A DNA stretch of 64,000 bases. It comes from a virus. Lineage: Duplodnaviria; Caudoviricetes. Numbering within the stretch: the stretch's first letter is position 1; each line of letters begins with the position of its first letter. Of the stretch, positions 1 through 64,000 are shown in pieces. The notes beneath the pieces are model-generated. The model had not been told where the DNA came from. It did no database searches and saw only the letters and a program-made list of their open reading frames with translations. The position numbers and the translations under genes were made by a program. The stretch is taken from IMG/VR virus record IMGVR_UViG_3300032116_000009. One strand, 5' to 3'.

Positions 1-963
1 ATGAGCATCCATAACATGGAAACAGTTCATTGCCTGAACAACAAAATTAATTCTCACATTATTATGAGGAAATCTACTTCTAAAAAGTTTGAAGTTATTT
101 AGAAACTTTTGCCAATCAAATCCTTTACGGATTAACTCACCTCTTTTTCCAATTCCATCCAAACTAATCATAATATGAACGTCTTCAAATTTATCCCACA
201 AATCAAGAACATTAGTCCCTTTATATATGAGAGTACTGAAGTTGGTATTATATCGAATAGGAACATTAGTCTTACCTTTTTCGATTAGTTTGTTCAATAT
301 TTCGTAGTGGTGATCAGCAATTAGAGGTTCTCCACCGGCAAAATATACTTCTTCAACAATATCATACAATGGTTCAATATCATGACGAACCATGTCCATA
401 TCAATTTTTGGAAACTCCCCCTTAATATCAAATTCTTTTCTCATTTCTTGTTCCCAGGCACTACTGCAACCAGGACCGCACATTCTGCATTTAAAGTTAC
501 AGATATTGTTTAATCTAAAATCCCAATATACAAGATTGAACCTTTCAAAAGTACCATCCTCTTTAGTTTCTTTGACATACTTATAATGTTTTGAATAATT
601 ATTATTCATAGTATTTCTCAAAGAAGAATGTCCAACTTCTTCTTCTTTATAACAAGATGTGCAGAAACTGGATTTTTTTCCTGCCATCATATTTCTACGA
701 AGTTCTCGCATCTTATCATTGTTCCAAATCTCCTGAAGAGACTCATTCATCAATGAACCAACACGAAAATCTCTAGGATGACCTTCGCATTCAGAAGCAA
801 TATACTTTAATGGATTTTCTTGTTCATATACATTATCTTCTTGACCATCAATACTTGTATCACTTTCACATATGGGCAATAGACAACATGGATATACATC
901 ACCATTAGGATTGATGTTCATATGAACCCAAGGAGCCATGCAAAAAGTTTTATTCTTATTCAT
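1..963 (-). CDS. Radical SAM protein with N-terminal SPASM/twitch-like Cys-rich region (3'-truncated by window edge)
   Basis: Hand translation from ATG at 963: MNKNKTFCMAPWVHMNINPNGDVYPCC...CTSCYKEE...DFRLNNICNFKCRMC (CxxxCxxC)...YFAGGEP; open to position 1, not in the ORF track. Confidence 0.9.
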   Translation of the reverse strand, partial: MNKNKTFCMAPWVHMNINPNGDVYPCCLLPICESDTSIDGQEDNVYEQENPLKYIASECEGHPRDFRVGSLMNESLQEIWNNDKMRELRRNMMAGKKSSFCTSCYKEEEVGHSSLRNTMNNNYSKHYKYVKETKEDGTFERFNLVYWDFRLNNICNFKCRMCGPGCSSAWEQEMRKEFDIKGEFPKIDMDMVRHDIEPLYDIVEEVYFAGGEPLIADHHYEILNKLIEKGKTNVPIRYNTNFSTLIYKGTNVLDLWDKFEDVHIMISLDGIGKRGELIRKGFDWQKFLNNFKLFRSRFPHNNVRINFVVQAMNCFHVMDAH

Positions 964-994
964 AACAATTTTGAATTTGATGAATCAAAATTAA

Positions 995-1068
995 TCCGAG
1001 TTGAGGGATTTGAACCCCCGGCCCTCTGCTCCCAAAGCAGATGCGCTACCAAACTGCGCTAAACCCGG
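995..1068 (-). tRNA. tRNA-Pro(UGG)
   Basis: Cloverleaf: CCGGGTT/AACTCGG acceptor, TCTGC-TTTGGGA-GCAGA anticodon arm, TTCAAAT T-loop. Confidence 0.93.
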
Positions 1069-1090
1069 TTACCTATTTCTATGTATAAAC

Positions 1091-1119
1091 ATAATACCAG
1101 CAAATGGCACGATTGTCAA
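1091..1119 (-). promoter_or_regulatory. sigma70-like promoter for tRNA-Pro
   Basis: TTGACA-17 nt-TATTAT on the minus strand. Confidence 0.75.
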
Positions 1120-1181
1120 GCCACATCCACATAAAAAAAGAAATAAAGAACTAGATGCAAGTGTCTCTACAATATGGAAAA

Positions 1182-1409
1182 TCATCTTCCTCTCCAATTT
1201 TTATACTCGTAGTAAAAATATTGGTCTGCCTCATCTAGACCACTCAAAGGTGCGTGAACATCCCAATAGGACCATTCGATACAAAACTGTTTGATATGCA
1301 TATCATTCATTGTAGTTTTTACTCCAAGCATCCTTGAAAATGAAGATGAAGCAAACCAATATCTCTGCCTAATGTGCGGTTCCATTTCCCTTATAGTCTT
1401 TGGAGTCAT
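1182..1409 (-). CDS. Hypothetical protein (probable start MTPKTIREM)
   Basis: ORF track 1182..1466; internal ATG preceded by GAGGA. Confidence 0.6.
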   Translation of the reverse strand: MTPKTIREMEPHIRQRYWFASSSFSRMLGVKTTMNDMHIKQFCIEWSYWDVHAPLSGLDEADQYFYYEYKNWRGR

Positions 1410-1477
1410 AGTATCCTCCTCTTGTTCCGAAATAGAGTGTTGATAAGACAAAAGGAATAGCAACAAATAAAAGTGCT

Positions 1478-2512
1478 TTACCTAACATGATGACCTCCAA
1501 ACATATAACGCATACCGTTTAAAATCTTGGCTCCGAAAGTACCGAGATTGCGCGAATTAAATCTTTCAAAAAGGGCAGTAGTAATAACAGGAGCGGGAAC
1601 CCCCAGGTCCACAGCGGCAGAAACAGTCCAACGACCCTCACCGCTATCGGATACGCCTCCAGAGAACTGTTTAAGGCTACCATCCCTGCGTAACACATCA
1701 GCAGTAAGATCAAGTAACCAACTACCAACAACGCTACCGCGACGCCATAACTCAGCCACCTCAGCAACGTCAATATCATAGCAATAACTTTCAGGATCCG
1801 ACATTGGAGCGACTTCTGCATCTCCCTCTCTAACATACTTTGCACCTGCATTGGCGTTCTTAATAATATTAAATCCCTCAGCATATGCCTGCATTATTCC
1901 GTATTCTATTCCATTATGAACCATCTTCACAAAGTGTCCTGCACCTGGACCACCACAATGCAACCAACCATATTCAGATGAAGTTATAGGTGAGTCAAAT
2001 TGAGTCCTGGGGGCAGCATTGATTCCTGGGGAGAGTGCATCAAAAATGCGCGAACAAGTGGAGACCGCAGTATTTCCGCCACCAACCATAAGACAGTATC
2101 CACGATCCAAACCATAAACACCGCCGCTAGTACCACAATCAATATATTGGATACCAAGTTTTGCCAGACGTTCTGCTCTTTTCCGACTGTCTTTAAAATT
2201 GCTATTGCCATGATCAATAATAATATCTCCTTCACTACAATATCGTAGTAACTCATTGATCGTCTCCTCTACGGTTTCGGCAGGGACAACCATCTGAAAG
2301 ATTCCTGGTTGTGTTCCACCATTTTTATTTTGTTTAACTACTTTAACAAGGCTTTCAATATTAGTTGCAATTCCATTAACAAATCCCTTTTCAAAGGTTT
2401 CGTTTGCTTTTTCATAATTTCTACGATATCCCCAAACTTCAATACCTGCTTTCATCATACGGCGAGACATACCTTCGCCCATTCTTCCAAGTCCGATTAG
2501 TCCTACTTTCAT
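1478..2512 (-). CDS. gnd: 6-phosphogluconate dehydrogenase (decarboxylating), auxiliary metabolic gene
   Basis: GLIGLGRMG Rossmann motif, IIIDHGNS, DCGTSGG, GAGHFVKMVHNGIEYG. Confidence 0.97.
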   Translation of the reverse strand: MKVGLIGLGRMGEGMSRRMMKAGIEVWGYRRNYEKANETFEKGFVNGIATNIESLVKVVKQNKNGGTQPGIFQMVVPAETVEETINELLRYCSEGDIIIDHGNSNFKDSRKRAERLAKLGIQYIDCGTSGGVYGLDRGYCLMVGGGNTAVSTCSRIFDALSPGINAAPRTQFDSPITSSEYGWLHCGGPGAGHFVKMVHNGIEYGIMQAYAEGFNIIKNANAGAKYVREGDAEVAPMSDPESYCYDIDVAEVAELWRRGSVVGSWLLDLTADVLRRDGSLKQFSGGVSDSGEGRWTVSAAVDLGVPAPVITTALFERFNSRNLGTFGAKILNGMRYMFGGHHVR

Positions 2513-2521
2513 ACTGTTTTC

Positions 2522-2608
2522 CTAGTAAGCGTGTGTAAGTCCCCAATAAATCCACAACCCTATAAGGGTTGCATATATCAGTGATAGTGCAAATATTGTC
2601 TTAATCAT
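2522..2608 (-). CDS. 28-aa single-TM microprotein MIKTIFALSLIYATLIGLWIYWGLTHAY
   Basis: Hand-translated; fills the gap between gnd and the upstream ORF with overlapping junctions. Confidence 0.55.
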   Translation of the reverse strand: MIKTIFALSLIYATLIGLWIYWGLTHAY

Positions 2609-2891
2609 CTTCTTCATCCTCGTAAGTAGATGGTTCTTCAAAGAGTTCTTCCATTTTTTGTTGAAAAACTCTTTGATGTAGTTCTTGCAAATCTTCTTCT
2701 GTGAATCTAACCACTAGTAATGGATCTCCTGCCTTAACGTCGTTTAATTCTGGATGTTTAACTTTTGGACTTTTTGAATACCCATGATGAGCATTCATAA
2801 TCATCCAACCTTGTACAAACATAGAAAGAGAAATAACCAAAAGAACAAACCACGGAACCAAAAAAATTAATTCAGAGTGATTTTGAGCCAT
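2601..2891 (-). CDS. Cyanobacterial-type membrane protein (DUF2973-like)
   Basis: N-terminal TM segment then HPEL.D...GDPLLVVRF motif. Confidence 0.6.
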   Translation of the reverse strand: MAQNHSELIFLVPWFVLLVISLSMFVQGWMIMNAHHGYSKSPKVKHPELNDVKAGDPLLVVRFTEEDLQELHQRVFQQKMEELFEEPSTYEDEEDD

Positions 2892-3070
2892 GGTAGTAAA
2901 GGAGGAATAACTCCAACCAATCTCAAAAGTCCCTCAGCAAATAAAGCAAGAACCACCCAACCGACGCACATACTAATGATAGAAGCATTACGGTTGTGTC
3001 GTCGTATTGCTGCATCGATCATCTCCTGAACTTCAGAACGTGTAATTAATTCATCTTGTTCGTGCATCAT
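2867..3070 (-). CDS. Small membrane protein, hypothetical
   Basis: 67-aa ORF with C-terminal hydrophobic segments; overlaps neighbours in an operon. Confidence 0.65.
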   Translation of the reverse strand: MMHEQDELITRSEVQEMIDAAIRRHNRNASIISMCVGWVVLALFAEGLLRLVGVIPPLLPWLKITLN

Positions 3071-3216
3071 TTTTCATCTCCAAAAAACTTTGCAAGAGGG
3101 TCTCTTTTAGTTTTTACAATCTCACATGCTCTTTTATAAAACATATTGTCAAGATTTCCAGAAGCCTCAAAGGTCTCTTTGATCTTTACCCAATTATTAT
3201 AGGTATGATCGTCCAT
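3067..3216 (-). CDS. 49-aa hypothetical protein MDDHTYNNWVKIKETFEASGN...
   Basis: Hand-translated; ATGA overlap with the next ORF; TTGACA-16-TAGTAT promoter at 3243..3270. Confidence 0.65.
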   Translation of the reverse strand: MDDHTYNNWVKIKETFEASGNLDNMFYKRACEIVKTKRDPLAKFFGDEK

Positions 3217-3330
3217 GTTATTATTGAGTTGTACATGGCTATATACTAATCACCCAGCCTTTATTGTCAACGTTATGTGTTGATTTGCAAAAAGTGTTTA
3301 AGTAATTGTTAAATTTGTAACTATTCTAAA

Positions 3331-3415
3331 CGGAAAGGGTGGGATTCGAACCCACGGAGGCTTTCACCTCGGCAGTTTTCAAGACTGCTACCTTAAACCA
3401 CTCGGTCACCTTTCC
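3331..3415 (-). tRNA. tRNA-Ser(UGA)
   Basis: GCAGT-CTTGAAA-ACTGC anticodon arm, long variable arm, G73. Confidence 0.95.
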
Positions 3416-3418
3416 AAA

Positions 3419-3510
3419 CGGAGGATGTTGGATTTGAACCAACGGATGCACTTAAAGTACATCGGGGGATTAGCAATCCCCTGCATTAAACCTAACTCTG
3501 CCAATCCTCC
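3419..3510 (-). tRNA. tRNA-Ser(GCU)
   Basis: GGGGA-TTGCTAA-TCCCC anticodon arm, long variable arm. Confidence 0.95.
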
Positions 3511-3761
3511 TATCGGATTTCAAAATCCAGTTTACGAACCTTACGGGCCCTTCTGGACTCTTGATATGCAAGATCTGACGCACTAAGTACACCAGAATTC
3601 TTAGTTTCCTTAACTGAGTTTAACATGACTACTTGATTTAAGTCAACAGCAGTAATAGTATCTCCTTTTACAAGAGTCATATTATCACATCCACAACACA
3701 CGGCTTTAGTTGGATGAGACTCCAACTCGGTGTTACACACCTTACATCTTACTCTTAACAT
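3510..3761 (-). CDS. Hypothetical protein with CxxC...CxC (possible Zn-binding)
   Basis: VRCKVC...CCGCDN; 83-aa ORF. Confidence 0.65.
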   Translation of the reverse strand: MLRVRCKVCNTELESHPTKAVCCGCDNMTLVKGDTITAVDLNQVVMLNSVKETKNSGVLSASDLAYQESRRARKVRKLDFEIR

Positions 3762-3781
3762 TGTACTATACCTTTAATTAA

Positions 3782-4318
3782 TCAATCTTCGGTAGGTTCC
3801 TCTACTATTTCTTCTGTAGTTTCTTCTACAATTTCATCTTCTAACTCTTCAATCTCATTTACTTCTTCTTTTAATCCAGGAGAAGACTCCAAATAAGACC
3901 TCAACATCCAAACAAATTTACCATGAGATTCGTTTAGATCATCTGCAAGATTTGAAGTTGCTCTTGACTTCTGTTCATCAGCTTCTTCAGCAACTTCAGT
4001 AAGAAGATCACAAAGATCTTGATTTGATTTTAACAGATCTTTAACCATCTTATGGCAATCTGTTGTACTTTGACCCGTTTTGACTTTTGATACTTCTAAA
4101 ACTCTCTCTAGACTGTTAAGAGGTTTTACATTTAAGAACCTCATATGTTCAGAGATGCGATCAATTTCTTCAAACATTGTTTCATATTGACCACCAAAAA
4201 GGGTATGAAGTTGTGGAAAATCTTCTCCTACTACATTCCAATGATAGGCCCAGGTCTTATGGAATAAGACAAAAAGTGATGCCTGAGCATCACTCAATAG
4301 TTTAAAAAGTTTTTCCAT
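3782..4318 (-). CDS. dps: Dps/ferritin-like DNA protection protein with acidic C-terminal tail
   Basis: KTWAYHWNVVGEDFPQLHTLF...EEIDRISEH ferroxidase signature. Confidence 0.92.
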   Translation of the reverse strand: MEKLFKLLSDAQASLFVLFHKTWAYHWNVVGEDFPQLHTLFGGQYETMFEEIDRISEHMRFLNVKPLNSLERVLEVSKVKTGQSTTDCHKMVKDLLKSNQDLCDLLTEVAEEADEQKSRATSNLADDLNESHGKFVWMLRSYLESSPGLKEEVNEIEELEDEIVEETTEEIVEEPTED

Positions 4319-4350
4319 TATATCAAAAATACTTTAGAAGTATTTAGTAA

Positions 4351-4422
4351 TGGGAGATACTGGATTCGAACCAGTGACTTCACACTTGTAAGGAGCGCAC
4401 TCTACCGCTGAGTTAATCTCCC
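4351..4422 (-). tRNA. tRNA-Val(UAC)
   Basis: GGGAGAT/ATCTCCC acceptor, CTTACAA loop; one U-U mismatch in the anticodon stem. Confidence 0.9.
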
Positions 4423-4566
4423 GTTAGGGGTGGGGGGTGAGAATTGGCTTTACTCACAACCGGGAAGGTTTCACTAGCCTAACGTTATTCCCAGTACTTA
4501 GGTTCTCTCAGGTAGAGAGTTCTATACCTTTGATTTCTCAACGATACAGCGGGCACCACCCCTAAC
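4423..4566 (-). ncRNA. Candidate 144-nt structured non-coding RNA
   Basis: Perfect 11-bp terminal stem GTTAGGGGTGG/CCACCCCTAAC enclosing about four hairpins, including TTGA-GAAA-TCAA; no ORF. Confidence 0.6.
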
Positions 4567-4640
4567 CTACTACATTACTCCGTACATAACCACAGGAGTT
4601 ATTCTGTCACACCCAGAGAACTTCCGTCGAAATTCTCAAG

Positions 4641-4712
4641 AGCGGAATACCGGATTCGAACCGGTGACATCCAACTTGGAAGGATGGCGTTCTACCACTG
4701 AACTAATTCCGC
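4641..4712 (-). tRNA. tRNA-Gly(UCC)
   Basis: GCGGAAT/ATTCCGC acceptor, CTTCCAA loop, U73. Confidence 0.95.
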
Positions 4713-4720
4713 ATGTACCA

Positions 4721-4749
4721 ATTATAAACTATGTAGTTTAGATTGGCAA
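4721..4749 (-). promoter_or_regulatory. sigma70-like promoter
   Basis: TTGCCA-17-TATAAT upstream of tRNA-Gly. Confidence 0.7.
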
Positions 4750-4750
4750 G

Positions 4751-4832
4751 TGTCGGTGAAAGGACTTGAACCTTCACGGATTACTCCATATGGGCCTAAA
4801 CCATACGCGGCTACCAATTACGCCACACCGAC
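4751..4832 (-). tRNA. tRNA-Leu(UAG)
   Basis: TATGG-TTTAGGC-CCATA anticodon arm, long variable arm. Confidence 0.93.
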
Positions 4833-4892
4833 AGTTGGTGACTTCGGATATGATGATCCCGAAGTCTTATGAAAGAACTTATGTCCTTTCAA

Positions 4893-4965
4893 CTCCCCCA
4901 CCTGGACTCGAACCAGGAACCCCAGAGTTAACAGCTCCGTGCTCTGCCAATTGAGCTATAAGGGA
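4893..4965 (-). tRNA. tRNA-Asn(GUU)
   Basis: CGGAG-CTGTTAA-CTCTG anticodon arm, G73. Confidence 0.95.
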
Positions 4966-4970
4966 ATGTG

Positions 4971-5047
4971 TGCCGTTGTGGGGGAATCGAACCCCTACTT
5001 CTCTAACTCCCTTGTCGGGGTGTCCTGACCACTAGACTACCAACGGC
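4971..5047 (-). ncRNA. tRNA-like element with aberrant anticodon arm
   Basis: GCCGTTG/CAACGGC acceptor, D arm GTCT-AGTGGTCA-GGAC, GGGG-TTCGATT-CCCC T arm; no canonical 5-bp/7-nt anticodon arm. Confidence 0.65.
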
Positions 5048-5050
5048 ATT

Positions 5051-5125
5051 TGGTGGCGGGGGGAGGAATTGAACCTCCTTCCTGAAGCTTATGAGACTTC
5101 TGTGCAACCGTTACACTTCCCCACA
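5051..5125 (-). tRNA. tRNA-Met(CAU), atypical (1:72 mismatch)
   Basis: GAAGT-CTCATAA-GCTTC anticodon arm, encoded CCA, U1xC72 mismatch. Confidence 0.8.
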
Positions 5126-5365
5126 ATGATAGCAGCATTTCACTGCTCGTAACACTTTCTTTACAGGGCTGTTATCACCCCGTCTCTCTAAACTAGGGCA
5201 GTAGACTTACTGCGAGAGAATGCAACGATGTTGTTTGCGTTTGTTTTTTGTCCCGTCAACAGATACAACCTTACTACCCCGTCGAAACCTTGGCAACCCC
5301 TTGCAATGGAGTTGTGGGGAGTCGAACCCCAGTCCGAAGCAACAGAATTTGCATCCTCTTGAACA
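5126..5365 (-). ncRNA. ssrA: Circularly permuted (two-piece) tmRNA; outer ends approximate
   Basis: 3' piece (GGGG-TTCGACT-CCCC T arm, CAACTCC-A) lies upstream of the 5' piece GGGGTTGCCAAGGTTTCGAC; G3-U70 pair; tag frame 5238..5188 = ANNIVAFSRSKSTALV*. Confidence 0.92.
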
Positions 5366-5371
5366 TAGTAT

Positions 5372-5400
5372 ATAGTATCAGAAAATTGTTCGGTTGTCAA
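5372..5400 (-). promoter_or_regulatory. sigma70-like promoter of tmRNA
   Basis: TTGACA-17-TACTAT. Confidence 0.75.
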
Positions 5401-5487
5401 CGGAGAGAGAGGGATTTGAACCCTCGGTGAAATTACTCCCACACAGACTTTCCAGGTCTGCTCCTTAAGCCACTCGGACACCTCTCC
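5401..5487 (-). tRNA. tRNA-Ser(GGA)
   Basis: CAGAC-CTGGAAA-GTCTG anticodon arm, long variable arm. Confidence 0.95.
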
Positions 5488-5525
5488 AGTAGAAACATCA
5501 TACCATAGACATGATGTTTGTCAAG

Positions 5526-5996
5526 TCATACAAAAATATATTCTTTCCATTCTGCAACTCTACTTTTCTGAAGATCTAAAACGACTTTACTAAAAGGAGC
5601 ATGAGGAATCTTTTTTAAAGCCATGTTAGTTTCTTTAAGAAGAAGATTTCCTTTTTTGGAATTACATGATGCACAACAAGTTACTAAATTTTCCCAAGTA
5701 TCTTCTCCACCTCTGGACCTAGGAATAACATGATCTATTGTTAGATTAGTTTTAGATCCACAGTATTGACACTCATTATCGTCTCTTTTATAGATCATAG
5801 ATCTAGTTGGATAATCAGTTTTACCGTGTGTGAAGGGCAATTTTACATAATTAACTAAACGAATAATTCTTTTTGTAATTAGTTTTGCTTTTTCTTTGAA
5901 CAAGAGTACTATGGCTCTTTTCCAATTTGTAAAGTGAATTGGTTCATAGGAGCTGTTCAGAACCAATATTGTTGAATGTGGTTCTACTATTTCCAT
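5526..5996 (-). CDS. HNH endonuclease
   Basis: [10 protein letters not shown]-terminus; CQYC...[13 protein letters not shown]...[17 protein letters not shown]. Confidence 0.92.
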
Positions 5997-6034
5997 CTTT
6001 ACATACCTATACCTCTGATATTTAGATTTTTAAA

Positions 6035-6109
6035 TGGCACCCTGAGAGAGATTTGAACTCCCGTCTTCTTCGTTCGTAGCGAAGCACTCTTCCACTGAGT
6101 TACCAGGGC
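6035..6109 (-). tRNA. tRNA-Arg(ACG)
   Basis: CTTCG-CTACGAA-CGAAG anticodon arm, encoded CCA. Confidence 0.93.
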
Positions 6110-6112
6110 AGG

Positions 6113-6184
6113 CGAAGGATGAGGGACTTGAACCCCCACTAGCGGTTTTGGAGACCGCCGTGCTACCAATTACACCAATCCGAC
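6113..6184 (-). tRNA. tRNA-Trp(CCA), weak acceptor stem
   Basis: GCGGT-CTCCAAA-ACCGC anticodon arm; acceptor GTCGGAT/ATCCTTC has two mismatches. Confidence 0.8.
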
Positions 6185-6185
6185 A

Positions 6186-6262
6186 TGGTATCCATGAGAG
6201 GACTCGAACCTCCAACAAATAGATCCTTAGTCTATTGCCTCTTCCAATTGGGCTACATGGAT
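6186..6262 (-). tRNA. tRNA-Leu(AAG) with short variable loop
   Basis: ATAGA-CTAAGGA-TCTAT anticodon arm, 5-nt variable loop, encoded CCA. Confidence 0.8.
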
Positions 6263-6265
6263 ATA

Positions 6266-6336
6266 CTGGGTGACTAGGATTCGAACCTAGATAAACGCCT
6301 TCAAAGGGCGGTGTCCTACCATTAGACGATCTCCCA
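6266..6336 (-). tRNA. tRNA-Gln(UUG)
   Basis: U1-A72, CTTTGAA loop, G73. Confidence 0.9.
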
Positions 6337-6408
6337 AGCCCTCAGTCGGATTTGAACCAACGACCTACTCATTACTAGTGAGTTGCTCTACCACTGAGCT
6401 ATAAGGGC
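6337..6408 (-). tRNA. tRNA-Thr(AGU)
   Basis: GCCCTTA/TGAGGGC acceptor, ACTCA-CTAGTAA-TGAGT anticodon arm. Confidence 0.9.
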
Positions 6409-6410
6409 GG

Positions 6411-6481
6411 GGTGCCGTATGGGAATTGAACCCATCTAGTCGGTTCCACAAACCGATGCCTTACCACTAGGCTAACGACAC
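6411..6481 (-). tRNA. tRNA-His(GUG)
   Basis: TCGGT-TTGTGGA-ACCGA anticodon arm, C73. Confidence 0.9.
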
Positions 6482-6482
6482 A

Positions 6483-6556
6483 TGGCAGTAGATGGATTTG
6501 AACCACCGACCATAGGAATATGAGACCCGTGCTCTGCCAGACTGAGCTATACTGCC
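6483..6556 (-). tRNA. tRNA-Met or Ile2 (CAU)
   Basis: GGCAGTA/TACTGCC acceptor, CTCATAT loop; weak anticodon stem; identity not resolvable by eye. Confidence 0.8.
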
Positions 6557-6569
6557 GTATCGTAGGTAT

Positions 6570-6652
6570 ATCATTTGAGAGGATTCGAACCCCCATTGCC
6601 GCCTCCAAAACGCAAGTGCTATGGCGGAGTGTTACCGTTACACTACAAATGA
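6570..6652 (-). ncRNA. tRNA-like element with 19-nt anticodon loop
   Basis: TCATTTG/CAAATGA acceptor, GTGT/ACAC D stem, CCGCC/GGCGG stem enclosing ATAGCACTTGCGTTTTGGA, TTCGAAT T-loop. Confidence 0.7.
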
Positions 6653-6868
6653 TGTCCTTACGTTGCTTACTCCTTTATTCTACTCATTGGATTTACTTGT
6701 TGGACCTAATCGTTGGAATACTAACTGTGTTCAACTTATTACCCTGTCTCGACTTTAACGAGACTGTGTTCTATAGCCTTTGCGTTTGATAGTAATAAGT
6801 ATACTGACAGGTTTCTTTTACCTTTCAGTTTTCCGTTCAACCCAACTTTTGAATAAAGTTTGGGCAAG

Positions 6869-6940
6869 TGGAACCGACAAGATTTGAACTTGTGACCGCT
6901 CGGTTATCAGCCGAGTGCTCTACCACTGAGCTACGGTTCC
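6869..6940 (-). tRNA. tRNA-Ile(GAU)
   Basis: CTCGG-CTGATAA-CCGAG anticodon arm. Confidence 0.95.
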
Positions 6941-6944
6941 AGAG

Positions 6945-7018
6945 AGGGAACAATCGGACTTGAACCGATAACACCATGATCTTCAATCATGTGCTCTACA
7001 AATTGGAGCTATGTTCCC
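6945..7018 (-). tRNA. tRNA-Phe(GAA)
   Basis: CATGA-TTGAAGA-TCATG anticodon arm; D-loop lacks GG, U73. Confidence 0.85.
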
Positions 7019-7021
7019 GAG

Positions 7022-7095
7022 TCGGAATGACAGGATTCGAACCTGCGACATCTCGCTCCCAAAGCGAGTGCTCTACCAAACTGAGCTACATTCCG
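7022..7095 (-). tRNA. tRNA-Pro(UGG), second copy
   Basis: CTCGC-TTTGGGA-GCGAG anticodon arm. Confidence 0.95.
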
Positions 7096-7170
7096 TGGTA
7101 GTCCTAACGGGATTTGAACCCGTGCTGCCACCTTGAAAGGGTGGTGACCTAACCGCTAGTCGATAGGACC
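7096..7170 (-). tRNA. tRNA-Glu(UUC)
   Basis: CCACC-CTTTCAA-GGTGG anticodon arm, encoded CCA. Confidence 0.95.
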
Positions 7171-7202
7171 AAAAAATGGAGATTCGTACTGATGATCTCC
7201 AA

Positions 7203-7276
7203 CGACCCATACGGGATTTGAACCCGTGTTCTCCACCGTGACAGGGTGGCGTGATAGACCGCTACACTAATGGGTC
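7203..7276 (-). tRNA. tRNA-Asp(GUC)
   Basis: CCACC-CTGTCAC-GGTGG anticodon arm, G73. Confidence 0.95.
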
Positions 7277-7280
7277 AAGG

Positions 7281-7353
7281 TGGAATCTAGGGGACTTGAA
7301 CCCCTAACCTCTTGCTTGCAAAGCAAATGCTCTACCAATTGAGCTAAGACCCC
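7281..7353 (-). tRNA. tRNA-Ala(UGC)
   Basis: G3-U70 pair, TTTGCAA loop. Confidence 0.95.
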
Positions 7354-7357
7354 AAGG

Positions 7358-7439
7358 TGGGAGGAGCAGGATTCGAACCTGCGAAGGCAGAGCCGCCTGA
7401 TTTACAGTCAGGTTCCTTTAGCCACTCGGAAATCCTCCC
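7358..7439 (-). tRNA. tRNA-Tyr(GUA)
   Basis: CCTGA-CTGTAAA-TCAGG anticodon arm, long variable arm. Confidence 0.95.
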
Positions 7440-7442
7440 ATA

Positions 7443-7514
7443 TGGATCTGGTGGGACTCGAACCCACAACTTCCAGGTTAAAAGCCCGTTACTCTACCAT
7501 TGAGTTACAGATCC
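7443..7514 (-). tRNA. tRNA-Lys(UUU)
   Basis: GGATCTG/CAGATCC acceptor, CTTTTAA loop. Confidence 0.93.
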
Positions 7515-7577
7515 AAATAATATAGAATAAATATTCAGTTGTCGATGTTCGGTGTGGTCTCTCTCGACCACTTGATT

Positions 7578-7635
7578 AGAATACCACCGTTTGGTCTCTG
7601 GGGAGGGACTGGTGGACACTTAGGAAACCGTCACA
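7578..7635 (-). promoter_or_regulatory. Palindrome-associated promoter heading the main tRNA array
   Basis: TGTGACGGTTTCCTAAGTGTCCAC, then 28 nt, then TATTCT; the same architecture occurs at 54232..54291 and 60850..60908. Confidence 0.6.
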
Positions 7636-7641
7636 GGCAAC

Positions 7642-7679
7642 AAAAAAGGGGGAGGAAACTTTTTGGTTTCTCTCCCCTT
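7642..7679 (-). terminator. Rho-independent terminator
   Basis: GGGGAGAGAAAC/GTTTCCTCCCC hairpin followed by TTTTTT. Confidence 0.8.
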
Positions 7680-7702
7680 CTTTTGCTTTTATGGATTACA
7701 TC

Positions 7703-7804
7703 TTACATATGTCTTTCCATATCCGCAAACAGGGGAGCACCCTCAATATGCCATGCGCGGCAATCGAGATTAATAAACTGTTTGGTGGGCATTGGATAAG
7801 ACAT
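7703..7804 (-). CDS. 33-aa microprotein MSYPMPTKQFINLDCRAWHIEGAPLFADMERHM
   Basis: Hand-translated; own promoter (TATAAATA at 7825..7832, TTGACT-17-TATAAA) and own terminator. Confidence 0.6.
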   Translation of the reverse strand: MSYPMPTKQFINLDCRAWHIEGAPLFADMERHM

Positions 7805-7856
7805 TGTTTCGACCTAAGTAGTTTTATTTATAAGACTTTTTTCTTAAAAAGTCAAA

Positions 7857-7930
7857 CGTCTCAGGAGGGACTCGAACCCCCGACCAACTGCTTAGAAGGC
7901 AGATGCTCTATCCAACTGAGCTACTGAGAC
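7857..7930 (-). tRNA. tRNA-Arg(UCU)
   Basis: CTTCTAA loop, GTCTCAG/CTGAGAC acceptor; TTGACA-17-TATAAT promoter at 7948..7976. Confidence 0.95.
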
Positions 7931-8000
7931 ATGTTTAGTATGTAGTTATTATAGTGGGGGAGAAGTTTTTTGTCAACCCCTCCCTACCTATTCTATTGTA

Positions 8001-8666
8001 TCAAACTTCTACCGTGATCAGTCGGTTGGCATAATCATGTGCATATGATGTACGAGCACCATGATGCCCCCAACCAATCCAACTATACGCATAGTCCATG
8101 TAACGATTGATAGACTTACCGGGAGTTTTCATCCTGTCCTCAATACGTTGCCATTGAACCTCAGTCGTTAGATAACGAAGTTGCGTATGAAGTGATGATG
8201 GCGAACCACCATACCTCTTAGCAAAATCACCCAATCCATAATATCTATTGGCAGATGTCCATTGGATCAGTCCATAACCGCGGCCGCAGTTATGCCAACT
8301 GGTCCTACTACCACCTTCGCAAATGTTAGGAATAAAAGTTGATTCCTGACGAATATTACCCATGATGGTAGCAAGGGCGTTTCTGTCTTTAATACCACGA
8401 TCTTGGAAATACTCCAAGGTAGCATTCTCATATTCATTACACCCTTTACAAATTAGCCTTTTCTCTTTTGGCTTTGGTAGTGCAACCTCGCGGATTGCTG
8501 TCTTCTGATCATTAACAAGATCAAATTCCTTAATAACGGAAAAGGGGACTTTTTCCTCAACTGGAGGTGGAGGCCCTTGCATCTTGTAATTCTGGAATGG
8601 CAGTGTTGCCGTATTGGTTGTAACCATCGCTACGAGAGGAACGGCTACAGTAAAGAAGTTTAGCAT
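8001..8666 (-). CDS. Phage tail-lysozyme-like (Phage_lysozyme2) cell-wall hydrolase with signal peptide
   Basis: ALATIMGNIRQES...GYGLIQWT...TQLRY; probable start MLNFFTVAVP. Confidence 0.75.
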   Translation of the reverse strand: MLNFFTVAVPLVAMVTTNTATLPFQNYKMQGPPPPVEEKVPFSVIKEFDLVNDQKTAIREVALPKPKEKRLICKGCNEYENATLEYFQDRGIKDRNALATIMGNIRQESTFIPNICEGGSRTSWHNCGRGYGLIQWTSANRYYGLGDFAKRYGGSPSSLHTQLRYLTTEVQWQRIEDRMKTPGKSINRYMDYAYSWIGWGHHGARTSYAHDYANRLITVEV

Positions 8667-8826
8667 TAAAATTAATTGAACTCTACATCCGTATAGAAAG
8701 GGGGTACACCCTTTTCTCAAAGGGCACTTTCCACGGCTCTAATTTTCACTCACTTTCTCATTACAAGAAAACCCACATAAGTGGGCTTTTATCATCATAA
8801 GTGATTATTTAGTTTTTAGCAACTAG

Positions 8827-8973
8827 TCATTGATCAGAAATCAAAATACTTTCTCGAAACTCCTCATAAACCGCACATGCATTGAGATAGTCACCCATAT
8901 CTGCAAGGTAATGGATTCGGTCAATGATACTATCTTTTAGATCTTCAACACTATCAATCAGTTGGTTTTCCAT
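8827..8973 (-). CDS. Hypothetical protein (probable start MENQLID)
   Basis: ORF track; overlaps the upstream gene. Confidence 0.55.
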   Translation of the reverse strand: MENQLIDSVEDLKDSIIDRIHYLADMGDYLNACAVYEEFRESILISDQ

Positions 8974-9391
8974 GAAAGTAATCCTTCCTGTAGTAACGAC
9001 CAAGTACATTGCTATTGTAGTATCGGGGTTCTCCCGTGTCAAGGGCCTCTGTCAAGACATTATTTATGAATAACTGTCTGGTTTCTTCGTAGTTACACTG
9101 TCCTTTTGTTTTGTGGAGACTAAGGATTGTTCTAGTAAATCTTTCCTTCCCCCAAAGGTCAACTTCGACTTTGAGCTCAGGACAGGAGCCGTAATAGCGT
9201 TTCCAATCGGACTCTGACTTAACTTTTCTAGATTTTCCTCTCGGTGTGCGGAAGCTCCAGAAATACTTTCTACCAATATAGTCACGATTAGTTGGATTGC
9301 AATGTATAAGATATACAAAACCAAAATTATCTTGAATATGATCAGACTCAAAAATTTCTCCATTGTAGAGCCAAGGATTTTCATAGCTCAT
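8954..9391 (-). CDS. GIY-YIG-superfamily nuclease-like protein
   Basis: FGFVYLI...RDYIGRK...YYGS...NYEE...YYN motif order. Confidence 0.7.
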   Translation of the reverse strand: MSYENPWLYNGEIFESDHIQDNFGFVYLIHCNPTNRDYIGRKYFWSFRTPRGKSRKVKSESDWKRYYGSCPELKVEVDLWGKERFTRTILSLHKTKGQCNYEETRQLFINNVLTEALDTGEPRYYNSNVLGRYYRKDYFHGKPTD

Positions 9392-9456
9392 AAAGCTCTA
9401 GAATTCACTGAGCCTTATTTATCCTTTGAACCCGGACAGAGTTATTTTATTGCAAA

Positions 9457-10212
9457 TCATGGGGCTGTGTCAAGTATCTTTTGTTTATCAATGAAATTGA
9501 TCAGTTTTTTAGCCCAAAACTCATGAAAAGATTCTGGATAGTGCATAGCCCATCTTGGATCATTCTGAACATGATTCCAATCAGGATGAAGACTGGCAAC
9601 ACCCCAGAAAGAATAATGACGATATATTTCGTATGTATCAGATTTTTTATAAATTAATCTTTTGTCTAGATGGTGACCAAAAAAGTTTTTCTTACTTATT
9701 AAGTTCCAGTTTCCTTCATACCAATGCGTGCTTGTATGGAAAACATATGGTATACTGTACTGATCACATATCGTTTGTATTATAAAAATCTGAGATAAAG
9801 ATTTATAATTTAAAAATTCATCCGTGTTTGTCTTTAAATAATTCTCATAAGGTTGAATAAAGTCCGGATCAACTAATAATTCTTTTTTAGTTCCCTCATT
9901 TTGCAATAAAAGAGTGGATGTACAGTGATTCATCTTCCCTGGTAACTTAATATAAGTTCTAGAGGGATCGCAGAAATTACAAAGAACAAATACCTTTTGA
10001 TTTTTTATTAAAGCATGTTGAATTCTGATCATAAATTGTCTAATCATCCAATCATTACTACCACCACTAGCAGCAAAGTTTTCACAATCAAAACCATAAT
10101 GCCTAGCAATATGTGCAGGATAAGCCTTATCGTGGCATGATCCTGAATATTGTCTGTCTATTTCTGCACCAGCAGTATGACTATCCCCAAAAGCTAGTAG
10201 TATTCTTTTCAT
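9457..10212 (-). CDS. SGNH/GDSL-hydrolase-like protein
   Basis: LLAFGDSHTAG block I, ENFAASGGSND block II, C-terminal HYP. Confidence 0.7.
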   Translation of the reverse strand: MKRILLAFGDSHTAGAEIDRQYSGSCHDKAYPAHIARHYGFDCENFAASGGSNDWMIRQFMIRIQHALIKNQKVFVLCNFCDPSRTYIKLPGKMNHCTSTLLLQNEGTKKELLVDPDFIQPYENYLKTNTDEFLNYKSLSQIFIIQTICDQYSIPYVFHTSTHWYEGNWNLISKKNFFGHHLDKRLIYKKSDTYEIYRHYSFWGVASLHPDWNHVQNDPRWAMHYPESFHEFWAKKLINFIDKQKILDTAP

Positions 10213-11678
10213 GTCCAGATTTTTATTTTATGTAATTGTTCCCACTGATTAACTTGAAATTGATCGTTAATAATAGGTTCTCCTTTTATATTTAAACTAG
10301 TATTCAATAACATAGGACATCCAGTTTTTTCATACCATAGTTCTAAAAGTTTTCTGAATTCTGGGTTATCCTTTTTTGATAATGTCTGAACCCTACTCGT
10401 ATTATCTATATGAACTATCGCTGGATATAAATCTGGCCTTCTACACTTCACTGTAAACTGCATGTATGGAGTCTTACTTGTAGGCATTTCAAAGTATTCA
10501 TTAGCCATCTCTTCCAGAATTACGGGAGCAAATGGTCTGAATAGTTCTCTTTTTTTAACTGAATTAACTAGATCTTTAATATGATCTCCTCTTGGGTCTG
10601 CAATTAGACTTCTATTACCTAAAGATCTAGGACCAAATTCTGCACGTCCTCTAGCAATACCACATATTTTGTTTTCTATAAGATAATCGACAATTTCATC
10701 ATTGGATGATTGATAACCAAGATCAAATCCCAGGTAAGGTCCAGGCCATTCAATGTGTCTTTGAGTATGAGATAGTACAGATCCGATTGAACTACCATCA
10801 TCTCCAGGTGCAGGCATAATCCAAACATCATCAAAATACTTATAACAAATCGAATTTGCGACACAGTTCAATGCACACCCACCCATTAACACTAAGTTTT
10901 TACTCTTAGTTAGTGATAATGACTTCACTAAAACTCTTTCAAATAAAAATTCATATACTTTTTGAGTTGCTGCGGCAATATCAAAAAGATCTTTTTGAGA
11001 ACAAAGATCTGATCTCCAAGATTTGCATCCTCGATGGAGATTGTATTTAATTTTGAATGGATGTTTCTCTGATAGTTCAATGAAGTCGTTGAGTATCTCT
11101 GAGAAGAGTCTAGATGGATCTCCAAAGGCGGACATTCCCATAAGAATGTATTCCTCTTCATTTGGTTTCAAACCACACCTCTGAGTCATTGCAGAGTACC
11201 ATAAACCCAAACTGGATGGATATGAGTGGGAATATATTTTAGTAAGTTTATCTTGTTCGCCTTTCCATATTGTAAAAGTTTCAAACTCACCTATTGCATC
11301 TAAAACTATTATGACGGCGTTATCAAAAGAACTCGTATAGTATCCAGAAGATGCGTGACTACGATGATGACTTGTATATTTTATTGGAACTCTCAGTGAA
11401 GTCTTATCGAAAATATACTTGGATATATTATTTTCATTTACAGTAAATCCTTGTCCAGAAAATAACTGTCTAAGTGTTTTTAGTTTTGGATTCTCATACC
11501 AGTAAATTTCATCAGGATTTCCGAAAGAAAACGCATGGTCAATCAAATCCTCATTGATATGAGAATCGTTTTTAATCTTACTAAATCTTTCACTAGAACT
11601 TGCAAAGATCAAACTGTCATCATCAAAAATACTTAAGGCAGCATTATGACTGTTTGATGATATCCCCCACTTAATCAC
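10209..11678 (-). CDS. Carbamoyltransferase (NodU/CmcH family)
   Basis: HNAAL...SSERFSK, HHRSHA, VLDAIGE, GGCALN, GRAEFGPRSLGNRS, FRPFAP, LLNTSLN. Confidence 0.95.
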   Translation of the reverse strand: MIKWGISSNSHNAALSIFDDDSLIFASSSERFSKIKNDSHINEDLIDHAFSFGNPDEIYWYENPKLKTLRQLFSGQGFTVNENNISKYIFDKTSLRVPIKYTSHHRSHASSGYYTSSFDNAVIIVLDAIGEFETFTIWKGEQDKLTKIYSHSYPSSLGLWYSAMTQRCGLKPNEEEYILMGMSAFGDPSRLFSEILNDFIELSEKHPFKIKYNLHRGCKSWRSDLCSQKDLFDIAAATQKVYEFLFERVLVKSLSLTKSKNLVLMGGCALNCVANSICYKYFDDVWIMPAPGDDGSSIGSVLSHTQRHIEWPGPYLGFDLGYQSSNDEIVDYLIENKICGIARGRAEFGPRSLGNRSLIADPRGDHIKDLVNSVKKRELFRPFAPVILEEMANEYFEMPTSKTPYMQFTVKCRRPDLYPAIVHIDNTSRVQTLSKKDNPEFRKLLELWYEKTGCPMLLNTSLNIKGEPIINDQFQVNQWEQLHKIKIWT

Positions 11679-11779
11679 TTGTAAATAAACGGATCACGTT
11701 TTTGTAAAGCCTTTAATCTTTTTTTAAAGTCTCTTTCTTTTTTCCAATTGGAAACGAAATTCCAAAGTTTTTTAATCAT
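11675..11779 (-). CDS. 34-aa basic microprotein ending RDPFIYK
   Basis: Hand-translated; GTGA overlap with the carbamoyltransferase start; CTAAATA late promoter at 11806..11812. Confidence 0.65.
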   Translation of the reverse strand: MIKKLWNFVSNWKKERDFKKRLKALQKRDPFIYK

Positions 11780-11816
11780 TAGAAGATCTTTATATCACTA
11801 AAATTTATTTAGATAC

Positions 11817-11844
11817 AAAAAAAGAGCCCGTTTGACGGACTCTT
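11817..11844 (-). terminator. Rho-independent terminator
   Basis: GAGTCCGT-CAA-ACGGGCTC followed by T7. Confidence 0.8.
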
Positions 11845-11869
11845 GAATTATTTTAAATTATATATTTAC

Positions 11870-12691
11870 TTAAGATGCTTCATCCAATTCAATTCCATAA
11901 GACTCTAGAATTGAGTTTTTCCACTCTTCACTCATGTTGACCATAATAACCATTGCACCCTCTTCTGAGTCCGCATAACCTTCATCTAGAAGGTGTCCTT
12001 TGACTAGATCGAAGATATCTACTCCCGCAGAGATATTCTTTAATGAGGCCATTTGAGCCATTTTTTTAATATTACCTTTAACCTGATCTGGTGCATATCC
12101 GGTTTGATATCCAAAAGTTTTTTGCATCAGTGGATTAAAAGTTTTCTTTGGAGCTTCTGCGGGTTTTGGTGCAGGAGCCGCAGCGGGTTTTGGTGCAGCG
12201 GGTTTTGGTGCAGCGGGTTTTGGTGCGGGAGCGGCAGCAGGTTTTGTTGCAGCGGGTTTTGGTGCGGGAGCGGCAGCAGGTTTTGGTGCAGGAGCCGCAG
12301 CAGGTTTTGCAGACGGTGTGGGAGTTTCTTGTCCAGGTCTTTTAAAAATAGGAGACATTCCAGGATTAACTGGTTTATTATTGACTCTAAACCCACCTTG
12401 ACCAATTGAAAGACCTTTCATCTGTGGTTGTGGTTTTGCGGTAGAAGATGTAGTGGGTTTTGAAGCACTAGGAGATCCACCACTTCCAAACCTCTGTTGT
12501 CTTAGAGCATCAATTCTAGCAGCAGATTTTCTTTCTTGAGCAGCCTGTGCTCTGACCCTGTTTACTGCGGCTTGTCCACCAAAATTTACACCAATCTCGT
12601 GCAAATCTTCTGTTTGTTCATTGAGAACTTCGGGAGTCTCATGAATTTTTGAATAGGCCTCCATGAGACCCCTGATTTCTTCTGCTCTCAT
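11870..12691 (-). CDS. Putative internal virion protein with KPAAAPAP repeats
   Basis: Acidic N-terminus (LMEAY...LHE), Pro/Ala/Lys repeat core, C-terminal HLLDEGYA...NMSEEW domain shared with 57280..58566. Confidence 0.7.
   Translation of the reverse strand: MRAEEIRGLMEAYSKIHETPEVLNEQTEDLHEIGVNFGGQAAVNRVRAQAAQERKSAARIDALRQQRFGSGGSPSASKPTTSSTAKPQPQMKGLSIGQGGFRVNNKPVNPGMSPIFKRPGQETPTPSAKPAAAPAPKPAAAPAPKPAATKPAAAPAPKPAAPKPAAPKPAAAPAPKPAEAPKKTFNPLMQKTFGYQTGYAPDQVKGNIKKMAQMASLKNISAGVDIFDLVKGHLLDEGYADSEEGAMVIMVNMSEEWKNSILESYGIELDEAS
12145..12310 (-). repeat. Tandem repeats encoding KPAAAPAP/KPAAP
   Basis: Recurring gggttttggtgc(a/g)g units on the + strand. Confidence 0.85.
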
Positions 12692-12724
12692 CTTTCTAGA
12701 ATAAAAGTACTTTTATAATGTTAT

Positions 12725-13174
12725 TTATTTATCTTCAGACCTTAGAGGACAATCAATCTCATCAAAAACTGGAGAACACATTCTCATAGGCGGTGCAAGT
12801 TTTTTACAGTCTTCGGTGTAACATAAAGTCTCATCATTTTTTTCTTCAATGTATCGTGGTTGATATTTTTTATCCGACTCATCAATAATACGATCATATT
12901 CTTTTGTTACATCTCGTATAGCTTTATCAACATCTCTACCAACTCTGCGATTTACTTTGTCTGGATCTTGTAGTATAATCTCATTAAGAATACCTTGTGG
13001 CATATACTTTCTTTGAATCTCATCCAATAAATCCCAAAGTCCATTTTCAGATACTCCAGTACATTGAGATAATGTTGCGATTATTGTTGATACAACAACT
13101 CCTACAATTATAAGTTGTTTTTTATCTGGTTTCTTCTTACCGAAATGAAAATTGAATTGCATATCTATTATCAA
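12725..13174 (-). CDS. Membrane-anchored or secreted hypothetical protein
   Basis: Basic N-terminus, hydrophobic stretch, then LSQC; Cys-rich C-terminus. Confidence 0.7.
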   Translation of the reverse strand: MIIDMQFNFHFGKKKPDKKQLIIVGVVVSTIIATLSQCTGVSENGLWDLLDEIQRKYMPQGILNEIILQDPDKVNRRVGRDVDKAIRDVTKEYDRIIDESDKKYQPRYIEEKNDETLCYTEDCKKLAPPMRMCSPVFDEIDCPLRSEDK

Positions 13175-13234
13175 TTCTACTACTAGTTATAAGCATCAAT
13201 AAATATAAAAATAGGGAAATACTGAGGAAAATCA

Positions 13235-16200
13235 ATGGCTAAACTCGGGATCAACACTGGTAGCAACCCTAATGATGGTCAGGGAGATCCATTGAGAGTT
13301 GCAATGGGTAAAATTAATAGTAATTTTACCGAAATTTACAGTGTAATTGGGGATGGAAATAATCTAATAAGTTATGCAAGTACTGCAGGAATTTCAACAC
13401 TTGCAAAAAATCTAACAGGTTCTCCAAGAATTAACGTCAGTGGAGTACTCAATACAGGAATTACAACCACAGAACATTTAGAAGTAAGAAATATAACATC
13501 TACCGGAATTATTACCGCAGTTCAATTTATTGGTGATGGAAGTCAATTAGAAAATGTAGTTGCAACAAGCGCTGGTGTAGAAGTCTTAGATGATAGTGTA
13601 CGAAGAGGCGTAGCACAAGAATTAAACTTTGGTGAAAATATTGTATGTAGTGGTCCAGATGGTGCTGGAAGGGTTACGATTTCAGTTGGAAATAATGTAA
13701 TTGTTGGATATGCAGCTACATATGCACAAATTTCTGGAGTTTCTACTTATGCCGTAACATCTGGAGTATCAACTTATTCTGGTTTATCTGGTGTTTCAAC
13801 TTATGCAGGTGTAGCTGGAGTAGCAACTTATGCAACTAATGCGGGAGTATCTAGTCTTGCAACTTTTGCTGCTAATGCAGGTGGAGCCACATATGCAGCT
13901 CTGGCAGGTGTCTCAACTTATGCGGGAGTTGCGGGTGTTGCAACTTACTCTGAAGTATCAGGAGTTTCTACTTACTCTGTTTTAACTGGCGTTTCAACTT
14001 ATTCTGGTGTAGCTGGTGTTGCTACCTATGCAACTAATGCTGGTGTTTCTAGTTATGCAGTTTTAGCTGGAGTTTCTAGTTATGCAGTAGTATCCGGAGT
14101 TGCTACCTATGCGACAAATGCTGGAGTTTCTAGTTATGCAGTTTTAGCTGGAGTTTCTAGTTATGCAATTAACTCAGGAGTTTCTACTTACGCTGGAGTA
14201 GCTGGAGTATCCACAGCGTTACAAAACTCAAGAACATTCCAAATAACTGGAGATGTTGTCGCTTCTTCAGTTAGTTTTGATGGAACTGGTAATGTATCTC
14301 TAGCAGCGACAATTCAACCAAACTCCGTTGGTCTTGGAACCGATACTACTGGAGATTATGTAAGAGACCTGACTGGAACTGCAAATCAAATTACAGTTAC
14401 TAGTGGAACTGGTGAAGGTTCTTCTCCTATAGTTTCCATTGCAAACAATCCCACTATTCCTGGAAACGTAACTATTGGTAATGACTTACAAGTTAACAAT
14501 AACCTGAACGTAACCGGAAATATTACTATTGGAGGCACATCTGCATATGTGATATCCGATGAATTTAGGGTTAAAGACGCAGATATTGTTCTTGGATTTA
14601 CCACAAATATTTCAGGTCAAGACGCTTCTACTGATAATACTGCAAATCATGGTGGCATAGCAGTTGCATCAACAGAAGGAACTCCCCTTGTCAGTCTTTT
14701 CATCGCTGGTATTGAAACCAATCCTCCCACATACAAAAAAATTATGTGGTTTAAGTCTGGAAGTTTTGCTGGACTTAATACGGATGCATGGTTGAGTAAC
14801 TATGCAGTTGGTATCGGTAGTACCCAATTCCCTGTTGGAACAAGATTAGCTGCAGGTTCTGTTCAGTTTAATGATAGAGACCTTACTGTTGTTAGAGGAG
14901 TAAATGCTTCTGGTATTGTAACAGGTTCTTCTTTTAGACCTTCTAGTGGATATATTCAAGCATCAGATGGAACAAACTCGTTCTTTATTTACAACTCAAC
15001 AGGAAACGTAGCTTTCCAAGGAACTATTGGTGCAAGTCAAATTAATAATGCATCGGGATTTAAAGTAATTGGATTTGCAGGGACTGATATAACGTTTGAA
15101 AATAATGCAAGAATATCTGGAGTTACTACTTCTGTTGGTGGTTTTGTAGGAAATCTTACAGGTACTGCAACAACTGCAACTAACTCTGGATATGCAAGTT
15201 TAGCCGGAGTTGCAACTTATGCAGGAGTGTCTGGAGTTGCAACTTATGCAGGAGTGTCTGGAGTTGCAACTTATGCAGGAACATCTGGAGTTTCTACTTA
15301 CTCAAACTTAGCTGGAGTTGCAACTTATGCAGGAGTGTCTGGAGTTGCAACTTATGCAGGAACATCTGGTGTTTCCACAACATCTGGATATGCAACAACT
15401 GCAGGAATCTCCACACTATCACAAGGACTTACTGGAACTCCAAATATATCAGTAAATCAAGTAGGAATTTCTTCAAATCTTTCTGTTTCAGGTATTACAA
15501 CTTTCTACAATGATGTTCATATTGAAAGTAATAGATCACTATTAATTGGATCTGGTAATGAACTTCAACTATTCAATAGTGGCCTAGATAGTTACATTGA
15601 AAATACAAGTGCGGGCAATCTCATCATTAGAGATGGTGGAACAGGAATACAACTTAGAAAGAGTGGTGGTGGACCTGGTGCTGGATTAATGGCAGTATTT
15701 AATACTGATGCTGGTGTTGAATTATATTATAATAGTGTAATTAAATTGCAAACATTCCAAAATGGAGTTGCTATTAATGAGTCCGTAGGTATTGGAAGTA
15801 CTGCATCCAATCCACCATATAGACTTACAGTAAGTGGAGTTGGTGCAACAATAACTCAAGGTCTCGCCAATGCTATTGCAGATCTTACATCAAGTGTAAA
15901 TGGATATGGGCAAGTTAATATCAGAAACTCACTTTCTGGTACAAATGCTTCTGGTGATCTAGTTATTACTGCAGATTCTGGAACCGATACTTCAAATTAT
16001 GTTAATCTTGGCATTAATAATACTGGATTCACTACATCATCTTGGACCATTAGTGGACCTCTTGATGGATACTTGTATACATCCGATGGCAACTTAGCTA
16101 TTGGTGCAGGGGCCTCAGCAAAGTATATTTCTCTATTTGCTGGAGGAACTCTTGCAGTAAATGAAGTAGTAAGAGTGAGTGATCTTGGAGTAGGTATATA

Positions 16201-17863
16201 CACGACAGTCCCTCAAGCTGCATTACACGTTTCTGGAGATGGTATTTTTACGGGTATTGTAACTGCAGGATCAGTTATCAGTGGTATTGCTTCAGTATCA
16301 CAATTGAATGTTTCTGGTGTAGGAACCTTCCAATCATCAGGATTACAAATAAGAAACCCAGCGAACACTTTTGGGTATACAATTACTGGTGGTGCAATTG
16401 CTGCTGATAGAACTCTCAACCTACCTGTAATCACTGGAACTGCTACACTTGCAGTTCTTAATATATCACAGACATTTACTAACACACAAACATTCAACGG
16501 AACATTAAGTGCTGCAGCTTTATTATCATTAAGTGGTAATACTTCAGGCACTCACGTTTTTGGAACTAACCAAACAACAGGAACACTAACATTTGGTGGA
16601 ACTTCTGGAACTGGAACAATCACATTTGGTCGTTCAACTGCTTCACAACAAACTGATATCCAAGCAGGTGCTTCTGGTGTAGGAACAACCAAAACAATCA
16701 ATTTTGGAACTGGTGGTCTTTCTGGTTCATTTACTCAAATTAATATTGGCCCAACTGCTGGTCTTGGAACTGTTGCAATTAACTCTGGGACTAACTTATT
16801 AGTAGGAACTACAACCTCAACAGGAACTGCATCACAACTACTTCAAGTAACTGGTGGTGGATATGTTTCTGGTAAATTTGGAGTAGGAACAACACTTCCA
16901 ACAAGTAATGTATCAATTGCTGGATCCTTTGCTGCTGGCATATTTGCAGATACTTTTGCAGTATCAAATGATGGGGATGGAATTGTAAGAGCAGGTTCTA
17001 ATATTATTGGTGGATCTGTTGGAACCTCAAGAGTTAATATTCAGGATAGGGCTGGATCACTCTTATCTTTTTATTATTCAACTGGACTAATTGGAAGAAT
17101 AAATGTTGCAAACACAACTGATCTTTCAGTAGAAGTTGGTGGAAGTGAAAGAATAAGAATACACAATTCAACTGGTAATGTTGGTATTGGAACAACAATT
17201 GCAACCGAAGCATTATCAGTTCTTCCTAAAATACAGATACTCAATAATTCAAGTGCAGACGGCAGACTTATTTTTAGAGCAAAGCCAGGTAATGCATATC
17301 GTTGGAATATTGATAATGATGGTGATACAAACAACTTTAGATTTTTCAGAGAGGATGATGCGAATGCTGCAAATGGAACAGCGCCCTTCCAAATTACACC
17401 AACAGGTAATGCAATATTATCTGGTAATCTAAATGCTGCCGGAAATTATTATGTAAAACTAGCAAGAACCTCAAACCAAACTATAACTAGTCTTTCCGAT
17501 ACTTTGATAGGATTTTCTGCAATTAGTGATGGTAATAATTGGTTCAACTCTGGAAATAATCGTATCACCCCAACTGTTGCAGGAAACTATTGTATAAATG
17601 CAATGGTAAAATGGGAAGCAGGTGCAGCAACGAATACTGTCCAGTCAAATATTCAGATAAGAAGAAATGGAACTACAGCTGCACTTTCTGTATGTGGCGT
17701 ACAAACACACACATACACAATGAATGTTTCTGCTATTGTAACTCTGAATGGTAGTACTGATTATGTTGAACTTACTGCTTATACTGGAAATCCAACCAGT
17801 CAAGATATTGGTGGAGACGCTGGTGGAACTTTAACTAAGTTAGAGATGTTCAAACTCAATTAA
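13235..17863 (+). CDS. Tail fibre / baseplate-anchored fibre protein
   Basis: INTGSNPNDGQGDPLRVAMGKINSNF attachment-type N-terminus, GV(S/A)TY repeats, GNVGIGTT repeats, beta-sandwich (C1q-like) C-terminus. Confidence 0.85.
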   Translation: MAKLGINTGSNPNDGQGDPLRVAMGKINSNFTEIYSVIGDGNNLISYASTAGISTLAKNLTGSPRINVSGVLNTGITTTEHLEVRNITSTGIITAVQFIGDGSQLENVVATSAGVEVLDDSVRRGVAQELNFGENIVCSGPDGAGRVTISVGNNVIVGYAATYAQISGVSTYAVTSGVSTYSGLSGVSTYAGVAGVATYATNAGVSSLATFAANAGGATYAALAGVSTYAGVAGVATYSEVSGVSTYSVLTGVSTYSGVAGVATYATNAGVSSYAVLAGVSSYAVVSGVATYATNAGVSSYAVLAGVSSYAINSGVSTYAGVAGVSTALQNSRTFQITGDVVASSVSFDGTGNVSLAATIQPNSVGLGTDTTGDYVRDLTGTANQITVTSGTGEGSSPIVSIANNPTIPGNVTIGNDLQVNNNLNVTGNITIGGTSAYVISDEFRVKDADIVLGFTTNISGQDASTDNTANHGGIAVASTEGTPLVSLFIAGIETNPPTYKKIMWFKSGSFAGLNTDAWLSNYAVGIGSTQFPVGTRLAAGSVQFNDRDLTVVRGVNASGIVTGSSFRPSSGYIQASDGTNSFFIYNSTGNVAFQGTIGASQINNASGFKVIGFAGTDITFENNARISGVTTSVGGFVGNLTGTATTATNSGYASLAGVATYAGVSGVATYAGVSGVATYAGTSGVSTYSNLAGVATYAGVSGVATYAGTSGVSTTSGYATTAGISTLSQGLTGTPNISVNQVGISSNLSVSGITTFYNDVHIESNRSLLIGSGNELQLFNSGLDSYIENTSAGNLIIRDGGTGIQLRKSGGGPGAGLMAVFNTDAGVELYYNSVIKLQTFQNGVAINESVGIGSTASNPPYRLTVSGVGATITQGLANAIADLTSSVNGYGQVNIRNSLSGTNASGDLVITADSGTDTSNYVNLGINNTGFTTSSWTISGPLDGYLYTSDGNLAIGAGASAKYISLFAGGTLAVNEVVRVSDLGVGIYTTVPQAALHVSGDGIFTGIVTAGSVISGIASVSQLNVSGVGTFQSSGLQIRNPANTFGYTITGGAIAADRTLNLPVITGTATLAVLNISQTFTNTQTFNGTLSAAALLSLSGNTSGTHVFGTNQTTGTLTFGGTSGTGTITFGRSTASQQTDIQAGASGVGTTKTINFGTGGLSGSFTQINIGPTAGLGTVAINSGTNLLVGTTTSTGTASQLLQVTGGGYVSGKFGVGTTLPTSNVSIAGSFAAGIFADTFAVSNDGDGIVRAGSNIIGGSVGTSRVNIQDRAGSLLSFYYSTGLIGRINVANTTDLSVEVGGSERIRIHNSTGNVGIGTTIATEALSVLPKIQILNNSSADGRLIFRAKPGNAYRWNIDNDGDTNNFRFFREDDANAANGTAPFQITPTGNAILSGNLNAAGNYYVKLARTSNQTITSLSDTLIGFSAISDGNNWFNSGNNRITPTVAGNYCINAMVKWEAGAATNTVQSNIQIRRNGTTAALSVCGVQTHTYTMNVSAIVTLNGSTDYVELTAYTGNPTSQDIGGDAGGTLTKLEMFKLN
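13720..14215 (+). repeat. 27-nt (9-aa) GV[SA]TYAxxA repeat block; second block at about 15190..15400
   Basis: GVSTYAGVA / GVATYATNA periodicity in the translation. Confidence 0.85.
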
Positions 17864-17938
17864 ATAATAATGGTTTTATTGAATCTTAAATTAACATAAT
17901 TTAATACTAAATAAGCCGCCCAAAAAATCATAAGAACA

Positions 17939-18400
17939 ATGAAAAGACTATTATTGGCCTTTTCGTTATTCTTCGCTATCCCAGTTAATGCTGCTGAAAT
18001 TACATCAAGAATTACTGATTCCGTACAATTGAAAGTTGATGGTGCTGCAGTTCAATCAACCAGAATCGGTGCTTCATATTCAGCGTCAGGAACCAATATC
18101 CAATCCTCATCCTTTGGTGGTGTAGGTGGTGCTGGAACCTACGACATTAATACTCCAGGTCAAGCATTTACTTTCTCAGAAAGTTTTAATGCTGCGGATA
18201 CTCCTGTTACCACTCAAACAGTAACGAATGGTGTTATCGGAACTCCAAATCTTTATGGAGATACTGTAACTCAAGTTGGTGGTGAGAAGGGATCCCTCGC
18301 AGGTACTCTCTCTCCAACTGGCGTTCCTACTATTACAGCTGGTGGTGCTGGAACTACCGCAACAGGTCAAAGAGCCATTGAACTAAGCGTATTCAAATGA
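17939..18400 (+). CDS. Secreted G/S/T-rich protein (module gene 1)
   Basis: Signal peptide MKRLLLAFSLFFAIPVNA; CTAAATA late promoter at about 17907. Confidence 0.8.
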   Translation: MKRLLLAFSLFFAIPVNAAEITSRITDSVQLKVDGAAVQSTRIGASYSASGTNIQSSSFGGVGGAGTYDINTPGQAFTFSESFNAADTPVTTQTVTNGVIGTPNLYGDTVTQVGGEKGSLAGTLSPTGVPTITAGGAGTTATGQRAIELSVFK

Positions 18401-18762
18401 GACATTTAACTCCCGCTTTGCTTTTAGCGGCGGGAGTCATCTGTACTCCCGTTTACGCTGAGAGTGTTGTGCCCAATTTTACGAGGGGTACAATCAATGC
18501 AACCACAGAATCTACTACAAAGATTATAGAGACAATCCGCCAAGTTGAATATACAACTGGTGAATCTTATACTGTAACTGGTACGAACATCAACATTCCT
18601 GGCGTTCCTCAAAGGGGTGCTGGTTATTCGATTATGACGCAAGGTGCTCCATTCCAGTTCAGCGAAACCTACCTCGGACCTGGAGTGGCAAAAGAAACAT
18701 GGATAGACCGTACTACAGAAACCCAATCAACCACTACATCAATCTCTGTCTTTACGCAGTAA
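18397..18762 (+). CDS. Secreted protein (module gene 2)
   Basis: Signal peptide ending PVYA; ATGA overlap. Confidence 0.8.
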   Translation: MRHLTPALLLAAGVICTPVYAESVVPNFTRGTINATTESTTKIIETIRQVEYTTGESYTVTGTNINIPGVPQRGAGYSIMTQGAPFQFSETYLGPGVAKETWIDRTTETQSTTTSISVFTQ

Positions 18763-19283
18763 TCTCAACAGGAACTGCATTTGCTCAAACTGCCCCAGCA
18801 CCAAGTAATACAAACATTGCTGGACCTTCAGCATCTGCTACTGGTAATGTAACTAACCAGGCAGTTCAGGTACTTCAAGGCCCTTTTGCTTTGAATACTT
18901 TTGGATCTGGAGTTTCATGTCAAGGCCCCACATTTTCCATATCACCATTTATTATTGGTAATGGAAATGCAAGTCAAGATCCAGAACAATTTCCATCTTA
19001 TTCTGGAAATGCTGGATTATCCATGGGTTTTAATATTCCTCTAGATGGTTCTTTGCAAGAACTATGCAAATCAAGAGCCAAAGTTGAAATCTCAAGACAA
19101 CAAGCAGAAGCAGACAAAGCACGTTTAGATTTTGAACTTGTAAGACTTTTAAAATGCGGTGAAGCATACAAGTCAGGAATTATGTTCCATCCGGACAGTC
19201 CTTATCACAAAATTTGTGCTGATGTTGTTGTGAAATATCCAAGAGTTGGGGATGTGGTCAATGGAACCAATACAATCAATTGA
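18699..19283 (+). CDS. Secreted protein (module gene 3); start uncertain
   Basis: ...TGTAFA-QTAPAP signal-like segment, Cys pairs, C-terminal coiled coil. Confidence 0.75.
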   Translation: MDRPYYRNPINHYINLCLYAVISTGTAFAQTAPAPSNTNIAGPSASATGNVTNQAVQVLQGPFALNTFGSGVSCQGPTFSISPFIIGNGNASQDPEQFPSYSGNAGLSMGFNIPLDGSLQELCKSRAKVEISRQQAEADKARLDFELVRLLKCGEAYKSGIMFHPDSPYHKICADVVVKYPRVGDVVNGTNTIN

Positions 19284-20139
19284 TAATCCAAATCTAAGAA
19301 CAATAATCGGAAATAATCCGATCAATGTACCAAGTGCAAACATAAATCGAATATCTGGTCCATCTGTAATTTCAACTATAGACAGACCAAATGTTCGTTC
19401 TGTAGAAGCGCCTGTTGTTCGTGGACTGGAAGTTCCTATCATTGATGTTCCGAATACTGCAATAAAGTATCCAGTCATTAATGTTCCAACTCAAGCAGAG
19501 TTTGATGCTGCAGTAAAAGCAGAACGTGAAAAACAGGCACAAGAACAACAGGAAAAATCAAGGGGGTTACCTGATACTACTCCCCCTCCTCAACTGCCCC
19601 AAGTTAACGAAACTCCTCTGTCTCAAACTGTACCTACAGTTGCAGAAGTTCCAGTAGATAAACCTCAACCTACATTTTCCGTTTATGGAGTCGATATTAA
19701 TTTACCTGACCCTTCTCTTGTTGCTACGGCTGGTGCTGTAGCTGTAGTTACAACTGCAGCTACAATAGCATCAACCGCAGTTTTTAATGGTCTAAGAAGT
19801 GCAGCAGAACCATTTTTAAAAGAAGCTGCAAAAAATAAATTCAAAATTAAGATCAAACAAGTTAAACCTGTTCTCCATTATGTAATGGCTGAATCAGGTC
19901 ACATTGATATTTTTGAGTACTCATCTGAAGGTACACGATTAGTTGCTCAAGTTGATAATGTAGAACAATACATTAGAGATCAAGTAGAGAAAAATACACT
20001 TTATGAAATTGAGAATAAAGTAATCATTGATGAACCCGTAAAAGAAAAATTCACAAAAGAAGGGCAAGAAAGATTTAAATCTCTCTACGCCCCTCCTAAG
20101 AAAATCGCTAAAAAATTATCAGCTAGATTGTCTTTCTAA
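19261..20139 (+). CDS. Membrane-anchored protein (module gene 4)
   Basis: Pro-rich N-terminal half, central hydrophobic helix LVATAGAVAVVTTAATIA. Confidence 0.75.
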   Translation: MEPIQSIDNPNLRTIIGNNPINVPSANINRISGPSVISTIDRPNVRSVEAPVVRGLEVPIIDVPNTAIKYPVINVPTQAEFDAAVKAEREKQAQEQQEKSRGLPDTTPPPQLPQVNETPLSQTVPTVAEVPVDKPQPTFSVYGVDINLPDPSLVATAGAVAVVTTAATIASTAVFNGLRSAAEPFLKEAAKNKFKIKIKQVKPVLHYVMAESGHIDIFEYSSEGTRLVAQVDNVEQYIRDQVEKNTLYEIENKVIIDEPVKEKFTKEGQERFKSLYAPPKKIAKKLSARLSF

Positions 20140-20894
20140 TATTTTCCTTCTGTACAATACTCTACTTTTTTATTTGGATAATAAGGATACTTACCCTCTT
20201 GTGGTTTCATAAATCCACAACCAATTAACCAATCCATAGTCATTGGAGTTGGTCTCATCTGATCCCACAGTGGACCTTTAGCACACATCTCTAACTTCTC
20301 AGCAGTAACATTCGATTGTTCTTCTGCCCAGTTAGCATCTGCTTCCCAGGGAACAGCACGACTCTGCATCATAGATTCATAGGTCAATCTAGTATTCTTC
20401 ATAATCCAAGCAGGGATTTCTGAATCCTGATGAACCTGGGCCATGAATGATGTCTGAATCCCACCACCCATACAATCTTGTACGGCATGCCATCCTTCAT
20501 GTCTCATCGTTCCAAGAAACTCTCTTGGATCTTTGAGAAGTTGTTCGTTCACAAAGAAACGATTGTAGTTTGGTTTATATAATCCTACTGTCCTTGGAGT
20601 AAAATATCTTTCTGGTGCAACATAAACGGGAACATTTACACCATCAAGAGCAGTAATAATTCTTGTTAGTTCTTCTCTGAATGGATCAAAGTCTGGATCC
20701 TTTAGTAGTTCAGAATCTACTGTGAGTTTTTCTACTCCTTCAGTGCATTCTAGGAGAATCATACAACCCATTGCTGCTGGACTGTATGGTTTTACTGTTG
20801 GTTGTGTTGGCGCTAGTGATGACGCCATAGCAGGAAATGCTAAGGATAAAACTAAACCAACTGAGGTGAGTAACTTTTTCATTCGTTCCACCAA
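20136..20894 (-). CDS. Secreted zinc metallopeptidase-like protein
   Basis: Signal peptide; HEGWH (HExxH) motif. Confidence 0.7.
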   Translation of the reverse strand: MVERMKKLLTSVGLVLSLAFPAMASSLAPTQPTVKPYSPAAMGCMILLECTEGVEKLTVDSELLKDPDFDPFREELTRIITALDGVNVPVYVAPERYFTPRTVGLYKPNYNRFFVNEQLLKDPREFLGTMRHEGWHAVQDCMGGGIQTSFMAQVHQDSEIPAWIMKNTRLTYESMMQSRAVPWEADANWAEEQSNVTAEKLEMCAKGPLWDQMRPTPMTMDWLIGCGFMKPQEGKYPYYPNKKVEYCTEGKY

Positions 20895-21079
20895 CCTTCT
20901 TGTTTATGAATCCAGACTTTCAAATCTTTTACATACTTTCTCAAGATCTGGGCCTGTTCTTCATGCCAAAAATCACCCGTCTCCATGTGAAGACGGGTGT
21001 GATTATCTATAGCTTTAAGTATTTGATGGATGGGAGCATTCCAACACTCCCTTTTTGGAGTGTTCCATTCTCTTGGCAT
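20879..21079 (-). CDS. Hypothetical protein
   Basis: 66-aa ORF in an operon. Confidence 0.65.
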   Translation of the reverse strand: MPREWNTPKRECWNAPIHQILKAIDNHTRLHMETGDFWHEEQAQILRKYVKDLKVWIHKQEGWWNE

Positions 21080-21186
21080 GGTACAACCAGCGAGTGTATT
21101 TCATTATATCTAAAATATTCAAGTTGGCATTGTCCTGGACTAATCTCAGTGTAACCAACAATCATAAAAGCAATCAATTCCATCAT
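21007..21186 (-). CDS. 59-aa hypothetical protein MMELIAFMIVGYTEISPGQC...
   Basis: Hand-translated; overlaps both neighbours. Confidence 0.5.
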   Translation of the reverse strand: MMELIAFMIVGYTEISPGQCQLEYFRYNEIHSLVVPCQENGTLQKGSVGMLPSIKYLKL

Positions 21187-21299
21187 TTTTTCTTTCCACC
21201 ATTCTTTGCTTTTTTGGCAGTGGCATTACCTTGATTCTGTTTAGAGTTTTTTTGTCCTCCAGAAGAACCTTTCTTGCCTTTGTTTGCAGACTTAGACAT
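21183..21299 (-). CDS. 38-aa Lys-rich basic peptide MSKSANKGKKG...GGKKK
   Basis: Hand-translated; stop/start overlaps on both sides. Confidence 0.6.
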   Translation of the reverse strand: MSKSANKGKKGSSGGQKNSKQNQGNATAKKAKNGGKKK

Positions 21300-21637
21300 T
21301 ATGCTCCACCGGTACGGGGTTGAACTTGGCCCTCTAGAACTTCAACTCTTTCCTCAAGGGTTGGTTCTGCGGCAGCAACTTCTGGTGCTGGTAGTTCAGG
21401 GAGAGATTCTACGACATCTTCCCTTTTTGGTTCTTCCTTCTTTTCATCATCATCACCACCCTTCTTCATTGTGTTAATACCAAAGGTTGCAGCAGAAGCA
21501 GTGAATACGGTTGCAATAAAGGTAGGATCCATTTTAGCGAGAGCACCAGCGTAACTTGCTGTCAATAGTGCGGCAGACCAACCCAAAATCGCAATACGAA
21601 TAATCTGACTCATACATTTTTCCCTTTTGTTTTCCAT
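21299..21637 (-). CDS. Two-TM membrane protein (possibly holin-like)
   Basis: Two hydrophobic segments and a charged tail; near lysis enzymes. Confidence 0.6.
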   Translation of the reverse strand: MENKREKCMSQIIRIAILGWSAALLTASYAGALAKMDPTFIATVFTASAATFGINTMKKGGDDDEKKEEPKREDVVESLPELPAPEVAAAEPTLEERVEVLEGQVQPRTGGA

Positions 21638-21673
21638 CAGTTCCTAGTGATGATGTCTTTGTTATTTAGGATT

Positions 21674-23767
21674 TTAGAACTTAAATTTAAGTTTTGCAGA
21701 AACTGCTGTATTGGAAACACCATCATTGATTTGATGTATCCCTTCAATAACTACCATCTCTTTATAATCAACAGAAGCAGATACTTCAATCAATCCACTA
21801 GTCTCATAAGAACCACCAACAGTTACTCCAAATAAATCCTTTTTCTTTCCACCAAAACGGTGTGAAATATTTAGACCTACCTCACCAGAATGTGAAGTTT
21901 TGTTTATAGTATCAACAGTTCTTCTGGATTGAATAGAACCTTTCTCAGTAAATCCATCTCTCTGGTAGTTACCAACAGTGTATCCAACAAATGGTCTTAA
22001 ATTCTTATTAAGATGCCAGAATAGTCTGTTATTTACAAACCACTCTTTTCCTTGTGTTGAACTTTCATTGTTGAAGACACCCTGAACATTTCTGGATACG
22101 TTATATTTGTTCTGTGCAAATCCAGCATTTGTTAATAGTGAGAATGTATTGCCACGCAACATATTGAATATTCCATAATGATTTTTCAGGAGTTTAGAAG
22201 TACTATCAACACCACCTAAATCAATATTCATATTATTATATTGACCACCAATCGTCCAGGTTGGTTTAATATCAATCTCTAATCCACCACCAATAATTAA
22301 AGTCTTACCATCGTATCCATTCTCACCAGAAGACCAAGCATAATAGTTATTACTGAATACTCTTACTTTATCAGTGGTTGGTTTAGATGGTTCGTGGATA
22401 AGAAGATTTTGTAATCCACCACCAATCTTATCTAAAACTTCATACTGGTCAGTGCGTCCAGAAAGAACATCGTGAGTATTTTCAGTATCAACAGAAAGAA
22501 GTAATGAACTTACGACGGTTCCATCACTATAAGTATCTTGCTTCAATAATGGAGTCTGACTTGTAGTTGCAAAGTCTCTTCTAATCTTCTGAACTCCATC
22601 CTTCTCAGATGCCTTATGTGTTACTTCTGTGGTAACAACAACTGGAAGTCCTGGTGCAGGAACAGTCACAGAGTTTAATAATGTTGGTGGTTCTGGTTCT
22701 GCTGTAGGTTCAGGAGTTGGCTCTGGTGTTGGTTCAGGAGTGGGTTCAGGAGTTGGCTCTGGTGTGGGTTCAGGAGTTGGCTCTGGTGTTGGTTCAGGAG
22801 TTGGCTCTGGTGTGGGTTCAGGAGTTGGTTCTGGTTCTGGTGTGGGTTCAGGAGTTGGAGTTGGTGCTACCTCATCAACAGATGGTGCATCTGGATTGTT
22901 TGGAGCAACAGGAGTGAATGCCTCACCATTTGCTGTTGTAGTTCCAGGTTGACTATCAACTAAAAGAACTGGTGATAATGCTGTATCTCCAAGGTTGAAT
23001 ACTGCAAATCCCAAGAGATAATCACCATCAGCGCCTACTTGATAAGTTGAATACTGCCATCCAGTAGAACCAAAAGAACCTGTTGAATAATCACCTGTTC
23101 CTGGATTGGTAAATCCAAGTAATGCATAGTTTTGAAGTTGGTTATTAACTGTTACTGATGGGGAAGTTCCAGATCCCTGATAAACAAGTGAAGTGATAGA
23201 ACCATCATTGAAAGGAACATAATCAGTTCCAATATAGTTCCAAGACATCGTATAAACTTTTCCAGTCTCCAAAGTGACTGATTTTGTAATCCAAGAAGCA
23301 TCGGTTGGGTTTGGATTTCCAAGTCCTGATGCTTGTTGTTGTTGAGTGAGAAGATCTCTTATTGCTTGATTTTGCTCTGGAGTTAAACCAAGTGCTTCTG
23401 TTGCTTGGTTAAATGTTTGTTGACCGTTTGGTTGTAGTGCGGCACCAGCAGTTCCATAAGGAGCAAACTCCCAAGTGGTTGGTGTTACTGCGGGTGCGTG
23501 ATATGGATTAGGAGAACCGTCTTGTAGTGTTGGGCTTCCTACTGCGGGGAAAGATCCAGCATTAAAAATAACTGGATTATCGACAACACTCACACCAGTT
23601 CCATTTCCACCGATTGTGGCATCTAGTGTTCCAGTTTGAGTTCCAGTATTCCATCCTGAAGTATCTCCAGTCTCGAAATCTGTACCAGAAATTGTATCTG
23701 CGAATGCTGTTGGTGCCCCCATTAAAAGAGCAGACGCTACAGCAAGCGCCCTTGTAGCGTAAGACAT
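21674..23767 (-). CDS. Autotransporter-like outer-membrane protein (passenger, PEPT linker, beta-barrel)
   Basis: Signal peptide ending AFA, (PEPT)n linker, aromatic-alternating C-terminal domain ending KLKFKF. Confidence 0.75.
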   Translation of the reverse strand: MSYATRALAVASALLMGAPTAFADTISGTDFETGDTSGWNTGTQTGTLDATIGGNGTGVSVVDNPVIFNAGSFPAVGSPTLQDGSPNPYHAPAVTPTTWEFAPYGTAGAALQPNGQQTFNQATEALGLTPEQNQAIRDLLTQQQQASGLGNPNPTDASWITKSVTLETGKVYTMSWNYIGTDYVPFNDGSITSLVYQGSGTSPSVTVNNQLQNYALLGFTNPGTGDYSTGSFGSTGWQYSTYQVGADGDYLLGFAVFNLGDTALSPVLLVDSQPGTTTANGEAFTPVAPNNPDAPSVDEVAPTPTPEPTPEPEPTPEPTPEPTPEPTPEPTPEPTPEPTPEPTPEPTPEPTPEPTAEPEPPTLLNSVTVPAPGLPVVVTTEVTHKASEKDGVQKIRRDFATTSQTPLLKQDTYSDGTVVSSLLLSVDTENTHDVLSGRTDQYEVLDKIGGGLQNLLIHEPSKPTTDKVRVFSNNYYAWSSGENGYDGKTLIIGGGLEIDIKPTWTIGGQYNNMNIDLGGVDSTSKLLKNHYGIFNMLRGNTFSLLTNAGFAQNKYNVSRNVQGVFNNESSTQGKEWFVNNRLFWHLNKNLRPFVGYTVGNYQRDGFTEKGSIQSRRTVDTINKTSHSGEVGLNISHRFGGKKKDLFGVTVGGSYETSGLIEVSASVDYKEMVVIEGIHQINDGVSNTAVSAKLKFKF
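22690..22865 (-). repeat. 12-nt tandem repeats encoding (PEPT)n
   Basis: ggttcaggagtt/ggctctggtgtt units. Confidence 0.9.
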
Positions 23768-23769
23768 AA

Positions 23770-23856
23770 GAATCCTCTGTGAGTTCAGTGTGTACTAAAC
23801 AAAACAAACCGAAGTTATGTTTAAAAGTAAAGTATTCACCGAATCACAGAGGACTC
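23770..23856 (-). promoter_or_regulatory. Long leader hairpin occluding the Shine-Dalgarno sequence
   Basis: 13-bp stem GAGTCCTCTGTGA/TCACAGAGGATTC containing GAGGA, further stems and a C(UUCG)G cap. Confidence 0.65.
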
Positions 23857-23911
23857 GGACTATGTAGATTCAGACCATTTAAGATCAAGAATCAGTTATG
23901 ATTGTAACTAT

Positions 23912-24583
23912 TTATCCCTTCTTCCAGGCTTCACCCTCTGCCTTTCTTCTACGTGCAAGACCTGCTTCCACATTTGAACCAGGATTGCGGTAGAGATAAA
24001 GAGCGTCAGGAACTAAATCCCACTCTTTATTTTTCAGGCGTTTAGTAATAGTATTAAAGTTATCACCACCGTAAAAACCGGCACCAAGATTATAAGCAAA
24101 GCTGAGCAGAGCGCCTCTTTTTCCATCAGACATTTCACTCCAATGAGGGATTTTACGCAAGGCAGGAAGGAATTCTTTCTTACATTGTTCGATAAGAAGT
24201 TCATCTGCTTCTTGCTGAGTTAAAGTATCACCAAGTTTAAATGACGAACCATCTTTCTTACGGGTTGATCCCCAACCAATTGTGATTGGAAGTCCACCTG
24301 TGAGAGGATCGGGATATGCCTTTAAGTGACATCCTTCAAACTCTTTGATTAATTTAAGACCCATCATCGGTAGATCATCTCCACCAGTTACTGGAGCTGC
24401 AGCAGCGGGAGTAGATGCTGGTGCAGCACTAGTCTTTTTTCCACGATAAATCTCAGCCCACTCTACGTTATCGCCAAGATACTCAACAGGAAGATTATCT
24501 TCCAACCACTGAACAGCTTTGACATGATTAGGATTTCTTTCATCATAGAATTGAAAGAAGTTATGTAAATCTACTCTTGCCAT
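23912..24583 (-). CDS. GH24 phage lysozyme (endolysin)
   Basis: LIKEFEG...AYPD...TIGWGST; FAYNLG; GLARRRKAE. Confidence 0.93.
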   Translation of the reverse strand: MARVDLHNFFQFYDERNPNHVKAVQWLEDNLPVEYLGDNVEWAEIYRGKKTSAAPASTPAAAAPVTGGDDLPMMGLKLIKEFEGCHLKAYPDPLTGGLPITIGWGSTRKKDGSSFKLGDTLTQQEADELLIEQCKKEFLPALRKIPHWSEMSDGKRGALLSFAYNLGAGFYGGDNFNTITKRLKNKEWDLVPDALYLYRNPGSNVEAGLARRRKAEGEAWKKG

Positions 24584-24601
24584 GATTGTTCTCCTTTTGT
24601 A

Positions 24602-25273
24602 TCAGTCAAAAATACGACCCCAACCATCGTTGCCACCTGGGCACCAACGATGCTTAAGAACTGCTTTGGTGTAAATGGTCTTCTTACCATTTGTAACTGG
24701 ACCAGTATAATTATCGTTCAATGAACCATAAGGATCATTGACATAGTATCCTTTACCATCTGGAGTCTTACCAATTACAACACACATGTGCCCACCAGTA
24801 GGTGCAGAAAGAGAACCCCTGTGAAGGATACCAATAACGACAGGCTTCCCAGCATCGAGACTTTTATCAATATCAGCGAAAGAAAGATTGTAACTAAAGT
24901 GTGACTTAACTCCATAACCTGCAAGTACCTTTGTCTGTACCGCATGGTCAGTAGTGTCACCAATCGCAAATACTTTCTTAACGTATTCGTCGTCGCCTTT
25001 GATGCTTCCTGGCTTGAGGAAAGCAAGACACATAGCACATGACGAACTGTTGCAAGTTCTATGTGCATCTCTGTAGTTATCTACTTGGTTAAAGTATGGA
25101 ACATTGAGAACTGCTGGAGTTGGTGGTTTAGTTCTAAAAATACCAATCCAATCAGTCTCTGCATCGTCTAGGAATTTTTCTGGAAGTTTATCTTCCAACC
25201 ACTGAACCGCAGCAACGTGATTTGGGTTCTTCTCATCATAAAACTTAAAAAAGTTATGAAGATCTAGGGTCAT
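24602..25273 (-). CDS. C39-like cysteine peptidase
   Basis: LNVPYFNQ...CNSSSCAM...GHMCVVIG...VNDPYG. Confidence 0.88.
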   Translation of the reverse strand: MTLDLHNFFKFYDEKNPNHVAAVQWLEDKLPEKFLDDAETDWIGIFRTKPPTPAVLNVPYFNQVDNYRDAHRTCNSSSCAMCLAFLKPGSIKGDDEYVKKVFAIGDTTDHAVQTKVLAGYGVKSHFSYNLSFADIDKSLDAGKPVVIGILHRGSLSAPTGGHMCVVIGKTPDGKGYYVNDPYGSLNDNYTGPVTNGKKTIYTKAVLKHRWCPGGNDGWGRIFD

Positions 25274-25311
25274 AGTACTATTTTTTCGACACCTTGTTAT
25301 TTAGGATTTTA

Positions 25312-25875
25312 TTACCTGTTTCCCCACTGAATGTCAGGATATGCATCCGAAACATTTTGTTTAGTAATATTATACTTAGTTTGTAGTTTCTTATCTTTTA
25401 CTAACATGAGAATCTCAGCCTCAAGAGGATGGAGACCTTCAAGGATACTGATAAACATTGTTTCCCTCTTCATGCTAGAGAGACGATCATTACCACCCTT
25501 TACAAAATTATAAAAGTAAGTGTATTCTTTACGGATAGAAGTTCTTCCTTGATCCTGAGATCCAATAGAATTGGATTCCAAATCACTCATCATTTCTACA
25601 GCCCTACTAATGTTATCGCTTAGATTACCAGAACGTACATTTTGTTGTCCTACACTTGCATAAGGAACTAATCCTTCTGGAAGCATAGAAATTATACTTT
25701 CATCAAAGTTCCAGATAAGGATAGTTTTTAATGATGGATCTGCATACTTTTGAAGAACCTCAACTTTTTTTGCATTCGATTTTTGTTTTGATGCAAGTGC
25801 AAGAACTTCAAAAGAAAAAGGATTAGAGGGTAGTTCTTCAGACACTACCCTCGGAATTTTAGTTTGAGTAGTCAT
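25312..25875 (-). CDS. Conserved T4-like hypothetical protein (DUF6433-like)
   Basis: KRETMFISILEGLHPLEAEILMLVKDK motif. Confidence 0.65.
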   Translation of the reverse strand: MTTQTKIPRVVSEELPSNPFSFEVLALASKQKSNAKKVEVLQKYADPSLKTILIWNFDESIISMLPEGLVPYASVGQQNVRSGNLSDNISRAVEMMSDLESNSIGSQDQGRTSIRKEYTYFYNFVKGGNDRLSSMKRETMFISILEGLHPLEAEILMLVKDKKLQTKYNITKQNVSDAYPDIQWGNR

Positions 25876-25912
25876 AAAACTTAGTTCAATTCAGTTGTTA
25901 TTAATATTTAGA

Positions 25913-27058
25913 TCACAGTTTAAAACCAGCAAAAGCGTCTTTCTTCAAATCTTGTTTAATACCACCAACAACATAAGATTCAACTTCCGTTTCTTGAGGT
26001 GCAACTTGAAGACCCTTAGAAGAAATCCAATGCTCAGTCCAAGGAAGAGGATTGTTCTTTGCGGGAATATCATAAAGTGTTTTCAAACCAATCGCCTTCA
26101 TACGACGATTTGCAATCCACTCAACATAGTTATTCAAAAGTTTGTCATTAAGACCAATCATTGAACCATCTTTGAACAAATACTTTGCCCAGGCCTTTTC
26201 TTCATTAACACAATTTTCAAATGCAGAAGTTACCCAAGGTTCTTCTTCTTTAGCAATTTGTTGCATTTCAGGATCATCTCCTTCACGCCACTTATTGAGG
26301 ATGTTTTGAGTAATGACAAGGTGCTGATTTTCGTCTCTTGCGATGAGAGAGATAATTTTAGCGGATCCTTCCATAAGTTTGAGTTCACCAAACGCAAAGC
26401 TGCAAGCGAACGAGACGTAAAACCTGATACCTTCGAGAATATTGACATTTGCGACAGCACGGTAAAGTTTTCTTTTAAGTTCAATACGTTCTTCTCTTGC
26501 ATATCCAGCACCCTCTTGTGCAAATTTCCATGCAGAGGAAGTACCGTATTCTTGTGCGGAATTGATAAAGTCATCATAAGCACCCGTGACATTTGTTGCA
26601 CGACTCATAATTTTTTCATCATCTAGAATTGTATCAAAAACTTCTGCAGGATCTGAATACACATTCTTAATAATGTATGTATATGAACGACTATGAATCA
26701 TTTCCATAAATCCCCACACTTCCATACAAGCCTCTAGTTCAGGAAGAGAACAGTATGGAATAAATGCCATACCAGGACCACGGCCTTGAACGGAATCAAG
26801 CATGATCTGATACTTCAAGTTGGAAGTGAAAATATGTTTTTGTTCTGGACGAAGTTGTGCATAATCTGCACGATCCTTTTGGAGGGAGACCTCCTCAGGT
26901 CTCCAGAAATACCCCAATTGTTGTTGAGTAAGTTTATCAAAAACTGGATACTTATAATGATCGTATCGTTGCAAACCTAGTGGTTGACCGAAGAACATTG
27001 GTTGTTTACGAGTATCTACATCAGTACTCGTATTAAAAACTGTCATTCCTTGTACCAT
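25913..27058 (-). CDS. nrdB: Ribonucleotide reductase class Ia beta subunit
   Basis: FWRPEE, EMIHSRSY, LEGIRFYVSF, RDENQH, APQETE. Confidence 0.97.
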   Translation of the reverse strand: MVQGMTVFNTSTDVDTRKQPMFFGQPLGLQRYDHYKYPVFDKLTQQQLGYFWRPEEVSLQKDRADYAQLRPEQKHIFTSNLKYQIMLDSVQGRGPGMAFIPYCSLPELEACMEVWGFMEMIHSRSYTYIIKNVYSDPAEVFDTILDDEKIMSRATNVTGAYDDFINSAQEYGTSSAWKFAQEGAGYAREERIELKRKLYRAVANVNILEGIRFYVSFACSFAFGELKLMEGSAKIISLIARDENQHLVITQNILNKWREGDDPEMQQIAKEEEPWVTSAFENCVNEEKAWAKYLFKDGSMIGLNDKLLNNYVEWIANRRMKAIGLKTLYDIPAKNNPLPWTEHWISSKGLQVAPQETEVESYVVGGIKQDLKKDAFAGFKL

Positions 27059-27077
27059 TTGAATCTCCTTGTCTTAA

Positions 27078-29387
27078 TTAAATTTTGCAACTTTCACAAT
27101 CTTCTTCGCTAGAAGACATAATTTCATCTAGTAGTTTATCCAACTGTTGTCTGGTAGTGTCCTCTTTTACTTCATCAGTTTTATGATCATATGTATTTTG
27201 ATAGTATGAAGTCTTCCATCCATACTTATATGTTCTCAATAGATCACTAGCCATTACTGATGTTGGAACTTCGTTGTCTGGATAGTTTTCTGGGTTGTAG
27301 GACCAGTTTCCACTGATGGCTTGGTCAAAAAACTTTTGCATGACGGCAACGATGTTAATATAACCAGTGTTATCAGACATGTCCCATAGAAGAGTATAAT
27401 TGTTTTTGAGTGATCCATATTGGGGAACAATTTGTTTGAGAGGACCTTTCTTTGATTTTTTAATAGACAAATATCCTCTTGGTGGTTCAATTCCATTTGT
27501 TGCGTTTGACACAACGGAACTGCTCTCCGATGGCATCTGTGCGGACAGTGTTGAGTGTCGTAGTCCAAATGTTTGAATCTCGGAACGTAGAGTTTCCCAA
27601 TCATGTTGGTAAGGAATAGAAGAAATTTCGTCTACGTCCCTCTTATAGGTATCAATGGGAAGTAAACCATCATGATATTTTGTACGGTTAAAATCTGTAC
27701 AAGCACCTTTTTCTTTTGCAATTTGATTAGATGACTTCAAGAGATAATATTGGAAAGACTCCGTAAGTTCATGAATCAAATCCCAAGCCTCTTGGGAATC
27801 ATACTTAAATCCATGACGTGCAAGATAATGTGCAAGTCCGATATAACCAACACCAAGAGATCTACGAGCCTTAGTTGCAAGTTCTGCAGCACGGACAGGA
27901 TACTCTTGATAATCAATTAGTTCCTCAAGACCACGAACAGAAAGATCACAAAGTTCTTCCATTTCATCAACATGTTTGATCTTGCCGATATTAATGGCAG
28001 AAAGAATACATAGAGCAATTTCACCATCAACATCGTCGATATGTTGGATTGGATCTGTAGGAAGAGTAATTTCCTGACACAGGTTACTCATCCATACTTT
28101 ATCAATAAATGAACTATGAGAATTACAATGATCGATATTCATAATGTAAATACGACCAGTCTCTGCACGTTCTTTGAGAATATCTAGAATAAGTTCCTGA
28201 GCTCGGACAGTTTTTCTTGGAATAGACTGATCTCGTTCTGCAGCCACATAGAGATCATCAAACTCAGGAAGCCCGAAAGCATCAGAAACTGACGGAACAT
28301 CGTGAGGTGAGAAGAGGGACATTTCCTCATCATTAATGAATCTTTCATAAAAGAGTTTGGAGAATTGAATCGAATAGTCTAGTTTACGTACACGATTATC
28401 TTCAGTACCTTTATTATTTTTCAGTACGATAATATCTTCTATTTCTTTGTGCCAGATTGGGAAGTGGACAGTTGCTGATCCACCTCTGATGCCATTTTGA
28501 GTGCAGCATCGGACAGTTGCTTCAAACTTTTTGAGGAAAGGGACAACACCTGTGTGCTGAACTTCTCCACCTCTGATTTTACTGTTGATACCACGGATTC
28601 TACCTGCGTTGATGCCGATTCCCGCCCTTTGTGCAACGTATCGACCAATAGCCATATCAGAGCTAAAGATAGAATCGAGGGTGTCATCAACATCAACAAG
28701 AACACAACTAGCAAATTGTCTAAGTGGAGTTCGCACTCCCGCCATGATGGGAGTGGGGATGTTGATTTTGTGTTTGGAGATTGCATTGTAGTATCTACGG
28801 ACGTAATCCAGTCTAGTTTCTTTTGAATATTCTGCAAAAATTGTCGCAGAAATCAACATATACATGTATTGTGGAGTTTCGTAAAGATTAGAGGAACTCC
28901 TGTCTTGTACCAAATACTTATCTACAACTTGACGAAGGCCGGCATAAGTAAACAAAAAATCTCGATCATGGTCAATCCACGAGTTGATTTTATCCCACTC
29001 CTCCGTAGAATACTTTGCAGGGAGATGTTTATCATAAATTCCACTGCAAGCACCATGCATCAAGTGATCGTAGATGTGAGGAAATCCCTGATTCCATGAA
29101 GGACCGAATACCTGTTTGTAAAGTCCAAACAGAAGAAGTCTGGCCGCAACAAATTGGTAATTAGGGGTCTCAAGATCAATAAGATCGGATGCAGAACGAA
29201 TCAAAATCTCTTGAATCTCTGCAGTGGTAATACCGTCATAGAACTGAATACCGGATTGCATTTCAACTTGAGATGCAGAAACTCCTGCAAGGCCTTCACA
29301 GGCACTCTCTACCATTTTATGAATCTTGTCCAGGTTCAGATGTTCAGTATTTCCGTTTCTTTTTACAACTTTAGTCCCGTTACTCAT
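27078..29387 (-). CDS. nrdA: Ribonucleotide reductase class Ia alpha subunit
   Basis: ATP cone, PTPIMAG, SCVL, SNLCQEI, QMPSESSS, KTSYY, C-terminal CxxC. Confidence 0.97.
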   Translation of the reverse strand: MSNGTKVVKRNGNTEHLNLDKIHKMVESACEGLAGVSASQVEMQSGIQFYDGITTAEIQEILIRSASDLIDLETPNYQFVAARLLLFGLYKQVFGPSWNQGFPHIYDHLMHGACSGIYDKHLPAKYSTEEWDKINSWIDHDRDFLFTYAGLRQVVDKYLVQDRSSSNLYETPQYMYMLISATIFAEYSKETRLDYVRRYYNAISKHKINIPTPIMAGVRTPLRQFASCVLVDVDDTLDSIFSSDMAIGRYVAQRAGIGINAGRIRGINSKIRGGEVQHTGVVPFLKKFEATVRCCTQNGIRGGSATVHFPIWHKEIEDIIVLKNNKGTEDNRVRKLDYSIQFSKLFYERFINDEEMSLFSPHDVPSVSDAFGLPEFDDLYVAAERDQSIPRKTVRAQELILDILKERAETGRIYIMNIDHCNSHSSFIDKVWMSNLCQEITLPTDPIQHIDDVDGEIALCILSAINIGKIKHVDEMEELCDLSVRGLEELIDYQEYPVRAAELATKARRSLGVGYIGLAHYLARHGFKYDSQEAWDLIHELTESFQYYLLKSSNQIAKEKGACTDFNRTKYHDGLLPIDTYKRDVDEISSIPYQHDWETLRSEIQTFGLRHSTLSAQMPSESSSVVSNATNGIEPPRGYLSIKKSKKGPLKQIVPQYGSLKNNYTLLWDMSDNTGYINIVAVMQKFFDQAISGNWSYNPENYPDNEVPTSVMASDLLRTYKYGWKTSYYQNTYDHKTDEVKEDTTRQQLDKLLDEIMSSSEEDCESCKI

Positions 29388-30388
29388 GTTTTCTTCCAAC
29401 TAGTAAGTTTTGTTTTAGCTTGTAATCCACTATAGACATTGGATTCTATCACAGATTGAACGTTAAGTCCAGATAAAATCATGTCATTGATATCTTTTTG
29501 TTGTATTGTATCAGGCCAAATAACTATTGGAAATTTCCAATCTATCGCCTTCTCCATTCTATCAACAATTTGTTTGTTTCGTTTTTCATTATCATAAACC
29601 ATGACAAAATTAGTTTCAAAGTTTGTAATGAAAAAAGTCTTGTCTATATCTGCACCGACCATTGCGATAGAGTTATCGATAAACATACTATCAAAAGGTC
29701 CTTCTACAATATAAACTGTTTTATTCCAGTCAACCTTATCCAAACCGTAGATCTTGGGGTGGTGGTCATCCAAAATAATTGTAATGTATTTTAATTTTGA
29801 TTTTGGATTGAGCGATCTCCCCTGAAACCCGAATATCTTTCCATTATTCTTTAAGGGAATTATGATCCTTGGTTCATCATTATCTAAATTATCAAAAGTA
29901 TATTTTTGAGAATTAGTCCATTCCTTGAACTTTTCGGCGAAATAAAGTTCGCCCAGATACTTACTCGGGATTCTTCGGTTGTCTAAAAATTGTCTTGCGG
30001 GGTGTGTTGTATTTAGTTCTGAAATTTTTGACAGATCAAAATCCTTTTGAACGAAAACTGGTTTTTCGAATTTGAAATCAACTGGTTCTGGGGTATTCGA
30101 TCCTCTACCCGTGGCACCAGCCTTGTACCTCTCAAAGACGTATTGATCATGCAATGCGGGGTCAACATCCTTCAAGAAGTTTGTGAAGGTTCTGGAGACG
30201 CCACAGTTGTGACATTTGAAATTATGATCATTCTTCAGTTGATACAAATATCCCCTAGCTTTATTCTTATGTCTCTGCGAGTCACCGCAATAGGGGCATC
30301 GAAAGTTATATAAACCTACCTTTTTCTTTGCAAATTTTTGAAGTTTAACCGAAACTAATCCAATGTATTTGCTGTCAATAAGACTCAT
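29384..30388 (-). CDS. DNA primase (gp61)
   Basis: FRCPYCGDS...FKCHNC zinc finger, TOPRIM VEGPFDS, KDINDM. Confidence 0.95.
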   Translation of the reverse strand: MSLIDSKYIGLVSVKLQKFAKKKVGLYNFRCPYCGDSQRHKNKARGYLYQLKNDHNFKCHNCGVSRTFTNFLKDVDPALHDQYVFERYKAGATGRGSNTPEPVDFKFEKPVFVQKDFDLSKISELNTTHPARQFLDNRRIPSKYLGELYFAEKFKEWTNSQKYTFDNLDNDEPRIIIPLKNNGKIFGFQGRSLNPKSKLKYITIILDDHHPKIYGLDKVDWNKTVYIVEGPFDSMFIDNSIAMVGADIDKTFFITNFETNFVMVYDNEKRNKQIVDRMEKAIDWKFPIVIWPDTIQQKDINDMILSGLNVQSVIESNVYSGLQAKTKLTSWKKT

Positions 30389-30813
30389 TTTTTAGTATTT
30401 TGGATCTGTGTTGATCCATTATACCCCTGTGAAGCCTTGCTTGTCAAGGAAGTTACTGTAGGAATTATTCCGATTAAGAAGACGGCAAAAGCAACCACTG
30501 CACTAATTTGCCATCTAAATCTAGATAACTCTTCCAATTTAACATTTATCTTATCAAACTTATCTGCAATTTGTTGATGTTCTTTATCGTTATCTTCCTT
30601 CATCTCATCAATCATCTTTACGATAAGATCATCATTCTTCATACTTTGTTCAATTCTCTCATCGTGTTTTGCAAGAATCGTAGCGATACGAGAATTACCT
30701 TCGGATATTTTATCAACCGCTGATTCTAACTTTGCAAGCATTTCGCGGGATAGGTCTTCATAAATACCGAGTTTAGATTCAAGAACCGCCAGCTTTGATT
30801 CTTGGGAAAACAT
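30385..30813 (-). CDS. Coiled-coil protein with C-terminal TM helix
   Basis: Heptad-rich sequence then ISAVVAFAVFLIGII. Confidence 0.7.
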   Translation of the reverse strand: MFSQESKLAVLESKLGIYEDLSREMLAKLESAVDKISEGNSRIATILAKHDERIEQSMKNDDLIVKMIDEMKEDNDKEHQQIADKFDKINVKLEELSRFRWQISAVVAFAVFLIGIIPTVTSLTSKASQGYNGSTQIQNTKK

Positions 30814-30814
30814 T

Positions 30815-31063
30815 TTACTTTCTCTTTTTCTTAAAAGATCTTAAAAGTTTACTATATGATGGTGGTAATCTTCTCATAATTTTAGATCTACCATCAGGAA
30901 TACCTATGATTGGGTCAAATCCAGCAACCGGTCCTTTTGGATCTGCGGAACCCGTAAACCCTCCAGTACCAACAACCATACCTTCTTCCATAAGATTTTT
31001 GATAATCTTAATTGAATTTTGTAGAATGTGGTCTTTCATATTCGATTTAACTCTCTTAGACAA
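30815..31063 (-). CDS. Hypothetical protein
   Basis: GGFTGSADPKGPVAGFDP motif; in an operon. Confidence 0.6.
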   Translation of the reverse strand: MSKRVKSNMKDHILQNSIKIIKNLMEEGMVVGTGGFTGSADPKGPVAGFDPIIGIPDGRSKIMRRLPPSYSKLLRSFKKKRK

Positions 31064-31407
31064 TCTTCATCTGAAGGTACTTGATGTAATGCTGATACTG
31101 GATATTCAGGAAGTCTTCCGAGATATACTACAAAACTTTTAACAACAGGCCACAAATCTCGATCTATTTTAAAAAATAATAACGGAGTAGTAGCTTCCCC
31201 AAAAACATTATAAAGAATAATAAAGTGATTTATAAGTAGATGAGACTTCAAAATACCAGTACTTTTATACCTTTTTAGAAGTCTCTTTATCCACTTAAAT
31301 CTTTTTAAGTCTTCATAAAAATCATCTTGCGTTACCGCATGAGGATTTTCATAATGTTTTATTGCAAACATTATATAATTATCTTCGTTCAACTCATCAA
31401 ATCTCAT
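31036..31407 (-). CDS. Conserved cyanophage hypothetical protein
   Basis: FAIKHYENP...EDLKRFKWIKRLL...LLINH. Confidence 0.75.
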   Translation of the reverse strand: MRFDELNEDNYIMFAIKHYENPHAVTQDDFYEDLKRFKWIKRLLKRYKSTGILKSHLLINHFIILYNVFGEATTPLLFFKIDRDLWPVVKSFVVYLGRLPEYPVSALHQVPSDEDCLRELNRI

Positions 31408-31422
31408 AATCTATTACAACTA

Positions 31423-31986
31423 TCAAGTGGTTGTAACGCCAACAGTGGTTGTGATTCCACTACCACCAGCACCAGTTACTTCGGTGGAAACAAAGATCTT
31501 ATCGGAAGCGACTGAAGTTGAAGTATCAGTGATAACACCAACGATTGTTTGACCAGGAATTACAAGAGTTTCTGCAACGGCACCTGTCGTAAATGCAAAT
31601 CCAACGGTCTTGTTTGCAGTAGCTGTAGTAGCGTAAGCAACTAAAGTACCAGAAACTGAACCAGTTACGTTAAGGGTAGCAGCTAGATTCTTAACATCTA
31701 CTTTCTCGTTGTACTGAACATAAACGGTTCCAGTAGAAGATGTTGAATATCCAGTTGCACCAAAGTATACGCGAACGATAGTTGCGTTACCAAGACCAGC
31801 AGTTGTACTACCAGCACCAGCTAGTCCACCGATTGCACAAAGCACCTCTTCATTACCATCTGCGTGTCTGATAACCCAACCTCTTTCATCAGCAAAACAC
31901 TCATTGAGATCATTAGCTGGTTTATCGCCTGCGCGTAACCACTTAGGTCTTGATTCGTCTGAAGTAGAATTTCCCCAAAGAGGCAT
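31423..31986 (-). CDS. Putative virion structural protein
   Basis: MPLWG N-terminus, T/G/V-rich; TATAAATA late promoter at about 32022..32029. Confidence 0.7.
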   Translation of the reverse strand: MPLWGNSTSDESRPKWLRAGDKPANDLNECFADERGWVIRHADGNEEVLCAIGGLAGAGSTTAGLGNATIVRVYFGATGYSTSSTGTVYVQYNEKVDVKNLAATLNVTGSVSGTLVAYATTATANKTVGFAFTTGAVAETLVIPGQTIVGVITDTSTSVASDKIFVSTEVTGAGGSGITTTVGVTTT

Positions 31987-32040
31987 CGGTTTTCTCCAAA
32001 TTATGTTCTTATCTAAATCTTATTTATAAAAAAATAGACC

Positions 32041-32205
32041 CTAGTTTTTAGGGCCTTTGTTAAGAACTGTTCTCAAAAACAATTGAACAAAATCTAAAAT
32101 TCCATTTGCCTCAGTTCTTTTTGTTTTGGATAACCATTCAGATATAGATAAGAGCAATCCAAGAAAAATGGTAACTCCCCAATTAGTTACTAAACAAGTA
32201 ATCAT
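32041..32205 (-). CDS. 54-aa membrane microprotein
   Basis: Hand-translated MITCLVTNWGVTIFLGLLLSISEWLSKTK...; ATGA overlap. Confidence 0.55.
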   Translation of the reverse strand: MITCLVTNWGVTIFLGLLLSISEWLSKTKRTEANGILDFVQLFLRTVLNKGPKN

Positions 32206-32384
32206 GCTTCAGTCTCTTCCGGTTTGAAGAGAAGAATTTTGACTGTCTGTAGAATTTGATCATCAATACTGTTATCTGTTGATTTCACATATTTTTCAAG
32301 AAGAGAAATAACGAGATTTTTAACTGCTGGATGTGTAGCGATTTGTAGAAGAACTGGTTTTACTACGGCAACAACTGCTCCCAT
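32202..32384 (-). CDS. Hypothetical protein
   Basis: Probable start MGAVVAVVKP; STDNSIDD motif. Confidence 0.65.
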   Translation of the reverse strand: MGAVVAVVKPVLLQIATHPAVKNLVISLLEKYVKSTDNSIDDQILQTVKILLFKPEETEA

Positions 32385-32412
32385 GATGACCTCTATGTAT
32401 AGGCAGCCGTAT

Positions 32413-33108
32413 TTATAATTTTTGTTCAAAAAATTTAGGATCTATTTCTTGCAATTCATCTTTGACTTGAAAAACGACGTTAATCATTTTTCTATCATAT
32501 AAAGAATTCCTTGAACTTACAAAATGCCATCCAGAAGGCGTGTGGGGAAGAATGACATTTCTATTTTGAATATATCTACACCTAACAACATCACACATCG
32601 TATTATCTTTTTTTAAGTTAGTAATATGAATATTTCCTTCTGAACATGTATCATCTGGATGTTTGAAATAGACCATACTTTGAAATATCTTTTTCTGATC
32701 ATCTACATGAACTTCCATTCCATTCTTACCAACAATTTCCTTATCAATGAGAAATATAAAATTGTATTGCACGTCCGAATTACTATTTGAATCCCCGTAA
32801 GTGTAGTTTCCAGACTTTATTTTTTCAAAAAGTTTTGGTCTCCATTTCAAAAAAACATCTTCCATGAGATAAAATGTAGACTCAAAATATTTTTTACTAA
32901 TGTGATATTCTATAAAAGTTTTCCATTGGACATTAAATTCCATATCACTCAATAAAGAAACTTGATATTGCAATGATTCATTATTGGTATATGGAATCAT
33001 ACTAGATTTAGTTGGAAATGATCTTTCCAACTGTTCATAATTATCACAGTAATCATCATAAACTAGTAGTGGACTTGGAAACTTAATATACTCAACTAGT
33101 TTTGCCAT
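32413..33108 (-). CDS. 2OG-Fe(II) oxygenase-like protein
   Basis: HVD...MVYF...GWH...R pattern. Confidence 0.65.
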   Translation of the reverse strand: MAKLVEYIKFPSPLLVYDDYCDNYEQLERSFPTKSSMIPYTNNESLQYQVSLLSDMEFNVQWKTFIEYHISKKYFESTFYLMEDVFLKWRPKLFEKIKSGNYTYGDSNSNSDVQYNFIFLIDKEIVGKNGMEVHVDDQKKIFQSMVYFKHPDDTCSEGNIHITNLKKDNTMCDVVRCRYIQNRNVILPHTPSGWHFVSSRNSLYDRKMINVVFQVKDELQEIDPKFFEQKL

Positions 33109-33514
33109 TACGTCGTGATTTCAATAAATCAAAATCTTTTGCTTTTGTTCCACCATCATATTCCCATGCATAACCCTCATTAATCATCTGAGTATTTAAA
33201 GAAATTTCTTCTCCATTAATAAACAGATGTCCAATAATTCTACCATATTTTTCTGTAGAATCCGGAAGTTCGGTCTTGATAATAATATCTTTAGCAAATT
33301 CCAATCTATTCTTCAACCAATCTTTTGATTGTAATCCTAGTTTCTTTTCACTCGCATCAGTGGTACGACTTTCAGGAGTATCAATCCCAGCAAGCCGAAT
33401 GCGTTTAGTGAGAGATATGTCAAAACCCAAATCAATATCAGCGTCAATAGTGTCCCCATCGACTACCTTATGGACTGAGCGAATACGGTATATGTATGGA
33501 TCTTTATTTGACAT
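33092..33514 (-). CDS. Thermonuclease (SNase-like)
   Basis: VVDGDTI...RLAGIDTPE...KYGR. Confidence 0.9.
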   Translation of the reverse strand: MSNKDPYIYRIRSVHKVVDGDTIDADIDLGFDISLTKRIRLAGIDTPESRTTDASEKKLGLQSKDWLKNRLEFAKDIIIKTELPDSTEKYGRIIGHLFINGEEISLNTQMINEGYAWEYDGGTKAKDFDLLKSRRNGKTS

Positions 33515-33726
33515 TAGAAAGGAAACTTAATACTCCCAGTATTTAGTTTGGGAATTGGTAGTTTTTCGAATGCCTTAGTAACTTGTTTTTCTACAACAGC
33601 ACCAACAAACTGTTCTGGATTGTCAAGAATCTTTTGTGCCTTTTGATATGTAATATATGCTCCTACGCCAATTGCGGTACTAATACTCAGACTTGTCAGG
33701 GATAGAATTAGACTTAAATGTTTCAT
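33514..33726 (-). CDS. Small membrane protein
   Basis: N-terminal hydrophobic helix. Confidence 0.6.
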   Translation of the reverse strand: MKHLSLILSLTSLSISTAIGVGAYITYQKAQKILDNPEQFVGAVVEKQVTKAFEKLPIPKLNTGSIKFPF

Positions 33727-33828
33727 CTTTCATTTCCTCATGAGCTAACCGAAGTATATAGTAAATTACATATGCAGTAAAGATAAGTCCAGACCCAAGT
33801 ATAATCAATACACCCCAAGGAAACTCAC

Positions 33829-35103
33829 TCATCTCTGTTCCAACCAGTTCATAATTGCAAGTGCTGCTTTGTTAGCGTTAGGTGAGGCACATACGAGAGT
33901 GTAAATATCACTAATTGTTCCAATACCACTTCTACCAACTTGTAGTTGTGCTTTGTCATCAATGACTATCTGACTTCCACCACCACCAACAACAAATCCA
34001 CTTAAAAGAACTCTTCCACCAGTGAAAGAAGTTGCAGTTGTATCATATTGAGTAATTGCATCTGGGTTTGCGTGATCAGTAAATGCTGCACCGACTAGAG
34101 TTGGGTTCTCAACTAGTCTCCAGAAGATGTTAGTATTATCATTAGTAGATACTTGAAGTGACCTTGGAATTACAACACCACTCAACATATTTGATTTAAG
34201 ACGAATACTAAGAACTGGATAATAAGTATTCGCAACAGACATCGTAGTTCCAGTAAGAGCATTGCCCTGACTGACAAGAGTTCCAAGTTTTTCTGGTTCT
34301 CCTTCCTGAATAAGAGAATTAGAACCCTGATAAAGGTAATGAGTTCCTGCAACACCAGTTACATTTTCAATTTCACAACGAATTGGTAGGAATGGAGTAG
34401 AACACCAAACATATGGATTGGTATTTGAGTTATCAAATGTATGACTATGAATTGTTTCATTCTTCATTAACCAATTAAACTGAACAATTCCTGCACCATA
34501 CCATTCATAGTTAATTGAAATCATTTGTTGTTTTGTTGGATCTGCAACAACACCTGTATATCCATCACCACCAAACTTTTCACCATTCCAATTATCTCTG
34601 GTTACTCTAGTTTCTGTAGTAATTCCAGATGTACTACTGCGAATTACATATGAATATGTTCCACCATCGTCCTCAAAGTATGCACCGTTATAGTCATCAA
34701 ACAGTCCAAATCTTCTGCGAATTCCTACCTTTGGTTCTTCAAGACGAATAGCAAATGCAAGAGTTGCACCCCTACCAGGAATGTATCTCATTACAGTCCT
34801 AGTTTGACGAATGACTTTACTCCCTGCAGTAGATCCAACTTGCATCACTACATTACTGGATGATGCGTTGTGATATGCAGTTCCAACTCCAACTATTCTT
34901 TCATCCCATACATCACTCTCTTTTCCGTACTGGAAAGTATTAAAGAAGACTGTTTGGTACGGAGCAACTTTAAGTCTGTTGTTATTAGAAAACTGAGGTC
35001 TCCAGTCTGTCTGGTTTCCCCAGTGATCTGCAATATTAAAAACTTCAAAGAGACTTCTCTCTTGATTTAGATAGTCCTGTTCATTCTTATTCCACTGAGC
35101 CAT
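33829..35103 (-). CDS. Putative virion structural protein
   Basis: 424-aa beta-rich ORF (YIPGR, YEWYGAG) in a late operon. Confidence 0.65.
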   Translation of the reverse strand: MAQWNKNEQDYLNQERSLFEVFNIADHWGNQTDWRPQFSNNNRLKVAPYQTVFFNTFQYGKESDVWDERIVGVGTAYHNASSSNVVMQVGSTAGSKVIRQTRTVMRYIPGRGATLAFAIRLEEPKVGIRRRFGLFDDYNGAYFEDDGGTYSYVIRSSTSGITTETRVTRDNWNGEKFGGDGYTGVVADPTKQQMISINYEWYGAGIVQFNWLMKNETIHSHTFDNSNTNPYVWCSTPFLPIRCEIENVTGVAGTHYLYQGSNSLIQEGEPEKLGTLVSQGNALTGTTMSVANTYYPVLSIRLKSNMLSGVVIPRSLQVSTNDNTNIFWRLVENPTLVGAAFTDHANPDAITQYDTTATSFTGGRVLLSGFVVGGGGSQIVIDDKAQLQVGRSGIGTISDIYTLVCASPNANKAALAIMNWLEQR

Positions 35104-35420
35104 TATTCACTCCAAGATAGTCTTTCTGGTTGATACCTCTGAGTATTCTTAATTTTTAAAGAACTTTGAGATTGTGATGGATAAATGTTATGAACGATTG
35201 CTCCAGGATACTCACTCTGAAGTTGTTCAGCGAGAGCGTTCTTATCCATCATAGAACCCTCTACTTCCAAACGATACATCTTTCCTTCCCAAACTACATC
35301 AGCAAAGAAAGACTCTCCTACTGGTTCTGATTGTGGTTCGGAACCATTGATATAAAGGTTTCCGTTGAAGTCACCAGCAATGTTAATTGCTTCCGATAAA
35401 AATTGATTGAATGATTTCAT
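35103..35420 (-). CDS. Putative internal head protein with CTS-like N-terminus
   Basis: MKSFNQFLSE resembles the T4 capsid-targeting sequence MKTYQEFIAE. Confidence 0.6.
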   Translation of the reverse strand: MKSFNQFLSEAINIAGDFNGNLYINGSEPQSEPVGESFFADVVWEGKMYRLEVEGSMMDKNALAEQLQSEYPGAIVHNIYPSQSQSSLKIKNTQRYQPERLSWSE

Positions 35421-37756
35421 TAGTTACAGTTCCAACGACGAAGGGCTTTGTTGATTCTTGAATCTGGATCTCGTGCAGTTTCTGCACTAGTTAGTCTCTT
35501 TTTCATACCTTCCATTCTGCGGCAAAAGGACTTACGGCGTTCAGCCCTTTTGCCCGCAGGCTTTTTTTCAGTTACTGCAGTCTGAAGTTTTGAACCTGGA
35601 TTTTCACGACGATAAGCATCTACAGCTTTCTGACTGAGACCATCGGTTTTATCTTTACGATTAACTGACTGCCAATCTTCCTTAACTCCAATCATCACAA
35701 TCGGATTTCTAACTCCAGCGGATCTCATCTTAGTTTTTGTTAGATTTACTTTAGTTGGTAAATCTCTCATATCCTTTTTTGGAGTTTCATTCTCTTTTTC
35801 GTCACATCCACAACCTTCACTCATGTTTGGATTGATTTGAATTTTATTTTTCTTTTTAGAAACATCAATTACTTTTTTTTTATCCGTTGCAGAGGAAAAA
35901 TCTTCTACTTCAAATAAAAAATCTTTTCTCCAATCATGGAGTTCTTCTTTTGTGACTTCTTTTTTATTTTGTTTGTTTAGTTCTCTTTTTGTCTTTGCAA
36001 TTTTAAATGCAGCTGCGCCCAATTGAACTCCACCTTTAACCATCTTACCAATATTACTTGCAACTTTAGTTGCAGCTGCACCTTCGGTATCTTTAGTAGA
36101 TATTTTTTGATATTCTGGTCTATCTACAGATTTTTTGGATGATTCAATTTTTTGTTCTAGTTCTCTTTTTCTATTTTTTTCTGCTTCCTTTTTCTTTTTT
36201 TCTAGAGCCTCAGCTTTTTTCTGAGCTCTCATTTTATCTTCCCTTTTAGTTCTTTCTTTTCTAGCTTCAGCTTTAGAAGCGGCCTTTTCTCTTTCAGTTT
36301 GTTGAAGAATTTTTGCAGCTTTTACTCTCGTGGCACCCCTAACTCTCTCAGCTCTTTCTACCCCAGTAACTTTTCGTTTACCTTTTTCTGGTTCTTCCTC
36401 AGTTTCTTTAGGCTTTTTTGATTTTTTATTGTCATCGTCTCCACGAATATCCGCAAGAAGATCGTCAAGTTTACCTTCACTTAATGGAGAAAATTCTAGG
36501 ATCATTCTATCAACTAAAGATAACTCTTCTTTAGTCTCCTCCTTTTTTTCAGGGAGTCCTGCATGTTTTGTCTTTGCAAAATCTCTTGCAGATTTCTTAG
36601 TCATTCCCTCTGCAGCCTTTGCAACCTCTGGAGAAGCAGGAGTTTCACCTTTCTTAGCAGCATAAACCATACCCATGAATCTCTGTTGAGCTCTACTTAG
36701 AGACTTCTCTGTAAGATATCCCTCACCCATTGCCTTCTGTTTACGAAGTTTCTTAGGATTCTTTGTCTTGTCTGCAGAGTAGTTATTATCATCCTCATTA
36801 TCAGGATCTACAGCACTACGATGTCTTGTGCGTCTTTCCTCATCATCCATGTTTGCACGACTTCTCTTTGCTTCATCTGGAGAATACTTTCTACCACTGT
36901 TGTACCATTCCTTACCTACATGACCTCTCTTCTCAGCATCAGCAGAAGCTTCTCTACGCTTATTCTTCTGACGATTTGCTTTGAAATCTTTCATGGTCAT
37001 ACCTTCTTCGATTTCAGTCTCTTCTTTTTTCACTCCTCTTCTCTCTTCATGTTCAGCTCTACGAGCCCTTTGTTGACCTCCACCTAATGCAAGGGCACCA
37101 CTTGGATTGTCATATCTTGCAAGTCTTGCTGCAGATCTCTTATGTTCTGGAAGTTTCTTATCTGCCTTACCTTCATCAACAAGGTCGCCTTCGGGTTCAT
37201 AAGATTGACGAAGTTGTTTCATTGCATCGTTAAGTGCATTGTTACGTTTTTGCATTCCATATGCAGCACCAGCAATACCTGTTCCAGGATTTTTAATCTG
37301 TTTTCCTTTATTTGCAGCATCTACTCCAGATTTCGCAGCATCTTTAGCTCTCTTAATTGCAGCACCAGCAGCAAGAGCTCCACCAAGAGCAAGTCCGCCA
37401 GCAATTAGTGGTGCAATCTCATCAATCTGTTCTACTTCTTCTTTCGCTTGAATAATCTTACTTCTTACCTTTCTGCGATTTAAAAGATATTTGTCAGTCT
37501 TATCATGATCTCCATCATTATCAATATCCTTATCTTCTTGACCAACAGCATCCAGTTGTTTCGCTTCTTCTACTTTCTTCTTCTTGTCTGCAGCAATGGC
37601 AGCTCCAACAGTAGCTCTCCTCTTCTTAAGATAACTATCAGAACTATCGGAATCACCATCATTATCCACATCGTCATCTTCATGACCAACTGGATCCAGT
37701 TTTTTAGCTGTTTTAGCTTCTGCAACAATACGTGAAAATTTTTCCCAACTAGACAT
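35420..37756 (-). CDS. Modular low-complexity protein, putative protease-processed internal head polyprotein; C-terminal RRKSFC..M domain (DUF6321-like)
   Basis: Successive basic modules separated by [ILV]xE junctions; two DxDNDGD motifs. Confidence 0.75.
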   Translation of the reverse strand: MSSWEKFSRIVAEAKTAKKLDPVGHEDDDVDNDGDSDSSDSYLKKRRATVGAAIAADKKKKVEEAKQLDAVGQEDKDIDNDGDHDKTDKYLLNRRKVRSKIIQAKEEVEQIDEIAPLIAGGLALGGALAAGAAIKRAKDAAKSGVDAANKGKQIKNPGTGIAGAAYGMQKRNNALNDAMKQLRQSYEPEGDLVDEGKADKKLPEHKRSAARLARYDNPSGALALGGGQQRARRAEHEERRGVKKEETEIEEGMTMKDFKANRQKNKRREASADAEKRGHVGKEWYNSGRKYSPDEAKRSRANMDDEERRTRHRSAVDPDNEDDNNYSADKTKNPKKLRKQKAMGEGYLTEKSLSRAQQRFMGMVYAAKKGETPASPEVAKAAEGMTKKSARDFAKTKHAGLPEKKEETKEELSLVDRMILEFSPLSEGKLDDLLADIRGDDDNKKSKKPKETEEEPEKGKRKVTGVERAERVRGATRVKAAKILQQTEREKAASKAEARKERTKREDKMRAQKKAEALEKKKKEAEKNRKRELEQKIESSKKSVDRPEYQKISTKDTEGAAATKVASNIGKMVKGGVQLGAAAFKIAKTKRELNKQNKKEVTKEELHDWRKDFLFEVEDFSSATDKKKVIDVSKKKNKIQINPNMSEGCGCDEKENETPKKDMRDLPTKVNLTKTKMRSAGVRNPIVMIGVKEDWQSVNRKDKTDGLSQKAVDAYRRENPGSKLQTAVTEKKPAGKRAERRKSFCRRMEGMKKRLTSAETARDPDSRINKALRRWNCN

Positions 37757-37781
37757 TTATCTGTAAAAAATACTGCTAGTT

Positions 37782-39044
37782 TTATTTATTCTTTTTGCCT
37801 CTACGAAACTTATCGTAAATAGATGCAATCTTAACACCGGTATAACTTTTAACTTCTTGTCCTGGAGTTAATGATTGGAGATACTCCCTATATTCATCTG
37901 TACCGATTTCATGGGGGTGTTCAGTGAGATCTTTTAACCAAGACTTGAACATAACTCCGTCTTCAGTTACACAAATGACATAGTTAGTTCCTCTACGAAT
38001 TACTTCACCTCTAAGGCCTGTATTCATATTTTCAACGATAGATCCAACTTCATAGATGTGATCAACTAGGTATGCATCTCTAAGACCCTCTTCATCAAAT
38101 TTAGGTGCAACTTCCCAAATTTCCGTCTGTTCATTAATTCCCATAGATCTACGAAGAACATTAAAAAGTTCCATCTTTTCAGTGTTACCCAGAGTATCAG
38201 GAACACCTTTCGCAAACTTTTTAAAGTCACCTTCTGCTGCAGCAAGACGAAGTTTTGAAGCAGACATTCCTGTTACATCATCAGAGTCTGGATCTCTTTC
38301 TCCTGCAGAAACTACTTCAAGTTGATCATAATTATAAAGTTCCCCATTATACTTATGACTCAAACCTTGAAACTCTCCGAGTCGGTCTTGGCCCACCATG
38401 ATGATCATATTATTATGACCTTCTTGATTTGCACCCGTCAATACATTAAAGATTGTTTTTGCTCCCTTGTCGTCAATAATACTATCTGCATAATCTGGGA
38501 ACATCTGACGCATATATGAAATCTTCATTTGTGGAGTCAAAGGATTTTTCTTAGCATCATGAGAACGAGAAGGATAAACTCTCAATTCATATCCTCTCTT
38601 ATCAGCTTCCTTTGCAGCACGATCTAAAAGTTTTTGATGACCAATTGTTGGTGGATTAAATCTACCAAACACCACAACAACTCCTGGAGTTTCTGGAACT
38701 GGTACTTCTGCAGGTTGTTCTTCTGTCGCTGGTGCAGATTGTTGTTCTGGTGAAACTTGTTGAGAATTTTGTGTCTGTTGTGGGGAGGGTTCTTGAACAA
38801 CAGACTGAGTTGCAGTCTGTTTAGATGAGATTGATTTAGTACTTGGTTGAGATGGGGAATCTTTTTGTCCTGGAATATTATCACTACCAAAGAACTTTAA
38901 TTTACCAGCCACAGTTTTTGCAACAAACTCACCATTTTTGTCATACCATCCGCCATGACCATCTCCGGTCAAACCAAGTCTCTTGGCTTCTGTAGATGCA
39001 GAAGTTTCTCTAGCTTCAGTGAGGAACTGCGTGAAATTCTTCAT
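37782..39044 (-). CDS. Cytidylyltransferase-like (HxGH nucleotidyltransferase) protein
   Basis: FGRFNPPTIGH...VGQDR...MSASKLR; N-terminus MKNFTQFLTE. Confidence 0.88.
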   Translation of the reverse strand: MKNFTQFLTEARETSASTEAKRLGLTGDGHGGWYDKNGEFVAKTVAGKLKFFGSDNIPGQKDSPSQPSTKSISSKQTATQSVVQEPSPQQTQNSQQVSPEQQSAPATEEQPAEVPVPETPGVVVVFGRFNPPTIGHQKLLDRAAKEADKRGYELRVYPSRSHDAKKNPLTPQMKISYMRQMFPDYADSIIDDKGAKTIFNVLTGANQEGHNNMIIMVGQDRLGEFQGLSHKYNGELYNYDQLEVVSAGERDPDSDDVTGMSASKLRLAAAEGDFKKFAKGVPDTLGNTEKMELFNVLRRSMGINEQTEIWEVAPKFDEEGLRDAYLVDHIYEVGSIVENMNTGLRGEVIRRGTNYVICVTEDGVMFKSWLKDLTEHPHEIGTDEYREYLQSLTPGQEVKSYTGVKIASIYDKFRRGKKNK

Positions 39045-39084
39045 TATTAATTGAGTTAGGATTCCTTAACCATAAAGGTATTTA

Positions 39085-40155
39085 TTATTTTTCCTTCGGT
39101 GCATAGGCCGCAGGACCGGCTTCAACATAGAATTTTAATTCTTTAATTTGAAAATCTTCCCCACTTCCTGCAACTCTTTTTTTAAATCTTAATTGAAACA
39201 ATTCCTTGTTTAATGGCTTAATAATAAATTTTAAATTATCTCCACTTTTTTGTACATCTATTGAGGATGTTTTTTGTTGAAGTTCATTTATATAATCAAC
39301 AGTAATTTCTTTTATTTTTGTTTTGTCAATATCAACAACATTAGCTAAATCCGAACCAAAAGTCATAGATTTAAATAGTTCAAAAGCCTGATCCTTAAAA
39401 GTAGAATTCCTAGAAGCATCTTCAAGAGATTCTAATGTCTCTTTATACAATTCTTTAATAGTGTCTACTTTTAATTTCTTTTCTAAAGGGGTTCTTGCTT
39501 GTGCAAGTTGTTCTCCTAATATTTTTCTATATTTTGTTTCATTTGGAAGTGAGACTCCGAATCTTTTTACAATGTCCATCATCCCATTAAAAGGACTAAG
39601 ATTAGCCAAAGTTTTACTTCCAGACTTTAAAGAAAAACTCAATGTTCTATCAAGTTGTTTCTTACCATTCATAGTTACGGAAACTTCCAAATCTCCCTTT
39701 ATATCTCCACCAGAAGATTCTCCAGCAATACCGTCAGCATTAATAACAATATCAACAGTATCAGATTTATTATTTTTAAGATAACTATCCTTAGTTCTTT
39801 TTATCAGATCTTGATAATGTGTTTTGGTAAAAGTAATTAAATTATCTATTTTTCTATCAATATTTCCTACATCTGAACTTTTTTCATAGAGTGGTGCATA
39901 GTTGGGTCCAAATGCCATATTCGTTGATTCATATTTTAATCTAATAATCAATGTAACTTTAATTTGATCCTGAGGACGACCATCTTTAAATTCTCTTACT
40001 ACTATTTCAGATCTACCATTCTTAAAAATACCAGGATCTATTTGTCTTCTCCACCTATTAACATTCGATTTATTAATCGTACCATTTGCAAACAATTCGG
40101 CAAGACAGATGGCAAATACGCCCTCCATCACATCTCCTTCATTTAATTTTGCCAT
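39085..40155 (-). CDS. Hypothetical protein, possible PD-(D/E)XK nuclease fold
   Basis: GDVMEG...KGDLEV...FSLK pattern; tentative. Confidence 0.45.
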   Translation of the reverse strand: MAKLNEGDVMEGVFAICLAELFANGTINKSNVNRWRRQIDPGIFKNGRSEIVVREFKDGRPQDQIKVTLIIRLKYESTNMAFGPNYAPLYEKSSDVGNIDRKIDNLITFTKTHYQDLIKRTKDSYLKNNKSDTVDIVINADGIAGESSGGDIKGDLEVSVTMNGKKQLDRTLSFSLKSGSKTLANLSPFNGMMDIVKRFGVSLPNETKYRKILGEQLAQARTPLEKKLKVDTIKELYKETLESLEDASRNSTFKDQAFELFKSMTFGSDLANVVDIDKTKIKEITVDYINELQQKTSSIDVQKSGDNLKFIIKPLNKELFQLRFKKRVAGSGEDFQIKELKFYVEAGPAAYAPKEK

Positions 40156-40162
40156 AGGTACT

Positions 40163-40193
40163 AAAAAACCCTTCCAAATATTTATGGAAGGGT
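40163..40193 (-). terminator. Terminator with a late promoter (ATAAATA) in its loop
   Basis: ACCCTTCCA-TAAATATT-TGGAAGGGT followed by a T-run. Confidence 0.75.
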
Positions 40194-40374
40194 AATAATT
40201 ATTTTTTACTCACTGCAGATTCCATCGCCGAATCTAAGTTAGTAATTACTTCACGAAGATTAAAGATCCTTTCTGGAATTGCATGACCATTAGTATAACC
40301 TTTTTGAGCATCAACAAGAGACATCAAAACTATTCCCGCTTCCTCAAGACTCATTTCAAGAACTACTTTAGTAC

Positions 40375-40782
40375 TCACAGATCATCCTCCGAACGATTTT
40401 CAGAATAATAAACATCAAAAGATCCCCCTGGATAACGTTTCTCAAGTTTAGTTACGTTACGAGCAACAACTTCATCAATAGTAACTTCAAGTGCCATGCA
40501 AGCTTGTGCAACATACCACATAATGTCACCAAGTTCAATAATCAAATGTTCTTTATTATCTACATTCCAGGGTTTACCTTGGAAAATCATTTTCTTAATA
40601 ATTTCCAAAAACTCACCACCTTCAGCATTGATACCAACACCAGCAGTAAGCAGTCGTTCAATATTGGCACCTTTTTCATCAAGTTCTACAAGACGATTGG
40701 AAAGGGCAAGGAAATCAGTAGATGCGTCGGAGGTTACTGCATCAACAAATTGTGTATATTTGTTAAAATCAACTTTACTCAT
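40375..40782 (-). CDS. mazG: MazG-like nucleotide pyrophosphohydrolase
   Basis: GINAEGGEF.EIIKK...ELGDIMWY...N..KL.KRYP. Confidence 0.92.
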   Translation of the reverse strand: MSKVDFNKYTQFVDAVTSDASTDFLALSNRLVELDEKGANIERLLTAGVGINAEGGEFLEIIKKMIFQGKPWNVDNKEHLIIELGDIMWYVAQACMALEVTIDEVVARNVTKLEKRYPGGSFDVYYSENRSEDDL

Positions 40783-42164
40783 TAGAATTTAAATCCCTCG
40801 AATGATTTTTTAGGTCCAGTTTTCTTTTCCTCATAAGTATACTCCTCTTCTTGTCCAGAGTCAAGTATGTCAGCTTGAGCACTCTGTTCACAATCATAGA
40901 GTCGCATCTTTGCACGATCAATACCAACAACGAACCTTTTATTGATGGTAGGATCATTATAACGATTCTTCAATTGTTTCACCATAATCTGACCCAACTC
41001 TTCAAGTTCTTCAGTACCAATAAGAGCAAACATAAGGTCTGCAGTAGCAGGAAGACCGAAAGATTCGGAAGTATCAGTTAGTTCAACATCAGAAGATCCA
41101 TAACCACTTCTGGTAGTTTGTGTTGCACTCACAATAGGTAGATTGAACTCCACTGCAAGACCACGAAGTTCTTCGGCAATAGCTTTAATATAAGAATAAG
41201 AATTGACTGAAAGATTTCCCTTATACCTAGAAGAGGCACAAATATTAAGATAGTCAATAAAAATAATATCAGGTTTGAATGACTTCTTAAGAGCAAGTTC
41301 ATTCAACAATGATTTAAAGTGACCACTGTGAGCAGATGCAGTAGGATACTCTTTAATAATCAAAGTACCCTGAGTTTTCTTAGCAATATTACTAACTTTA
41401 TTCTCGAACATCTGACGAGGAAGATTAGTAATCTCTTGGATATTCACATTCAAAAGATTCGCATCAATCCTTTCCGCAATTCTCTCTTCAGCCATCTCCA
41501 TAGTAATATAGAGAACATTGCGACCTTGTAGGAGAGTAGAAGCAGCAAAGTGACACATGAATAGAGACTTACCAACACCAGTGCCTGCAAGAGCAATGTT
41601 GAGAGTTTTGTTAGGAAGACCACCCTTTGTAATACGGTTGAAGAATTCCAAATCGAAAGGAATTTTGTCTTCTTTCTGGTGGTAGAATTCATATCGTTCT
41701 TCATAATCATGAAGATAATCGTGACCTACGTTTGTATCAAAACTAACTGCAAGTGCATCGGAAAGAATAGATGGAATTGCATCTTTAGACTTCTTGGAAT
41801 CCTTACCATCAACGATCGCAATAGATTCCATCAATGCCAAATAAATGGCTTTATCACGACACCACTTTTCAGTAGTATCACACAACCAAGATGTATCTAG
41901 GAGAGATTCTTCGAGATTGAAAATATATTCAGTAACTTCTTTATACGAGTTTTCATTTAGATCAGTACGATTCTCAATCTCAACATGAAGAATTTCTTTT
42001 GTAGGAAGTTTATTATAATTAAAAATAAACTTACAGATCTCCTCAAAAACTACTCTCTCAGCGTAATCTGTAAAGTATTCAGTTCTGATGAAAGGCAAAA
42101 CCTTCCTAGAATATTCTTCATTAAATGCGAGACTCCTGAGAATAGTAGTTTCAACCCTTTCCAT
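40782..42164 (-). CDS. Replicative DNA helicase (gp41)
   Basis: ALAGTGVGKS Walker A, ITMEMAEE, IFIDYLN, SATQTTR, LKNRY. Confidence 0.96.
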   Translation of the reverse strand: MERVETTILRSLAFNEEYSRKVLPFIRTEYFTDYAERVVFEEICKFIFNYNKLPTKEILHVEIENRTDLNENSYKEVTEYIFNLEESLLDTSWLCDTTEKWCRDKAIYLALMESIAIVDGKDSKKSKDAIPSILSDALAVSFDTNVGHDYLHDYEERYEFYHQKEDKIPFDLEFFNRITKGGLPNKTLNIALAGTGVGKSLFMCHFAASTLLQGRNVLYITMEMAEERIAERIDANLLNVNIQEITNLPRQMFENKVSNIAKKTQGTLIIKEYPTASAHSGHFKSLLNELALKKSFKPDIIFIDYLNICASSRYKGNLSVNSYSYIKAIAEELRGLAVEFNLPIVSATQTTRSGYGSSDVELTDTSESFGLPATADLMFALIGTEELEELGQIMVKQLKNRYNDPTINKRFVVGIDRAKMRLYDCEQSAQADILDSGQEEEYTYEEKKTGPKKSFEGFKF

Positions 42165-42703
42165 TAGTAATAGTGACAATAAGTGGACATAATATACTTG
42201 ACTCCTTTATTGACTCGCAATCCCGCATGAGGGTACTGCCAAGTAGGAGGAAACACCATAACTGATCCTTGTTTAGGAACAATCTTTTTATTGTGATGAG
42301 GAAACTCAGTTTCACCACCAGTGAAATCATCATTCAGATAATACAAGAAAGCTAGATATCTTCTTGCAGATGCGTGATCTTCAACATCAACATGAATATC
42401 AAACCTATCATGACTTCTGGAATGATATTTCTTAATACGAAACTCTTCTAGAAAGAGTCGTGGTGGATACCATCTAGTGTAATCCGAGAACTCTTTTTTG
42501 TAAAGGTTAAGTACACCCATAGTAACTTGAGATAGTTGTTTAGCACTATCTGGATGTTTTTGATTAATATTCAATTGTGTAAAATTAGGGGTTCCTTTGT
42601 TATTAACGATTTCTTTATATCCACTAAGATCAAAGAGATCAATCAAGGTCTTACATGTTTCTTGGGGTAGAACATTTTCATAGACCTTGATAAAATCATC
42701 CAT
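42164..42703 (-). CDS. 2OG-Fe(II) oxygenase (prolyl-4-hydroxylase-like)
   Basis: HVD, YLNDDFTGGETEF, FPPTWQYPHAG..V.KGVKY. Confidence 0.9.
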   Translation of the reverse strand: MDDFIKVYENVLPQETCKTLIDLFDLSGYKEIVNNKGTPNFTQLNINQKHPDSAKQLSQVTMGVLNLYKKEFSDYTRWYPPRLFLEEFRIKKYHSRSHDRFDIHVDVEDHASARRYLAFLYYLNDDFTGGETEFPHHNKKIVPKQGSVMVFPPTWQYPHAGLRVNKGVKYIMSTYCHYY

Positions 42704-43700
42704 AACAAAACTCTTTCTGAGCAATCTCATCTAAAGCCTGCATTACTTCTGGAGTAAAATATTCTTCTGGATTTGCAAGGATTTGTTTTGCGTAAATCTT
42801 TTTACCATCCATCTCGTAACGACCCGCAACATTTTTCCAGAGTCCGCCGAGTTCCCCGAGTTCCAGAAGACCATAATAACGATCAAGACCGCGCTCATCA
42901 TAAAATAGACGGATTTCAACGTCTTTGTTCTCCTTACTCAAACGAGATTTAGCAGTCTTAGCTTTGATAATGTTTCCAACGACTTCTGTTCCATCCTTCT
43001 CTTTTTTCTTTGAGAGATAAATGATAGTAGAAGCGGCGTACTTAAGACCACTACCACCACCCATCTCTTTAGTAGGAACGTAAGCACCGATGACATCATA
43101 AGTGTGATTAGTAACTAACATTGGAATATTAGCTTGTCCGAGTTTGAGAGTGATCATACGGAAAGCACCTTTGACCAGTTGAGATTTGGTCATGTCACGA
43201 ACTTGTTTATCGTTCAGTGCATCAGTAATTTCTTTCTCAGTGGAAAGCATCCCCAGAGAGTCTAACACAAACATACACGGTTTACGTTCTCCTTCAGGTT
43301 TTTTTAAGTATAGGTCTACTGCTTTGAGAGCCTTTCCACGAAATTCCTCTACGGTGACAACATTAACCACGACAAGACGTGATGTGTCGATGCCGCGTGA
43401 CTCCACGAGAGATTTAGTAATGGCAGCCTCAGTATCAAAGTAGAGACAATAACCATCGGGGTTAGTATCAAGAAAATTCTTAACCACAGCGAGAGAGAAG
43501 AAAGTTTTTCCAGTAGAAGACTCTCCAGCAATAGCAGTAATCTTATTCCCAGATACACCACCAAATATGCTACCTGAAACCAGTGCATTAAAAACGTATG
43601 AACCCGTGTCAACATAAGTTTCTGTTTCATCAATGTCTGAAGCAAGTTTGGTGTACTCGCCTCCAATTTCTTTTACGATATCTTTAAGAAAATCCATCAA
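42696..43700 (-). CDS. uvsX: UvsX/RecA-like recombinase
   Basis: AIAGESSTGKT, FDTEAA, LDSLGML, MGGGSGLKYAAS. Confidence 0.95.
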   Translation of the reverse strand: MMDFLKDIVKEIGGEYTKLASDIDETETYVDTGSYVFNALVSGSIFGGVSGNKITAIAGESSTGKTFFSLAVVKNFLDTNPDGYCLYFDTEAAITKSLVESRGIDTSRLVVVNVVTVEEFRGKALKAVDLYLKKPEGERKPCMFVLDSLGMLSTEKEITDALNDKQVRDMTKSQLVKGAFRMITLKLGQANIPMLVTNHTYDVIGAYVPTKEMGGGSGLKYAASTIIYLSKKKEKDGTEVVGNIIKAKTAKSRLSKENKDVEIRLFYDERGLDRYYGLLELGELGGLWKNVAGRYEMDGKKIYAKQILANPEEYFTPEVMQALDEIAQKEFCYG

Positions 43701-44019
43701 GCTACCATCCCATATTCTTCACGTAGAATTTTTTTATAAGGAAGACCCTGTTCTCTGAGTTCCTTTACTAGTTTAAGTTTTTGAAACAATGCAACATCTC
43801 CACCCAGAGACATGGCTTTAATAATAGTATTCAGTTCTTCGTCATTGATAGGTAGATCCATTCATTCCTCCAAATTTTTTGACTCTGTGCAGATAACCCA
43901 ATTATACTTCTTTTTTAGTTCGTTTGCAAACCAATATGCAGTGGAAGCCGTCTCAAACAGTTTCCTATTTTTAACAGGAGACAATTCTCCAGGTTCAGCC
44001 CAAACCACTACATATTTAC

Positions 44020-46518
44020 TCATGAGAAAAAACTATCCAAACTGATTGATTTTTCCACAGACCATCCAATAGAATCAAGAATAATTTTCATTGGTTCCAC
44101 GAAAGATTTATTGAACTGAGTATCATAATCGACATATTTTTCCAATCCAAGTTCTCTGGGAAAGTCTTGAATGAATCCAAGAACATTTTCTTGAATTGGA
44201 TTAGGGATCTTCAAATAAAGAAATTTAATCTTTTCTCCACTTTGAATTGCTGGATACTTTTTATCAAGTCCAGCCTTCTTAGTATAATGATTGTAAAGAA
44301 TTGCACCTCTTACATGAAATGGTACACCTTTATTATACATGTGTGTCTTTGATACCCACTTATTAATTTCAGAAACACTGCGAGGGAAAGCAATCTCTTC
44401 TGGTTGAAGTGATTTAAATTTCTTGCGAGCTTCCTCAATAAACTCAATTACATCATCTTCCCCCTTGGTCATAACGATATTGATTGCATCTTTAATCATC
44501 TTCCTACAAGGTGCAGGAGTAGATGTTTTGATGGCTTCAATACCCATCATCTTCAGTTTAGGTTCTTGATATCGAACACCTTCAGAGTCCCACACTCGAA
44601 GAATATAACGTTTTTTACCAGTCCAGATTCCACGTTCCGCGATGTTCTCGCGTTTCATGTACATCTTCTGATCATAAGCATTCAGGTAGTCGGCCAGTTC
44701 TTGGTAAGAACTTTCAATATACTTTTCAAGTTCCAAGTTACAGACCTTATCAAGGAAATTGACAACTTCATCAGTAGTTTTCTCTCTCCCTTTGAATACA
44801 GCATCAACAAAAGGACCCATATTAATATAAATGGAGTCGGTATCCATAGCAATGACATAATCAACCTCCTCAGTTTTGAGAACCTTATTCATATAAGAAT
44901 TCATCTTTTCTTCAATCCATTGGATGGCTACTTGACCAGATAGAGTAATCGCTTCCGCATTTGCAAGTTTATAGTAACGGAAGTATTCATTACCGATGGC
45001 ACCATAAGCAGAGTTAAGTGCGATCTTTTTAGCCATCTGAATATTATCACAACGAGAAATCTCTTTTTCCAATTCTTTGGTTGGAGTTTTCTCGTAGGCT
45101 TTTTTAGCCTCAATCATCTTCTTTTTGAAGATGACTCGTTCATTATACATCTTCTCCATAAGTTCAGGAAGGAACCCACGAATATCTTTACGGTACATTG
45201 CACCGTTGGCACACACAGCATAATTCTTATACATCTCAAACGTCAGTTCTTTTTTAAGAACCTTATCCACAGTCACACTGGGATGACGATTATCCAAAAG
45301 AGTTTCTGGACTGATGTTGTATTGCATAATGAGGTGTGGATACAGTGAGTTCAAGTCAAAGTTCACCACCCAATCATATGCACCAGGAACTGGTTCCTTA
45401 ACATATGCACCAGCATATTTCTCATCCTTAGTATTACGTTCCTTTTGAGGAATCACAATATTCTTTTTGAGGAGATAGTTGTAGATAATTGCATCCCAAG
45501 TACGAACTTGATAAGCAATATCATTAAAGTTTACCTTTGCGTCAAATGCACGAGTGAAACAGAGATCAATCAACTTGAGTTTATCCTCAAGTCGGTCTAC
45601 TAGTTCTACGTCAACAATGTTGTACTCTACAAATTTTTGCCAATTATTTGTATAGAAATCACGAAAAGTATCAAACTCCGAGTGGTCCAACTTATTCTGA
45701 GACAACTCCATAAAAGCAATGTGATCGAGTCGATAACTTTCCTGGTTAGGAGTTGCAGGAGACTTCTTATAAAGATCCAGATAGTCAATGATTGACACTC
45801 CAGCAATCTCGCAACTCAATTGTTTGCGACCCGAAATCTGTACTTCTTTGACCTTTACAATGTTCCATGGAGAGAATTTTTTAGCAACTTTTTCTCCCAT
45901 CAATCGTGTAATGCGACCAATCAGATATGGAATATCATAGAGCTCGCAGTTCCATCCAGTAATTACTTCAGGAGTATTGTTCTGCCACCAATCCATAAAG
46001 GTATTGATGAGAGAGTACTCATCTTTACAGTAAATGTACTTTACATTTTGTTGAGCAACTTGTGCAGGACGAGATCCAAATGTAGTAATTTGTTTAGTAT
46101 TATAGTCTTGTACTGTAACCAAAAGAAGTTCCTCGGCACAATTAAAGACATCAGGAAATCCACTTTCAGCAGCAACCTCAATGTCAATTGTTACAAGTTT
46201 GATCTTGTTGATATCAAACTTGATTTCATCTTCTGGATACTTTTCTGCGATGTATTGGTAAATGAATCTATCATTTCCAAAAACTTTGAATCCATTCACA
46301 CCTTCATACTTTTCCAAGAAGTCTTTACAATCTCGGATAGTTCCAGGACGAATAGGTTCAACATTTATACCATCAAGAGTTTTATACTTACTTTCTTTCT
46401 TTGATGGAACATAGAATGTGGGATAGAATTCTTCCCTATTTGTAAAATGTTTTCCGTTTTCATAACCTCGGACAAGGATATCATTACCTAGTTGAAAGAC
46501 ATTCGTGTAAAACTTCAT
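44020..46518 (-). CDS. Family B DNA polymerase (gp43)
   Basis: DIEV exonuclease motif, FDLNSLYP, KIALNSAYG, MDTDS, KKRY. Confidence 0.98.
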   Translation of the reverse strand: MKFYTNVFQLGNDILVRGYENGKHFTNREEFYPTFYVPSKKESKYKTLDGINVEPIRPGTIRDCKDFLEKYEGVNGFKVFGNDRFIYQYIAEKYPEDEIKFDINKIKLVTIDIEVAAESGFPDVFNCAEELLLVTVQDYNTKQITTFGSRPAQVAQQNVKYIYCKDEYSLINTFMDWWQNNTPEVITGWNCELYDIPYLIGRITRLMGEKVAKKFSPWNIVKVKEVQISGRKQLSCEIAGVSIIDYLDLYKKSPATPNQESYRLDHIAFMELSQNKLDHSEFDTFRDFYTNNWQKFVEYNIVDVELVDRLEDKLKLIDLCFTRAFDAKVNFNDIAYQVRTWDAIIYNYLLKKNIVIPQKERNTKDEKYAGAYVKEPVPGAYDWVVNFDLNSLYPHLIMQYNISPETLLDNRHPSVTVDKVLKKELTFEMYKNYAVCANGAMYRKDIRGFLPELMEKMYNERVIFKKKMIEAKKAYEKTPTKELEKEISRCDNIQMAKKIALNSAYGAIGNEYFRYYKLANAEAITLSGQVAIQWIEEKMNSYMNKVLKTEEVDYVIAMDTDSIYINMGPFVDAVFKGREKTTDEVVNFLDKVCNLELEKYIESSYQELADYLNAYDQKMYMKRENIAERGIWTGKKRYILRVWDSEGVRYQEPKLKMMGIEAIKTSTPAPCRKMIKDAINIVMTKGEDDVIEFIEEARKKFKSLQPEEIAFPRSVSEINKWVSKTHMYNKGVPFHVRGAILYNHYTKKAGLDKKYPAIQSGEKIKFLYLKIPNPIQENVLGFIQDFPRELGLEKYVDYDTQFNKSFVEPMKIILDSIGWSVEKSISLDSFFS

Positions 46519-46769
46519 TGAATAAGAGTCAAATAATCATTAAGTAGAGGGGTTTTTGGATCAACCAGAGTTAAAATTTTATCTGAAGAGATCATTATGG
46601 AATCAGTTGAATCAGTCAACTCATATAGCCATGGCGTAAGTTTTCCATCAAAAATTTGATAGGGATTAATTAGTTTACAATCAGGTTCTCCTAGTTCGGA
46701 TACAACTGCACTTATTTTTGAAATTAAGATAGTTCCACTCACTAAAACAAGAACTTGTATATCATCCAT
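46515..46769 (-). CDS. Small beta-rich hypothetical protein
   Basis: LVLVSGTILIS...LINPY...PW. Confidence 0.7.
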   Translation of the reverse strand: MDDIQVLVLVSGTILISKISAVVSELGEPDCKLINPYQIFDGKLTPWLYELTDSTDSIMISSDKILTLVDPKTPLLNDYLTLIQ

Positions 46770-47193
46770 TTTTTTCTTCCACAATTACTTCGAAATTTTC
46801 AATAAGAGTTTCTTGTTGATCTAGTTCATCAGAGTCATCGAAATCATCAAAATCATCATACTCATCAAAATCATCCTCATCCTCTACATCTCCACTCATT
46901 CTCATTAAATAAGAATTTTTAACCATCTCATGAGCTTCTACTACACAAACTACCCAAGAAGGATCGATAGCAATAGTTTTGTCTGAGGACAGAACAATCC
47001 ATGGATAAAAAGAAACTTTTTGTTCTTTTTCTACTTCACCATTACTCTCGAATAATACTTTAGGTGTAAGCAAATTGACCACATAGGGGTTTTCGAAAAC
47101 TAAAGAGACTACTTTCTCATTAGAATCAACTAGTTCTTTAATATCAGCTATTACATGTTCTCCAGATTTGAGAACAGCCAGTTTTACAGACAT
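46762..47193 (-). CDS. Small beta-rich hypothetical protein with acidic tail
   Basis: LKSGEHVIA...ENPY...PW. Confidence 0.7.
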   Translation of the reverse strand: MSVKLAVLKSGEHVIADIKELVDSNEKVVSLVFENPYVVNLLTPKVLFESNGEVEKEQKVSFYPWIVLSSDKTIAIDPSWVVCVVEAHEMVKNSYLMRMSGDVEDEDDFDEYDDFDDFDDSDELDQQETLIENFEVIVEEKNG

Positions 47194-47290
47194 ACTCACT
47201 CCAAGTTTAAAGCCAAGATACCACAAAAAAATGGGGGTGTCAACTGGATTTTGCCAGTTAACCCCCAGCGCCGACGATATTCAAAAATAT

Positions 47291-47479
47291 TTAGGCGCCA
47301 TCACCATCTGCGGAATTACCACTCCCACCACCGCCTGGATTCTTAGGCATAGCTTTTCCTGCAGGGACTACTTTTGATTTTCCAGTCAACGGATTGTAGA
47401 TTTTATGCCTAACGGCAGCGGGGTAGGAAATCTGTTTAATGTTTCCGACTTGTTCTAAGAACTGCTTAAAGGATTTCAT
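47291..47479 (-). CDS. Putative internal head peptide with CTS-like N-terminus
   Basis: MKSFKQFLE followed by a basic, Gly-rich 50-mer. Confidence 0.55.
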   Translation of the reverse strand: MKSFKQFLEQVGNIKQISYPAAVRHKIYNPLTGKSKVVPAGKAMPKNPGGGGSGNSADGDGA

Positions 47480-47903
47480 ACACCTTTCGTTTCTGATGTT
47501 CAGGAATAATCCTATTTAGTTTGACATGGAGTAGACCATCTTCAAACTTTACATCAGATACCTTAACATCGTCGGATAGTGTCCAGGTTCTCGTAAAGGC
47601 CCTCTTTGCCAGACCATTGTGAAGATATTCACCTACTTCTGAAGTTTCTGCCTTCTTCGCTTCAACGAAGAGTTTATTCCATTCGGTAAAAACTTCAATA
47701 TCTTCTCGTTTGTATCCAGCAAGAGCGATCTCAATACGATACTCTGTCTCACTTTCCTTAATCACATTGTATGGTGGGTAGTTATTATAGGACTCATGTG
47801 TAGCCCCGAAGCGATTAAACCACTCATCCATTCCAATACTATACTTCTCAATATCATTTAGAAATTTGTCAATGTTAGCCGTGTTGTACTTAGCGAGTAA
47901 CAT
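47466..47903 (-). CDS. hsp20: Small heat-shock protein Hsp20
   Basis: NYPPYNVIK...IEIALAGY...YLHNGLAKRAF...FEDGLL. Confidence 0.95.
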   Translation of the reverse strand: MLLAKYNTANIDKFLNDIEKYSIGMDEWFNRFGATHESYNNYPPYNVIKESETEYRIEIALAGYKREDIEVFTEWNKLFVEAKKAETSEVGEYLHNGLAKRAFTRTWTLSDDVKVSDVKFEDGLLHVKLNRIIPEHQKRKVYEIL

Positions 47904-48014
47904 GATAGACCTCCTTAAGCGTCTGTTAGGTTGTATTACGGATCCGAAGACTCCGCTTTAGAGTATGGGCAGTCATATGACCTTTACCCATCATCATTAT
48001 ATATCTAAAAACAT

Positions 48015-48047
48015 AAAAAATGGTACGGAGTAAAACCGTACCATTTT
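48015..48047. terminator. Terminator downstream of regA
   Basis: AAAATGGTACGG/CCGTACCATTTT inverted repeat. Confidence 0.8.
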
Positions 48048-48099
48048 GGGTATGTTCCGAACTTTGTAGAGACCGCACGAAAAGTCGCTACAGAGTTAT

Positions 48100-48531
48100 T
48101 TATGATTCTGGTTTTTTCTTCTTTCCAATATTATACTTACTTTCCAAAATCCAGTCATTCTTGTCTTTATAGGACAAGACTTTGATCTGATTCAAAGGTG
48201 CTACATCAGTAACAAAATCGGGTTTAGTGATTGTAATTAAACCCCAATCAGAAAGAAGATTGATAATACGATTTCTACGTTGAACATCATTCACCGTAAG
48301 ATTTGCATGTTTACCATCAAGAGCAAACAGTTCTTTAAAGTGAACAATGTAATAACGGCCCTGTTTATGAAGAATGTGACAGGACTGATAAATTTTCTTT
48401 TCCTTGCGCGAGGCAACACCGATACGAGTGAGTGTCTCACGGACTTTCAAGAAATCGTCTGGTTCATTCAGAACCACTTCCACCATTTGATCTTGTGACC
48501 AATTGACTTCTGGTTCAACAAAGGTACTCAT
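48100..48531 (-). CDS. regA: Translational repressor RegA
   Basis: FLKVRETLTRIG...QSCHILHKQGRYYIVHFKELF. Confidence 0.96.
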   Translation of the reverse strand: MSTFVEPEVNWSQDQMVEVVLNEPDDFLKVRETLTRIGVASRKEKKIYQSCHILHKQGRYYIVHFKELFALDGKHANLTVNDVQRRNRIINLLSDWGLITITKPDFVTDVAPLNQIKVLSYKDKNDWILESKYNIGKKKKPES

Positions 48532-48917
48532 CTTTTGCCTCCGACATCAAGTTTAGATTTAATATAGTTAATTTGGTCTTTTGTTAGAATTTTCAATGCT
48601 TGTTGGGCCTTCTCATTACTATAGCCATAGTATGATTTGACTGCATCAAGATCTTGAATTTTCTCTTTTTTAAGCCACGGAGAAAATCTTTTCCGTTTCC
48701 TGACACTATTTAGTAAAAAATCATATTGAAGTCTAGAAGTCAGTTGATGATTGAGATTCATCTCATTTGCAAACATAACCGTATCAATGTGACCTGAAAG
48801 ACATTTATTCACAACAAATGCTGGATACTTCTTTTCCCATTGAGGATCTCCACCATCCATCAAATAATCTTTTGTGAAGTTAATGGAATTTAGATAGTCT
48901 TTTAGTTCGTAACTCAT
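48528..48917 (-). CDS. Clamp loader small subunit (gp62)
   Basis: YPAFVVNKCLS...QYDFLLNSVRKRKRFSPW. Confidence 0.92.
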   Translation of the reverse strand: MSYELKDYLNSINFTKDYLMDGGDPQWEKKYPAFVVNKCLSGHIDTVMFANEMNLNHQLTSRLQYDFLLNSVRKRKRFSPWLKKEKIQDLDAVKSYYGYSNEKAQQALKILTKDQINYIKSKLDVGGKR

Positions 48918-50035
48918 CGGATAATATCAATAGATTCTGGGTTCTTATTCCAAGTCTCAAGTTCTGTGCGAAGACGACCTTCAGACTTCAGAGTTTCATA
49001 TCGATTAGAGGCCTTTTTCCTCCACCAGTTCACAAGGTGATCAAAATGAAACTTATCATAGTTTTGACCGGGACGTAGAACTTCATCTTGTCCAAGAATG
49101 ACTTCACGAGCATTCTCAAACCCGTAATCAGAAATATAAAATCTCTTCTGTTCAGTCAGATTTTTTGCATTTGCAATCGCAGTCTGGAACTCCACAACCT
49201 TTTGAGAAGGTAAGCTTTTCTTGATGATTGAGATCATCTTTTGTTGGGTCTTGAGTTTCCGACTGGATGCGTCCTCCTTCACCAGAGATTGGTTGTCGTT
49301 CCTCTGAATAAACCATTTGTTTAACTCCTGAAAGATCTCATCATGGAGCAGAGGAGTAAAATCACTTTGAGTTAGACCCTTGTACCTCATGTAGGGTTTC
49401 AAACCATCATACTGTGATGAGGCTTTTGTAGACCCATAGAGAGAAGTTGTCTCAAAAGAACAAATGTCTGATCCATACTTCTTATTTAACGTCTCACGAG
49501 CAGTATGAGAACAACAAAGAAGTGCGAGGAGTTTACCTCCGAGATAATTAAATCCAAAAGGTTGTGTAGGTACAATGATAAATCCCATGATTGCATGACG
49601 ATTAAACCTAGACAACTCGGGAGTTTGTCCAAGCCAATCATTGCGGGGTTTTGAATTAATAGTTGGAGATCCAAATCGACAGAAACCAACAATCTTCTGC
49701 GTGTTAGTTTCTTGGACAATCCACTTTAGTGATTTACCAGGAATACTATCTTCAATCGCATGAGAAGTAGTAATCTGAAGTCTTTCGTTGAAATATTCAT
49801 TTGTAAATCCACCTCTTTCTCCTGCAGGATAAACTTTGAAGTTCATATCCTGTGGGTGCATATCAAAAGCATCAAACATGTCATCCTCGGGACCAATCCC
49901 AAGAATGGATGACGGCATTTGTTCCATTCTATCCAATTTCACATTACGCAGATATTCATCGATTCTACCCATGTTGGAGAAGTAATCGATGAATTTATCC
50001 GCTGCGTAAATCGCATCATCAAGTTCTAGTTGCAT
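48914..50035 (-). CDS. DUF4338/DruA-like domain protein
   Basis: IVGFCRFGSP...VPTQPFGFNYLGGKLLA...ETTSLYG..SQY. Confidence 0.6.
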   Translation of the reverse strand: MQLELDDAIYAADKFIDYFSNMGRIDEYLRNVKLDRMEQMPSSILGIGPEDDMFDAFDMHPQDMNFKVYPAGERGGFTNEYFNERLQITTSHAIEDSIPGKSLKWIVQETNTQKIVGFCRFGSPTINSKPRNDWLGQTPELSRFNRHAIMGFIIVPTQPFGFNYLGGKLLALLCCSHTARETLNKKYGSDICSFETTSLYGSTKASSQYDGLKPYMRYKGLTQSDFTPLLHDEIFQELNKWFIQRNDNQSLVKEDASSRKLKTQQKMISIIKKSLPSQKVVEFQTAIANAKNLTEQKRFYISDYGFENAREVILGQDEVLRPGQNYDKFHFDHLVNWWRKKASNRYETLKSEGRLRTELETWNKNPESIDIIR

Positions 50036-50036
50036 A

Positions 50037-50333
50037 TCAAATGATCAGTTTTTTTTCTTCTGGAGTTACGAGTTTACTCCCATAAACTTCATTATACTTC
50101 TTTTTAATTTGTGGATCAACTTCTGCAACATAGACAATGTGATTCTTAGCGATAATCAATTCGGGAATCGTCTTATCGATCACAGAAGCCCATGGAGCAA
50201 ATCCCACACGACCATCTGGACTAGGAAGAACAACTAAACCATTTTTCACAGTCACAAAGTTATCATCCTGAGAGACAAGTTCAGCTACAACCTCTTCTCC
50301 AGTAGCAATACGAAATAGTTTTACATCAATCAT
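50037..50333 (-). CDS. Small beta-rich hypothetical protein
   Basis: KLFRIATGEEVVAE...FAPW. Confidence 0.7.
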   Translation of the reverse strand: MIDVKLFRIATGEEVVAELVSQDDNFVTVKNGLVVLPSPDGRVGFAPWASVIDKTIPELIIAKNHIVYVAEVDPQIKKKYNEVYGSKLVTPEEKKLII

Positions 50334-51280
50334 TTAAAATTACACTCCACCATAATTTCAGTTAACGCCGCCAGAAGATTAATTTCTTGATCCGCAACGA
50401 AGGCAATCTGATACTGATACTTAGCAATAATGAGCACAGCAGCAGGAATAGAAGAACTTTCAAGGGCATTATAAAGAGCATCGTAAACACGACGCAAAAG
50501 TACACCAGAATCATTGTCCAAATTATTAACGACCCATTTACGTACTTCAGGGAAGTTCTTTTCTTTAAGGTTTCTAACCAGGTCATTGATATTTACATCC
50601 GAGAACTCAGCAAGGATCGCAGAATCGATTTTACCACCAGCAGAATACCTCTGACATTCGTTTAGAACCCTTCTCCAATCCGGAAAATATTTATTGATAA
50701 GTTCCGCAAGGACTTTTTGATCGTATTGAATACTTTCCAAGTCAAGGATATTCTGAATACGTTTAAAGAATGATCCTGCAAGTTGAGCTTTTTCTTTTCC
50801 TTTGATACTAAACTCAACAACTGCACATCGAGAGTGGAGAGGTTCAATGATTTTGTTTTTATAGTTACATGTGAAGATGAACCTGCAATTGTTATAAAAC
50901 GTCTCAATATTAGCCCGTAGAAGGAGTTGTACATCGTGGGTTGTGTTGTCAGCCTCATCAATGATGATGACTTTGTGTTTTGCATCACCCGCAGAAAGTG
51001 AGACGGTCGAAGCAAAGTTCTTTGCTTGGTTCCGTACCGTGTCCAAAAATCGTCCTTCGTCAGATCCATTAATGACATAATAATCTACACCCAATTCTTC
51101 GCAAAGAGCTTTTGCAACTGTAGTTTTTCCACAACCTGCAGGACCAGCAAGCATGAGGTTTGGAATTTCTTTTTTATTTAGAAACTCCAAAAATGTCTTC
51201 TTATTTGCATCAGGAAGAATACAATCTTCAATTTTACGTGGGCGATATTTTTCAACCCACAGAAACTCATCACGACTCAT
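50330..51280 (-). CDS. Clamp loader large subunit (gp44)
   Basis: LWVEKYRP, GPAGCGKTT, IIIDEAD, SRC. Confidence 0.96.
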   Translation of the reverse strand: MSRDEFLWVEKYRPRKIEDCILPDANKKTFLEFLNKKEIPNLMLAGPAGCGKTTVAKALCEELGVDYYVINGSDEGRFLDTVRNQAKNFASTVSLSAGDAKHKVIIIDEADNTTHDVQLLLRANIETFYNNCRFIFTCNYKNKIIEPLHSRCAVVEFSIKGKEKAQLAGSFFKRIQNILDLESIQYDQKVLAELINKYFPDWRRVLNECQRYSAGGKIDSAILAEFSDVNINDLVRNLKEKNFPEVRKWVVNNLDNDSGVLLRRVYDALYNALESSSIPAAVLIIAKYQYQIAFVADQEINLLAALTEIMVECNFK

Positions 51281-51282
51281 AA

Positions 51283-51795
51283 TCAAATCCAATTAGGTTT
51301 ACGTTCAGGCATCCGCAGATAATTATCTGCAACCCAAGGTTTAGAAGCAATATACCTTTTATAAGCAGTAAAGGTATCAATAGTATCATCAAATTTCCAC
51401 TCTATAGGCATAGCACGAGCGAATGGAGTCACTTCTGTAATCTTGCCCTTTGGAAACAAATAATATGCGTCCACGAGGGTCTTATAACAGGAGTGAGTTT
51501 TATTATACCGCAGGCAGTATTCATCAGACAAGTTCAATCCCCACTTGATTAACCAGTAGGCATTATGGATACTCTCCATTGCCCACTTGGTGCAGGGATG
51601 ATTGCGGAATGCTCCTTTCTCGGTCTTATAGGGGGTTCCATCCGTCTTAGGGAGAGTGCCATACCCGTGTCCCCACTTCTCTGATGCCACGATAGAGAGC
51701 ATCTGACAACACTCTAAGGGCATCTTGACGATATGTTTGTCTGGGAGACAAATAGCACTCTCAGCAGGCCAAGGGGAAGTGACAAAGATGTTCAT
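51283..51795 (-). CDS. Pyrimidine-dimer DNA glycosylase (DenV-related) family protein
   Basis: MNIF...DKHIVKMPLECCQML...HPCTKW. Confidence 0.7.
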   Translation of the reverse strand: MNIFVTSPWPAESAICLPDKHIVKMPLECCQMLSIVASEKWGHGYGTLPKTDGTPYKTEKGAFRNHPCTKWAMESIHNAYWLIKWGLNLSDEYCLRYNKTHSCYKTLVDAYYLFPKGKITEVTPFARAMPIEWKFDDTIDTFTAYKRYIASKPWVADNYLRMPERKPNWI

Positions 51796-51812
51796 AATAT
51801 AGGTGAGTTACC

Positions 51813-52508
51813 TCACTCATCATAGGTGGAGTCGGGTTCCAATGCAATGTAGTATGTAAGATTCTTATCTTCTGACTGGAAACGAGACAGGAGTTTCTTG
51901 GAGATCACAACCTCATAAGAACCAGGAAGAATCTTAATGTTTTCAACTTTAAAGTTCAGTACAAAAGTTCCAGTAGTTTCACCAACAACCAGTGAATATT
52001 CATTAGATGTGTCATTCTTTTTGTCACGAACAACCAATTTCACAACACCAGCTTCTCCAACAACAGAAAGGTCAGGAACACCATAAACTGCTGCAGCCTT
52101 GAGAAGTTTATCTAGTTGTTGAGTATTTACTTCAAAACAGACATCTTCAGAAGGGAGTGCAATAGACTTTTCGGGTGGAGTCACAATCACTGCAGGATCA
52201 GCAAAGAAATACTTAGAACGTGCATTACCTTCACTGATAGTCACATAACTATCATTAGCAAACTTCAGTTGAGGATTCTGATAGAGGGACATTGCATTTA
52301 GGAACTGGTTAAGGTCGTAAATACCAAAGTCTTTTTCAAATTCTTCCTCTACTTCAACTTCCGCAAGAATATTTTTCATTACAGAAATAGTGCGGAGTTT
52401 ATTTCCCTTCTTAAAGAGAATAGACTGATTAATTCCAGAGAAGTTCTTGAGAAGAGAGAGGGTTTTTTCAGAGAGTTTCATAGATGTATTTTTGAGTTTC
52501 ATGATCAA
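51813..52508 (-). CDS. Sliding clamp (gp45)
   Basis: LKNFSGINQS...FGIYDLNQFL...YYIALE. Confidence 0.95.
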   Translation of the reverse strand: MIMKLKNTSMKLSEKTLSLLKNFSGINQSILFKKGNKLRTISVMKNILAEVEVEEEFEKDFGIYDLNQFLNAMSLYQNPQLKFANDSYVTISEGNARSKYFFADPAVIVTPPEKSIALPSEDVCFEVNTQQLDKLLKAAAVYGVPDLSVVGEAGVVKLVVRDKKNDTSNEYSLVVGETTGTFVLNFKVENIKILPGSYEVVISKKLLSRFQSEDKNLTYYIALEPDSTYDE

Positions 52509-53047
52509 CGGAATTCGGAAAGGCCATTATCTTTACGAGAATAATGGCCATCAAAGTGAAGCAGGAGCATAGCATAATGAATCACTTTGAGAAGGTCACG
52601 TTTGTTGCGACCATCTTTATCACCATAACGACTTCCATACTTTAGAATATTCGCCTGACAAAATCCAGGAGCAAGACCCTTTGCTGCCATCAGATCAATC
52701 GTTTGAATATCTTGGTATTCTTCGTTGTGACTACAATAGTGACTACCATAAGTACTAGTCACATAATCCTTAATGTCTTTCAGGATTTTATCTTCATTAT
52801 ACTTCCACAAATGATTTTTGTTTTCGCTCATAGTAACAGGGGTTTTATCAAGGTTGAGTGTACCATTGTCACCAATATGCATGGTGAATTGATTGATATT
52901 AGTGTTTTCTTTTCCTGAGCCAATAAAGATTGTATCGGGAGAAGGATTTGGATTACCAGTCAAACTGATTCCATCTTCTACCCAAAAATCTTGGTTTGGG
53001 ATGGAACTTTCGTAAGTGCTTTCAAAGTTTTCAGACATTCTAATCAT
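52505..53047 (-). CDS. DUF3310-like protein
   Basis: HY...IQTIDL...NILKYGSRYG.K...DLLKVIHY. Confidence 0.7.
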   Translation of the reverse strand: MIRMSENFESTYESSIPNQDFWVEDGISLTGNPNPSPDTIFIGSGKENTNINQFTMHIGDNGTLNLDKTPVTMSENKNHLWKYNEDKILKDIKDYVTSTYGSHYCSHNEEYQDIQTIDLMAAKGLAPGFCQANILKYGSRYGDKDGRNKRDLLKVIHYAMLLLHFDGHYSRKDNGLSEFR

Positions 53048-53094
53048 AGTAAAAGAACAAAAAGGGGAGGCACTTCTTACCTTCCCCAATTATA

Positions 53095-54198
53095 TCAGGA
53101 TTGTGTTTCCTGGTCAATGGGCATCTGGAAATCAGCATCCACTTTATCATACAGTTCCAGGAAGGACTGTTTGGTTTCATCATCAAAACGGTTGACGCAC
53201 ACTTGGATTGCCTTTGCTTTGTCTTGGAAGATGCCGTATGCACGGATGATGTGAACCAGACGACGGGTGCTGATGATTTCCTCAATACCACCATCGTAGA
53301 AGGTCTTGCGGATGATGTCTGCCCAGTCCACCAGACGCTTGCAGAAGTCACGGTCTTTCACACCAAGATCCAGAGCAACGCCTTCCAGGATCTTTTGTTC
53401 AGTTGCAGGAGCAGGATAAGACTGCTCAAAGGTCACGGGGAAACGTTCAAGGAAAGCTTCATTAAGAACGTTAGTGCCAATAAATCGACCGTCATCAGAA
53501 CCCTTACCTTTGGTATTGGCGGTGGCAATCACATTGAAACCAGAAGCAGGTTTCACAAAGCGACCAATCTTTTTAAGGAACACACCCTTACCTTCCAGAA
53601 TAGATTGAAGGCACAGGATCTTGTTGGAAGCAAGATCAATCTCATCCAATAGGAGAATAGCACCACGTTCAAGTGCTTCCACCACAGGACCATTGTGCCA
53701 AACAGTAGCACCATCAACAAGACGGAACCCACCAATCAGGTCATCCTCATCCGTTTCAATCGTGATGTTGACACGAATCAGTTCACGTTTGAGTTGAGCA
53801 CACGCTTGTTCAACCGAGAACGTTTTACCGTTACCCGAAAGACCCGTAATGAACGCAGGGTAAAAGATACGGGACTGAATAATCTTTTTAATATCGTTAA
53901 AGTTACCAAACTTGACGAAGGTATCATCTTTATCAGGAATAAGGTTTTGTTCAGCGGCAGGAAGAACGGCAGGTGCTTGATAAGAACGCTCAATCTCTTC
54001 AACACGTTCTTGAGTCACTTCCAGATTCCAACGACCACGAGTAGTCTTGAAAGATTCCAGACGACGAGTTACGGTCTGGTAATTCATATTACGAGAGGCA
54101 CAGAAACCTCGAATATCCCCAGCACTAATTTCAGTACCATAGAGATTTTTGAGATCAGAAATGAGTTGTTCGTCAGTCACAGGAGATTTGCGAGGCAT
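53095..54198 (-). CDS. CobS-like MoxR AAA+ ATPase
   Basis: GLSGNGKT, DLIGG, LLLDEID, ANTKG, NEAFLERF. Confidence 0.92.
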   Translation of the reverse strand: MPRKSPVTDEQLISDLKNLYGTEISAGDIRGFCASRNMNYQTVTRRLESFKTTRGRWNLEVTQERVEEIERSYQAPAVLPAAEQNLIPDKDDTFVKFGNFNDIKKIIQSRIFYPAFITGLSGNGKTFSVEQACAQLKRELIRVNITIETDEDDLIGGFRLVDGATVWHNGPVVEALERGAILLLDEIDLASNKILCLQSILEGKGVFLKKIGRFVKPASGFNVIATANTKGKGSDDGRFIGTNVLNEAFLERFPVTFEQSYPAPATEQKILEGVALDLGVKDRDFCKRLVDWADIIRKTFYDGGIEEIISTRRLVHIIRAYGIFQDKAKAIQVCVNRFDDETKQSFLELYDKVDADFQMPIDQETQS

Positions 54199-54231
54199 AA
54201 TGTGGTTGGGTGGTGTGTTTCAACTGAAGCT

Positions 54232-54291
54232 ATAATACGCGAAAACCACCCCAGAAGAAAGGGGTATTGTGCCAGTTTAAAAAGTGTCCAC
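54232..54291 (-). promoter_or_regulatory. Palindrome-associated promoter of the CobS-like gene
   Basis: GTGGACACTTTTTAAACTGGCACA, then 30 nt, then TATTAT. Confidence 0.6.
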
Positions 54292-56303
54292 TACAAGATA
54301 TTTTTTACTTTACCAAAAATGTTTCTATTCCAAAAGTCACAAATAGAAACTTCTATTTCAGGATCAACAACATACAAAGAAGCTAAACATCTTTGTTGAC
54401 AACTCTGAACTTCTGTATGTCCATATAACAAAGTGGTAGCATCGGTAGAAAAAATATTAGAAAGATTTACAAATTTTTTCCCAGGTCCAACAAAAATATT
54501 TGCAAACTTTTGAGATTCTTTATACAAATCAGCAACAACAAACTTTGTAGGAGTTTTTTTAAAGACTGACCAATACTTAATAAATGATTCGGTTCCACCA
54601 AAATGGTCCATAAGTTCTTTGATTGATAAATCAAAACTATGATCCATTACAAATCTTGAGTGATCTGTTTTCCCCAACCAAGTAAAATAATCCTTTTCGG
54701 AAAAAGATTTGATACATTCTACAATATCATTTGTCTTCCATGTATGTAAGTGTTTATACCATTGTATACTTTTAATATTAAAATCATATACAATAATTTT
54801 ACCATTTAAGTCCAATTTTTTATTTTTAAAAATATCAAACAACTTAAATCCACTTGCAGTATTTACAACTAAATTAAACTTACCTTCATTATTAATTGAC
54901 ATTGATTCACTATTAAATAACCATATTTGATCTTTTACTGATTTTGCATCATTTATCAACTTTACTTGATTCCAATTCTGACCTTCATATGGAGTTAAAG
55001 TTTTAATACTTGATTCAAACTTTTCAGTATTAAATTCTGGATAATAATAAAACTTATTAAAACGTAATTTTTCGCTCAAAGTTATTACTGGCCAATCATT
55101 TAAAAACATAGAACTCAAAAGTTTCCAACCCTGTCCAGCGTTAGATTGGTATTCTTGTTTGTTTGAATACTTAACCCACAATGGAGTATAGTCATCATGA
55201 AAGTTTTCAATACTTCTTTCAACTACAGGTAATAATTGTTCTTCAGAACACCAATCACCAAATTCCGGACATCCAACTTCTTTCCATGCAGAAACGTTGA
55301 CTATAAAAAATTGGTGGTGTAATTCCAACCACCTCCCAGGCCAAGATAATATATGTCCAGCTATACCAAAATTATTTTCATTTATAAAATCTCTAATTTC
55401 TTTATCATAATCAAAACTCTTCAAAGTACATCCAGAAGATTGAATCACACAATACTCATATTTTTTAATTAAAGCTTCATTCAATATCTCATGTATTTCA
55501 TCTCCACAAATTATATCTACATTACTTCTAGATCTGTTGAGATAAAATAAGGTTGCACCTTTGGATCTTAGGTACATCGAAAAATTATTAATCCTATTTC
55601 GTTGATTATAAACCCCGTAACATACCCGTTTCTTTCGAGTTTTAAGTTGATCAAATGCTGTTTGTATTAAATTATTATTAATAGATCCATGAACAATAAA
55701 ATGATATCTAGGTTCATCACTATTATTAAAAACAGCGTGAACATTTCCTATATCTAAAAAAAATCCTGTCCCTTGACTAAAAGGAACTTTTCCCCATTTT
55801 TCAAAGTAAAAATTACATCCATCAGGATTATTAATTGCTATGTTCAAAGGACCAAAAATTCTACCATCACCATCAGAATGTGGCATAATGTATCCACCAG
55901 GAGATAGTTTCATGATCCTTACTCGATCGTAACTACCATATCCCAATTTTTTTAAAAATTTAACGCAAGTAGGAAAATATACACAAGCTTCTGTCCAATC
56001 ATAATCTGGTTCAGTCAGTCCATATTGATCATAATTTTCAGTAGCATCTGGACGTATTCCATGTAAAGTTAAAGCAGACCAACCTTCATGAGAATAACTT
56101 AGATGTTTATCTTTCTGCCTATGACCCACAAAAAGATGATCATTATCAATGCATTCTTGATGCATTTCTTCAAAGTCATCAGAAAAATCTATTTGAAGAA
56201 AAGGCCAATCTGAGTCAAATACATTGAATTGTTTTGAAGAATTTGGGGGATACCACTGATTCTCCAATGAGTTTTCTATAAATGTTTCAATTATTTTGTT
56301 CAT
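54291..56303 (-). CDS. Asp/Asn beta-hydroxylase-like 2OG-Fe(II) domain fused to about 450 aa of unassigned sequence
   Basis: RVRIMKLSPGGYIMPHSD...NIAINNP...HAVFN...R.H. Confidence 0.8.
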   Translation of the reverse strand: MNKIIETFIENSLENQWYPPNSSKQFNVFDSDWPFLQIDFSDDFEEMHQECIDNDHLFVGHRQKDKHLSYSHEGWSALTLHGIRPDATENYDQYGLTEPDYDWTEACVYFPTCVKFLKKLGYGSYDRVRIMKLSPGGYIMPHSDGDGRIFGPLNIAINNPDGCNFYFEKWGKVPFSQGTGFFLDIGNVHAVFNNSDEPRYHFIVHGSINNNLIQTAFDQLKTRKKRVCYGVYNQRNRINNFSMYLRSKGATLFYLNRSRSNVDIICGDEIHEILNEALIKKYEYCVIQSSGCTLKSFDYDKEIRDFINENNFGIAGHILSWPGRWLELHHQFFIVNVSAWKEVGCPEFGDWCSEEQLLPVVERSIENFHDDYTPLWVKYSNKQEYQSNAGQGWKLLSSMFLNDWPVITLSEKLRFNKFYYYPEFNTEKFESSIKTLTPYEGQNWNQVKLINDAKSVKDQIWLFNSESMSINNEGKFNLVVNTASGFKLFDIFKNKKLDLNGKIIVYDFNIKSIQWYKHLHTWKTNDIVECIKSFSEKDYFTWLGKTDHSRFVMDHSFDLSIKELMDHFGGTESFIKYWSVFKKTPTKFVVADLYKESQKFANIFVGPGKKFVNLSNIFSTDATTLLYGHTEVQSCQQRCLASLYVVDPEIEVSICDFWNRNIFGKVKNIL

Positions 56304-57258
56304 CTATTTCAATTTCTACTACCCTTTTAATTTGAGAAAAGACTTCATTGTTCCACCTTTTTTGAACTTCAGTATTAAAATACCAATCGTCCTCAATTGG
56401 ATGAAATCTTAACAGATCATCATCAATTACAATATGTCCAAGAAAATATCTACCTAAAGCTAGAGCATTTAAATTCTCAATAGGAATTATTTCCTGAGCT
56501 TCTTGTTCTATAGTTTCATACCACTTATAGAATTGTAACTCAGTTGTTTTTTGGCAATACGTTTTATTCTGAAAACAAAGCCATACCTCAGAACTATACC
56601 TTTGTTGAACTTTTACTTGTTTATTTGTAACAACTCTAACATCATCATCATGACAAGCGTGCATGTAGTCTTTACCTAAGGTGTTATATCCGAGATAAAG
56701 ATGCCCCCACGAGAAATCAGTAGTTAAAAATAATTTATCTTTTTCTTCCAATCTCCTACCATCATATGGCGGATAAACAGACACTAAGGCACTGTATTCT
56801 GGAAAATCTTTCACAGTTGTACCCATTGCAACTTCTGTTACATGAATCCATTCATTTAAATCCAACCAAAGTCTATGAACATCTTCACCAAGATATAATT
56901 TTTTATCCGCACCATATTCTTCAAATTTTTCATGTAAACTATTCAGTTTTTCCCTATTTGCATCACTCGTTCCACTCAAAAAACTCAACATATTAGAATT
57001 ATATGCAGTATTGATATCCTTCACTATTGAGTTTATTTTTTCAGTTAATTCATTTAAATGTAAATAATTTTTATTTGATATTTTGAGATTGAGTGATGCA
57101 TTACTTCGGTTGAGATATGTTTTAACTTCATTCAACCACTTTTCCCTCAAACTATTTGGTTGCAAATAGTAAGTTAGTTGAAGTGGTTGTCCATTTTGTA
57201 ACTCAAAAATAAATTTTACATGTTTATCTTTTTCAAAAAACTCCACAATAAACCTCAA
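56287..57258 (-). CDS. Hypothetical protein
   Basis: 323-aa ORF overlapping the hydroxylase start; GHLYLGYNTLGKD motif. Confidence 0.75.
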   Translation of the reverse strand: MRFIVEFFEKDKHVKFIFELQNGQPLQLTYYLQPNSLREKWLNEVKTYLNRSNASLNLKISNKNYLHLNELTEKINSIVKDINTAYNSNMLSFLSGTSDANREKLNSLHEKFEEYGADKKLYLGEDVHRLWLDLNEWIHVTEVAMGTTVKDFPEYSALVSVYPPYDGRRLEEKDKLFLTTDFSWGHLYLGYNTLGKDYMHACHDDDVRVVTNKQVKVQQRYSSEVWLCFQNKTYCQKTTELQFYKWYETIEQEAQEIIPIENLNALALGRYFLGHIVIDDDLLRFHPIEDDWYFNTEVQKRWNNEVFSQIKRVVEIEIDEQNN

Positions 57259-57279
57259 ATACTATAATAATTTATTTAA

Positions 57280-58566
57280 TCAATCTCTAGATGAATCATA
57301 TTTTTCTCTCGCTTTTGATTCTTTCTTTTCCTTTTCGGTAAATCCATGTTTCATAACTCTTTCGTTATGACGAGTAGCCTTTCTTCTCTGTTCTTCCTCT
57401 GGGGATTCTTTTTCACCCTTTACTTTTGGTTCTTGTCTTGAACCAGGAAAGTTCTTAGAGTGTTCTTTCTCAGCCTTATGTTGAAGGTTAGTAATACCTG
57501 CTTTTAGTCTGGTCTCTTTACCTTTTTTCGCAGCCATAAAGGAAGATTTTGCTTTTTCTGCACGTTCCGCACGAGCCGAATCTCCACGATCAGAACCTTC
57601 TGTATCCATCCTACGTGCTTCAATAATTTCTGCAAACCAAGATTCACTCATATTAAGAATGATTTTATCTGCAGACTCTTCATTTGAAGCATATCCTTCC
57701 TCAAGTAAATGCGAAAGAACTACTTGATAAGTGTTGTAACTTTCATCAATTTCACCCATTGCTTTTTGCTTACGGAGTTTCTTAGGATTCTTGGTTACTG
57801 TACCAGGACCTGGCTTGTGTCCACCAGCAGTGTACTCAACAGCACTATCTCTCGCATAATCTCTGCTATCTTGGTCAAGTTTACCCCTACCAGATTTACC
57901 CAACATACCAGACCATCTTGGTTTAGTAGATTTCTTACCACGATTTCCTGCATCAGGACCATTATCAATTCTCTGAGTATGCTTCTCAATTGCCTTTACT
58001 TTCTTAGTCTTCTCACCTTTCTGAGAATACTCACTTGCGGGTTTCTCACGTCTTGCGATAGCAAGTTTACCCATTGCTTGTCTTGCTTTAGGTGTCTTAC
58101 CGTAAGAACCTTCTGCTTCATAGATATCAAGCATGTCATCCCAAGTGTACTCGGATAGATCATAACCTTCTTCTACAAGAGACTCCACCCAAAGTTCAAA
58201 ATCTTCTTTAGCAAACTCACCCATTGCTTTTTGCTTACGGAGTTTCTTAGGATTCTTAGTAATTCCACCAGGACCCTCTGAAGGATAATCATGACCGCGA
58301 GGAGAACCATGTGCTGCACCTGCTCTTGCTTCCTCTCTATCAGAAGCAGTCATTCCTTTTCTTGGAGAAGTCTCAGGCCTTCTTTCTGCAGGATTAGTTC
58401 TTCTGAGCATTTTCTTGAGGAAAGGCTTTCTCTTTGCAGTCATCTTGGTTTTTGATGCTGCAGCATATGCCTTTGGAGTTTCACCATAAGAACCTTCTGC
58501 TTCATCAAGTTGTTGATTAACTTGGTTATAAGCTTCTGTCAGATTTTGCAGGTCGTTAAAGTCCAT
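57280..58566 (-). CDS. Putative internal head polyprotein with duplicated AEGSYG...KNPKKLRKQKAMGE modules
   Basis: Translation; CTAAATA late promoter at 58589..58595. Confidence 0.75.
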   Translation of the reverse strand: MDFNDLQNLTEAYNQVNQQLDEAEGSYGETPKAYAAASKTKMTAKRKPFLKKMLRRTNPAERRPETSPRKGMTASDREEARAGAAHGSPRGHDYPSEGPGGITKNPKKLRKQKAMGEFAKEDFELWVESLVEEGYDLSEYTWDDMLDIYEAEGSYGKTPKARQAMGKLAIARREKPASEYSQKGEKTKKVKAIEKHTQRIDNGPDAGNRGKKSTKPRWSGMLGKSGRGKLDQDSRDYARDSAVEYTAGGHKPGPGTVTKNPKKLRKQKAMGEIDESYNTYQVVLSHLLEEGYASNEESADKIILNMSESWFAEIIEARRMDTEGSDRGDSARAERAEKAKSSFMAAKKGKETRLKAGITNLQHKAEKEHSKNFPGSRQEPKVKGEKESPEEEQRRKATRHNERVMKHGFTEKEKKESKAREKYDSSRD

Positions 58567-58596
58567 TTTTTTACAAATACTTTGTAAGTATTTAGT

Positions 58597-58618
58597 AAAA
58601 AAGAGGGGTTTCCCCCTC
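58597..58618 (-). terminator. Rho-independent terminator
   Basis: GAGGGG-GAAA-CCCCTC followed by a T-run. Confidence 0.85.
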
Positions 58619-60827
58619 AAGCAACAAGATCAATAAACTCACCAAGAATTTTTTTATTCATCTTCTTACTCTTTAGAGACTTTGCGAATGCAGATTTAAT
58701 TTGGGATTTTGTTGCACATTCATGAACATCAAACTCAGAATCTTGAGAAAGTGCCGAACCAGAAAGGCCAAAGTAAGAATGATAACCAGAATTTTTAATT
58801 GAAAAAGATTTATTCTTTTTCCAATCATTCATGATTTTTACATATTCTTTATTGTCTTGAGCATAACCAGAACTATATTCATAATTATCGTAATACTTAC
58901 GAATGAAAGAATTAGCTTCACGATTTTCAAGAACCCGCATACCAATAAAATTCACAGAAGGAAAACGATCACGAAGGTTCTGAAGAAGAGTGTCCGTAAA
59001 TTGATGAAATTCAAATGGTACTTTATAAGTACAGCCAGTTTTACGATCACGAATGAAAGTAGGGTGACTATTAAGAGAGTTCAATCCAATATAAGGTTCT
59101 CCACCATCAACAGAACGATTTTTAAACTCTTTGTGAAACTTCATATAACAAGCTTCACCATCGGTTAAAACTACACATTGAACTTTCTGGAGTTTATTTT
59201 CCTTTTGAAACTTAGGCAAAATTTGATGCATTGCAATCAAAGCTTCATTCAAAGGAGTTCCAGAAAGAAGTAGTCTAGTCGGAGTATTATACATTGGAGC
59301 ATCATTATAAGAATACTTAAATTCTTTAGCAATGCGATAAATGTTAATCATTTGTTCTTCCAGAACACGATTATTTACTTTACTAGTAAAAAGATTCATC
59401 ATGGAAAATGTTTCATCTACACAGATGAGTCCAGATTTCTTTTGATAGTGTGGTTCCATCCTCATAAAGTTTCCCTTTTCGTCATATGTACTACGACGCC
59501 ACTCATTAGTAAATGCATAAACTTCGAAGGGAATAGAAACCTTCTTACAGAACCAAATCAAATTATAAAGTTGTTTGATTGTATCCTGCATCACATTTGA
59601 CATTGAGCCAGACCAGTCCAGGACAAACACTAGGCCATGATTTTTTCCGTTTGCAAGAGTGGTTACCTTACGGAACAAATCTTCATTATACTTATAAGTA
59701 TGAAGTTTAGAACAATCTAGAACACCAGTACGAGCAGTAGTGGAACGAGCGTATGAATCTGCAGCTTTCCGACATTCAAACTCTTTCACCAAGTAGTTAA
59801 CTTCTTTCTGAGCAGAACGTTTGAACTCTCGAAAATCTTTATCAATTTTTCCAAACAAAAATTCCTTAGCATTAGATTGACTCTTACTAAGAGATTCTAC
59901 TGATTTGTTCCACCAATCATTAATTTCATCATGAACTTCAGAATTAGATGCAATGACAGTTTCTAGATTAAGTTTGGGAAGTTCCACATAAACATTTTCA
60001 TACGAAGAGCTGTTGACAAGATCTCGAATAGATTCTTCCAAATTATCTGCAGTATGGACTTTAGGATCAGAAGTCTCTCCACCCTGATTTGAAGTTCCCT
60101 TAGAAGGTTGATCAATATCATCCCCCGATTCACCATCAGAAGGAGTCTGGCCACCTTCACCAGAGGTTTCAAGTGTATTCTGATCCGAATATTCTTCTTG
60201 GGGTTCTGAGGAAGGTTCTGAACTGTTTCCAGAATTTTGTTCCACTGTATCAATAGAATCAATCTTCATTTGTTGATCCTGTTCTTTCTTGCAGTACTCA
60301 TAAAGTTTTACCGCAGCTTGAATCGCTTCATCAAAAGTTTCTGCATCACCAATCATAGTGATGATTTCTTGTTCTTCCTGATTAAACTGTATATCAATGT
60401 AGTTACCAATCTTAAAGTAAAGATTGGCACGATCTGCAAGATTAAACTTAGAAATATCTTCTTCCTTTACTTGGAAAAAATCATCCTCGTGAAGTTCACG
60501 ATAACCCGCATAAAAACACTTATTGAGACCCGCATACCTACGTTTCATCAACTTTTCAATACGAGCATCTTCCGTAACATTCACAAATTGTTGTGGGATG
60601 GAAAACTTTTCACTCCAGTCCTCGTTAGGAGTATAAAGTGCATGACCCACTTCATGACCAACAAGCATATCGTAGACAACGTTAGAAGCCTTCTCCCACA
60701 TCGGGAGAATCAGGACACGAGTATCCACATTGAAAGACGCAGTGGGAACGTGTTTGTGTTCCACCACCAGATCTTCAGTAGCGAGGAGACGGGCAAGATG
60801 ACCTTTGACTTCGTGATTAACAGACAT
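58617..60827 (-). CDS. Metallopeptidase-like domain plus vWA (CobT-like) protein
   Basis: HEVGH (HExxH), EDARIE, VLDWSGSM MIDAS motif, SGTPL, VLTDGE. Confidence 0.88.
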   Translation of the reverse strand: MSVNHEVKGHLARLLATEDLVVEHKHVPTASFNVDTRVLILPMWEKASNVVYDMLVGHEVGHALYTPNEDWSEKFSIPQQFVNVTEDARIEKLMKRRYAGLNKCFYAGYRELHEDDFFQVKEEDISKFNLADRANLYFKIGNYIDIQFNQEEQEIITMIGDAETFDEAIQAAVKLYEYCKKEQDQQMKIDSIDTVEQNSGNSSEPSSEPQEEYSDQNTLETSGEGGQTPSDGESGDDIDQPSKGTSNQGGETSDPKVHTADNLEESIRDLVNSSSYENVYVELPKLNLETVIASNSEVHDEINDWWNKSVESLSKSQSNAKEFLFGKIDKDFREFKRSAQKEVNYLVKEFECRKAADSYARSTTARTGVLDCSKLHTYKYNEDLFRKVTTLANGKNHGLVFVLDWSGSMSNVMQDTIKQLYNLIWFCKKVSIPFEVYAFTNEWRRSTYDEKGNFMRMEPHYQKKSGLICVDETFSMMNLFTSKVNNRVLEEQMINIYRIAKEFKYSYNDAPMYNTPTRLLLSGTPLNEALIAMHQILPKFQKENKLQKVQCVVLTDGEACYMKFHKEFKNRSVDGGEPYIGLNSLNSHPTFIRDRKTGCTYKVPFEFHQFTDTLLQNLRDRFPSVNFIGMRVLENREANSFIRKYYDNYEYSSGYAQDNKEYVKIMNDWKKNKSFSIKNSGYHSYFGLSGSALSQDSEFDVHECATKSQIKSAFAKSLKSKKMNKKILGEFIDLVA

Positions 60828-60849
60828 GAACTTTGTTTCGTATGTGGCT

Positions 60850-60908
60850 ATATTACATGAAAAAAGGGGTCTGATTAGACCCCTTGTGACACTTTTTAAA
60901 CTGTCACA
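60850..60908 (-). promoter_or_regulatory. Palindrome-associated promoter of the peptidase-vWA gene (its spacer also forms the gp46 terminator)
   Basis: TGTGACAGTTTAAAAAGTGTCACA, then 29 nt, then TAATAT. Confidence 0.6.
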
Positions 60909-62619
60909 CCATTTTACTAAATCCTTTAATTTTATCAAATTTTATCACTTTTTCAAACTTATCCATAAGATCATCCGTCTTATGTGAAATCACAAATACA
61001 TGAGCATCCTGAATGACATAACGAATAATATTTGTGAAGAAATCTGTTCCTGCTCCGTCTAAAGAACTATCAAAAATTTCATCTAGGATGAGAAGATTTG
61101 TACTGGCCGAATTTCTAAGTTTGGCAATGTCTCTCCAAGTAAATAAGAGAGAAAGGTCAATACGCATCTTCTCACCTTCACTAAATGACTCATAACTAAA
61201 ATCTTCATGAACTGGTGACTTAATAACCTCCTTAAACTCTTCATCCAGTGTAAAGTTGATGTAGAAGTCCATCATCTGTAGATACTTGTTTATCTGCTGA
61301 TTCATAAGAGGCAGATACTTTTTGATGATTTTAGACTTCACTCCACCATCTTTCATCAATGAATGAGCAAAATCGTAGTAACTAATCTGTTCCTTTTCGT
61401 TAGATCTATCTTTTTCTATTTTGTCTAGATCTTTTATTAAGTTTTCAAGGGTTTTACGCTCAGTATTTCTGTTTTGAATTTGTTCGGTAATTTCTTGAAT
61501 TTCATGTCCAAGATTTCTGATCTGTTTGTTAAGCCCAGTAATCTTAACATTGTTTGTGGTAATGTCATTGTTGAGTTTACTAATCTCCGTAGAATAAGAT
61601 AAAAATTGTTGGTCTTTCTCTTGTTCTACATTGATGGCATCCTCCAACTCTCGGTATCCATCATTGAGTTCTTTGGATTTCTCCTCGATATCGACAATCT
61701 TATTTAAGCGAAATTCATTCTCTATACTTTGGGTACAAGTAGGACAAACCGTATTTTCCTGAAAAAACTTATGTTCAGAGACAAGAGTTTGAATCTTTTG
61801 TTCTAGTTTTGCCTTGATAGAATTAAGTTTCTTTAGAGTTGAATTTGTACTAGTAAGTTCTTCCAACTTTGGTTGAAGTTCTTTTTCAATCATCATTGAA
61901 ATTCCTTCATTATCAGTATTCAATTCATCAATTTCATTCTCAATAAATTTAATACTATCTTTTTTCTTTTGGATTCTTTCTTTACCACTTTCATCAAGAT
62001 TCTTAATAAAGTTCTCTTGCATTTCAATCTTATCTTCAATCATGTCTTTCTTGATTGAATATTCACGAATGAGTTCATTTGTTTTACGCATTCGTTCTTT
62101 TAAGATATTGTTCATTGTAGAAAAAATCTTAATGTCTAAAAGATCTTCTACAATTTCCCTACGATGGGAAGAAGTTAATTGCATAAAAGGGACGAATGTA
62201 GCCGAACCTAAGATGACTGTTTGGGTGAAAGATTTATAATTAAGTTTTAAAATATTTTCTTCTAACTTTTTCTGCTGATCTTGAGCTGCAGAGTCTTGAT
62301 TTTGTATTGTCCCGTCAATCCAAATTTCAAAAATATTTGGTTTGATACCTCTCACAACTTTATAATTTTTATTACCAATATCAAATTCAATTTCTACAAG
62401 ACAGTCCTTCTCATTCACAGAATTAATAAGTTGTGGTTTATTAATTTTTCTGAATGGTTTATTATACAAAACAAAAGTAAGAGCATCAAGAATTGTACTC
62501 TTACCGGAACCATTAGTTCCTACAATTAAGTTTGTCTTAGCGTCTTGAAAATTTACTTCGGTAAATTGATTTCCAGTAGAAAGAAAGTTACGCCAACGAA
62601 TCGTTTTGAAAAGTATCAT
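60904..62619 (-). CDS. Recombination endonuclease ATPase subunit (gp46, SbcC/Rad50-like)
   Basis: GTNGSGKS, CPTC zinc hook, FSEGEK, LILDE, VISH. Confidence 0.96.
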   Translation of the reverse strand: MILFKTIRWRNFLSTGNQFTEVNFQDAKTNLIVGTNGSGKSTILDALTFVLYNKPFRKINKPQLINSVNEKDCLVEIEFDIGNKNYKVVRGIKPNIFEIWIDGTIQNQDSAAQDQQKKLEENILKLNYKSFTQTVILGSATFVPFMQLTSSHRREIVEDLLDIKIFSTMNNILKERMRKTNELIREYSIKKDMIEDKIEMQENFIKNLDESGKERIQKKKDSIKFIENEIDELNTDNEGISMMIEKELQPKLEELTSTNSTLKKLNSIKAKLEQKIQTLVSEHKFFQENTVCPTCTQSIENEFRLNKIVDIEEKSKELNDGYRELEDAINVEQEKDQQFLSYSTEISKLNNDITTNNVKITGLNKQIRNLGHEIQEITEQIQNRNTERKTLENLIKDLDKIEKDRSNEKEQISYYDFAHSLMKDGGVKSKIIKKYLPLMNQQINKYLQMMDFYINFTLDEEFKEVIKSPVHEDFSYESFSEGEKMRIDLSLLFTWRDIAKLRNSASTNLLILDEIFDSSLDGAGTDFFTNIIRYVIQDAHVFVISHKTDDLMDKFEKVIKFDKIKGFSKMV

Positions 62620-62872
62620 ATTTTCGGGGAGGAATCACAAAATCATCAGGAGTTATAATTGCATACTTATAATTATACTGGTGGCAAGTCTTTATTGCAA
62701 GTTCTGGATCAACTTCAACAACTTCCATCTCAGGATAATCTTCAGCTTCTAAAAGACCGGCAAATCTTTCAGCGTCATCTTCATCTTGGAAAAAATATAA
62801 TGTCTTATCGCCATGAGTATCCGAAACAGCATATGCACCGTCTTCTTCTCCATATGGCGTGATCATGTACAT
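62588..62872 (-). CDS. Conserved hypothetical protein between gp46 and gp47
   Basis: GAYAV...FFQDEDDAERF. Confidence 0.75.
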   Translation of the reverse strand: MYMITPYGEEDGAYAVSDTHGDKTLYFFQDEDDAERFAGLLEAEDYPEMEVVEVDPELAIKTCHQYNYKYAIITPDDFVIPPRKYDTFQNDSLA

Positions 62873-62874
62873 AC

Positions 62875-63921
62875 TTATTCTATTTCGCAAGCTTCTTGAT
62901 AGACCTCTCGCAAAAGAGTTTTGACTTTTTCCTTATCCAAGTCAAAATCAGAGTCTTCTACATATTTATTTAAAATGGTAATAGTATCTTCTATTTTTTC
63001 TTGATCGAAGTCAACATTATCATCATTGACTTCAAAGTTTTCAACAATCTTAATATCAACTACACCAGTCTTATAGATCTTATCCACAAACTTTTCAAAT
63101 AAAAGTTGATCGGATTTTTTGCGAACAATAATTTTAACAATCTTATCTTTATAAGGAGTTGTATTGAAAAGTTTGGGATTATGATCCTCATAATAAATTC
63201 TTTCAAACATATTATAAGGATTTTGAACAAACTCTAATTGAAAAGTTTCAGTATCAAAGAAATTGAATCCTCGTTTATCATCAACATCATTCCAATAAAG
63301 TTGATAGGCATTACCCAAATAAAAAATCTTACCGTTATTAGAACGAGTGTGGTAATGTCCAGAACAAACGATTCTAAACTTATCAAATACACTAATATCC
63401 ATTCCATGTTGTTGAATATTTCCAGGATAAACACTGAATCCATTCAACTCAAGATGACCAAAAGCAGCTTTTGCAGTTGTATCTGAAAGTTTATCTAAAG
63501 TTTCTTGTTGATTCTCTGGAGAAATCCAGGGAATCATAAAGGTTTTAAACCCATCAATTTCATACTCACCGGGACTAGAAATTGGAACAATATTGTCATA
63601 CTCTCTTAACAGGGACTCAATAGAGTTGACTTCATTTGTATTTTTGTAGTACGCATCATGATTACCTACAATCTGATATACGGTTATACCTAGATCTCGG
63701 AATCTATCATATACATTTTCTTTTGCCCAGTTCAAACACCAAAAATCAATTGATTTACGGCTATCAAATGCATCACCAAGATGAATGCAATGTTTGATTT
63801 TTCTCTTTTCTAATTCTGGAAAAAAGATGTCTTCATAAAACTTTTTAAAATAATCATGAAAGGTTTTACTACCTTTTCTAGCCCCATAATGGGTATCTGT
63901 CACACAAGCAATTAATGTCAT
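62875..63921 (-). CDS. Recombination endonuclease nuclease subunit (gp47, Mre11-like)
   Basis: TDTHYG, HLGDAFD, VGNHD, GHLEL, SGHYH. Confidence 0.96.
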   Translation of the reverse strand: MTLIACVTDTHYGARKGSKTFHDYFKKFYEDIFFPELEKRKIKHCIHLGDAFDSRKSIDFWCLNWAKENVYDRFRDLGITVYQIVGNHDAYYKNTNEVNSIESLLREYDNIVPISSPGEYEIDGFKTFMIPWISPENQQETLDKLSDTTAKAAFGHLELNGFSVYPGNIQQHGMDISVFDKFRIVCSGHYHTRSNNGKIFYLGNAYQLYWNDVDDKRGFNFFDTETFQLEFVQNPYNMFERIYYEDHNPKLFNTTPYKDKIVKIIVRKKSDQLLFEKFVDKIYKTGVVDIKIVENFEVNDDNVDFDQEKIEDTITILNKYVEDSDFDLDKEKVKTLLREVYQEACEIE

Positions 63922-64000
63922 TGATACATCTTTGTTTGAATTGCATCTTTAATACTATTATACTCTGCAGAATTGAATCCGTCATCATCTACTGTAAATA
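63918..64000 (-). CDS. 3' end of probable late sigma factor gp55 (partial)
   Basis: ...VDDDGFNSAEYNSIKDAIQTKMYQ*; ATGA overlap with gp47; inferred from T4-like synteny. Confidence 0.6.
   Translation of the reverse strand, partial: FTVDDDGFNSAEYNSIKDAIQTKMYQ

Follow-up and report, generated by a model that had tools for sequence, protein, structure and literature searches.

Stable RNAs other than tRNAs can be produced from tRNA transcripts, as exemplified by species 1 and 2 (RNAs C and D) of the T4 tRNA cluster, and tRNA-linked small RNAs also include the tRNA-miRNA units of gammaherpesvirus 68 and MALAT1-mascRNA. In these systems a neighboring tRNA serves as a handle and RNase P or RNase Z defines the RNA ends. 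We propose below that a similar arrangement may apply to manA RNA, to which these RNAs are unrelated in sequence and structure. The manA motif (Rfam RF01745) was placed in 5' UTRs by Weinberg et al. (2010, Genome Biol 11:R31, PMC2864571). Within the first 200 of the 438 supplement files of that study, the portion of the manA alignment file that was covered makes no mention of tRNA. The genome paper for Synechococcus phage S-CREM1 (Zhang et al. 2023, PMC9964418) lists manA as cis-regulatory and leaves its tRNA flanks uncommented. Cryo-EM work described in a preprint that is not peer-reviewed (Ren et al. 2026, bioRxiv 10.64898/2026.07.01.735769) showed that manA RNAs assemble in vitro into octamers, decamers and a 60-mer T=1 icosahedral cage. 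These assemblies share a common pentamer, the contacts of which are either the kissing loops L5-L7' and L8-L9', or a set comprising L6-P6' (a GNRA loop with its receptor), L5-L7' and L3-L8'. The preprint is confined to in vitro work, and both tRNA context and cellular role are absent from its text.

The window examined here, meaning the whole 64,000-nt stretch of DNA that was analyzed, derives from a T4-like cyanomyovirus with at most 80% identity to the isolates S-SCSM2R, S-SKS1 and S-CREM1. A preliminary description had singled out positions 4423-4566 on the minus strand as a candidate new 144-nt structured RNA. Scanning with Rfam cmscan revealed one manA RNA within the window, at 4427-4634 on the minus strand, with a score of 100.2 bits (E 7e-27) against a gathering score of 55.2 bits, and with the full model (1-192 of 192) represented. 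The flagged segment corresponds to the 3' two-thirds of this full-length manA RNA of approximately 210 nt. The Rfam match reaches 68 nt further 5', the conserved RNA has its 5' limit at 4634 (Rfam) or 4637 (P1 hairpin), and the entire gap between the flanking tRNA-Gly and tRNA-Val genes is occupied. The proposed boundaries are thus too narrow, and the novelty falls as well, since the preliminary description had itself equated a match to a known Rfam family with a lack of novelty. Its failure to match RNase P, SRP, 6S or tmRNA was reproduced, as no Rfam match to any of these RNAs was obtained over 4300-4760 at E values up to 1. The model score, the invariant core, P2, the P4 junction and L8-L9 are all present in this copy. 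A 5'-UTR position ahead of a protein gene, which is the basis of the Cis-reg type, is not found here; since that location is a contextual descriptor outside the model, manA membership stands. The element belongs, with near certainty, to the manA family (RF01745), is of canonical size and comes from an uncultured T4-like cyanophage of fresh water. At least 14 DNA runs, belonging to 11 studies, contained the stretch at least 92% intact, and nearly all were labeled freshwater or lake.

The manA RNA lies in the spacer between two tRNA genes, all on the minus strand. The upstream tRNA-Gly(UCC) occupies 4641-4712 (ARAGORN; Rfam tRNA 70.5 bits), with its discriminator U at 4641; CCA is not encoded, and CUU comes next. 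The downstream tRNA-Val(UAC) spans 4351-4422 (ARAGORN; Rfam tRNA 64.5 bits), with G1 at 4422. By ARAGORN and Rfam coordinates the spacer between them (4423-4640) measures about 217-218 nt. It leaves 3 nt between tRNA-Gly and P1 and 0 nt between 4423 and G1 of tRNA-Val, so that the zero spacer noted previously was borne out. The same was true of the absence of coding potential, as neither strand of 4423-4639 contains an ORF of at least 50 aa. Next on the minus strand is a 178-aa Dps/ferritin-like ORF (3782-4318; Pfam PF00210, E 5.7e-23), which starts 104 nt further downstream, on the far side of tRNA-Val. A consensus scan, which is the only basis for this call, identified a putative sigma-70-like promoter at 4721-4749 on the minus strand (TTGCCA, 17 nt, TATAAT; 11/12 matches), with a predicted start 1-2 nt ahead of tRNA-Gly. 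One RNA contig (from run X16, described below) passes through this promoter from upstream. The locus is part of an island of 26 tRNAs in which a two-piece tmRNA (5131-5381) is also encoded. An unassigned gap in the array at 6653-6868 was considered as a second manA or as wcaG, and both were ruled out by an Rfam scan at E values up to 1, which detected only the flanking tRNAs.

To place this copy within its family, manA copies were gathered from viral contigs by two core patterns, filtered by profile and aligned with MAFFT. Two alignments resulted, A1 with 90 sequences and A2 with 36 sequences, among them the nearest relatives of this copy. When a 14-mer pattern, TGTGACAGAATAAC, was used on viral contigs, only 11 of the 112 new loci were true manA and the rest were mostly chance occurrences. 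The alignments were sound in the conserved columns; P1, P6 and part of P7 were excluded from pair counts, being out of register across subtypes. The Rfam-type structure was 97.1% paired over the 90 homologues, with changes on both sides in 23 of 36 pairs; none of 500 shuffles did as well, and slid controls reached at most 52%. RNAalifold independently yielded the same architecture from the alignment. The best explanation is that this RNA adopts, in place of the proposed 144-nt domain, the family fold, in which P1, a long-range P2, P3 and a P4-closed junction with P5, P6 and P7 are followed by P8 and P9. In this sequence the family fold has a calculated energy of -67.8 kcal/mol, compared with -70.3 kcal/mol for the minimum free energy (MFE) fold, tertiary contacts being uncounted in either value.

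The individual helices can be followed along the minus strand. The P1 hairpin (GAGAAUUUC-GACG-GAAGUUCUC, 4616-4637), assigned from the fold, begins 3 nt past the tRNA-Gly discriminator; its stem covaries and its CGACGG loop is conserved among tRNA-embedded relatives. The P2 5' strand, GGGUG (4610-4614), overlaps by one base with the core GUGACAGAAUAA (4599-4610), and together they cover 4599-4614. This core is the local form of the family's GUGACNGAAUAA, which follows the P2 5' strand, and its columns were invariant in the 90 as well as in the 36 sequences. P2 itself covaries (A-U 23 / U-A 11; G-C 31 / A-U 3), with GGGAG/CUCCC, GGGUG/CACCC and GGAUG/CAUCC as variants in the family. In the Rfam register, the P2 3' strand would be CCCCC at 4432-4436, with one U.C mismatch. 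We prefer an alternative register 4 nt downstream, in which CACCC (4428-4432) pairs perfectly with GGGUG (4610-4614). This choice leaves a linker of 5 nt to tRNA-Val, and other embedded copies have 4-6 nt. The C-rich 3' tail (4423-4436), as defined by the Rfam alignment and the sequence, thus includes the P2 3' strand and the linker CUAAC (4423-4427). The P3 hairpin (4578-4598) shows compensatory changes in helix columns 46-49/65-68.

The first multi-helix junction (4499-4569) is closed by P4, in which all 6 pairs are compensatory and where UAGGUU (4564-4569) and AACCUA (4499-4504) replace the consensus UGAGAC/GUCUCA. Within the junction are P5/L5 (4551-4562; loop GUGGUG at 4554-4559), P6 (4522-4549, with the GNRA loop GAAA at 4534-4537) and P7/L7 (4505-4519; loop UACCU at 4510-4514). 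Beyond it are the P8 hairpin (4460-4494), with compensatory changes in 5/5 pairs of its helix (columns 158-162/193-198), and the P9 hairpin (4437-4457; GUGAG/CUCAC), which is 100% paired with compensatory changes in 4 of 5 pairs. All of the hairpins named in the preliminary description exist and fall into this scheme, namely the P6 tip (UUGA-GAAA-UCAA), P7 (CUCUC/GAGAG), P8 (GGGAA/UUCCC) and P9. This copy shares with the described manA motif (RF01745; PMC2864571) the GUGACNGAAUAA core, the nine-helix, two-junction architecture, the GGUGGUG loop, the C-rich tail and the host group of T4-like cyanophages. It differs in an extended P6, in ACCU rather than ACCA in L7, in four extra C residues in the tail and in a private 11-bp stem. 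It differs also in context: the catalogue lists the motif as cis-regulatory and located in 5' UTRs, whereas this copy and its closest relatives lie flush between tRNA genes without a downstream expression platform.

Two loop-loop complementarities, L5/L7 and L8/L9, were found independently of the preprint by Ren et al. By 5'-to-3' helix numbering we infer that they are its interface loops and that L6 is its GNRA loop. The L5-L7 contact (UGGU with ACCA), which is probably the "pseudoknot?" of Weinberg et al., is invariant in A1. In A2 it covaries (G-C 32, A-U 4): four tRNA-embedded copies combine L5 GGUGAUA with L7 UAUCA, which amounts to a change from G-C to A-U plus one from G.U to A-U, and these four cases could go back to only one or two events. 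The present copy has L5 GUGGUG and, as in S-CREM1, L7 UACCU (ACCU rather than ACCA). One L5-L7 pair is lost as a consequence of this substitution. The L8-L9 contact was 97.5% paired, with compensatory changes in 4/4 pairs and with none of 500 shuffles reaching its score. Here, the P8 loop segment GGCU (4476-4479) and the P9 loop segment AGCC (4446-4449) take the place of the consensus CUGU/ACAG. These patterns indicate that both loop contacts are under selection, also in array-borne copies; covariation of this kind reads the same for intramolecular and intermolecular pairing. We also considered a T-box-like binding of the NCCA end of a tRNA by the invariant GGUGGUG loop, and rejected it when L5 GGUGAUA was found to be accompanied by a change of ACCA to UAUCA. 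Since L5 and L7 change together, the partner of L5 is the L7 of a manA molecule and not a tRNA end. Compared with the oligomers of Ren et al. (bioRxiv 10.64898/2026.07.01.735769), which were formed in vitro from other sequences, this RNA is of the same family and has the counterparts of L5-L7', L8-L9' and the GNRA L6, its interface loops being recognized by complementarity only.

We then compared the genomic context of this copy with that of other manA RNAs. The nearest annotated relative among isolates is the manA of S-CREM1 (OP535465.1, 10215-10429; PMC9964418), which has the same GACAGAAUAAC core, a long P6 with a GNRA loop, L7 ACCU and a flush tRNA/manA/tRNA arrangement within a tRNA island. 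It differs in its P2 (GGAUG/CAUCC), in having no 11-bp stem and in its flanks, which are tRNA-Leu and tRNA-Asn with spacers of 1 nt and 0 nt, in place of tRNA-Gly and tRNA-Val with spacers of 3 nt and 0 nt. Across the subtype defined by the GACAGAAUAAC core and the long P6, manA was found flush between tRNAs in at least six different tRNA flank combinations, and 8 of 11 further copies sit in tRNA arrays. Locus L213 has Arg and Thr as its upstream and downstream tRNAs, L192 has Arg and Val, and both L177 and L229 have Arg and Gly. Gly lies upstream in the remaining loci, where manA is followed by a tRNA-like element called by ARAGORN only (L214), by the contig end (L163 and L175) or by an ORF (L197). 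Five of these (L197, L192, L213, L177 and L214) are full-length manA RNAs with Rfam scores of 77-107 bits; they begin 2-5 nt past the upstream tRNA and, except for L197, end 0-1 nt before the downstream tRNA. A conserved manA-dps linkage was discarded, as the ORF after the manA of L197 is unrelated to the Dps-like ORF of this window (BLASTP E 9.5). In addition, six marine-type copies have tRNA-Asn or tRNA-Gly at most 15 nt downstream.

Other copies have a near-consensus promoter of their own. A -10 box was present in 98 of 111, accompanied in 90 of those 98 by a -35 box, and these boxes place the transcription start a few nt before P1. In promoter-type copies an ORF comes next, the median distance being 40 nt. 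The ORFs after manA encode gp32 (18), transaldolase (10), DUF6561 (7), phosphomannomutase (PMM; 6), Hsp20 (4), ThyX (3), PurS (2) and others. Because either a promoter start or a tRNA 3' end adjoins P1, the manA 5' end is flush with P1 in both contexts. What is conserved is therefore an RNA 5' end flush with P1; the partner gene and the room for an expression platform are not conserved.

Two metatranscriptome runs of one study (X15 and X16) contain the region, as assembled contigs that carry no readable ends or local levels. A contig of depth 759 in X15 covers 3929-4620, with almost the whole of manA, tRNA-Val and a portion of dps, while the contig on the tmRNA side of that run has a depth of 14. 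The deep contig of X16 (depth 408) extends over 4434-5353 and comprises manA, the upstream tRNAs and the tmRNA, and the dps contig of that run has a depth of 8. The stretch common to both deep contigs is manA only, and the contigs neighboring them have depths of 3-14, which hints that manA is the abundant species. The continuity from manA through tRNA-Val to the Dps ORF in X15 may reflect unprocessed read-through RNA or DNA carry-over. At 4434 the X16 contig stops and adapter sequence follows immediately. This end is puzzling, since the P2 3' strand would be missing from an RNA that stopped at this position. Contig variants at 4584 and 4632, in P3 and P1 respectively, turn G.U into G-C pairs. 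RNA pieces from X17 and X18 cover tRNA and tmRNA parts only, at 90-95% likeness, and not manA. The preliminary description had proposed a discrete non-coding phage RNA with an end set by tRNA 5' maturation. This idea is the best-supported reading and gains strength from the recurrent flush tRNA flanks and the deep RNA contigs; its discrete transcript does not follow from assembled contigs.

The preliminary description had also built its 144-nt domain on an 11-bp closing stem. On the minus strand, GUUAGGGGUGG (4556-4566, overlapping P4, P5 and L5) and CCACCCCUAAC (4423-4433) do form a perfect 11-bp duplex that is part of the MFE fold (-51.1 kcal/mol for the 144 nt, z -4.43), and to this extent the claim stood. 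As the closing helix of a conserved structure, however, the stem failed: its columns were 62.0% paired over the 90 homologues and 62.3% in shuffles, with covariation not in excess, and the corresponding values for the 36 sequences with the nearest relatives were 60.2% and 61.3%. In the other 89 members, only 4-6 contiguous pairs connect the two regions. A new 144-nt stable RNA, closed by this stem and lying outside known families, can hardly be entertained on these grounds, for although the MFE fold of the 144 nt does show such a domain, the full-length manA match continues beyond it and the stem is not conserved among manA homologues. A role for the stem as a conformer that, until it is resolved, blocks assembly or alters RNase P cleavage at tRNA-Val is improbable, if less so. 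Such a role would draw on the perfection and length of the stem, which 300 shuffled versions of the 217-nt spacer failed to reach (maximum 10), and on a nearest-neighbor energy 2.5 kcal/mol more favorable than that of the family fold. It would draw also on the mutual exclusion of the stem with P4, P5 with its invariant loop L5, and the P2 3' strand, and on the stop of the X16 contig, which coincides with the foot of the 3' arm. Against these points, the stem is unique to this copy, with only GGGUGG/CCACCC in the nearest relative L197 and 4-5 pairs in S-CREM1, and it is without covariation. About 6 of its 11 pairs are already accounted for by two conserved segments of the family, the G-rich L5/P5 and the C-rich tail, and the energy model omits tertiary and quaternary contacts that favor the family fold. 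A conserved pseudoknot between L5 and the tail CCACC, which forms the inner part of the stem, was likewise rejected, as its two strands do not covary and L5 stays constant against a variable tail. A 1-nt deletion at 4432 in the X15 contig falls in a C-run. Since it leaves the stem unbroken, it is uninformative on this question. The stem may be an accident built on the G-rich and C-rich segments of the family, or it may be a lineage-specific alternative conformer.

With the family fold as the preferred structure, the main rival concerns function, namely that manA acts here as a cis-acting, riboswitch-like leader that would respond to a signal by controlling the transcription, stability or translation of tRNA-Val and the Dps/ferritin-like gene. 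This is how the family is classified by Weinberg et al. (PMC2864571) and Rfam (Cis-reg, riboswitch candidate), and most copies do have their own promoter and a nearby downstream ORF. An RNA contig spans manA, tRNA-Val and the dps ORF, and an ORF rather than a tRNA follows manA in the nearest relative, L197. We nonetheless regard this reading as unlikely. There is no space for an expression platform in any embedded copy, given that the tail meets G1 of the tRNA after 4-6 nt, and at this locus, where a riboswitch calls for a coupled platform, the tail is directly followed by G1 of tRNA-Val. No terminator follows manA; neither a terminator-like site nor an RBS or ORF was found between 4423 and 4351. 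The flanking tRNAs differ among phages while flushness is kept. The downstream ORFs span unrelated functions and therefore fit poorly to one metabolite, and the literature searched contains no report of a manA ligand from 2010 onward. Family members, moreover, form defined homo-oligomers (bioRxiv 10.64898/2026.07.01.735769). That the element is instead a decaying or functionless copy carried in the tRNA array is very unlikely. The weakened L5-L7 contact (ACCU), the extra CCCC in the tail, the P2 mismatch in the Rfam register and the competing stem would all fit such decay. This copy nevertheless scores on a par with other members (100 bits, compared with 77-107), and it carries compensatory changes relative to the consensus in P4 and L8-L9. 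The RNA-contig variants at 4584 and 4632 strengthen pairs, the RNA contigs are deep, and the phage recurs largely intact across the DNA runs noted above.

Building on the observed flush tRNA context and its recurrence, the conserved fold, the covarying loops and the presence of manA in RNA libraries, we consider it fairly probable that manA is set free and works by means of its own structure rather than as the leader of a downstream gene. In this model, manA would be one cassette of a phage tRNA operon, co-transcribed with tRNA-Gly and tRNA-Val. The 3' end of the upstream tRNA-Gly would be cut by an RNase Z-type activity, which we propose because CCA is not encoded, and RNase P cleavage at G1 of tRNA-Val would set the manA 3' end. 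Excision by these tRNA-processing enzymes, as expected from the established RNase Z and RNase P pathways, would release a free RNA of about 210-218 nt. By homology, this RNA may then self-associate via L5-L7' and L8-L9' into closed, pentamer-based homo-oligomers. Oligomerization of this particular copy, and in cells, is predicted from its relatives, and the formation of manA oligomers in vivo is put forward tentatively, as a possibility that we hold clearly less probable than release of the free RNA. Some observations run counter to the free-RNA model. The X15 contig continues from manA into the Dps ORF; most manA members are followed by an ORF at a distance of about 40 nt, which is the classical leader picture; the 11-bp stem would destroy P4, P5 and P2 if formed; and an L5-L7 pair is missing from this copy.

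Taken alone, this element is a further instance of a catalogued RNA, and the claim to a new class of RNA falls. What goes beyond a catalogue entry is the canonical-size copy within a tRNA array, the count of tRNA flank combinations and the covariation for both assembly interfaces. Since 2010 the manA motif has stood as an orphan "riboswitch candidate", and the 2026 preprint is silent on its cellular role. We argue from the flush and interchangeable tRNA flanks, the promoters of its own at P1 and the covarying assembly loops that the relevant form of manA is a free, end-defined RNA. A more speculative extension, which we think doubtful, is that tRNA arrays serve as a production line, from which manA protomers trimmed by RNase P and RNase Z would assemble in infected cyanobacteria into pentamer-based RNA shells of up to 60-mers, and in which the 11-bp stem could lock the precursor. 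If this were true, the RNA shell would be a virus-made compartment or scaffold in infection that might, for example, sequester a host factor or protect cargo.

Among assembled metatranscriptomic contigs of two runs, one of depth 759 (X15, window 3929-4620) and one of depth 408 (X16, window 4434-5353) include the manA RNA (minus strand 4427-4634), nearly all of it in the case of X15. The X16 contig (depth 408) stops at window position 4434, where it directly abuts Illumina adapter sequence. This end lies 11 nt before G1 of tRNA-Val, exactly at the foot of the 3' arm (4423-4433) of the 11-bp stem drawn in the preliminary description, and position 4434 may mark a favoured terminus of the RNA or of its cDNA. 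In the same contig, 97 bases at window 4788-4886, between tRNA-Leu and tRNA-Asn, are exchanged for 202 other letters. Since the X16 contig carries this different content, related strains evidently differ in what occupies the 4788-4886 spacer of the array.

The tRNA island also holds an HNH endonuclease ORF (5526-5996, minus strand; Pfam PF01844, E 2.9e-17) and a two-piece (permuted) tmRNA of the cyanobacterial type (5131-5381, minus strand; cyano_tmRNA, 116.6 bits), whose tag was called by ARAGORN as ANNIVAFSRSKSTALV; a 6-phosphogluconate dehydrogenase-like ORF is found at window 1478-2512. Another long non-tRNA gap is present in the array at 6653-6868 on the minus strand. An Rfam scan of this gap gave no match at E values up to 1, and by that test it was ruled out as a manA-like element. 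In other viral contigs, the wcaG RNA and the abiF motif often share tRNA islands with manA copies set flush in the array, as judged from Rfam matches (wcaG at L177:6646-6748 and L197:927-1028; abiF at L192:6757-6793) and from the annotation of Synechococcus phage S-CREM1 (L001), whose island is among those cited. Neither wcaG nor abiF was found in the window at the Rfam gathering threshold.

Downstream of tRNA-Val, the Dps-like ORF contains, 24 nt into its sequence, a terminator-like hairpin with a T-run (4274-4295, minus strand). The X15 RNA contig continues through this site, and the number of terminator-like sites in the surrounding region equals the chance expectation. Copies of manA that carry their own promoter, at L040, L058, L115 and the majority of marine manA loci, are preceded by a likewise terminator-like element, a G+C-rich hairpin with a trailing T-run, located about 30-75 nt before the GGG core; one example reads GAGGGGTG-TTGA-CACCCCTC-TTTTTTT. 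The -35 hexamer TTGACA sits within the loop and stem of this hairpin. Judged by sequence, hairpin, T-run and -35 element together make up a compact putative terminator-promoter unit directly before promoter-borne manA.

Follow-up and report, generated by a model that had tools for sequence, protein, structure and literature searches.

A predicted phage copy of the picocyanobacterial two-piece tmRNA in the tRNA array of a freshwater cyanophage

Introduction

Stalled ribosomes are freed by the RNA known as tmRNA, which appends a peptide tag whose C-terminal residues direct proteolysis in model bacteria. A circularly permuted, two-piece form of this RNA (Rfam family RF01851) belongs to Prochlorococcus, marine and freshwater Synechococcus and Cyanobium. 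The gene described here shares with the picocyanobacterial RNA its permuted order, a short intervening loop and the lack of an encoded CCA, as well as the G3-U70 pair, the T-arm, the GGUUUCGAC motif, a long P2 helix and the first nine tag residues, AN(N/K)IVxFSR.

Phage-borne tmRNAs have entered the literature gradually. Hudson et al. listed them only for mycobacteriophage and Bacillus phage G (Hudson et al., 2014; PMC4131195), and a later survey reported tmRNA in 402 of 18,146 phage genomes, with two-piece calls by ARAGORN accounting for 53 of 133 unique forms, almost all of them from aquatic phages (Buchholz et al., 2022; PMC9004378). The tmRNAs of the OM43 phage Melnitz, the pelagimyophages and Caulobacter phages resemble the present one in being phage-encoded, permuted, preceded by an early promoter and presumably dependent on host SmpB, but they are of the alphaproteobacterial type, encode their CCA and have tags ending in AA (PMC9004378). 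An earlier reading of the present DNA, made from the sequence alone, had noted that some phages carry tmRNA and was unsure whether a permuted one had been reported; Table S1 of the same survey lists permuted tmRNAs in the Synechococcus phages S-CBWM1, S-CAM1, S-CAM3, S-CRM01 and S-SSM7 (Buchholz et al., 2022; PMC9004378).

The tmRNAs of S-CRM01, S-CAM1 and S-CAM3 are the closest described relatives. They belong to the same family, with 76-81% identity over about half the length and Rfam scores of 74-128 bits, and they likewise adjoin tRNA genes in phages without SmpB. S-CRM01 shares the phage-only clade of the present gene and has a tag ending in SLVAAL, while the S-CAM1 type differs by a 7-codon extension at the tag start and a VAA or ATA end. 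Literature searches found no dedicated description of the tmRNA of S-CRM01 or S-CBWM1 and no paper analysing cyanophage tmRNA tags. Permuted tmRNA in cyanophages is already known; what goes beyond the published catalogue is a comparative view of phage-only lineages and of their tag ends.

The gene lies on the minus strand at positions 5126-5365 of a 64,000-nucleotide stretch of viral DNA (IMG/VR record IMGVR_UViG_3300032116_000009), referred to below as the window. On the basis of comparative sequence analysis, it is very probably a working phage copy of the picocyanobacterial two-piece tmRNA.

Identification and architecture of the gene

The Rfam covariance model for cyano_tmRNA (RF01851) matched the window at 5381..5131(-) over the full model (positions 1-288) with a score of 116.6 bits (E 6.6e-31), the curated gathering score being 70 bits, and the merged permuted-tmRNA model (RF04321, tmRNA_permuted) gave 80.1 bits on the same gene. 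ARAGORN also called a permuted tmRNA (tmRNA*), at 5097-5396(-), with the tag ANNIVAFSRSKSTALV; this span is too wide, as it overlaps the tRNA(CAU) at 5051/5054-5125. The sequence-only reading had placed a two-piece tmRNA at 5126-5365 and had suggested ARAGORN and the cyano_tmRNA model as checks; both detect it, on the minus strand. These limits fit the predicted transcript, which would start about 7 nt past the -10 hexamer and end abutting the next tRNA.

Read along the minus strand, the order CAACUCC-A-UUGCAA-GGGGUUG places the T-arm and the 3' acceptor strand ahead of the 5' acceptor strand, exactly as the sequence-only reading had described, including the 6-nt TTGCAA linker. The acceptor piece (5307..5365, minus strand; about 59 nt before CCA addition), delimited by the Rfam alignment, the sequence and pair counts, comprises the 5' strand of the long P2 helix (5356-5335), the T-arm (5331-5315), the 3' acceptor strand CAACUCC (5314-5308) and the discriminator A (5307). 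The gene does not encode CCA. The intervening segment, UUGCAA (5301..5306, minus strand), is variable among relatives while its flanks are invariant. The idea that 6 nt is unusually short for this linker was rejected, this being the commonest length in Prochlorococcus genes.

The coding piece (5126..5300, minus strand; about 175 nt), delimited by the Rfam alignment, structure and pair counts, begins with the 5' acceptor strand GGGGUUG (5300-5294) and continues with the 3' strand of P2 (5281-5261) and a small hairpin before the tag frame (5259-5248). The tag frame itself, which encodes ANNIVAFSRSKSTALV, was located by ARAGORN at 5238..5188(-), from the resume codon GCA to the stop TAG. It is followed by a pseudoknot, with a stem at 5183-5163 whose loop bases 5174-5170 pair with 5154-5150, and by a terminal hairpin (5147-5131). 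Pairing of the two acceptor strands gives G3-U70, a U-G pair that is invariant in all seven relatives compared, so that both alanine identity elements (G3-U70 and discriminator A) are found in the gene, along with the T-arm and the GGUUUCGAC motif. The alanine determinant and the tag reading frame of the sequence-only reading are therefore both present.

Compared with picocyanobacterial tmRNA, the phage-borne gene is shorter (251 nt aligned to the 288-position model) and is evolving much faster. It lacks the 5' hairpin of the acceptor piece, its hairpin before the resume codon is cut to 3 bp, and its resume codon lies 62 nt from G1, compared with 72 nt in picocyanobacteria. The tag of the window ends in SKSTALV, in contrast to the near-invariant Q(A/T)APVAA of picocyanobacteria.

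Promoter, tRNA array and genomic context

A promoter scan identified a sigma-70-type promoter at 5400..5372(-), consisting of a -35 hexamer TTGACA (5400-5395), a 17-nt spacer, an extended -10 TG and a -10 hexamer TACTAT (5377-5372), in agreement with the promoter that had been picked out by eye from the sequence. The hexamers match 10 of 12 consensus positions and are kept across six related contigs, while the spacer between them is variable.

The gene is embedded in an array of tRNA genes, at least 27 in number, on the minus strand, along which five sigma-70-like promoters and, in the same scan, no terminator-like site were found on that strand. It sits between tRNA-Ser(GGA) (5400..5488, minus strand; from ARAGORN and synteny), which lies just upstream with its 3' end touching the -35 hexamer, and tRNA(CAU) (5051..5125, minus strand). 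The latter has an encoded CCA and a U1xC72 mismatch, and was recognized by the Rfam tRNA model (48.8 bits) and by ARAGORN at a relaxed threshold only; the default ARAGORN run misses it because its tmRNA call overlaps this tRNA. Because its anticodon stem is without the three initiator G-C pairs, it may be of the elongator Met or Ile2 type. The order tRNA-Ser(GGA), tmRNA, tRNA(CAU) is common to the related IMG/VR contigs L045 and L047, the first of which lies within a 248.8-kb phage genome estimated to be 100% complete.

Several other elements of the array were observed. A tRNA-shaped element at 4971-5047(-) has good acceptor, D and T arms and no normal anticodon loop, and ARAGORN calls it at a relaxed threshold only, with a 2-nt 'anticodon'. 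That it might be a decayed form of the tRNA-Ala(UGC) found at this position in L045 and L047 was considered and rejected, the alignment showing no homology. A further tRNA-like gene at 6569-6653(-), with an oversized anticodon loop and the ARAGORN label tRNA-??? with anticodon 'gc', is conserved at the same place in L045 (6544-6629). An A occupies the wobble position in three tRNAs within 6035-6408(-), Arg(ACG), Leu(AAG) and Thr(AGU), which also occur in L045; wobble-A Leu(AAG) and Thr(AGU) tRNAs are unusual for bacteria and phages. An HNH endonuclease ORF (5526-5996(-), Pfam E 2.9e-17) lies between tRNA-Arg(ACG) and tRNA-Ser(GGA), and since these two tRNA genes adjoin in L045 and L047 it looks like a homing-endonuclease insertion. 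A manA RNA motif (RF01745, 4427-4634(-), 100.2 bits, E 9.6e-25) occurs between tRNA-Gly and tRNA-Val.

The genes flanking the array are phage genes, encoding 6-phosphogluconate dehydrogenase, a tail lysozyme, a SegE-like GIY-YIG endonuclease (8954-9391), a Dps/ferritin-like protein and a carbamoyltransferase, and psbA, psbD and ptoX in the window match Synechococcus phages; taken together, this gene content is that of a T4-like cyanomyovirus. Among cultured phages, the nearest are the freshwater Synechococcus phages DSL-LC02, DSL-LC03 and S-SRM01, which match in patches only, at 76-84% identity, and the picocyanobacterial host that had been suggested from the tmRNA type holds. Between 88 and 96% of the sampled words of the region were found in freshwater metagenomes of more than 10 studies, and because so many studies contain it the region is taken to represent a widespread freshwater cyanophage and not an assembly oddity.

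Structural conservation and selection on the tag

The structure was tested by transferring the Rfam-guided model, together with one pseudoknot, to an alignment of seven phage copies from the clade. The 56 proposed pairs were 96.9% paired across the seven copies, as against 42-53% with slid partners; derivation of the structure from the window's own sequence inflates this percentage, though not the count of compensatory changes. Changes on both sides were found in nine pairs (three in P2, two in a hairpin internal to the tag, two in the pseudoknot and two in the terminal hairpin), whereas slid controls gave 0-2 and none of 500 shuffles reached the observed value. The P2 helix, with 17 pairs, was 96-97% paired, and the pseudoknot downstream of the tag was marked by its two compensatory pairs. 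Upstream of the resume codon, the place at which tmRNAs usually have the pseudoknot PK1, there is only the 3-bp hairpin. A minimum-free-energy fold of the 240-nt RNA (z = -1.12) was set aside as a structural model: it recovered the T-arm and acceptor stem and mispaired the 5' end with the tag region.

Variation within the tag frame followed the coding pattern. Among ten clade members, variable sites were distributed over the three codon positions as 6/3/14, and pN/pS was 0.14/0.49, 0.27/0.73 and 0.18/0.92. The synonymous variation, which includes multi-base changes, involved Leu (CTA/TTA/TTG), Val (GTT/GTA), Arg (CGC/CGT/AGG) and the stop codon itself (TAG/TGA), and the frame was intact in all clade members. 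Judging from these codon patterns, the tag frame is under purifying selection at the peptide level, although part of the tag region, including its C-terminal codons, forms an RNA hairpin, and some of the constraint is thus at the RNA level. Structural covariation and the selected tag frame are two independent signatures of function.

Selection on the peptide also bears on processing. If the peptide is selected, then the tag should be translated; translation of the tag needs a free 3' end charged with alanine, and in this gene order such an end requires that the linker be cut. Processing into two pieces is thus strongly implied by the selection on the tag, and charging and tagging are inferred.

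Relatives and distribution

The conserved-core pattern was represented by 63 IMG/VR viral contigs and at least 120 picocyanobacterial genomes, and blastn revealed copies, all unannotated, in S-CAM1, S-CAM3, S-CRM01 and the marine virus AG-345-P14. Maximum-likelihood analysis of 155 sequences put the window gene within a phage-only clade of 11 (SH-aLRT 98). Its nearest relatives there are uncultured contigs at 90-93% identity whose tag is identical or nearly so; the other members are two more distant subgroups and S-CRM01. The S-CAM1 type falls in a second phage-only clade, of 18. Among the matches listed, one branch, weakly supported (72), has all host sequences on the same side of it, and no viral sequence is nested in a host subclade. 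The deep placement is unsure, since the phage branches of this tree are far longer than those of hosts.

These results divide the earlier proposal that the gene is derived from the host lineage. The tmRNA is indeed of the picocyanobacterial type, but the data do not point to recent capture from a host, given a phage-only clade whose tag ending is its own.

The same comparisons bear on whether the gene might be an inert passenger or an artefact, be it a piece of host DNA, the remnant of an attachment site or host contamination of the assembly. The notion has some foundation, as tmRNA genes often serve as integration sites and temperate phages can carry fragments of them (PMC9004378). The present gene, in contrast, is full length and is set in a lytic T4-like cyanomyovirus context with phage tRNAs and phage genes on both flanks; its order is repeated in independent phage contigs, it belongs to a phage-only clade with no viral sequence within a host subclade among the matches listed, its structure and tag are both under selection, and the region recurs across freshwater metagenomes. 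Host contamination, which the sequence-only reading had named as one of the findings that would overturn it, is contradicted by the surrounding phage genes, the shared gene order and the many metagenomes, and an inert passenger of any kind is the least probable of the explanations considered, with hardly any likelihood left to it.

Distribution of the gene is patchy. The L045 genome, S-CAM1 and S-CRM01 all have it, while S-SRM01 gave only a partial match of 17.7 bits, far below the Rfam threshold, and DSL-LC03 gave no match; the gene is dispensable for some relatives.

Annotation of the known copies is incomplete. The tmRNA genes of S-CAM1 (L001, NC_020837.1 ~108674-108942) and S-CRM01 (L002, NC_015569.1 ~88334-88555) are unannotated, and in other S-CAM1 and S-CAM3 records a 'hypothetical protein' is annotated over the place of the tmRNA. 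In the S-CAM1-type clade (L001, L014, L015, L009 and relatives) the 7-codon extension is a 21-nt insertion before the host-like tag start, which repeats the GCAAAC start and gives tags such as ANTSDSA-ANNIVAFSR..., and some members also have a long insertion before the tag C-terminus.

Host factors, expression and proposed mechanism

The absence of smpB from the window, which had been noted from the sequence, was borne out by tblastn with host SmpB (best E 2.3). The SmpB family was also not found in four related phage genomes, two of them estimated to be 100% complete (CheckV), in a search whose positive control, a Synechococcus genome, scored 177.6 bits; the reliance on host SmpB that had been proposed is supported by this result. 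Likewise, neither ClpP (PF00574) nor a CCA-adding enzyme (PolyA_pol, PF01743) was found in five related phage genomes. Because these phage proteins were not found and CCA is not encoded, the tmRNA would have to rely on the host for RNase P, 3' trimming, CCA addition, AlaRS, SmpB and proteases.

That the phage brings no SmpB of its own is also compatible with a decoy, in which the RNA would mainly titrate host SmpB or block host trans-translation and productive tagging would be unimportant. Such a role has a precedent in the one proposed for the TLD-only tmRNA of mycobacteriophage DS6A (PMC4131195). A decoy, however, needs neither a selected, intact tag frame nor a covarying downstream pseudoknot and hairpin, both of which were found, and it is considered very improbable.

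The preferred reading, a working tmRNA, suggests the following course of events. Transcription would start at the gene's own promoter, of an early sigma-70 type, within the phage tRNA array, and the precursor would fold so that the two acceptor strands pair across the 6-nt loop. Host RNase P would cleave 5' of G1 (5300). Since CCA addition and charging need a free 3' end, the 6-nt linker has to be taken out: the loop remnant would be trimmed and the discriminator A (5307) extended by the host CCA-adding enzyme, while the 3' end at 5126 would be set by RNase P cleavage at the 5' end of the abutting tRNA(CAU). The resulting pieces, of about 59 nt plus CCA and about 175 nt, would be held together by the acceptor stem and the P2 helix. 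Host AlaRS would charge the RNA through G3-U70, and host SmpB would bring it to ribosomes stalled on broken mRNAs, where translation would resume at GCA and add ANNIVAFSRSKSTALV. The likely benefit would be a supply of free ribosomes late in infection, at a stage when broken mRNAs are common and host RNA is not renewed.

In two metatranscriptomes, both from a single study, contigs that cover the gene match it at 98-99% identity. One RNA contig, with a depth of 408, ends at 5353, near the predicted start, while a contig just upstream has a depth of 13 and another bridges the region. This evidence comes from four RNA runs over 4800-5700, in which the contigs show neither ends nor strand and DNA carry-over is possible, and it provides a weak hint of expression.

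Tag ends and the fate of tagged proteins

All 119 picocyanobacterial tags among the matches listed end in AA, and 116 of them in APVAA. The 11 tags of viral tmRNAs of other, non-cyanobacterial types all end in AA as well, whereas 34 of the 44 viral tags of the cyano type do not. Fourteen of these 34 end in LV, the type found in the window, and another 14 in TA, the rest ending in TV, AV, AL or PA. The host-like front AN(N/K)IVAFSR is kept in all of them. Within the clade of the window, the tag combines an ANNIVAFSR front with an LV end, which is held through synonymous codon changes in three subclades. The window tag (...STALV) thus departs from the host-type ...APVAA, an ending that is a trait of the host gene and not a defining feature of the RNA family.

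One interpretation refines the main explanation by giving rescue a changed outcome for the protein. The phage would have kept the rescue half of the system and the host-like tag front while replacing APVAA, and the LV end, in place of VAA, would have been selected as an altered degron that weakens or redirects proteolysis, so that tagged chains are degraded more slowly or differently and ribosome recycling is separated from host ClpXP-type degradation. The skew of non-AA ends toward cyano-type phages and the retention of LV across three subclades point in this direction, as does the fact that ClpP was not found in any of five related phage genomes. Reporter stability in Synechocystis is tuned by the final three residues of ssrA-type tags, ASV and AAV destabilising the reporter less than LVA (PMC2860132). 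On the other hand, a C-terminus ending in LV remains non-polar and may act as a competent degron, the C-terminal codons overlap the RNA hairpin, which may drive part of the change, and the S-CAM1-type subgroup keeps VAA. Drawn as it is from tag comparisons, the altered degron is offered tentatively, as a minority possibility. If it is true, the altered degron could protect truncated proteins of the phage or prevent the host Clp proteases from being overloaded.

Conclusions

Annotation stands to benefit directly from these observations, as the tmRNA gene has been missed in the reference records of S-CAM1 and S-CRM01. Large freshwater cyanophages carry what is very probably a functional ribosome-rescue RNA beside a near-complete tRNA set, and the two together fit a strategy in which translation is kept going after the renewal of host RNA stops. 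Cyanophage tmRNAs form phage-only lineages in which the host tag front is under selection and the C-terminal residues have been replaced. This replacement raises the testable question of whether phages retune the fate of tagged proteins.

Follow-up and report, generated by a model that had tools for sequence, protein, structure and literature searches.

A probable head-cargo polyprotein built of shuffled modules in a T4-like marine cyanophage

T4-like cyanophages rank with the most abundant marine viruses, and for most of their variable genes, those of the gp16-gp17 'hyperplastic' region included, no role has been assigned. The locus described here raises the question of what one such gene, long and mosaic, might do. 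It lies in a window (the whole stretch of DNA that was analyzed) of 64,000 nucleotides, where the open reading frame P0001 (778 aa plus stop) occupies positions 35420..37756 of the minus strand, as a sequence-only reading of this DNA had placed it. The product is a K/A/E/R-rich mosaic of 87 kDa and pI 9.7. Its AlphaFold model has a mean pLDDT of 48.8 and is predicted to be mostly disordered or helical. The sequence-only reading proposed a protease-processed polyprotein that releases about eight peptides, and regarded it as its best candidate for an undescribed system. The polyprotein layout agrees with what follows, but the number is nearer 9-11 modules; and while we found no paper describing a modular cut-site polyprotein architecture, the system appears to be a variant of the T4 internal-protein system. 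In our view P0001 of this T4-like marine cyanophage is probably a head-cargo polyprotein of shuffled modules that is made late, loaded into the capsid and cut by the prohead protease gp21 to give nine products of 5-22 kDa besides a leader and a 6-residue spacer.

The units of P0001, all on the minus strand, can be followed from the N-terminus (arrows here and below mark known or putative cut sites). The leader, MSSWEKFSRIVAE (residues 1-13; 37718..37756), ends V-A-E↓A and is conserved in 21/21 orthologues. Two acidic units follow: an LDPVG/DxDNDGD unit with a basic tail (residues 14-64; 37565..37717; phrog_4359 and phrog_38880), which ends V-E-E, and an LDAVG/DxDNDGD unit (residues 65-113; 37418..37564), which ends I-D-E. 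The next unit (residues 114-195; 37172..37417) consists of a Gly/Ala hydrophobic helix (IAPLIAGGLALGG...), whose stretch 114-132 reaches a maximum Kyte-Doolittle value of 1.75, and then an amphipathic helix ending V-D-E. A basic unit (residues 196-251; 37004..37171; ending I-E-E) is phage-specific, its place being taken by other modules in orthologues, and is followed by the basic module GMTMKDFK...KNPKKLRKQKAMGE (residues 252-350; 36707..37003; ending L-T-E), a DUF3008-like module (residues 351-421; 36494..36706; ending I-L-E) and the hexapeptide FSPLSE (residues 422-427; 36476..36493), which is flanked by two conserved sites. A K/E/R/A-rich unit (residues 428-616; 35909..36475) ends with the SNWR-type junction L-F-E and contains, in the AlphaFold model, a single long confident helix (465-544) that is coiled-coil-like. 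The remainder is made up of a basic unit with NPNMSE↓GCGC (residues 617-693; 35678..35908; ending V-K-E) and the C-terminal DUF6321 domain (RRKSFC...RRWNCN; residues 694-778; 35423..35677). Every cargo type named in the sequence-only reading is thus found: two DxDNDGD units, a Gly/Ala hydrophobic stretch, basic units and a C-terminal RRKSFC domain.

Two of these units are conserved domains that also occur as stand-alone genes. Residues 701-775 match Pfam DUF6321 (PF19846) with 54.4 bits against a cut-off of 28.5 (E 2e-14). Clusters found for this domain in a protein atlas search are 96-100% viral, its structure prediction from 51 sequences (mean pLDDT 60.9) was too poor for a fold search, and our literature search found no paper on it. 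The other module scores 22.4 bits against the curated cut-off of 24 for Pfam DUF3008 (PF11450), and is for this reason called DUF3008-like. Its homology is solid, with phrog_10538 matched at 2.5e-24 and 2929 global cluster representatives at E <= 0.001. The matches among isolate phages are all cyanomyoviruses of about 170-245 kb, so there is no protease-free lineage to serve as a negative control.

What separates the units is a short motif, [ILV]-x-E. The eight junctions originally quoted are all present (13/14, 64/65, 113/114, 195/196, 251/252, 350/351, 427/428 and 693/694), and two more conserved sites lie at 421/422 (MILE↓F) and 616/617 (FLFE↓V). Motifs at residues 202 and 728 are not at junctions, and one at 401 (LPE) is conserved within the DUF3008-like domain. 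Orthologues, up to 21 of them, retain the ten sites; I, L and V interchange at P3, and P2 is variable. The total of 13 motifs in P0001 is within chance (10.0 ± 2.8 in shuffles, p = 0.18), so the raw count is no evidence and the positions alone count. The placement of the motifs at module borders is strongly non-random.

[ILV]-x-E stands directly before the DUF3008-like module in 49/49 internal contexts on viral contigs, a set of 240 related viral loci. For the 150 best of the 2929 global representatives, the figure is 111 of 112 internal occurrences. When combined, 142 of 143 distinct contexts, with at least 13 unrelated upstream groups, carry the motif, counts that overstate independence because the contexts are related by descent. 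In the 111 internal motifs from the best 150 representatives, P3 is L (50), I (43) or V (18), P1 is E throughout, never D, and P2 and P4 are free. The absence of Asp at P1 fits the result that Asp in this position blocks processing in T4 (PMC9026906). DUF3008-like modules that are N-terminal begin M-P-A, with the Met aligned exactly to the motif Glu. In a test of 285 alignment events, the motif Glu coincided with the start Met of the partner in 22%, versus ~1.3% at neighboring offsets. The motif also stands immediately before the GMTMKDFK module in 15/15 contexts, and before the IAPL-hydrophobic module in all contexts. Around DUF6321, a Glu is found <=6 residues away in 58/58 contexts, and P3 is I/L/V in 52% versus a background of 13.5%. 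The motif is less strict at the LDPVG/DxDNDGD units, one subfamily of which has no Glu before it at all. Family-wide, 153 non-redundant members contain 1269 motifs, when 901 are expected from composition. An unbiased test with all-versus-all BLAST boundaries gave an enrichment of only about 2-fold; the Met-aligned test is preferred because alignment ends are fuzzy in K/E-rich sequence. These comparisons place the breakpoints exactly after [ILV]-x-E, the motif of T4 gp21.

The modules were also expected to shuffle as units among cyanophage ORFs with breakpoints at xE, and they do: their order varies between phages, and swaps in close orthologues start exactly after the motif. In S-SZBM1_194, the GMTMKDFK and DUF3008-like modules are in swapped order relative to P0001. 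The alignments support the view that the modules are real evolutionary units.

A conserved joint need not be a cut site. The motif could be a structural or docking element, such as the end of a helix or a motif that binds the scaffold, in a modular and disordered virion protein that stays uncleaved. The low pLDDT and the mostly disordered or helical prediction for P0001 would suit such a protein, and virion mass spectrometry of relatives is compatible with an intact or a cut protein. Under a structural role, P1 could also be Asp and P3 could be some other hydrophobic residue, yet P1 is Glu in all but one of the 143 contexts and P3 is limited to the three residues seen among the best 150 representatives. 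The motif is, moreover, dispensable when the DUF3008-like module is N-terminal, and the joint matches the experimental specificity of gp21 (PMC9026906). We consider an uncleaved protein unlikely.

Cleavage at the joints, as the head-cargo reading has it, calls for a protease. gp21 was not found within the 64-kb window. A complete 248.8-kb relative with a P0001 orthologue encodes a T4-type gp21 (Peptidase_S77, E 3e-39), and in the gp23 of this relative FLGE↓A lines up with FLTE65↓A, at which the T4 protein is cleaved. T4-like cyanophages have gp21 among their core genes (PMC3037559), and the specificity of gp21 has been defined experimentally in T4 as a cut after Glu in L/I-x-E (PMC9026906). 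P0001 matches this substrate pattern at the sequence level only, by the conserved motif at 10 joints. A candidate for a dedicated protease, the 773-aa neighbor of a second mosaic gene, is named 'peptidase' in phrog_459 and has no Pfam match.

How might P0001 reach the protease? In T4, the capsid-targeting sequence is a leader of ~10 residues, like MKTYQEFIAE, in which positions 4 and 7 serve targeting and positions 8 and 10 processing. In P0001, Trp4 and Phe7 are present, three residues are inserted before V-A-E, and the leader is predicted to be helical. The leader is probably a diverged version of this T4 signal. Many family members are without such a leader and start, for example, MSWSDKYK..., and leader-like strings occur internally, directly before modules (ITYSKFMTE↓, KSFSQFME↓ and ITYREFIAE↓). 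The leaders of both flanking genes are far closer to the T4 leader than that of P0001. The downstream gene (35103..35420, minus strand; 105 aa, phrog_1742) starts MKSFNQFLSEA, close to MKTYQEFIAEA of T4 IPII/IPIII. The upstream gene (37782..39044, minus strand) is NMNAT/cytidylyltransferase-like and starts MKNFTQFLTEA. Its orthologues were detected in virions of S-SM1 (PMC3037559 Table S8), S-SZBM1 (PMC9146016) and S-SCSM1 (PMC9602691), and a related NMNAT in virions of S-CBWM1, as cited by PMC9602691. A 356-aa ORF upstream of this nucleotidyltransferase gene was considered as a relative of the S-SCSM1 virion protein ORF90 and ruled out (E 0.075). Our literature search found no paper that deals with cyanophage internal proteins or with the targeting of cyanophage proteins to the capsid.

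P0001 is the first gene of a conserved three-gene cassette, the second being the 105-aa gene and the third a gene for a 424-aa virion structural protein (33829..35103, minus strand; phrog_1645) that was detected in S-SZBM1 virions. An ATAAATA late-promoter-like motif (37783..37789, minus strand) lies 26 nt upstream of the P0001 ATG, overlapping the stop codon of the upstream gene, and the same motif is found 23-35 nt upstream of the two genes preceding P0001; as the motif is no more frequent in the window than chance predicts, its role as a late promoter is only suggestive. In the window, P0001 is surrounded by replication genes and is not between terS and terL, and its units are basic. These features would suit a non-virion protein that acts in the infected cell, for example by binding nucleic acids, and is cut, if at all, by some other protease. 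Such a role is highly improbable: P0001 opens a cassette whose third gene encodes a proven virion protein and which isolates carry in the head/packaging module, the late-promoter-like ATAAATA lies upstream, and relatives are found in CsCl-purified virions.

The evidence from virions supports relatives of P0001 as virion components. The T4-GC119 protein of S-SM1, which has a DUF6321 C-terminus, was detected in purified virions with 13 peptide counts (PMC3037559). So was ORF92 of S-SCSM1, which is syntenic with P0001, has modules in common with it and is annotated 'virion protein'; the virions were CsCl-purified in both cases. The nearest isolate homologue, S-SZBM1_194, is absent among the 30 virion proteins reported for S-SZBM1, and T4-GC119 was not detected in Syn9 virions (PMC3037559). 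These non-detections are weak evidence, because Lys/Arg-rich proteins give poor tryptic coverage.

They are, all the same, what an accessory scaffold or core protein would lead one to expect, one that goes to the prohead and is cleaved by gp21 into fragments that leave as waste before DNA packaging, like T4 gp22, gp67 and gp68. P0001 has the cleavage motif and acidic joint contexts in common with these proteins, and its largely helical or disordered model, with the coiled-coil-like helix 465-544, also suits this role. The high site density of a scaffold is, however, not found, as P0001 has 13 motifs in 778 aa (1.7 per 100 aa) versus 20 in 269 aa for gp22 (7.4), a density about 4-fold lower, with sites only at borders, leaving conserved units of 50-190 aa. 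The low density fits cargo units and not a protein degraded to small peptides. That the units include the stand-alone DUF3008-like and DUF6321 domains, and that relatives are present in mature S-SM1 and S-SCSM1 virions, also speaks against a scaffold, which we consider improbable.

If P0001 is a head-cargo polyprotein, the 87-kDa precursor, largely disordered and helical, would be made late and drawn into the core of the forming prohead by the capsid-targeting-like helix at its N-terminus, by an affinity for the scaffold, or by both. A gp21-type prohead protease (Peptidase S77) would then cut after the Glu of [L/I/V]-x-E at about ten joints. This would release the 13-residue leader, the 6-residue spacer and the nine products, 5-22 kDa in size. 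Of these, two would be acidic DxDNDGD units, one the Gly/Ala-helix unit and six basic, the DUF3008-like and DUF6321 units among them. The products would most likely be retained with the DNA, as T4 internal proteins are. Since the units are bounded by cut sites, recombination may add, drop or reorder them without harm to the others, and such free recombination would account for how extremely mosaic the family is.

A wider and distinctly more tentative proposal is that of a combinatorial capsid-cargo system in T4-like cyanophages, and probably in other marine T4-like phages. Dozens of modules, strung at protease-site joints beside leader-tagged enzymes (e.g., NMNAT-like), might be loaded into the prohead, cut apart by gp21 and sent in with the DNA as first-minute effectors. 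The cut sites would also serve as safe recombination joints and so make the cargo set highly evolvable. The module pool, so read, comprises units that are basic and DNA-binding-like, others that are acidic and Ca-binding-like, and a Gly-zipper membrane helix. If true, hundreds to thousands of 'hypothetical' mosaic proteins (2929 representatives for the DUF3008-like module alone) would form one class that follows a simple testable rule, a cut after [L/I/V]-x-Glu, which is directly checkable in existing virion mass-spectrometry data. The T4 logic of capsid targeting and proteolysis would then reach a distant phage lineage, the recurrence of the nucleotidyltransferase in virion proteomes would be explained, and candidates would be identified for proteins that reach the host ahead of any phage gene expression.

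Several known systems resemble P0001 in part. By its C-terminal DUF6321 domain, P0001 belongs to the family of T4-GC119, phrog_4689, phrog_727 and phrog_3477, so far described as hypothetical or structural protein only; we found no paper on modules, cut sites or targeting in this family. T4-GC119, a 'structural protein' of hypervariable length (276-2985 nt; Sullivan et al., 2010, PMC3037559), lies in the gp16-gp17 hyperplastic region in isolates, whereas P0001 has a different module set and adjoins the nucleotidyltransferase gene. In phiKZ-like phages, a diverged gp21 homologue cuts inner-body or ejection proteins (SPN3US gp53/gp54 and others) after Glu, and long propeptides are cut several times (PMC10052503). 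The likeness to P0001 is by description: in that other lineage, and at another motif, removal of an N-terminal propeptide leaves one mature fragment. The T4 core proteins gp22, gp67 and gp68 are, like P0001, charged and helical with many L/I-x-E sites, but gp21 cuts them to small peptides that mostly leave the head. [quoted passage not shown] Like them, the predicted products of P0001 are small and mostly basic, the leader ends in hydrophobic-x-Glu followed by Ala, the motif is L/I-x-E, expression appears to be late, related phages differ greatly, and the genes flanking P0001 carry near-identical leaders. Mature T4 internal proteins have no sequence similarity to P0001, whose leader has the 3-residue insertion. 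They are encoded by separate genes and are cut once each, whereas P0001 is a fusion of about ten unrelated, shuffling units, each with its own predicted site.

P0001, a mosaic protein of 778 residues (87 kDa, pI 9.7) rich in Lys, Ala, Glu, Arg and Asp, is encoded on the minus strand at 35420-37756. The sequence-only reading took it for a polyprotein whose modules begin directly after hydrophobic-x-Glu motifs ([ILV]xE), and which carries small effectors into the head for injection. A string check finds all the junction strings that were quoted; the two DxDNDGD units, the basic units, a Gly/Ala hydrophobic stretch (residues 114-132) and a C-terminal RRKSFC domain, which is Pfam DUF6321 (E 2e-14), are likewise present. 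Residues 354-405 are DUF3008-like (22.4 bits, slightly below the Pfam cut-off; PHROG matches strong). P0001 is objectively mosaic, since 15 PHROG families match it, each on a different part. AlphaFold, with 16 orthologues, predicts helices with low-confidence stretches between them (mean pLDDT 48.8), including an N-terminal helix (2-16) and one long confident helix (465-544); DUF6321 modelled alone has a pLDDT of only 61.

The window comes from a T4-like cyanomyovirus and has genes for a family-B DNA polymerase, UvsX, a gp41-type helicase, a primase and both ribonucleotide reductase subunits, as well as gp46-like genes; the nearest isolates are Kyanoviridae. P0001 is the first member of a three-gene cassette, with a ~105-aa protein (phrog_1742) and a 424-aa virion structural protein (phrog_1645), that is found again in 80 IMG/VR loci and with the nucleotidyltransferase gene spans 33829-39044 (minus strand). 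In DSL-LC02, S-RIM2 and S-SZBM1 the cassette lies between the small and large terminase genes (terS and terL), whereas in the window and its closest relative, L051, it comes after an NMNAT/cytidylyltransferase-like gene in the replication-gene region; the cassette has therefore moved as a block. ATAAATA motifs (37783-37789, 39079-39085 and 40179-40185, minus strand) stand 23-35 nt ahead of three successive gene starts, those of P0001 and the two genes before it. They resemble a T4-type late promoter, a likeness that is only suggestive because ATAAATA is not above chance in the whole window (17 vs. 19.9). Upstream of the nucleotidyltransferase gene is a 356-aa ORF (39085-40155, minus strand), which has no Pfam or PHROG match and is unrelated to the S-SCSM1 virion protein of the same position (E 0.075).

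The number of [ILV]xE motifs in P0001 is not above chance (13 vs. 10.0 ± 2.8), and the question is therefore their position; family-wide, 1269 are observed against 901 expected from composition. In 240 related loci, retrieved by searching with two modules of P0001 and with the 424-aa protein, the DUF3008-like module occurs in 49 distinct internal contexts, every one with the motif directly before it. When this module opens a protein (10 contexts), it starts M-P-A, with Met replacing the Glu of the motif. Among 1.84 billion cluster representatives searched globally, 2929 matched the module; in the best 150 of these, 17 modules are N-terminal and 111 of the 112 internal ones follow the motif, with Leu (50), Ile (43) or Val (18) at P3. 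Pooling the loci with the best 150 of the 2929 hits gives the motif in 142 of 143 distinct contexts, and a clustering kept conservative on purpose sorts these into at least 13 unrelated upstream groups. No constraint is seen at P2 and P4, and P1 is Glu, never Asp; judged from sequence, the profile is one of a recognition site, not of a residue with a structural role. In T4, processing is blocked when the corresponding residue is Asp (PMC9026906).

The motif also lies upstream of the GMTMKDFK module (15/15 contexts) and, in all contexts, of the IAPL hydrophobic module. DUF6321 always has a Glu within 6 residues of a conserved Trp, and P3 is Ile, Leu or Val in 52% of 58 contexts (background 13.5%). 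The same upstream modules, ending in FLQVE, NIGVIGE and SNWRxELxE, join both DUF6321 subtypes, which places the joint exactly at the Glu. The rule is loosest for the LDPVG/DxDNDGD unit: this unit often follows KE or VEE and begins with Ala, the hydrophobic residue is sometimes at P4 and not P3, and one subfamily lacks the Glu.

Of the orthologues aligning at each position (up to 21), 93-100% retain sites 13, 64, 113, 195, 251, 350, 421, 427 and 616 of P0001, with Ile, Leu and Val interchanging at P3 and with P2 variable. Site 693 aligns poorly (3/11), and support for its Glu comes from the contexts counted for DUF6321; the orthologues do not preserve site 202, and site 401 falls inside the DUF3008-like domain. 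Besides the context counts, three observations confirm that modules shuffle as units with breaks after [ILV]xE. Replacements between close orthologues start directly after LVDE/FVEE, YLTE/TIEE and QIDE/NIQE. In S-SZBM1_194, a P0001-type gene, the DUF3008-like module comes before GMTLKDFK, the reverse of the P0001 order, and modules that the window places in a second gene, P0002, are fused in. Taking every case in which the start Met of one protein aligns within another, the Glu of an [ILV]xE falls on the partner's start Met in 63 of 285 (22%), compared with ~1.3% at other offsets; a cruder test of all alignment boundaries gives ~2-fold enrichment.

In T4, gp21 recognises L/I-x-E and cleaves behind the Glu, and the internal proteins have a 10-residue leader, MKTYQEFIAE, which directs them to the prohead and is subsequently removed (PMC9026906, PMC8442874). 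The T4 record itself confirms the leader, with IPII and IPIII starting MKTYQEFIAEA. Both genes that flank P0001 begin in a closely similar way, the 105-aa protein (35103-35420, minus strand) with MKSFNQFLSEA and the NMNAT/cytidylyltransferase-like enzyme (37782-39044, minus strand) with MKNFTQFLTEA; leaders of this type number 153 across the loci, and 149 of these coincide with the first Met of the frame. P0001 starts with MSSWEKFSRIVAE followed by Ala, has aromatics at positions 4 and 7 and a V-A-E end, and is three residues longer here than the T4 leader. Leader-like strings also occur internally, immediately before modules, which suggests conversion in both directions between internal modules and stand-alone genes tagged with a leader. 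Peptidase_S77 is encoded by a relative whose complete genome of 248.8 kb also has a P0001 orthologue, and FLGE-A in the gp23 of this relative aligns with the T4 site FLTE65-A; the protease and its specificity are thus plausibly conserved in this lineage.

Relatives of P0001 are found in virions. For S-SM1 gene 115 (T4-GC119), the C-terminus of which we find to be DUF6321, purified virions gave 13 peptide counts (PMC3037559, Table S8). S-SCSM1 ORF92, labelled 'virion protein' from mass spectrometry, lies like P0001 directly after an NMNAT gene and has the LDPVG and SNWR modules in common with it. The NMNAT/cytidylyltransferase orthologue (46% identity) is in the virions of S-SM1, S-SZBM1 and S-SCSM1, and a passage of PMC9602691 cites a related NMNAT in those of S-CBWM1; a T4-like leader would explain this repeated detection. 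S-SZBM1_194 and the Syn9 homologue were not detected in the virion proteomes, which is weak counter-evidence because trypsin yields few usable peptides from sequences rich in Lys and Arg.

Modules of this kind also occur elsewhere. P0002, a second mosaic protein (446 aa; 57280-58620, minus strand), has the KNPKKLRKQKAMGE unit in common with P0001, AEGSYG modules behind QLDE and DIYE, and another unit behind EIIE. It adjoins a 773-aa protein (58617-60938, minus strand) that matches phrog_459, named 'peptidase' (E 3e-269), and is without a Pfam domain. P0003 (273 aa; 11870-12691, minus strand) has a long Pro/Ala/Lys repeat (PAAAPAPKP...) and no match to any PHROG or Pfam family; its C-terminal LLDEGYA...MSEEW unit occurs in P0002 too. 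In L014-L016, three of the related loci, a 51-aa stand-alone ORF (e.g. L015:1633-1788) starts MKTFKQFQEE, followed by WSNKYKKSIDC. Many mosaic proteins begin with the Cys-pair unit of this ORF (MSWSDKYKRSIDC), and by its sequence the ORF looks like a leader-tagged single module.

P0001 would be made late in infection, taken into the prohead and cut at about ten joints by a gp21-type protease. The products would be a 13-residue leader, a 6-residue spacer and nine units of 5.5-21.6 kDa, seven of them predicted to be basic (pI 9.4-10.6) and two acidic, which may be retained in the head. A live rival is a scaffold-like fate, in which P0001 would be degraded and not serve as cargo; its sites are a quarter as dense as those of the T4 scaffold gp22, and cargo units are therefore favoured. 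A polyprotein with protease joints is the best explanation of P0001, and a fairly probable one. The observation behind the sequence-only reading is thus borne out and extended, and its polyprotein is favoured, while injected effectors, and with them any delivery to the host, are speculative.

A literature search found no paper on capsid-targeting leaders or protease-delimited polyproteins in cyanophages. P0001 belongs to the cyanophage T4-GC119/DUF6321 family, whose members are described in the literature as hypothetical or structural proteins and nothing more. The predicted cutting has a parallel in the head proteins of phiKZ and SPN3US, which are cut by a gp21 relative; those cuts, however, take off propeptides and leave one mature fragment (PMC10052503), whereas P0001 consists of many units. 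P0001 would work in the same way as the T4 internal-protein system, from which it differs in packing many unrelated units in one ORF.

Follow-up and report, generated by a model that had tools for sequence, protein, structure and literature searches.

Why does one viral gene encode two basic modules enclosed by the same peptide frames, and why does one of these frames recur in a second gene on the same DNA? The question is raised by gene A, a modular polyprotein candidate of 428 aa, which is encoded on the minus strand at positions 57280–58566 (stop codon 57280–57282) of the window, i.e. the complete 64,000-nt stretch of viral DNA under analysis. The window derives from a T4-like cyanomyovirus (Kyanoviridae). 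Its replication genes exhibit ~78% nucleotide identity to S-SCSM2R, S-SRM01 and S-SSM7, and the 424-aa protein encoded at 33829–35103 is a cyanophage virion structural protein with up to 80% identity to isolates. The initial annotation had regarded the frames as packaging or processing handles or as recombination points around variable cargo. Its coordinates for the motif and the frames in gene A proved exact on re-check.

Architecture and upstream region of gene A

Gene A is composed of a leader, the basic module K1, the acidic spacer ac1, the basic module K2, an acidic "EGY" spacer and a basic C-terminal module, in this order and all on the minus strand. The leader (58501–58566; residues 1–22, net charge -5) is of the family-wide type MD..(D/E)L..L.EAY and contains LTE↓A at residues 9–11 and LDE↓A at residues 20–22. 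It is followed by K1 (58216–58500; residues 23–117, net charge +13), which starts with AEGSYGETPKA, ends with TKNPKKLRKQKAMGE and is free of internal hydrophobic-x-Glu triplets. The acidic helical spacer ac1 (58117–58215; residues 118–150, net charge -11) ends with IYE and leads over to K2 (57751–58116; residues 151–272, net charge +18), whose N- and C-frames are those of K1 and whose interior is kept across relatives. Next comes the helical "EGY" spacer (57619–57750; residues 273–316, net charge about -7), which ends with IIE; a module of this type is located upstream of basic modules in most relatives. The C-terminal module (57283–57618; residues 317–428, net charge +8) starts with ARRMD, belongs to phrog_1784 and has relatives in S-RIM8, S-RIM2 and S-CREM1_220. 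The predicted basic products are small, with 10.4 kDa (pI 10.4) for K1, 13.3 kDa (pI 10.3) for K2 and 12.9 kDa (pI 9.9) for the C-terminal module, and are similar to the T4 internal proteins in both size and pI. A third family member in the window (11870–12691, minus strand; 273 aa) carries the same leader type, a Pro/Ala-rich stretch and then an EGY module, and is devoid of a basic K module.

Database searches returned no name for gene A. No family was matched in Pfam, the PHROGs matches were exclusively to families of unknown function, and in the ESM Atlas only unnamed viral clusters were hit, with scores below 0.9. AlphaFold2 modelling of ac1 plus K2 (29 relatives in the alignment) yielded a mean pLDDT of 58.5 and a pTM of 0.26; ac1 was modelled as two helices (pLDDT 73–80) and a tail helix reached about 75, the remainder being of low confidence. 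The acidic helical spacers described before are therefore borne out by the alternating net charge and by the two helices of ac1, and the basic modules are, according to the model, probably disordered on their own. When assessed as a possible polyvalent multi-effector protein, gene A displayed neither a Pfam domain nor a globular fold in AlphaFold2.

The ATG at 58566 had been assumed as start codon, and the upstream sequence supports this choice. An intrinsic terminator consisting of a GC hairpin and a T-run (58603–58618, minus strand), which ends the upstream HExxH/vWA "peptidase" gene, is located between this ATG and an alternative TTG at 58620; the TTG was rejected because the terminator would lie inside the extension. 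An ORF on the plus strand (57709–58158) was taken as an antisense shadow of the conserved gene A. Between terminator and start codon, at a distance of 22 nt from the ATG, resides the late-promoter-like octamer ACTAAATA (58589–58596, minus strand), which resembles but does not equal NATAAATA, the consensus of cyanomyovirus late promoters (PMC2984593), and represents a variant of the latter. The intervening 5' leader DNA (58567–58588, minus strand), which ends with AAAGTATTTGTAAAAAA before the ATG, is conserved and common to most genes of the family. Among 34 distinct upstream regions of the family, 27 carry TATAAATA and five carry NATAAATA at a distance of 19–23 nt from the ATG, giving a combined promoter count of 32/34 when written as (T/N)ATAAATA. 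In comparison, TATAAATA is present at this distance in 5% of control ORFs. The promoter motif usually follows directly after a terminator, and a T-run precedes it in 25 of 34 relatives.

The shared frames and the domain that they enclose

The N-frame AEGSYG(E/K)TPKA is found at 58468–58500, after QLDE, and at 58084–58116, after DIYE. It is longer than these 11 residues and runs on as TPKA..A..K.....R.KP. At their C-termini, K1, K2 and one module of the 778-aa gene share KNPKKLRKQKAMGE, which is encoded on the minus strand at 58216–58257, 57751–57792 and 36722–36763, respectively. The latter module is of the K3 type (36722–37003, minus strand; residues 252–345 of the 778-aa protein) and carries the same 14-mer at its end. 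Within gene A the two copies of the 14-mer are identical in 41 of 42 nt, with 87% identity over 69 nt, and, relative to them, the 778-aa gene shows 4–5 changes in its copy, all of them synonymous. Three identical 14-mers cannot have arisen by chance.

Scanning of IMG/VR with the back-translated pattern of NPKKLRKQKAMGE matched at least 119 contigs of related T4-like cyanophages, so that confinement of the motif to one genome, which would have refuted the initial interpretation, does not apply. Relatedness of the carriers follows from the fact that 106 of the 119 motif loci also contain homologues of other window genes. A word-based search retrieved 646 homologues of gene A (E ≤ 0.001), none of which has a name, and a profile built on the C-terminal ~50 residues detected only 210 clusters at E ≤ 0.001 among 1.84 billion cluster representatives. 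This ~50-residue domain terminates in the KNPKK tail. Conservation was assessed in 127 domain copies found by HMM, namely those representatives that the word search had missed: the exact 15-mer is present in 77 of them, and conservation amounts to 93% or more at 13 of the 15 positions, with lower values only for L7 (85%) and K11 (78%). In 30 of the 127 copies the tail domain forms the C-terminal end of the protein and is followed by 1–4 residues; terminal tails are succeeded by HD, HG, H or LG only. Among 50,697 phage records, K modules were present in S-SZBM1 and S-CREM1 only, both of which infect Synechococcus CB0101. A literature search for cyanophage polyproteins, for the motif strings and for the gene class retrieved no relevant paper.

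Is it the peptide or the DNA that is maintained? One might imagine that the frames matter mainly as DNA, i.e. as sites of recombination or gene conversion of a selfish cassette without any role for the protein. The near-identity of the two copies within gene A (41/42 nt; 87% over 69 nt) would fit such a scenario, as would the homology breakpoints, which cluster at the frames. However, 135 copies of the 15-mer are encoded by 85 DNA versions, among which each of the degenerate codons varies synonymously, and the tail is conserved at the amino acid level to the degree reported above for the HMM-found copies. Homogenisation of copies within one gene was tested and is absent, since such copies differ by 0–6 nt as compared to a mean of 5.2 nt between loci. 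The 85 DNA versions and the lack of homogenisation indicate that selection acts on the peptide and not on the DNA, as had been proposed from the synonymous differences, and the near-identity of the two copies in gene A is a local event. As sole explanation the DNA-only account is already largely refuted, and we consider it highly improbable.

The notion of exchangeable cassettes held up when relatives were compared. In addition to the window's own order Ld-K1-ac1-K2-EGY-R (Ld, leader), the arrangements Ld-K2-EGY-K2, Ld-K1-EGY-K1 and Ld-ac1-K1-EGY-K2 were observed, as well as K3-ac1-K2 (S-SZBM1_194) and K2-ac1-K1. Because number and order of the cassettes differ between relatives, they are swappable; the breakpoints of homology on gene A fall at residues 18–22, 119–124, 146–150 and 272–277. 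Cassettes are also shared across genes, as had been stated: S-CREM1 possesses a K1-ac1-K2 block within the gene following its cytidylyltransferase gene, and the structural cluster of S-SZBM1 contains a K3-ac1-K2 block, which lies downstream of the gene for the small terminase (gp16). K3, DUF3008 and DUF6321 modules exist in relatives also as separate genes with leaders of their own, which would suit a viral polyprotein in the strict sense. In a relative with 91% identity to gene A, the C-proximal K2 interior is lost and the tail is retained.

The interiors between the frames had been described as unrelated. This is correct at the level of BLAST, which detected no similarity between the K1 and K2 interiors of gene A and sorted the interiors of the family into K1 (30 sequences), K2 (89) and K3 (50). 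It does not hold for profiles: even with the frames removed, the last ~35 residues stay in register around an R-G-K-M-D-x-D-x-R core (P = 4e-4 for K1 versus K2, P = 4.5e-3 for K2 versus K3), although the comparison of K1 with K3 was not significant. A mixed alignment revealed two Arg residues outside the frame that are at least 90% conserved, and intermediates such as GRGEMT within a K1-type sequence bridge the interior families. All three families share a weak R-G-K-M-D..R core before the tail. The K2 interior is well conserved, with a mean column identity of 70% across 29 relatives and many invariant residues, which is at odds with the term "variable cargo". Since the interiors are conserved and can be aligned by profile without the frames, the modules are not arbitrary cargo; they belong to one domain family, whose members have diverged and are variable in their N-proximal half.

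Module joints, leaders and virion proteomes

All five joints of gene A carry a hydrophobic-x-Glu triplet. Throughout the family such a triplet precedes 165 of 166 module starts, i.e. for 111/111 distinct contexts of (A/G)EGS(Y/F)G, 46/47 of GMTMKDF and 8/8 of ARRMD, at a background of 2.9% per residue. Positions P2 and P4 are free to vary, as illustrated by DIYE, YLDE, EILE, QLDE, LVME and others, and a second triplet (IGE, LGE, FGE, FAKE) often occurs just after ..AMGE. In T4, the prohead protease gp21 cleaves after L/I-x-E, and redundant sites are present in its relatives of giant phages (PMC9026906). Judged by sequence, the triplet at the module joints is the T4 gp21 cleavage motif, which agrees well with a predicted role of the frames in processing. 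Within the K modules such motifs are rarer than expected (0.00 observed versus 0.31 expected for K1, 0.02 versus 0.53 for K3); this depletion has the expected direction but is weak evidence, as it is small and the sequences are related.

A gp21 gene is absent from the 64-kb window. Two motif-bearing viral contigs encode Peptidase_S77 (gp21; 117–119 bits), and in one of them gp20, gp21, gp22 and gp23 follow each other in this order. Residues 50–52 of this gp23 provide LAE↓A at the expected maturation position; in T4 gp23 the site is LTE↓A, and cleavage takes place behind residue 65. Prediction of a complex between scaffold protein gp22 and a K3 module encoded on the same contig gave a score of 0.00 with a partner pLDDT of 36 and counts neither way.

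Stand-alone K3 modules (~107 aa) begin with M(K/R)TFQEFM.IAE↓G. The capsid-targeting sequence (CTS) of T4 is MKTYQEFIAE (PMC8442874), and the K3 leader is a near-copy of it. A CTS of this type comprises ~10 residues, with aromatic residues at positions 4 and 7, I/L at position 8 and Glu at position 10, followed by Ala. CTS-like N-termini are ~150-fold enriched, being found in 50 of 3347 ORFs as compared to 1 of 10468 internal Met positions. The pattern MK.[FY]..[FY][LI].E is matched exactly by two neighbours in the window, a cytidylyltransferase and a 105-aa protein. The N-terminus of gene A, MDFNDLQNLTE↓A, carries its LTE↓A at residues 9–11 and deviates from this canonical pattern. As packaging handles, the N-terminal leaders are likelier candidates than the tail, for which the initial annotation had considered this function.

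Several modular relatives are annotated as virion proteins or were detected in virion proteomes. S-SCSM1_89, which combines an MD-type leader with an EGY module and an ARR.DKEG module, is annotated as "virion protein", and so are S-SCSM1_92 (a modular gene after NMNAT) and S-SCSM1_93 (a lone DUF3008 module), both of which are modular relatives of the 778-aa gene. The S-SCSM1 paper reports that MS identified 45 virion proteins, including 13 without a known function, and the three "virion protein" labels presumably stem from these MS data. S-SZBM1_139 was detected by MS in CsCl-purified virions; its CW.GY, Ala-rich and YSWR modules recur in S-CREM1_219, a protein that contains K modules as well. 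Likewise, the modular relatives gp155 and gp160 of S-CREM2 were MS-detected in CsCl-purified virions. The CTS-led cytidylyltransferase that adjoins such genes is present in virions of S-SZBM1, S-CREM2 and S-SCSM1, and according to the S-SCSM1 paper NMNAT is also part of the S-CBWM1 virion proteome. S-SZBM1_194, composed of K3 and K2 modules, is absent from the 30-protein virion proteome of S-SZBM1, in which its neighbours are present. This absence counts only weakly against packaging because Lys/Arg-rich sequences give poor tryptic peptides.

A possible head-targeted polyprotein and its known counterparts

We favour, at slightly better than even chances, the explanation that gene A encodes a head-targeted polyprotein of internal-protein-like peptides, which would be packaged and processed. 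In its T4-like cyanomyovirus, gene A would be transcribed late and as a unit of its own, and acidic helical segments would alternate with basic, mostly disordered modules in its product. The latter would enter the prohead core via its N-terminal leader, perhaps aided by the acidic segments, and a gp21-type prohead protease would cut after the hydrophobic-x-Glu triplets at residues 11, 22, 117, 150, 272 and 316. Upon loss of the acidic pieces, three basic products (~10, 13 and 13 kDa) would stay with the DNA, like the internal proteins of T4, and may be ejected together with it. The conserved frames would then be the cleavage-site contexts of a recurring domain and, because they are conserved in many genes, could also provide recombination points for reshuffling of cassettes. 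For gene A we infer that it is packaged and cleaved and what becomes of its pieces, whereas its anatomy, the spread and shuffling of the family, selection on the protein, the triplet at each joint, conservation of the promoter and the occurrence of gp21 in motif contigs were observed.

The same features could belong to a component of the virion or prohead that is never cut, e.g. an accessory core or DNA-condensing protein, which is long, flexible and of alternating charge. In this case, the role of the hydrophobic-x-Glu triplet would be structural, namely to cap the helix in front of it. Such a protein would match the acidic helices, which are predicted with fair confidence next to a disordered remainder, and the tryptic MS by which relatives were found in virions did not inform on their termini. 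However, the triplet moves along with the downstream module irrespective of what lies upstream, be it the leader, ac1, EGY or another K module, stand-alone modules carry a cleavable T4-like leader at the same position, and the tandem sites MGE-IGE and MGE-LGE resemble redundant cut sites. We therefore regard this alternative as unlikely. A late protein or set of peptides that remains in the cytoplasm and never enters the capsid, binding perhaps host or phage nucleic acid or ribosomes late in infection, would account for the failure to detect S-SZBM1_194 in virions and for an invariant basic tail that could bind a cellular target. Resemblance of the leaders would be coincidental in this case, and the leader of gene A indeed departs from the canonical CTS pattern. 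This is difficult to reconcile with the position of the family behind late promoters typical of structural genes, with the occurrence of the same leader type on S-SCSM1_89, an annotated virion protein, with the near-T4 CTS of the stand-alone K3 modules and with MS detection of modular relatives in two other virion proteomes, and we judge a purely cytoplasmic role to be quite improbable.

The tail deserves separate consideration. It must be more than a cleavage site because it is terminal in 30 of 127 copies, where a cut would remove no more than 1–2 residues and would not be useful. Fifteen near-invariant residues extend well beyond a three-residue protease motif and therefore point to a specific binding partner. 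We offer as a speculative and rather doubtful extension that the tail TKNPKKLRKQKAMGE is a docking signal, that the spacers act as cis-neutralising propeptides and that the late gene as a whole specifies a programmable set of ejected effectors. If the docking reading is true, the tail would serve as a second, C-terminal address, by which every peptide, once released, is held on a single conserved partner. This partner would reside in the head or, upon ejection, in the host cell, and shuffling of cassettes between the frames would be a way to change the effector set.

[quoted passage not shown] These are small, basic, non-essential head proteins with a leader of ~10 residues, through which they are loaded. 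By cleavage behind L/I-x-E, gp21 releases the internal proteins, which remain with the DNA and are ejected (PMC9026906, PMC8442874, PMC3012670). Both systems place diverse cargo behind a conserved leader, and the K3 leader is close to MKTYQEFIAE. However, in T4 each gene encodes one protein that is cut once, whereas gene A concatenates modules with a candidate cut at each joint. The leader type of gene A differs as well, the invariant C-terminal 15-mer has no counterpart in T4, and there is no sequence homology to the internal proteins, cleavage in the gene A family being predicted from the motif. Exchange of cargo also has a precedent: Repoila et al. (1994), as cited in PMC3012670, reported a hypervariable internal-protein locus of T-even phages at which diverse cargo genes are exchanged and the targeting sequence is kept. 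There, whole genes are swapped at one locus, whereas here the exchanged units are sub-genic cassettes, within as well as between loci, which are found behind the peptidase and the cytidylyltransferase genes and, in S-SZBM1, in the structural cluster.

Multiple cuts by a gp21-like protease are known for gp22, gp67 and gp68 of T4 and for inner-body or ejection proteins of phiKZ and SPN3US (PMC9026906). Several cuts after Glu, redundant sites, loss of propeptides and retention of DNA-associated fragments would be common to these proteins and, by prediction, to gene A. They are single functional proteins with propeptides, in contrast to the interchangeable modules of gene A, some of which also exist as separate genes.

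C-terminal tags that dock cargo inside an HK97-fold shell are exemplified by the helix-turn-helix of the P22 scaffold protein and by the cargo-loading peptides of encapsulins. They may serve as a model for the invariant tail, all the more as the P22 element is basic and helical, although sequence similarity is lacking. Unlike these terminal tags, the tail is often internal in the proteins of the family.

T4-like cyanophages are studied as major killers of picocyanobacteria, and to our knowledge the contents of their heads besides DNA are barely known. If the proposed packaging and processing of gene A are true, the concatenated and exchangeable modules of a family of late genes with 646 homologues give rise to sets of small basic proteins of the head, and the logic of T4 capsid targeting and gp21 cleavage, which in T4 applies to one protein per gene, is extended to polyproteins. 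The presence of the cytidylyltransferase and similar enzymes in cyanophage virion proteomes would thereby be explained as well, and leaders and cut sites of natural origin would become available for the loading of cyanophage heads with cargo. As a handle toward its binding partner, the invariant tail is sharp. The differences from T4 and the T-even phages are the concatenation of several basic modules with acidic spacers, the sub-genic exchange at several loci, the second leader type and the invariant tail.

Members of the gene A family and their 5' leader DNA

In front of gene A, the candidate modular polyprotein gene, approximately 22 nt extend from the late-promoter octamer to the ATG (58567-58588, minus strand) and contain ACTAAAAAGTATTTGTAAAAA. 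This stretch occupies the same position in the relatives' loci L004-L122 and is near-identical in about 30 loci despite diverging coding sequence; it may represent a conserved 5' UTR or translation-initiation element. In P0002, a close relative that is 91% identical to gene A, the C-proximal interior of the basic module K2 is absent, i.e. ..KPRW runs straight into KNPKKLRKQKAMGE, and this interior deletion leaves the frame intact.

The window carries a third gene of this family (11870-12691, minus strand; 273 aa). Its leader is of the MD/MR..L..L.EAY type found in the gene A family, is preceded by GATAAATA/AATAAATA, and is followed by a Pro/Ala-rich stretch and then the acidic EGY module, without any basic K module.

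Genes adjoining the modular genes

Upstream of gene A lies a 773-aa gene (58617-60938, minus strand) assigned to phrog_459 'peptidase' and often annotated as CobT-like, whose product contains the zinc-protease motif HEVGH together with a vWA-like part. Among the matches listed, a homologue was present at 28 of the 119 loci with the tail motif, and in several relatives gene-A-type genes directly follow the phrog_459 gene. In S-SZBM1, the gene just upstream of S-SZBM1_194, which encodes a modular protein with K3 and K2 modules, is S-SZBM1_195 (L002, 3418-3681). This 87-aa hypothetical protein has the third-highest emPAI (2.66) in the S-SZBM1 virion proteome and is devoid of a leader resembling the T4 capsid-targeting sequence.

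Leaders resembling the T4 capsid-targeting sequence

Two further proteins encoded on the minus strand, a NadR/NMNAT-like cytidylyltransferase (37782-39044) and a 105-aa protein (35103-35420), start with MKNFTQFLTE-A and MKSFNQFLSE-A, respectively (hyphens mark candidate cut points). Homologues of the cytidylyltransferase have been identified among the virion proteins of S-SZBM1, S-CREM2 and S-SCSM1, and an NMNAT is present in S-CBWM1 virions according to the S-SCSM1 paper. The residue spacing in both N-termini agrees with that in the T4 capsid-targeting sequence.
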